This document shows, one piece after another, positions 1 to 15,550 of a stretch of DNA of 15,550 bases. Positions within the stretch are counted from its first letter, which is position 1. The number at the start of each line of letters is the position of its first letter. This stretch comes from an uncultured Dictyoglomota bacterium (GTDB lineage: Bacteria; Dictyoglomota; Dictyoglomia; Dictyoglomales; Dictyoglomaceae): assembly GCA_964654465.1 (NCBI GenBank), contig CAZZIO010000047.1, positions 1-15,550 of the forward strand, written 5' to 3'. The notes under the pieces were generated by a model, which saw only the letters and a program-made list of their open reading frames with translations, searched no databases and had not been told where the DNA came from. The position numbers and the translations under genes are program-made.

Positions 1-119
1 CTTTCTCTTGTCTTTTCCAAAGCCCTGTAATAACTTCCTATTCCTACACTAAAAAGTATAGCTATGACAACAATAACTATCATAATCTCAATAAGAGTAA
101 ATCCCCTATCTTTTCTCAT
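1..119 (-). CDS. Prepilin-type N-terminal cleavage/methylation protein (third, probably minor, pilin); 3' end outside window
   Basis: Not in the ORF track. Manual translation from ATG at 119 gives MRKDRG|FTLIEIMIVIVVIAILFSVGIGSYYRALEKTRE..., a class III signal (G|F..E5) followed by a hydrophobic helix. RBS GAGGTG at about 130-135. Confidence 0.9.
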   Translation of the reverse strand, partial: MRKDRGFTLIEIMIVIVVIAILFSVGIGSYYRALEKTRE

Positions 120-145
120 GATAGTTCTTCACCTCTTTTAAGGTT

Positions 146-182
146 AAAAAAAGGGGGCAAGATATGATATCTTGCCCCCTTT
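146..182 (-). terminator. Intrinsic terminator downstream of pilin 206..634
   Basis: Perfect 16-bp inverted repeat AAAGGGGGCAAGATAT (150-165) / ATATCTTGCCCCCTTT (167-182). On the minus strand the GC stem is followed by a T7 run (A7 at 146-152). Confidence 0.9.
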
Positions 183-205
183 AAAGATTATATCAGCCAA
201 TATTT

Positions 206-634
206 TTACTTAATTGTACCAGCACTTGAGACTGATATTACAACCTTTTGGTTATCTTTACCATATCCTGTGATAGTATAAGCTGTATTATCAGAAGTAA
301 CAGAATAAACAATCTTATATGCAGACTCACCACTATCATTGCTATTTGATGTAAAGCCATAAGGTGCATTTGTTGCTGGATTGTTTGGAAACTTTCCACC
401 TGGTAAGTAGTTACCTTGTGTTAGAGAGTAAACAAAAGAAGGATAATAACCATTGTTGTCTGTCGCATACATCTCAAGAGCTGTTTGAATAGTTTTTACT
501 GCAGATCTTACTGCAGACTCCCTTGCTCTTTCTGTTGCTCCCATAAAGTTTGGTAATGCTACCGCGGCTAAAATGGCAATGATCACAATAACTACCATCA
601 ACTCAATTAATGTAAAACCTCTCTCTTTACGCAT
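206..634 (-). CDS. pilA: Type IV major pilin / GspG-like pilin, copy 1 (142 aa)
   Basis: MRKERG|FTLIELMVVIVIIAILAAVALP class III signal; GspG-like ALEMYATDNNGYYP segment; RBS AAGGAGG upstream; lies next to pilB/pilT/pilC. Confidence 0.88.
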   Translation of the reverse strand: MRKERGFTLIELMVVIVIIAILAAVALPNFMGATERARESAVRSAVKTIQTALEMYATDNNGYYPSFVYSLTQGNYLPGGKFPNNPATNAPYGFTSNSNDSGESAYKIVYSVTSDNTAYTITGYGKDNQKVVISVSSAGTIK

Positions 635-671
635 AATCTAACCTCCTTTTTAATTAGTCTTTCTAACAAAT

Positions 672-699
672 ATTATACCCTAAAAAAATTTTTTTATTC
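672..699 (-). promoter_or_regulatory. Putative promoter of pilin copy 1 (GAATA-N14-GGGTATAAT)
   Basis: Minus strand reads ttatGAATAaaaaaatttttttaGGGTATAATa and ends 37 nt before the ATG. The 11-mer TAGGGTATAAT is repeated upstream of copy 2. Confidence 0.65.
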
Positions 700-741
700 A
701 TAAAAAATAAGTTTTTTAACAATATTTTTAATATTATTACA

Positions 742-788
742 AATAAAAAATAAAGGGGGAACCATATATAAAGGACTGTTCCCCCTTT
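742..788 (-). terminator. Intrinsic terminator downstream of pilin 817..1245
   Basis: Inverted repeat AAAGGGGGAAC (752-762) / GTTCCCCCTTT (778-788) with a 15-nt loop, followed on the minus strand by ATTTTTTATTT. Confidence 0.8.
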
Positions 789-816
789 GTAATTATTGAT
801 TTTTAAACAATTAAGT

Positions 817-1245
817 CTACTTCATAGTACCAGCACTTGAGACTTGTATTACAATCTTAGTATTATTTTTACCATATCCTGTGATAGTATAGGATGTATT
901 ATCAGTAGAAACAGAATAAACAATCTTGTATGCAGACTCACCACTATCATTGCTATTTGATGTAAAGCCATAAGGTGCATTTGTTGCTGGATTGTTTGGA
1001 AACTTTCCACCTGGTAAGTAATTCCCTTGTGTTAATGAATAAATATAGGCAGGATAATAACCATTGTTGTCTGTTGCATATATTTCAAGAGCTGTTTGAA
1101 TACTTTTTACTGCAGATCTTACTGCAGACTCCCTTGCCCTTTCTGTTGCTCCCATAAAGTTTGGTAATGCTACCGCGGCTAAAATGGCAATGATCACAAT
1201 AACCACCATCAACTCAATTAATGTAAAACCTCTCTCTTTACGCAT
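817..1245 (-). CDS. pilA: Type IV major pilin / GspG-like pilin, copy 2 (142 aa)
   Basis: Same class III signal as copy 1; 13 of 142 residues differ from copy 1; RBS AAGGAGG. Confidence 0.88.
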   Translation of the reverse strand: MRKERGFTLIELMVVIVIIAILAAVALPNFMGATERARESAVRSAVKSIQTALEIYATDNNGYYPAYIYSLTQGNYLPGGKFPNNPATNAPYGFTSNSNDSGESAYKIVYSVSTDNTSYTITGYGKNNTKIVIQVSSAGTMK

Positions 1246-1284
1246 ATTAATGTCCTCCTTCCCCCAATTTTACTTTCACTATAG

Positions 1285-1314
1285 ATTATACCCTACTCTA
1301 TTTATAAATTATGC
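1285..1314 (-). promoter_or_regulatory. Putative promoter of pilin copy 2 (GCATA-N16-GGGTATAAT)
   Basis: Minus strand reads ttatGCATAatttataaatagagtaGGGTATAATc and ends 39 nt before the ATG; the motif is shared with copy 1. Confidence 0.65.
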
Positions 1315-1334
1315 ATAAATTTACTTTAAAAAAT

Positions 1335-2042
1335 TTAAAACATTTCTCTTAATCTTTTTAAAGCTATCTTCAAAAGCCTTGAAACTTGAGACTGAGATAT
1401 TTTTAAAATTTTTGCTACTTCCATTTGAGTTAAATCTTGATAGAATATAAACTCAATAATTTTTCTTTGTATCTCTGGAAGTTTTGAGAGAGCCTGTTCA
1501 AGAGCAATTTTATCCTCTATAGGTAATTTAAAAGATTCTAATTTTTCTGCCCTAATCTTATCCATTTCAATTTCCATATCTTCCAAAGATATGGCCATTA
1601 TAGATTCTTTTATCCTAAAAAGTTCCTCAACAGCTTCTTTTTTTACATTCAAATACTGAGCTATTTCTTCCGTAGTAGGAGATCTATTTTCCTTTTCCCA
1701 TACCTCATTTATATACTTATCCATTTTATTGATTAATGTTTTTACGCTCCTTGGAATTTTTACCTTATCTATTTTATCTCTTAAATAATGTCTAATTTCA
1801 CCCAATACAAAATGGGATATATAGGTAGATAATTCACCTTTTTCTGGATCATAATTCTCTATAGCTTTAAGAAATCCTAAATAGCCTATCTGCACTAAAT
1901 CCTCTAATGGTTCACCATAAGATACAAACTTAGATGCCCAGTAATAAATGAGATCATCATATAGTTCAAGAAGAGCTTCTAAAGCCTTTTCATCCTTTTC
2001 CTTTTTATATCTTTCCCAGAGTATAATAGCAGAATTCTTCAT
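1335..2042 (-). CDS. RNA polymerase sigma factor, SigB/SigF/SigG family (235 aa)
   Basis: Region 2 DLVQIGYLGFLKAIENYDP..GEIRHYLRD; region 3 RSPTTEEIA; region 4 LTQMEVAKILKISQSQVSRL. ATGA overlap with the pilC stop at 2039-2042. Confidence 0.92.
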   Translation of the reverse strand: MKNSAIILWERYKKEKDEKALEALLELYDDLIYYWASKFVSYGEPLEDLVQIGYLGFLKAIENYDPEKGELSTYISHFVLGEIRHYLRDKIDKVKIPRSVKTLINKMDKYINEVWEKENRSPTTEEIAQYLNVKKEAVEELFRIKESIMAISLEDMEIEMDKIRAEKLESFKLPIEDKIALEQALSKLPEIQRKIIEFIFYQDLTQMEVAKILKISQSQVSRLLKIALKRLREMF

Positions 2043-3268
2043 TTTATGTATTGGAACATGGTAAATATAGGTAGATACAAAGCTATAAGCATACCACCTA
2101 CTATTCCACCTATAACTACCATCATGAGAGGCTCAATTAAAGATGTTAAACTTTCAACAGCAGCAGCAACTTCAGCCTCGTAAAATTCAGCTATCTTATT
2201 CAACATAGTCTCTAAGGAACCCGATTCTTCTCCCACTGAGATCATATGTATTACCATTGTTGGAAACACTTTTGTCTCTTTAAGAACAGGAGCTATTCTC
2301 TCACCTTCTCTTACCCTTACTCTAACTAAATCAATGGCTTTCCTATAGACACTATTTCCTGCTGTTTGTCCTGCTAATTGAAGAGCTTGTAGTATGGGAA
2401 CCCCTGTTCTTACTTGGGCAGAGAGGGTAGTTGCAAAATTAGCTATTGCTGTTTTTTGTATTAAACCGCCTAACACAGGTATTTTTAATAATATTTCATC
2501 TATTTTTTCTTTTATTTTAGGATTTTTCCATGCCCTAATAGCTGTCAAAACTAAAATCACAGTTGCCAAGAAAATAAGCAAGAAATTTTTCCTTATCATT
2601 TGGCTTAATCTAAGTAATACAGCTGTAGGTAAGGGCAACTGTGCACCCATACTTTCAAACATACCAGCAAAAATAGGCACCAAAAAAGTAAGCATTCCAA
2701 ACCCTGCCCCTATAGCTATTATTAATACAATAACAGGATAGGTCATAGCTGATTTTATCTTTCTTCTTAATTCTTGCTGCTTTTCTAAGGTTATTGCCAA
2801 TCTTTCTAAGGTCTCATCTAATGTTCCAGCTGATTCTGCAGCTCTTATCATATTTACATAAAGTGGAGAAAATACATTTGGAAAATTCCCAAAGGCATCA
2901 GATAAAGAACTTCCTTCGTCTACCATTTTTTGTACTTCTTTTAGTATTTGTCTCAAAGCTTTACTTTCACTTTGTTCTGATAATATATTCAAACAAGTAG
3001 AAAGAGAAAGACCTGCATTAATCATGGTAGCAAATTGTCGAGTAAAGATTGTAATATCTTTTAGTTTTACTTTTCCTCCTTTTTTTTCTTTTGGAGAAGT
3101 TAGGGAAAGAGTTAAAAAGGAGGATGTTCTTTTTTCTTCAATCCTAATAGGATATAAATTCATTCCTCTCAATTTCATAGCTAATTCTCTCATACTTTCT
3201 GCTTCTGATTCTCCAGTTACAAGCTCTCCCTTCATATTTCTTGCATGATAAACATATACCTTTGCCAT
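2039..3268 (-). CDS. pilC: Type IV pilus inner-membrane platform protein PilC (T2SS F family)
   Basis: FTRQFATMINAGL, KSAMTYP, VGEESGSLETML and IEP..LYLPIF motifs; three hydrophobic segments. Confidence 0.95.
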   Translation of the reverse strand: MAKVYVYHARNMKGELVTGESEAESMRELAMKLRGMNLYPIRIEEKRTSSFLTLSLTSPKEKKGGKVKLKDITIFTRQFATMINAGLSLSTCLNILSEQSESKALRQILKEVQKMVDEGSSLSDAFGNFPNVFSPLYVNMIRAAESAGTLDETLERLAITLEKQQELRRKIKSAMTYPVIVLIIAIGAGFGMLTFLVPIFAGMFESMGAQLPLPTAVLLRLSQMIRKNFLLIFLATVILVLTAIRAWKNPKIKEKIDEILLKIPVLGGLIQKTAIANFATTLSAQVRTGVPILQALQLAGQTAGNSVYRKAIDLVRVRVREGERIAPVLKETKVFPTMVIHMISVGEESGSLETMLNKIAEFYEAEVAAAVESLTSLIEPLMMVVIGGIVGGMLIALYLPIFTMFQYIK

Positions 3269-3275
3269 CTACCCC

Positions 3276-4358
3276 TCACCTCCTAATTTCTCCCCCCAAA
3301 AGACGCATTAATTCCTCTCTATTAACAGCCCTTTCAAAGGCTACTTCTTGAGTTATAAGACCTTTTTTAACAAGATCAGCGAGACTTTGATCCATAGTCA
3401 TCATTCCATATCTTCCACCTGTTTGTATTACACTATATATTTGAGGAGTTTTTCCTTCTCTAATGAGACTCCTCACTGCAGGGATACCAATAAGTACTTC
3501 AGTAGCAACTATTCTTCCAGTACCATCTTTTCTTGGGAGAAGCTGTTGAGAGATAATTCCTTGAATAACTCCAGAAAGTTGAAGCCTTATTTGTTGTTGT
3601 TGATGAGAAGGGAACTGGTCAACTATTCTTTCAATACTTTGAACCGCATCAACAGTATGTAAAGTTGCCATAACTAAGTGACCAGTTTCTGCTGCTGTGA
3701 TAGCTATAGCTGTGGTTTCCAAATCCCTCATCTCACCTACTAATATGACATCTGGATCTTCTCTTAAAGCTGATCTTAAAGCATTAGCAAAGGAATAGGT
3801 ATCACTTCCTACTTCTCTTTGATTCACAATAGATTTTTTATGAGTATGCAAATACTCTATAGGATCTTCTATTGTTATGATATGCCTGCTGAAATTTGAA
3901 TTGATATAGTCTATCATAGAAGCAAGAGTAGTAGATTTACCACTTCCTGTTGGACCCGTTACAAGTATTAATCCTCTGGGAAGGGCTGCAAGATCTTTTA
4001 AAATTAAAGGTAATCTAAGTTCTTCAATAGAAGGAATCTTCCAAGGAATTAATCTAAATACAGCAGCTAAGCTCCCCCTCTGCCAAAAAGCATTTACTCT
4101 AAATCTTCCTTCACCACTTATACCAACTGAAAAATCCAACTCTTTGTTTTCTTGAAGCTTCTGCTTTTGTTCTTCTGTTAAAAGACTAAAAACAAGATTA
4201 TAAGTAAGTTGGGGAGTTAAAACAGGATATTGAGTTTGAGGTATTAAATGCCCCTTAATACGGAAAACAGGTGGTACTCCAGAAGTTATATGTACATCTG
4301 AGGCTTCTTTCTGTAAAGCATTTTGTAGTATTTCAATAATAGAAATACTTTCTTTCAT
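3276..4358 (-). CDS. pilT: Type IV pilus retraction ATPase PilT
   Basis: Walker A GPTGSGKS, TIEDPIE, ALREDPDVILVGEMRD, AAETGHLV..TLH, and AVRSLIRE (variant of the PilT AIRNLIRE motif). Confidence 0.95.
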   Translation of the reverse strand: MKESISIIEILQNALQKEASDVHITSGVPPVFRIKGHLIPQTQYPVLTPQLTYNLVFSLLTEEQKQKLQENKELDFSVGISGEGRFRVNAFWQRGSLAAVFRLIPWKIPSIEELRLPLILKDLAALPRGLILVTGPTGSGKSTTLASMIDYINSNFSRHIITIEDPIEYLHTHKKSIVNQREVGSDTYSFANALRSALREDPDVILVGEMRDLETTAIAITAAETGHLVMATLHTVDAVQSIERIVDQFPSHQQQQIRLQLSGVIQGIISQQLLPRKDGTGRIVATEVLIGIPAVRSLIREGKTPQIYSVIQTGGRYGMMTMDQSLADLVKKGLITQEVAFERAVNREELMRLLGGEIRR

Positions 4359-4375
4359 TTTTTATTACCTCCCTC

Positions 4376-6997
4376 TTAATCTGCAGCTGTGACCCTCATA
4401 ACTTCTTCCACAGTAGTAAAACCTCTAAGAACTTTACGCATTCCATCTTCCCTTAACGTTACCATTCCATATTTTCTTGCAGCCTCTTTTATAGTCTCAC
4501 GAGAAGCCTTTTTTAATACCAAATCTCTAATTTCATCATTCATAAGCATAATTTCATGAATAGCTGTTCTTCCCTTATAACCTTTGTTGTTACATCTGGG
4601 GCAACCCTGACCTTTATAAAAAGTAGCATTAGATAAATCTATGTCTCCTAAGGTTGCTTTTATAGCTTCTATTTCCTCCTTTGTAGGTTCATAAGGAGCC
4701 TTACAATAAGGACATACTGTCCTCACCAATCTTTGTGCTACCGCTCCAAGTAAAGAGGAACTAATCAAGAACGGTTCGATACCCATATCAATTAAACGGG
4801 TAACAGCCGATGGTGCATCGTTGGTGTGAAGGGTGGATAATACTAAGTGTCCTGTTAGAGCAGCCTGTATAGCAATTCTTGCTGTTTCTTCATCACGAAT
4901 CTCACCTACGAGCACCACATCTGGGTCTTGACGTAAAATAGATCTCAAGGCACTGGCAAAAGTAAGACCCGCTTTTGGGTTCACCTGCACTTGATGTATC
5001 CCTGGAAGCTGATACTCCACTGGATCTTCTACTGTTACTATATTAATATCAGGAGAATTTATCATATTTAAAGATGCATAAAGGGTTGTGGACTTACCAC
5101 TTCCTGTTGGACCTGTTACAAGTATAATACCATATGGTGTCTTTAACATTTTTAAATATCTTTCGTAATTATCTTCAGAAAAACCTAGACTCTCAAGAGA
5201 TAAAGATATAGCTCCTCTTCCTAAGATTCTCAATACCACCTTCTCACCAAAAACTCCAGGTAATGTAGAGACACGGAAATCATACACTTCTCCTTTTATA
5301 TTTGCTTTAATACGTCCATCTTGAGGTATTCTCCTCTCAGAAATATCCATATCACTCATAATCTTTATTCTTGAAACAACAGCTGCCTGAAATCTTTTTT
5401 GAATATACATAATTTCATGTAATACACCGTCTATTCTAAATCTTACCCTTACATTTCTTTCCAGAGGCTCTATATGGATATCACTAGCTCCTCTTTTAAC
5501 TGCATCAACTAAAATACTATTTACGAGCTTTGCTATAGGACCTTCCTCAGATGAAACTTCTTCTAAAGAAACCTCTTGATATTGAGTCTCTTCCTCTTCC
5601 TTCTGAACTATAATCTCTTCAAGTACTTTCTCTACCTCTTCACTACCCCAAATCTGATTAATAGCATCAATAAGTTCATTTCGTGGTACTATTACTGGTA
5701 TAACTTCATTTCTAGTTACCATTTTTAAATCATCGAGGGCTATTATATTTGCTGGATCTACAATTCCTACTATGATCCTCCCATCCTCCTTATAAAGAGG
5801 AAGTATTAAATTATCTCTCGCTTTTTTAGCTGTTATAAGTTTTGATAGATCTGGATCAATTTTTATCTCCTTTATTGATTTAAAAGGAATCCCTAATTGT
5901 TCACTTAATAACTTTGCAAGATCCATATCACTTAGAAGCTTTAGTTCTAAAAGTGCTTCTCCAAGCCTTATACCCTTTTTAGATGCAAGCATCAAAGCTT
6001 CATCTAATTGCTCTTTTGTAATTAAATTCTTTTCTAATAATATCTCACCAAGAGGCTTTCTTTTTGCAGGGGTTGATGTTTTCCTTAATGTTTTTTTCTC
6101 AGTAGTGGTTAAACTACTTTTAATACTTTCAATTATCTTATTGGCAAGATCCTTTTCTTTTTTCCTCTCTTCTTTCTCCTCGGTTTTTATCTCCTCTTTA
6201 ATTTCCTGTTGTATATTTTCTTCTTTAGTCTCTTCTTTGATCTCTTCCACAATTCCTATGCCTTCTAACTCAGAGAGCACATCAGTTATTGATTCTTCTT
6301 TAACATTAATCTCTTTAATATCTTCTTTAGGTATTTCTTCCTCAGATTTAGAAGGCATCTCTTCAATAATCTCTTCCTTGACATCCTCTCCCTTTAGCTT
6401 CTCTAACAATCCACCTTCAGGAACTAATTCTTCTACAAGCTTAGAAATTTCTATATCATTTATTGTTTCTATACCTATCTTTGATTCTTCCTTTACCTTA
6501 GTTTCAGAAACATCAGTTCTAGGAATCATTGACGATGTCAAAATTGAAGTTGTAGAACCTATTTCTTTCTTCTCAAATATATCTTCTGAAGATTCCTTAT
6601 CCACAACCTTTAAAAGATAAGGTTCTACTGAAAATCCTGTAAGCAATCTTATATCCTCAAGTGCTGTAGCTTTTACTGGTGGGAAGAAACCCACATGAAG
6701 CATTCTTTCTTCTAATTTAAGAGGAATAAAATTATGAAATTTCACTAAAAAAGGAGGAATAATCTTTAATGCGTCTTCATCAGGTTTAAATTCTTTTCCT
6801 TCAATAATTTTCCACCCTAAAATTTCTGATAATAAATCAGTAAGTTTATCTTTCGATATTAATCCCTCTTCCAAAAGAATTTCTTGTAGTTCTTTACCTT
6901 TTACTGAAGAAAGTAAGTTATCTAATAACCCCTTAGGGATAAGATTTCTCTCTCTAATAATCTCTAAAAGTTTCTCATTAATATTAGGAGAATCCAT
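4376..6997 (-). CDS. pilB: Type IV pilus assembly ATPase PilB (GspE/PulE family) with extended N-terminus (873 aa)
   Basis: ASDIHIEP, PQDGR, GPTGSGKS, LRQDPDVVLVGEIRD, tetracysteine CPYC..CPRC; MshEN-type repeats at aa ~313-367; RBS AAGGAGGAG. Confidence 0.95.
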   Translation of the reverse strand: MDSPNINEKLLEIIRERNLIPKGLLDNLLSSVKGKELQEILLEEGLISKDKLTDLLSEILGWKIIEGKEFKPDEDALKIIPPFLVKFHNFIPLKLEERMLHVGFFPPVKATALEDIRLLTGFSVEPYLLKVVDKESSEDIFEKKEIGSTTSILTSSMIPRTDVSETKVKEESKIGIETINDIEISKLVEELVPEGGLLEKLKGEDVKEEIIEEMPSKSEEEIPKEDIKEINVKEESITDVLSELEGIGIVEEIKEETKEENIQQEIKEEIKTEEKEERKKEKDLANKIIESIKSSLTTTEKKTLRKTSTPAKRKPLGEILLEKNLITKEQLDEALMLASKKGIRLGEALLELKLLSDMDLAKLLSEQLGIPFKSIKEIKIDPDLSKLITAKKARDNLILPLYKEDGRIIVGIVDPANIIALDDLKMVTRNEVIPVIVPRNELIDAINQIWGSEEVEKVLEEIIVQKEEEETQYQEVSLEEVSSEEGPIAKLVNSILVDAVKRGASDIHIEPLERNVRVRFRIDGVLHEIMYIQKRFQAAVVSRIKIMSDMDISERRIPQDGRIKANIKGEVYDFRVSTLPGVFGEKVVLRILGRGAISLSLESLGFSEDNYERYLKMLKTPYGIILVTGPTGSGKSTTLYASLNMINSPDINIVTVEDPVEYQLPGIHQVQVNPKAGLTFASALRSILRQDPDVVLVGEIRDEETARIAIQAALTGHLVLSTLHTNDAPSAVTRLIDMGIEPFLISSSLLGAVAQRLVRTVCPYCKAPYEPTKEEIEAIKATLGDIDLSNATFYKGQGCPRCNNKGYKGRTAIHEIMLMNDEIRDLVLKKASRETIKEAARKYGMVTLREDGMRKVLRGFTTVEEVMRVTAAD

Positions 6998-6998
6998 C

Positions 6999-7529
6999 TT
7001 ACTCCTCCTTTATTAACTCCTTTTTAGACAACCATCTCTTAATTAAATAATTTTCAATAAGCCTTACAGTCCATCTTTTAATCCACAATTCTTTCTTATT
7101 TAAAGGAGATACTAGTATGGTAAACATCCCCAATTTATTACCACCATATATATCTGTTAATATTCTATCACCAATTACCAAAGTTGTCTCGGGGGTAGTA
7201 CCCATTATCTCTAAAGCTCTTTTAAAAGATCTACTTCTTGGTTTTAATGCATATCCTAATGCAGGAAGCCGTATAAGCTTAGAAAAATGTTTTACCCTTC
7301 TCTGAGACCAATTATTTGATAAAATAACAACTTTAAAGCCTAAATTTTTGATATCTTCTATTAATTTTTTTGTTCTCTCATCCAATTTGTTTTCATCCCA
7401 AGGAACAATAGTATTATCAAGGTCAAAAATAATACCCCTGTATCCTAATTTATATAATTCTTCAAAATTAATTTTAAATATTGTTCCCACATATCTATTT
7501 GGTTTTAAAATTTTGCACATCATAATCAC
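6999..7529 (-). CDS. yqeG: YqeG-family HAD subfamily IIIA phosphatase
   Basis: DLDNT motif I, LSNN, KP and IGDRILTDIYGGN motifs. The GTG at 7529 overlaps the mltG stop; the true start may be the ATG at 7523 or 7520. Confidence 0.88.
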   Translation of the reverse strand: MIMMCKILKPNRYVGTIFKINFEELYKLGYRGIIFDLDNTIVPWDENKLDERTKKLIEDIKNLGFKVVILSNNWSQRRVKHFSKLIRLPALGYALKPRSRSFKRALEIMGTTPETTLVIGDRILTDIYGGNKLGMFTILVSPLNKKELWIKRWTVRLIENYLIKRWLSKKELIKEE

Positions 7530-8656
7530 CTTTTATAACCTTGAGCTTTTAAATGCTCTTCATAGGTTTTCGAAAAGGTATGAGTTCCATCATTATTTGA
7601 AACAAAAAAAAGATAATCTCCTTTAGGTTGTAATATTGCCTCCAAAGATTTTAAAGATGGAGAACAAATAGGAGTAGGAGGAAGACCATAATATTTATAC
7701 GTATTATAAGGAGAATCAATCTCCAGATCTTTGTATAAAAGAGGATTTTTCTTAAAATCATATAAATACTCTACTGTAGCACAAGATTGAAGCATATATC
7801 CTTTCTTCAAACGATTAATAAAGACACCAGCAATTAAAGGTCTCTCTCTGTCTATCTTGGCTTCTTTTTCCACAATAGATGCCAATATTATCCATTCATT
7901 AAAACTTAAACCAATTTTTTTAAGATCTTCTTTATAATCAGGAAAATTAGATAGGATCTGCTTAAAAAATTCTTTCAAAAGAATTTCTATAATCTCTTTC
8001 TCTTTAATGTCTTTTGGTAAAAAATAAGTAGAAGGAAATAAATAACCTTCTAATGACATGGGTATTTTACCCCCAAAAAATTCTTTATACTCTTTTAAAA
8101 AAGACGAAACATAATTAGAATCAGTACAATATTTAAGAAAAAGATCTTTTGAAATATTTAAGCGTTCTTCAAGAATTGCCCCTATCTCTTTTAAAGATAC
8201 TCCTTCAGGTATTGTTATCTTTATACTTAAATTTTCTCCATTTACTAATTTATTCACCACATGAACAAGTGAATAGGATGGAGATAATTTATAGTACCCT
8301 TTTTTAATGTTCCTCTCTCTCCCAATAAGCTTTGTATACAATATAAATATTTCTTTAGATTTTATAATCCCTTTTTCATATAATATATCAGCTACTTGGG
8401 AGAGTGAGGAACCCTCTTGAATATATACTTCTACATCACTATTAGTCTTAAACTTTGGGACGAAAAGTATTACAAAAACAAATAATAAAAATAAAATTAG
8501 AGAAAAGGAAAAGAATATAAGAATTTTTTCTAATTTACTATTCCTCTTCTCCTTTTTCTCAATCTTCTTCTTCCAAATCCTCTTCTTCCCAATCTTCGTC
8601 TTCCCATTCTTCCTCTTCTTCCAGAGCTTCCACAACTTTTTCAAATTCATCATCAT
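7526..8656 (-). CDS. mltG: Endolytic transglycosylase MltG (YceG family); start codon uncertain
   Basis: Single N-terminal TM helix; TIPEG, LEGYLFPSTY, LASIVEKE (catalytic Glu), SPYNTY..GLPPTPI and YLFFV motifs. Confidence 0.92.
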   Translation of the reverse strand: MMMNLKKLWKLWKKRKNGKTKIGKKRIWKKKIEKKEKRNSKLEKILIFFSFSLILFLLFVFVILFVPKFKTNSDVEVYIQEGSSLSQVADILYEKGIIKSKEIFILYTKLIGRERNIKKGYYKLSPSYSLVHVVNKLVNGENLSIKITIPEGVSLKEIGAILEERLNISKDLFLKYCTDSNYVSSFLKEYKEFFGGKIPMSLEGYLFPSTYFLPKDIKEKEIIEILLKEFFKQILSNFPDYKEDLKKIGLSFNEWIILASIVEKEAKIDRERPLIAGVFINRLKKGYMLQSCATVEYLYDFKKNPLLYKDLEIDSPYNTYKYYGLPPTPICSPSLKSLEAILQPKGDYLFFVSNNDGTHTFSKTYEEHLKAQGYKR

Positions 8657-8876
8657 CTTCTATTTCTTCCAAAGCATCTATATAGAGTTCACCATCTTTT
8701 TCTGAAAGCCTGCAACGATATACATAAATTTCATCCATATCTTCCGCATCTTTTGGTGTTAGAAGAACATACGTCTTATCATCTACCTCCACAAAATCTC
8801 TAATCAAATACTCATAAGTATTTCCATCCTCGTCTTCTAAAATTATAACTTCCTCGTCAAACATTTTATCTGACAT
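8559..8876 (-). CDS. DUF1292-like acidic protein (105 aa; start corrected from 9047)
   Basis: MSDKMFDEEVIILEDEDGNTYEY...YVLLTP...IEDDDEFEKV pattern; RBS GAGGTG at 8883-8888; typical position upstream of mltG. The longer ORF-track version runs through the tRNA. Confidence 0.8.
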   Translation of the reverse strand: MSDKMFDEEVIILEDEDGNTYEYLIRDFVEVDDKTYVLLTPKDAEDMDEIYVYRCRLSEKDGELYIDALEEIEDDDEFEKVVEALEEEEEWEDEDWEEEDLEEED

Positions 8877-8918
8877 TATGAACACCTCTTTTTTAAAATT
8901 TAAAGAGGGGCTAAGGAT

Positions 8919-9006
8919 TGGTGCCGGAGGCCGGACTCGAACCGGCACGGGGATTGCTCCCCACTGGATTTTAAGTCCAGTGCGTCTGCCATTCCGCCAC
9001 TCCGGC
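8919..9006 (-). tRNA. tRNA-Leu (anticodon TAA), 88 nt, CCA encoded
   Basis: GCCGGAG acceptor stem pairs with CTCCGGC-A-CCA; anticodon arm CTGGA-CTTAAAA-TCCAG; long variable arm GGGGAGCAATCCCC; T-arm GCCGG-TTCGAGT-CCGGC. Confidence 0.97.
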
Positions 9007-9037
9007 GGTAATTCCTCATACCTCTCTTTGGTTAAAA

Positions 9038-9066
9038 AGTGTATCATAAGTTTTTATATTAGTAAA
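9038..9066 (-). promoter_or_regulatory. Putative sigma70-type promoter for tRNA-Leu and the downstream operon
   Basis: TTTACT (9066-9061), 17-nt spacer, TACACT (9043-9038), with an extended -10 TG. Confidence 0.55.
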
Positions 9067-9069
9067 GTA

Positions 9070-9098
9070 TTGTCTAAAACAAAATTTTTTATTATAAT
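9070..9098 (+). promoter_or_regulatory. Putative sigma70-type promoter for tRNA-CAT-tilS-ftsH
   Basis: TTGTCT (9070-9075), 17-nt spacer, TATAAT (9093-9098), ending 17 nt upstream of the tRNA. Confidence 0.75.
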
Positions 9099-9115
9099 TT
9101 AAAGCAAGGAATATC

Positions 9116-9191
9116 GGCGGTGTAGCTCAGCGGTTAGAGCACACGGTTCATAACCGTGGTGTCCAGGGTTCGAATCCCTGCACCGCCACCA
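9116..9191 (+). tRNA. tRNA with anticodon CAT, most likely elongator tRNA-Met, 76 nt, CCA encoded
   Basis: GGCGGTG/CACCGCC acceptor stem; GCTC/GAGC D-stem; CACGG-TTCATAA-CCGTG anticodon arm; CAGGG-TTCGAAT-CCCTG T-arm. G1-C72 is paired and there are not three consecutive G-C pairs in the anticodon stem, so it is not an initiator. G4-C69/G5-C68 argue against Ile2. Confidence 0.93.
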
Positions 9192-9197
9192 TGAAAA

Positions 9198-10568
9198 GTG
9201 AAAGATAAATTTATTGAGAACTTAGAAAAAAAAGTATTAAATTTTATTAACACTGAGTCCCTCATTAATGAGAGGGACTCTATTCTTATATGTATTTCAG
9301 GAGGAAGTGATTCTTTTGCATTAGCTGAAGTACTTAGCACTCTCTCACCTCATTATAATTCTAATATTCATCTTTTATATGTTGATCATCATGTAAGACA
9401 AAATACAGAAGAAGAAAAGTCGTTAATAAAGGAATATGCAGATAGGAAAAATATTCCTTTTACTATTTTAAATATATATCCTGATAATCTTACAGAAAAA
9501 ACCTTAAGAGAAGAAAGATACAAAATAATAGAAGAATTTGCTCAAAAAAATGGATTTACCAGAATAGCTCTTGGACATACCTTAGATGATAATATAGAGA
9601 CAATACTTATGAATTTCCTAAGAGGATATGGGCTTGAAGGACTTATTGGTATACCCCCAAAGAGAGATAAAATAATAAGACCAATTTTGGTTCTTACCAA
9701 AAAAGAAACGGCAGAGTATTGTAACAAAAAAGAAATAAAGTACAAAGAAGATTTTACAAATTATTTACCAATTACTCTAAGAAATAGAGTAAGATATCAA
9801 TTAATTCCATTTTTAAGAGATATCATAGAACAATTTCCTCAAAGTTTAATGAATCAAAAAATAATACTAAATTGGGATCAAGAATTAATAAAAAACATAT
9901 CAAAGGAGTATTCGAACAAATACATAAAAAGTAATATGGATGGTTTTGAAGTAAATTACAATGACTGGAACAATATTCCAGACGCAATAAAAGTAAGGAT
10001 TTTAAAAAATATATTTAATAACATGGGTGAGATTATCACAATTGAAGGTTTAATATATTTAATGAATAAACTTTCCAAAATAAGAAAAACAGGTAATATA
10101 GCTACAATGAATACTATTAAAATATATAAACACGAGAATACTGTCTATTTTATCAAGAAAACCTTGGAAGAAAACTACGAATATACATTACCTATCCCTG
10201 GTTCTTTAAAGCTTCCATCAGGTTACGAAATCATTACTGAAATAATTGAAGATAATAAAGAGTCTATAAATTTTAATGATCTTTGGCATGTATATTTTGA
10301 CTATGATAAAATAGAAGTAGATAAATTAAAAGTTAGAAACTGGAGAGAAGGAGATAAAATTAAACCATTTGGTCTAAAAGGTAAATCCAAAAAGCTTCAA
10401 GATCTATTTATTGATAAAAAAATTCCTAAATGGAAAAGACTTGAAATTCCAATTATTTTTTGGGAAAATGAAATTTTGTGGGTAGTAGGAATAGCAAGAA
10501 GTAACATAGCGCCTATTACTGAAAATACAAAAAGAATATTACATATAATGGTAAAGAAGGAGGTTTAA
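9198..10568 (+). CDS. tilS: tRNA(Ile)-lysidine synthetase
   Basis: PP-loop SGGSDS, VDH, REERY, GHTLDDNIETILMNFLRG, IIRPIL, RNRVR and C-terminal domain motif KKLQDLFIDKKIP; GTG start. Confidence 0.95.
   Translation: MKDKFIENLEKKVLNFINTESLINERDSILICISGGSDSFALAEVLSTLSPHYNSNIHLLYVDHHVRQNTEEEKSLIKEYADRKNIPFTILNIYPDNLTEKTLREERYKIIEEFAQKNGFTRIALGHTLDDNIETILMNFLRGYGLEGLIGIPPKRDKIIRPILVLTKKETAEYCNKKEIKYKEDFTNYLPITLRNRVRYQLIPFLRDIIEQFPQSLMNQKIILNWDQELIKNISKEYSNKYIKSNMDGFEVNYNDWNNIPDAIKVRILKNIFNNMGEIITIEGLIYLMNKLSKIRKTGNIATMNTIKIYKHENTVYFIKKTLEENYEYTLPIPGSLKLPSGYEIITEIIEDNKESINFNDLWHVYFDYDKIEVDKLKVRNWREGDKIKPFGLKGKSKKLQDLFIDKKIPKWKRLEIPIIFWENEILWVVGIARSNIAPITENTKRILHIMVKKEV
9255..9297 (+). terminator. 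Candidate intragenic terminator/attenuator hairpin in the 5' part of tilS
   Basis: GAGTCCCTC (9255-9263) / GAGGGACTC (9272-9280) 9-bp stem followed by TATTCTTATATGTATTT. Confidence 0.45.
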
Positions 10569-10572
10569 ATAA

Positions 10573-12393
10573 TTGAACTTTAAAAATATAATCTCAAGAT
10601 TAATAATTATTTTCTTTATAGGCTTTCTTATTTTTACATTCCTTAATCCCAATATACTTGATAACTCTGCAAAGGAAAGAGTGATTCCATATTCAGAATT
10701 TATAAAATCTGTAGAAAACAAGGAAGTATTTAAAGTAGAAATTGGAGAAAAAGAGATCAATGGTCTATTTCGAGATGGATCAAGATTTAAAACCTATTCA
10801 CCAACTCAGGATGCTAACTTAATTCCTACTTTAATTAAAAATGATGTTGTGGTAGAAGTAAAACCACCAGATAACACTTCATTATGGATAAGTTTCATCT
10901 TAGGATTTGCTCCTTATCTTATACTTATATTTTTCTTTTGGATGATGTTTCGTCAAGTACAAGGAAGTAATAGTCAAGCCTTTTCTTTTGGAAGAAGCAG
11001 AGCAAGATTATTCTTAGATAATAAGCCTAAAGTAACCTTTGCTGATGTTGCTGGCGTGGAAGAGGCAAAACAAGAATTAAGAGAAGTAGTAGACTTTTTA
11101 AAGAATCCCCAAAAATATAGAAGACTCGGTGCTAAAATTCCAAGAGGAATACTACTAGTAGGACCTCCAGGCACTGGGAAAACTCTTTTGGCAAGAGCTG
11201 TTGCAGGAGAAGCAAATGTACCTTTCTTCTCTATAAGTGGATCAGAATTTGTAGAGATGTTTGTAGGTGTAGGAGCAGCAAGGGTTAGAGATCTATTTAC
11301 TCAAGCAAAAAAACTAAGTCCATCTATAGTTTTTATTGACGAATTAGATGCAGTAGGAAGACATCGTGGGGCAGGGCTTGGTGGGGGCCATGACGAAAGA
11401 GAACAAACATTAAACCAGCTTTTAGTAGAGATGGATGGATTTGATGAGAATACTAATGTGATTGTACTTGCTGCTACTAATAGACCTGATATCTTAGATC
11501 CAGCATTATTGAGACCAGGAAGATTTGATAGGCGTGTGATTGTAGATAGACCAGATTTTGAGGGAAGAAAAAAGATATTAGAGGTACATCTGAGAGGTAA
11601 ACCAATTGGTAAAGATGTTAATATAGATATAATCGCCAAAAGTACTCCAGGATTTGTAGGAGCAGATATTGCAAATCTTGTAAATGAAGCTGCTATTTTA
11701 GCTGCAAGAAAAAATAAAAACGAGATAAATATGGAGGAATTTGAAGAAGCAATAGAGAAAGTAATTGCAGGACCAGAGAAAAAAAATAGAATACTAAGAC
11801 CCCAAGAAAAGGAAATGGTAGCTTTTCATGAACTTGGACATGCTTTAGTAGCAAAATTAATTCCTGAAGCAACTCCTGTACATAAAGTGACTATAATCCC
11901 AAGGGGACTTGCTTTAGGCTATACCTTGCAACTTCCTGAAGAAGACAGATATTTACTCTCTAAAAAAGAATTAGAAGCTGAAATAGCAGTACTTCTTGGG
12001 GGAAGAGCAGCAGAAGAACTTATCTTTGGTCAACCAACATCTGGTGCTGCAGATGATTTAAGAAGAGCCACTGATCTTGCAAGGAAAATGGTGTGTGAAT
12101 ATGGTATGAGTGAAAAATTAAGAAATTTAACTCTTGGAGAAAATCATTCTGAAGTATTTCTTGGAAAAGACCTGATGCAGATCAAAAATTATAGTGAGGA
12201 CACTGCAAAAATAATAGATGAAGAAATAAAAAATATAGTAGACAAAGCTTATAATAGAGCATTATCATTATTAAAAGATCATGAAGATGTATTAAAAGAA
12301 TTGTCTAAGATATTAATAGAGAAAGAAACTCTTGATGGTAGTGAAATTGATAAATTCTTACAAAAAACTACAGAAACAGAGGGAATATCATAG
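10573..12393 (+). CDS. ftsH: ATP-dependent zinc metalloprotease FtsH
   Basis: Two TM helices, Walker A GPPGTGKT, Walker [35 protein letters not shown] zinc motif; TTG start with RBS AAGGAGG at 10557-10563. Confidence 0.97.
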
Positions 12394-12408
12394 TTTCCCT
12401 CTGTTTCT
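12372..12408. terminator. Bidirectional terminator-like hairpin at the convergent ftsH/TPR junction
   Basis: Perfect 14-bp inverted repeat AGAAACAGAGGGAA (12372-12385) / TTCCCTCTGTTTCT (12395-12408) with a 9-nt loop; T-rich tails on both strands. Confidence 0.7.
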
Positions 12409-12993
12409 TTTAATTTCCCTTTGTTTATTTCTTAATTCTTGGACTCTGTAAAGAATCTGCCAATCCTTAGGATCCTTTTCTCTAAATTTTTCTATCTCTA
12501 ATTTTGCTTCTTCAAGCTTCCCAGTTTTTATTAAAAGTTCAATTAAATTATCCAAAGCTGCACTATTTTCAGGGTCCTTATTTAACACTTCTCTAAATAA
12601 ATTTTCTGCTTCTTCATAATTGCCCTTCAAAAACTCAACCCAAGCTAAACCTCTTAAGTATTCGGAGTTATCAGGGTCTAATTTTAGTGCAATCTCAAAA
12701 TATTTTTCTGCCTTGATTAGATCTCCTCTTCCTATCATTATAAATCCCATATAGTAATAATTAAATGAATCATTAGAATTAGACTCTATATTTTCTAAAA
12801 TAAGTTTCTCTGCTTTATCAAAATCTTTAACCCAAAAATAAAGATCAGCAAGTGTTAATCTCAACCAATATAAAAGATTTTCATCAATTACTTCATTATA
12901 AAGGGTTTCATATAAGGTAATAGCTTTATAAAGTTTACCCCTCTGTTTTAGATCATCTGCTCTTATAAGAATTTCATCTACTCTTAAACTCAT
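12388..12993 (-). CDS. Tetratricopeptide repeat protein (201 aa)
   Basis: Repeated TPR patterns (KAEKYFEIALKLDPDN, EEAENLFREVLNKDPEN, EEAKLEIEKFREKDPKD). Confidence 0.85.
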   Translation of the reverse strand: MSLRVDEILIRADDLKQRGKLYKAITLYETLYNEVIDENLLYWLRLTLADLYFWVKDFDKAEKLILENIESNSNDSFNYYYMGFIMIGRGDLIKAEKYFEIALKLDPDNSEYLRGLAWVEFLKGNYEEAENLFREVLNKDPENSAALDNLIELLIKTGKLEEAKLEIEKFREKDPKDWQILYRVQELRNKQREIKRNRGKL

Positions 12994-13044
12994 AGTTAAT
13001 TAAGTATAATATAATCATAAGAAAAATTAAAGCTGGAGGAAATA

Positions 13045-13974
13045 ATGATTTTAATAGTAAATCTAAATCCCAGTTTGGATGTTATATTCTATACAGAAAA
13101 ATTTTTAAAAAACAAAGTTAACAGATCTATCAGAGAATATATTATGCCAGGTGGAAAAGGTATAAACGTAGCTAAAACCCTAAAAATTTTTAATGAAAAA
13201 TTAAAAGTTATTGGCTTTTGTGGAGGAAATACAGGAATAATACTTAAACAGGAATTAAAGAAAAGAGATATTGATTTCAATTTTGTAGAAGTACAAAATA
13301 ACACTAGATTCGCTATAGGAATAAAGAATTTATATAAAAAAGAGCTTACTATTCTAAATGGTGCAGGATCAGAAATTCCAGACTATAAAATAGAAGAATT
13401 TTTTAAGATATATAGAATCATTATTAAAGATGCAGATACCTTGATAGTTTCAGGAAGTATTCCACCTAATATTCCATATGATATATATTTTAAAATATTT
13501 AAAGAAGCAGAAAGAATTAATATAATCAGAGTATTAGATGCTAAAGGAAAAGAATTTATAGAAGCCCTTAAAGCCCAACCTGACATAATAAAACCAAATA
13601 AAGAGGAAATGGAAGATATTTTGAATAAAACCATCAAATCAAAAAGAGATATTATAAGAGCCTTTAAGTTTATTGAAAAATTCCAAATAAAATACCCAAT
13701 AATTTCTCTTGGAAAAAAGGGAGCTGTAATATCTATAGATAGCAAACTATATCATTCCTTTTTACCACCAATAGATGGAATACACTGGGGAGCTGGAGAT
13801 GCATTTCTTGCAGGTTTTATTTATGGTTTAAGAAAAACTAATGATCCACTATATTCATTGAAAATTGCCTGTGCTACAGGTTATGTAAAAGTCAAAAAAG
13901 AAGAACTTAATATGAACGATAAAGAAGAAATTTTAAAATATGTAGATAGAGTAAGTGTTAAAGAAATAAAATAA
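13045..13974 (+). CDS. 1-phosphofructokinase / hexose kinase of the PfkB (FruK/LacC) family
   Basis: LNPSLD, PGGKGINVA, VSGSIPP, IKPNKEE, SLGKKGA and GAGDAFLAG motifs; RBS GGAGG at 13035-13039. Confidence 0.9.
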   Translation: MILIVNLNPSLDVIFYTEKFLKNKVNRSIREYIMPGGKGINVAKTLKIFNEKLKVIGFCGGNTGIILKQELKKRDIDFNFVEVQNNTRFAIGIKNLYKKELTILNGAGSEIPDYKIEEFFKIYRIIIKDADTLIVSGSIPPNIPYDIYFKIFKEAERINIIRVLDAKGKEFIEALKAQPDIIKPNKEEMEDILNKTIKSKRDIIRAFKFIEKFQIKYPIISLGKKGAVISIDSKLYHSFLPPIDGIHWGAGDAFLAGFIYGLRKTNDPLYSLKIACATGYVKVKKEELNMNDKEEILKYVDRVSVKEIK

Positions 13975-13980
13975 TACCTC

Positions 13981-14009
13981 TTGACCTTTTAGCATAATTA
14001 TGCTAATTT
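13981..14009 (+). promoter_or_regulatory. sigma70-type promoter containing an 18-bp palindromic operator candidate
   Basis: TTGACC (13981-13986), 17-nt spacer, TG-n-TAATTT (14004-14009); perfect palindrome TTAGCATAATTATGCTAA at 13989-14006. Confidence 0.7.
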
Positions 14010-14037
14010 TATGGAAAAATTTAGGAGAGTGGCGAAA

Positions 14038-15246
14038 ATGGGGAAGAGAAATTTCTCTAAAAGAGCATCCTACAGAACTTCCGATGCTATGTCAAAATTT
14101 GTTTTAGCTCAAGACCCAGAAACTATCTCTTTCGCTGGTGGTCTGCCTGATAATAATCTCTTTCCTGTTGAAGAATTAAAACATGCATATGAAGAGGTTT
14201 TAAGAACGGAAGGAAACCTTGCCTTTCAATATACATCAACTTGTGGAGATATAAAACTAAGAGAATTAGTAGGTAAAAATCTTTTCAAGAGATGGGATAA
14301 GACAATCCCTGCAGACAATATAGTACTTACCGAAGGCTCTCAACAAGCACTTGATCTCTTAGGAAAGTTATTTCTCGATGATGGTGATATAGCACTAATT
14401 GAAGAACCAGGTTATTTAGGTACTATTCAAGCTTGGAGTATGTACTCTGATAATCTAATAGGGATACCTCAAGATGAATATGGAATTGATATAGACTACT
14501 TGGAAGAAAAACTAAAAGAGCTGAAAGATTCTGTTAAAGTTCTTTATGTGGTACCAGATTTTTCAAATCCTGCTGGGACATGCCTTGAAATTAAGAGAAG
14601 ATTGAAACTAGTAGAACTATCTGAAAAATATAATTTTTACATAGTAGAAGATTTAGCCTATAGTCTTCTTTCCTATGATCATGAAACATATCCTCCATTA
14701 ATTACTTTCTCTGATAGCCACAAAATCATAACTATAGGGAGCTTCTCAAAAATACTTTCTCCAGGACTTAGAACTGGATTTATAATAGCACCAAAAGATA
14801 TTACTAAAATGATTATACGGCTTAAAGAAGGCACAGATTTATGCTCTGGTACGCTGAACCAAAAGTTAATATATCATTTTTATAAATTAGGATATTTAGA
14901 AAAACATGTTGAAAAATTAAAAGTTGCATATAGAACTAAAAGAGACTCATTGAAGAAAGCTCTGGACGAAAAATTTAAAGACATTGCAAAGTGGAATTTT
15001 CCACAAGGGGGTTTCTTCTTTTTCCTAGTTTTTCCTGAATGGGTAGATGCATATAAGCTTGCAGAAACTGCTTTAGAACAAAAAACCAGTTTTGTCCCTG
15101 GAGAAGAATTTTTCGTCTCTAAAAGAGGGAAAAATACTGCAAGAATATCATTTTCACAAGTATCTCCAGAAAAAATGGCAGAGGGAATAAAAAGACTTTA
15201 TATTGCATGGGAATTATATAAGGAAAAAGAAGAAGTTTTTCTATGA
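14038..15246 (+). CDS. PLP-dependent aminotransferase class I/II (LysN/ARO8-like, no HTH domain); start corrected from 14011
   Basis: ISFAGGLPD, GSQQALDL, PDFSNPAG, IVED.AY and GSFSKILSPGLRTG (PLP lysine) motifs; RBS AGGAG at 14023-14027 precedes the ATG at 14038. Confidence 0.9.
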   Translation: MGKRNFSKRASYRTSDAMSKFVLAQDPETISFAGGLPDNNLFPVEELKHAYEEVLRTEGNLAFQYTSTCGDIKLRELVGKNLFKRWDKTIPADNIVLTEGSQQALDLLGKLFLDDGDIALIEEPGYLGTIQAWSMYSDNLIGIPQDEYGIDIDYLEEKLKELKDSVKVLYVVPDFSNPAGTCLEIKRRLKLVELSEKYNFYIVEDLAYSLLSYDHETYPPLITFSDSHKIITIGSFSKILSPGLRTGFIIAPKDITKMIIRLKEGTDLCSGTLNQKLIYHFYKLGYLEKHVEKLKVAYRTKRDSLKKALDEKFKDIAKWNFPQGGFFFFLVFPEWVDAYKLAETALEQKTSFVPGEEFFVSKRGKNTARISFSQVSPEKMAEGIKRLYIAWELYKEKEEVFL

Positions 15247-15550
15247 TATGGGATTTAGTTATAATTGGTGGAGGTCCTGTAGGAAGTTTCGCTGGATATT
15301 TATCAGCAAATAATAACATAAAAACTCTAATTTTAGAAGAACACGATAGAATAGGAGAACCAATACACTGTCTTGGAAAATTAAGTGTCCATGCCTTTGA
15401 GGAATTTGACCTACCTAAAGAAACTATAGTAAATAACCTAAAAGGTGTATATTTTTTCTCACCTTCAGGAGAATATTTAAAACTTAAAAAGGATTCCTCT
15501 GATTCTTTTATCTTGGATAGAATCTTATTTGATAAAATAATTGCAGAAAA
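15243..15550 (+). CDS. NAD(P)/FAD-dependent oxidoreductase, geranylgeranyl reductase family; 3' end outside window
   Basis: Not in the ORF track. Manual translation gives MIWDLVIIGGGPVGSFAGYLSANNNIKTLILEEHDRIGEPIHCLGKLS...LDRILFDKIIAE, with Rossmann GxGxxG, IGxPxxC and DRxxFD motifs. ATGA overlap with the aminotransferase stop. Confidence 0.85.
   Translation, partial: MIWDLVIIGGGPVGSFAGYLSANNNIKTLILEEHDRIGEPIHCLGKLSVHAFEEFDLPKETIVNNLKGVYFFSPSGEYLKLKKDSSDSFILDRILFDKIIAE

Follow-up and report, generated by a model that had tools for sequence, protein, structure and literature searches.

The textbook cases of pilin gene control are sigma-54 with PilR in proteobacteria and SigF in cyanobacteria. 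To our knowledge, almost nothing is known about the control of pilin genes in deep-branching and uncultured phyla. The cyanobacterial sigF gene is not known to lie within the pilBTC operon. In the sigma-D/FliA system of B. subtilis, the sigma gene comes last in the machinery operon, and a separate promoter specific to that sigma serves the gene of the filament subunit.

In Synechocystis, pilA1 is transcribed by SigF and by no other sigma factor; its promoter has a -12 region of the form GGTAA / GGGTAAG, and recognition is described as stringent (PMC2532724), which confirms the statement in the original prediction on Synechocystis SigF. The -10 element of B. subtilis sigma-B promoters is GGGTAT (PMC9847131). 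Sigma-F and sigma-G use GTATA / GNATA as the -35 element and GGNAANAMTR as the -10 element (PMC3416734, Table 4).

The locus described here lies in a window of 15,550 nucleotides, which is the whole stretch of DNA that was analysed, from a Dictyoglomus-like genome of 1.91 Mb that is 99.97% complete. Its best reading, with a probability of about 0.7, is that a group-3 sigma factor encoded together with the pilus motor genes is dedicated to the pilin genes, like cyanobacterial SigF on pilA1. By analogy, the logic of such a system matches that of sigma-D/FliA and flagellin as well as that of SigF and pilA1. In Synechocystis sp. PCC 6803, as described in PMC2532724, and in the window alike, the sigma factor is of group 3 without region 1 and the -10/-12 region of the pilin promoter begins with GGGTA. 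This region is GGGTAAG in Synechocystis and GGGTATAAT here, a resemblance of sequence only. The same source gives TAGGC as the -32 element of cyanobacterial SigF, whereas GCATA or GAATA is found here; it also reports that SigF autoregulates, whereas no GGGTA-type promoter was found on the minus strand before either the sigma gene or the operon that contains it. The likeness to the flagellar system would lie in the placing of the sigma gene as the last of the machinery operon, and in the separate promoter of the filament subunit gene. The two systems differ in organelle and in promoter sequence, and no FlgM, flagellin or sigma-54 gene was found in the genome. The Bacillus sigma-F/sigma-G elements of PMC3416734 (GNATA/GTATA and GGNAANAMTR) fit G(A/C)ATA...GGGTATAAT with one mismatch. 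The -10 element of sigma-B is resembled too, but its -35 element, GTTTAA, is absent here. No earlier description of a pilus-operon sigma with a pilin promoter was found in the literature searched.

The pilus operon and its sigma gene

The genes and terminator-like elements of the locus are as follows.

4376..6997, minus strand: pilB, 873-aa assembly ATPase with an N-terminal extension and an MshEN / c-di-GMP-binding motif
3276..4358, minus strand: pilT, 360-aa retraction ATPase (TIGR01420 pilT_fam, 508 bits, cut-off 319.1)
2039..3268, minus strand: pilC, 409-aa platform protein (T2SSF, 221.5 bits)
1335..2042, minus strand: sigma gene, 235-aa group-3 (SigB/F/G-like) sigma factor
817..1245, minus strand: pilA1, major pilin of 142 aa (N_methyl, 42.9 bits, and T2SSG), N-terminus MRKERGFTLIELMVV
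745..785, minus strand: hairpin (755-785) with a U run, terminator-like, downstream of pilA1 (-18.3 kcal/mol, z -2.89)
206..634, minus strand: pilA2, second major pilin of 142 aa, 91% identical to pilA1
143..182, minus strand: hairpin (150-182) with a U run, terminator-like, downstream of pilA2 (-24.5 kcal/mol, z -4.61)
1..119, minus strand: start of a third pilin-like gene, beginning with MRKDRGFTLIEIM, which is cut off by the contig end and has its continuation on contig C45 (143 aa)

PilB scores 495 bits with T2SSE and 686.5 bits with type_IV_pilB (cut-off 675.65); it has MshEN domains, and the c-di-GMP motif NF053729 covers residues 315-367. PilC scores 420 and 379 bits with the PilC models, under their cut-offs of 700. 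The stop codon of pilC and the start codon of the sigma gene overlap in a common ATGA (2039-2042). PilA1 and PilA2 are identical at 129 of 142 positions, and their genes are therefore tandem duplicates. The sequence at C45:23-454 has the same N-terminus and leader as the third pilin-like gene of the window. Both hairpins were seen by folding. A simple terminator scan of the window found none, and it missed the pilA1 hairpin because the 15-nt loop exceeds the loop limits of the scan. No terminator was found by folding between the sigma gene and pilA1, so that read-through could express pilA1 too. An Rfam search returned two tRNAs only, and no riboswitch was found in the pilin leaders.

The sigma protein contains Sigma70_r2 (residues 25-90), r3 (103-155) and r4 (184-233) and has no region 1.1, which is the group 3 architecture. 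The best NCBIfam family is TIGR02980 (SigB/F/G) with 178.5 bits, under its cut-off of 234.35. NF005644, the cyanobacterial SigF type, gives 151.5 bits (cut-off 261) and FliA_WhiG, TIGR02479, gives 107.5 bits (cut-off 189.6), whereas every score with the sporulation and stress equivalog models is far under the cut-off. The SigF/SigB-family assignment of the original prediction is supported: regions 2, 3 and 4 are all present, as expected of a complete group-3 sigma, and SigB/F/G is the best model though below its cut-off. Among solved structures, the closest chains are 1l0o_C (99.4 bits) and 8x6g_H (92.6 bits).

The sigma gene is flanked by pilC and pilA. The predicted lack of an adjacent anti-sigma or anti-anti-sigma gene holds and extends to the genome, in which four family models found none. 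No STAS protein (PF01740 and PF13466, E <= 0.01) was found in this 99.97% complete genome, nor was a SpoIIAB/RsbW kinase partner, in which the system differs from Bacillus sigma-F, sigma-G and sigma-B; the best HATPase_c_2 match is a 290-aa CBS-domain protein of an unrelated cluster. As no partner-switching or FlgM-type anti-sigma was found, the probable control point of the sigma factor is the transcription and translation of its own operon.

In the proposed mechanism, translational coupling where the pilB-pilT-pilC motor operon ends would yield the sigma factor, which would bind core RNA polymerase and recognise G(A/C)ATA-N14-16-GGGTATAAT before each major pilin gene. Made with the motor operon and reading the pilin promoters, it would thereby tie large-scale pilin synthesis to the expression of the machinery. 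This is the hierarchy of the original prediction, in which the machinery operon makes a sigma that switches on the pilins, and the synteny, motif conservation and motif specificity described below lend it sequence-based support.

Conservation and specificity of the pilin promoter motif

On the minus strand, the 11-mer TAGGGTATAAT occurs at 1285-1295, 39 nt before the pilA1 ATG at 1245, and at 672-682, 37 nt before the pilA2 ATG at 634. It is preceded by TTATGCATAA (1309-1318) at pilA1 and by TTATGAATAA (694-703) at pilA2. The architecture is GCATA-N16-GGGTATAAT at pilA1 and GAATA-N14-GGGTATAAT at pilA2, with the following elements.

1310..1314, minus strand: -35-like GCATA of the pilA1 promoter, from sequence inspection and family conservation
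1285..1293, minus strand: GGGTATAAT, -10 element for pilA1; transcription is predicted to start about 7-9 nt downstream of it, near 1276-1278
695..699, minus strand: -35-like GAATA of the pilA2 promoter, from sequence inspection and family conservation
672..680, minus strand: GGGTATAAT, -10 element for pilA2; transcription is predicted to start near 663-665

The motif coordinates, the distances to the ATG, the G(A/C)ATA spacing and the ATGA overlap all agree with the original prediction. When the two upstream regions, there called otherwise unalignable apart from the RBS, are aligned, the 11-mer is the longest identical run and the remainder is scattered matches in AT-rich DNA. TTATGCATAA is a perfect palindrome, but a dimeric factor site at pilA1 was rejected since the flanks are non-palindromic in the other 12 promoters of the comparison set described below.

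The likeness of two copies could stem from duplication alone, and it is therefore the conservation at orthologous loci that gives the motif its meaning. The order pilT-pilC-sigma was found in all eight Dictyoglomaceae loci fetched, in six of which the major pilin then follows, so the predicted synteny is borne out; the 4-nt overlap of pilC and the sigma gene is present in seven of the eight in addition to the window. The comparison set consists of 13 major-pilin promoters from 11 Dictyoglomaceae genomes of three genera. The -10 nine-mer is GGGTATAAT in ten of these promoters, TGGTATAAT in two and another sequence in one, and G[AC]AT[AG] stands 13-16 nt upstream of the -10 element in 12 of the 13; the motif is thus conserved as the original prediction required, while the spacers are not. 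TGGTATAAT, the canonical TGG form, belongs to pilA1 of G003 and G004, and the G009 promoter reads TAGTAAAAT, in which the GGG is lost. In G006 the pilin gene lies 13 kb away from the sigma gene and GGGTATAAT is still present. The cultured species D. thermophilum and D. turgidum carry the same locus, which makes the idea directly testable. Three metatranscriptome runs cover parts of the stretch, as assembled contigs of relatives 88-95% alike in which starts, ends and strand are unreadable. One relative seen in these contigs has a single pilin gene.

The genome of 1.91 Mb contains 29 copies of the nine-mer GGGTATAAT. When combined with the upstream element as G[AC]ATA-N14-16-GGGTATAAT, the nine-mer has two matches in the whole genome, both at pilins, and the only intergenic ones are those of pilA1 and pilA2, as the original prediction anticipated. 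Among 649 intergenic TATAAT sites, GGG precedes 4 and TGn precedes 127. The pilin motif is not a chance occurrence, because both genome matches are at pilins and so few intergenic TATAAT sites carry GGG. Across the 11 family genomes, GMATR-N13-17-GGGTATAAT has 12 matches, nine of which belong to pilins linked to the sigma gene; the reversed pattern, used as a control in the same genomes, gave 11 matches in all.

The ordinary promoters of the genome have the form T-R-TGnTATAAT with no -35 information (110 sites), and G[AC]AT[AG] with a 14-16 nt spacer accompanies one of 126 intergenic TGnTATAAT sites. The pilin promoter differs from this local housekeeping type. A simple sigma-70 scan found nine promoter-like sites against 10.2 in shuffled sequences, and none at the pilin promoters. 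The second pilus-like cluster of the genome has no sigma gene, and its pilin uses TGATATAAT, as does that of G002. A third intergenic TAGGGTATAAT (C35:36295) lies beside this second cluster, upstream of genes for a DUF4900 protein and pilin-like proteins. It was considered as a third regulon member but is left unassigned, for it has no -35 five-mer and GGG is kept in three of ten orthologous positions. Others of these genomes have TGn-type -10 elements, and GGG and TG can therefore interchange at this site.

Alternative readings of the pilin promoters

The alternative that survives best, though we regard it as unlikely, is that the housekeeping sigma reads the pilin promoters as off-consensus extended -10 promoters, that G(A/C)ATA is an activator or repressor site or an UP-like element, and that the operon sigma has other targets. 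The -10 hexamer at the pilins matches TATAAT exactly and is accompanied by G at -14, and the element differs from the local extended -10 element by one base, G for T at -15; the housekeeping promoters of the genome need only T-R-TGnTATAAT. The two pilin promoters with TGGTATAAT and the alternation of GGG and TGn variants among relatives at the DUF4900 operon point the same way. Against this reading, GGG is kept in ten of the 13 promoters, even though TGn is the optimum in this genome. The five-mer is asymmetric except in the window's own copy and is therefore unlike a dimeric factor site, and the intergenic DNA of the genome yielded no further candidate target for the sigma. In other phyla the same gene pair carries GGG(T/A)ATA, the last base of which varies, and GTCT as the -35 element, a combination that is likewise unlike TTGACA/TATAAT.

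Still less probable is dual use of one -10 element, in which the housekeeping sigma would provide basal transcription and the pilus sigma a boost, so that the latter tunes expression and is no on/off switch. The motif does join housekeeping -10 features with GGG and the -35 five-mer, and the TGG variants of G003 and G004 keep GAATA at unchanged spacing, but Synechocystis pilA1 is reported to be recognised only by SigF (PMC2532724). That the shared 11-mer is a functionless leftover of the pilin tandem duplication is disfavoured by the orthologue comparison and appears very improbable: the pilins are indeed 91% identical duplicates, but pilA1-type and pilA2-type leaders both occur in G001 and G004 as well, so that the duplication predates those species, the motif was kept while the spacers diverged, and single-copy pilins in two other genera carry it.

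Related sigma factors in other phyla

Outside the Dictyoglomaceae, 77 loci were picked by similarity to the window sigma, and 55 of them hold pilus genes in their flanks. The original prediction had linked related sigmas to pilin genes in cyanobacteria; the relatives found here are encoded in pilus clusters, next to pilins whose promoter is of a similar form, GTCT(A/C/G)-N14-16-GGG(T/A)ATA. The pattern GGG[TA]ATA[ATC] has eight matches within the 5.8 kb that precede prepilin genes, against 115 in the remainder of 1.54 Mb, and all eight sites have GTCT(A/C) or GTCCG 14-16 nt upstream. At several pilin sites the -10 element ends in C or A, in contrast to the T of TATAAT. Downstream of the actinobacterial sigmas L098, L104 and L106 there is no recognisable pilin gene but a different conserved element instead.

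In a FastTree tree the sigmas of the pilus clusters form one clade with support 98, which leaves out two RsbW/STAS-linked sigmas, a FliA-like sigma and RpoD. TIGR02980 matches all 17 sampled members of the clade with E <= 1e-20 (best 7.5e-61; the bit score is known for the window protein). The sequence of the region 4.2 helix is SQ(S/G)Q in the Dictyoglomaceae, where the -35 element is GAATA or GCATA, and S(Q/P)(R/K)x elsewhere, where it is GTCTx, a co-variation that rests on a single lineage.

These observations lean somewhat towards an old, cross-phylum family of type IV pilus-dedicated sigma factors, the pilus counterpart of FliA/sigma-D, present in Dictyoglomota, Atribacterota, Vulcanimicrobiota/Eremiobacterota, Armatimonadota, Actinomycetota and others. 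Its members would be encoded with the motor genes and would read GnnTA-N14-16-GGG(T/A)ATA on pilin genes. In the Dictyoglomaceae the -35 element (GTCTA to GAATA) and the region 4.2 helix would have changed together, and with no classical anti-sigma the expression of the machinery operon would set the pilin output. A sigma factor encoded in the motor operon, together with a short and recognisable pilin promoter, would offer a simple rule for locating major pilins and pilus regulons across thousands of metagenome-assembled genomes, an orthogonal sigma/promoter pair that is compact and of thermophile origin, and a pilus parallel to the flagellar FliA hierarchy.

In a protein atlas, the window sigma fell into generic sigma clusters only, from Bacillota and Atribacterota.

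The pilus operon and its sigma factor

The window is one entire contig (C47) of a 1.91-Mb genome with 31.6% G+C. Its minus strand carries, in order, a tRNA, a DUF1292-type gene, mltG, yqeG, pilB, pilT, pilC, a sigma factor gene, two pilin genes and a partial third pilin-like gene. The pilus genes and the candidate pilin promoter elements are as follows.

4376-6997, minus strand: pilB, 873 aa
3276-4358, minus strand: pilT
2039-3268, minus strand: pilC
1335-2042, minus strand: sigma factor gene, 235 aa
1309-1318, minus strand: TTATGCATAA, giving GCATA-N16-GGGTATAAT
1285-1295, minus strand: 11-mer TAGGGTATAAT, pilA1 promoter, 39 nt before the start codon
817-1245, minus strand: pilin gene pilA1
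694-703, minus strand: TTATGAATAA, giving GAATA-N14-GGGTATAAT
672-682, minus strand: 11-mer TAGGGTATAAT, pilA2 promoter, 37 nt before the start codon
206-634, minus strand: pilin gene pilA2
after pilA2, minus strand: third pilin-like gene, 5' portion only, running off the contig

The most likely mechanism, to which a probability of about 0.7 is assigned, would be a group-3 sigma dedicated to the pilins and made together with the pilus motor. This was the original prediction, and comparative evidence (synteny, motif conservation and related sigmas in other phyla) supports it. All its coordinates were correct on re-checking, including the motifs, their distances to the ATG and the ATGA at 2039-2042 shared by the pilC stop and the sigma start codon. 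Alignment of the two pilin upstream regions, said to be unalignable, gave only scattered matches beyond the 11-mer. The pilins are 91% identical, and folding predicts a hairpin with a trailing U run at the end of both pilA1 (-18.3 kcal/mol) and pilA2 (-24.5 kcal/mol); no hairpin was found by folding the window DNA between sigma and pilA1. In Bacillus, the sigma-D gene ends the machinery operon and the filament subunit gene, flagellin, has its own sigma promoter; the layout proposed for the window is the same.

The sigma protein contains regions 2, 3 and 4, and its nearest named relatives are those of Dictyoglomus thermophilum and D. turgidum (76-77% identity). Among NCBIfam families, SigB/F/G ranks first (178.5 bits, cut-off 234.35), followed by a model named SigF (151.5 bits, cut-off 261), the sporulation SigF and SigG models, SigB and FliA/WhiG (107.5 bits, cut-off 189.6), so that the curated cut-offs of SigB/F/G, SigF and FliA are all missed. 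The closest solved chains, 1l0o_C (99.4 bits) and 8x6g_H (92.6 bits), outscore FliA (68.8 bits) and SigA. The other sigma-like genes of the genome are RpoD (C32), a divergent RpoD-like gene (C12), a truncated RpoD-like gene (C63) and a 152-aa ECF-like protein (C64). The one on C63 (1140-2120 and downstream; L004) encodes a 326-aa protein that stops after region 2, with remnants interrupted by stop codons behind it; this may be a sigma gene that broke or was duplicated.

As already noted, no anti-sigma or anti-anti-sigma gene adjoins the sigma gene, its neighbours being pilC and a pilin. In the 99.97% complete genome, neither a STAS domain, FlgM, a sigma-54 DNA-binding domain nor flagellin was found at E <= 0.01, and the top HATPase_c_2 match, a CBS-domain protein, belongs to an unrelated cluster.

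The arrangement is closest to Synechocystis SigF acting on pilA1. Control of a pilin gene by this group-3 sigma had been claimed; SigF is reported to be alone in transcribing pilA1, whose promoter has TAGGC at -32 and GGTAA at -12, and further targets were sought with GGGTAAG (PMC2532724). PMC9847131 gives GTTTAA-N15(+/-2)-GGGTAT for B. subtilis sigma-B, in agreement with the GGGTAT attributed to it, and PMC3416734 gives GTATA and GGNAANAMTR for sigma-F and GNATA and CAWAMTA for sigma-G. Measured against these, the Dictyoglomus motif fits a GNATA -35 and a GG..A.AMT -10 with one mismatch, and the opening GGGTA of its -10 is common to SigB and SigF. In a literature search covering few subscription journals, no listed title or abstract opening spoke of a pilus operon that contains a sigma gene; the work listed concerned cyanobacterial SigF, sigma-54/PilR and unrelated topics.

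Elsewhere in the window, PilB has about 310 additional N-terminal residues ahead of two MshEN-type stretches and a c-di-GMP-binding motif (residues 315-367). Because this motif is there, and also in PilB of a second cluster on C35, a response of pilus assembly to c-di-GMP may occur at protein level. Two tRNA genes lie at 8922-9006 (minus) and 9116-9188 (plus); the first is overlapped by a called ORF (8559-9047), so the true start of the DUF1292-type gene must be further downstream.

Conservation in the Dictyoglomaceae

Of the 10 other family genomes (G001-G010), nine yielded the sigma gene; the one in which it was not found, G002, is 86% complete. Synteny was borne out: pilT-pilC-sigma order is kept at all eight loci fetched, the 4-nt pilC/sigma overlap at seven, and a major pilin directly 3' of sigma at six. 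The other two have an assembly gap right behind the promoter (G005) or another gene after sigma (G006); the G006 pilin lies 13 kb from the sigma gene and keeps GGGTATAAT.

Thirteen major-pilin promoters were compared (two each from the window's genome, G001 and G004, one each from G003 and G005 to G010), and the motif proved conserved at orthologous loci. The -10 nine-mer is GGGTATAAT in 10, TGGTATAAT in two (G003; G004 pilA1) and TAGTAAAAT in one (G009). The -35-like five-mer, G[AC]AT[AG], stands 13-16 nt upstream in 12 of 13, G006 having TAATA, and the spacers are not conserved. Both leader types, pilA1 and pilA2, occur in G001 and G004 with the motif kept in each copy; the pilin duplication therefore predates these species. 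Across the 11 family genomes, GMATR-N13-17-GGGTATAAT gave 12 matches, nine of them at sigma-linked pilins, and the reversed control pattern gave 11. Thus, the two-part motif is no commoner genome-wide than chance, yet is concentrated at sigma-linked pilins.

An A7T7-like tract, AAAAAAATTTTTTT, forms the pilA2 spacer in the window (681-694, minus). Since its A/T-rich counterparts in G001 and G004 are interrupted, a slippage switch is improbable here.

Pilin and housekeeping promoters

Among 649 intergenic TATAAT sites of the genome, TGn precedes 127, GGn 16 and GGG four. Alignment of 110 intergenic TGnTATAAT sites with a downstream gene showed T at -17 and A/G at -16 (T-R-TGnTATAAT), and the -35 region carried next to no information, so that the housekeeping promoter is of the extended -10 type and lacks a -35. 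Among intergenic sites, G[AC]AT[AG] at a 14-16 nt spacer accompanies 1 of 126 TGnTATAAT sites and 4 of 643 TATAAT sites of all kinds, two of these four being the pilins. Scanned over intergenic DNA, the two-part motif in its strict form and in two looser ones marked both pilins and a few sites without a full -10. The pilin of the second pilus-like cluster (C35:45524-45928), which has no sigma gene, serves as an internal control: it has the standard TGATATAAT, as does its G002 counterpart.

Against a sigma-specific reading, the pilin -10 is one base (-15) off the local housekeeping form, and among the 13 promoters two have the canonical TGG and GGG is lost in one. Also against it, a third intergenic TAGGGTATAAT (C35:36295) is without the five-mer. 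It stands beside the second cluster, 5' of genes for a DUF4900 protein and pilin-like proteins, and of 10 orthologous positions only three keep GGG, TGn-type -10s being found at others. RNA runs matching the locus are assembled contigs of relatives, from which transcript starts cannot be read.

Within C35:35800-49000, the second cluster, on the minus strand, comprises pilB, pilC, a GspG-like pilin, several minor pilin-like genes and a weak pilM match. The facing four-gene operon, encoding the 570-aa DUF4900 protein and pilin-like proteins, is led by TGTTATAAT with TAGGGTATAAT 12 nt on. In the window, a canonical housekeeping-type TGATATAAT lies at 187-195 (minus), between the pilA2 stop and the terminator hairpin, 5' of the third pilin gene. 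Transcription initiated there would meet the hairpin directly.

Related sigmas in other phyla

Scanning a single genome for each species yielded 80 loci with sigma relatives, three of them Dictyoglomaceae. A pilB, pilT or pilC homologue or a prepilin-type gene lies within the fetched flanks of at least 55 of the other 77, a lower bound because some contigs are short, and many have the order pilB-pilT-pilC-sigma-pilA. Record titles name Armatimonadota, Atribacterota, Vulcanimicrobiota/Eremiobacterota, Bipolaricaulota, Actinomycetota, Binatus and others.

GGG[TA]ATA[ATC] was counted eight times in the 200-nt regions ahead of prepilin codons (5.8 kb in all) and 115 times in the rest of 1.54 Mb (both strands), an approximately 18-fold enrichment; at each of the eight prepilin-linked sites, GTCT(A/C) or GTCCG stands 14-16 nt upstream. 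A two-part pattern has 31 matches, 11 with a prepilin gene directly downstream. Several of these promoters have a -10 ending in C or A, at odds with TATAAT, the hexamer that housekeeping sigmas read.

In a 93-row FastTree tree, a quick method applied with few outgroups to rows picked by similarity to the query, all 88 sigmas of the set form one clade (support 98), with the Dictyoglomaceae nested inside and two sigmas beside RsbW-/STAS-like genes, one FliA-like sigma and RpoD outside. The region 4.2 recognition helix is SQ(S/G)QVS in Dictyoglomaceae and mostly S(Q/P)(R/K)xVS elsewhere, paralleling the -35 change from GTCTx to G(A/C)ATA; being seen in a single lineage, this apparent co-shift is only a hint.

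Three GC-rich Actinomycetota loci (L098, L104, L106) share CACGATAATGT(A/G)(T/C)GTTATGTA(A/T)AG about 60-90 nt after the sigma stop codon, with no recognisable pilin gene beyond it. Atribacterota loci often (L042, L050, L052, L058, L063, L074 and others) have two paralogous sigma genes in tandem 3' of pilC; in these loci GTCTAAAAA-N-GGGAATAATATAAA occurs at sites without a called gene within 300 nt and is repeated upstream of several pilin genes.
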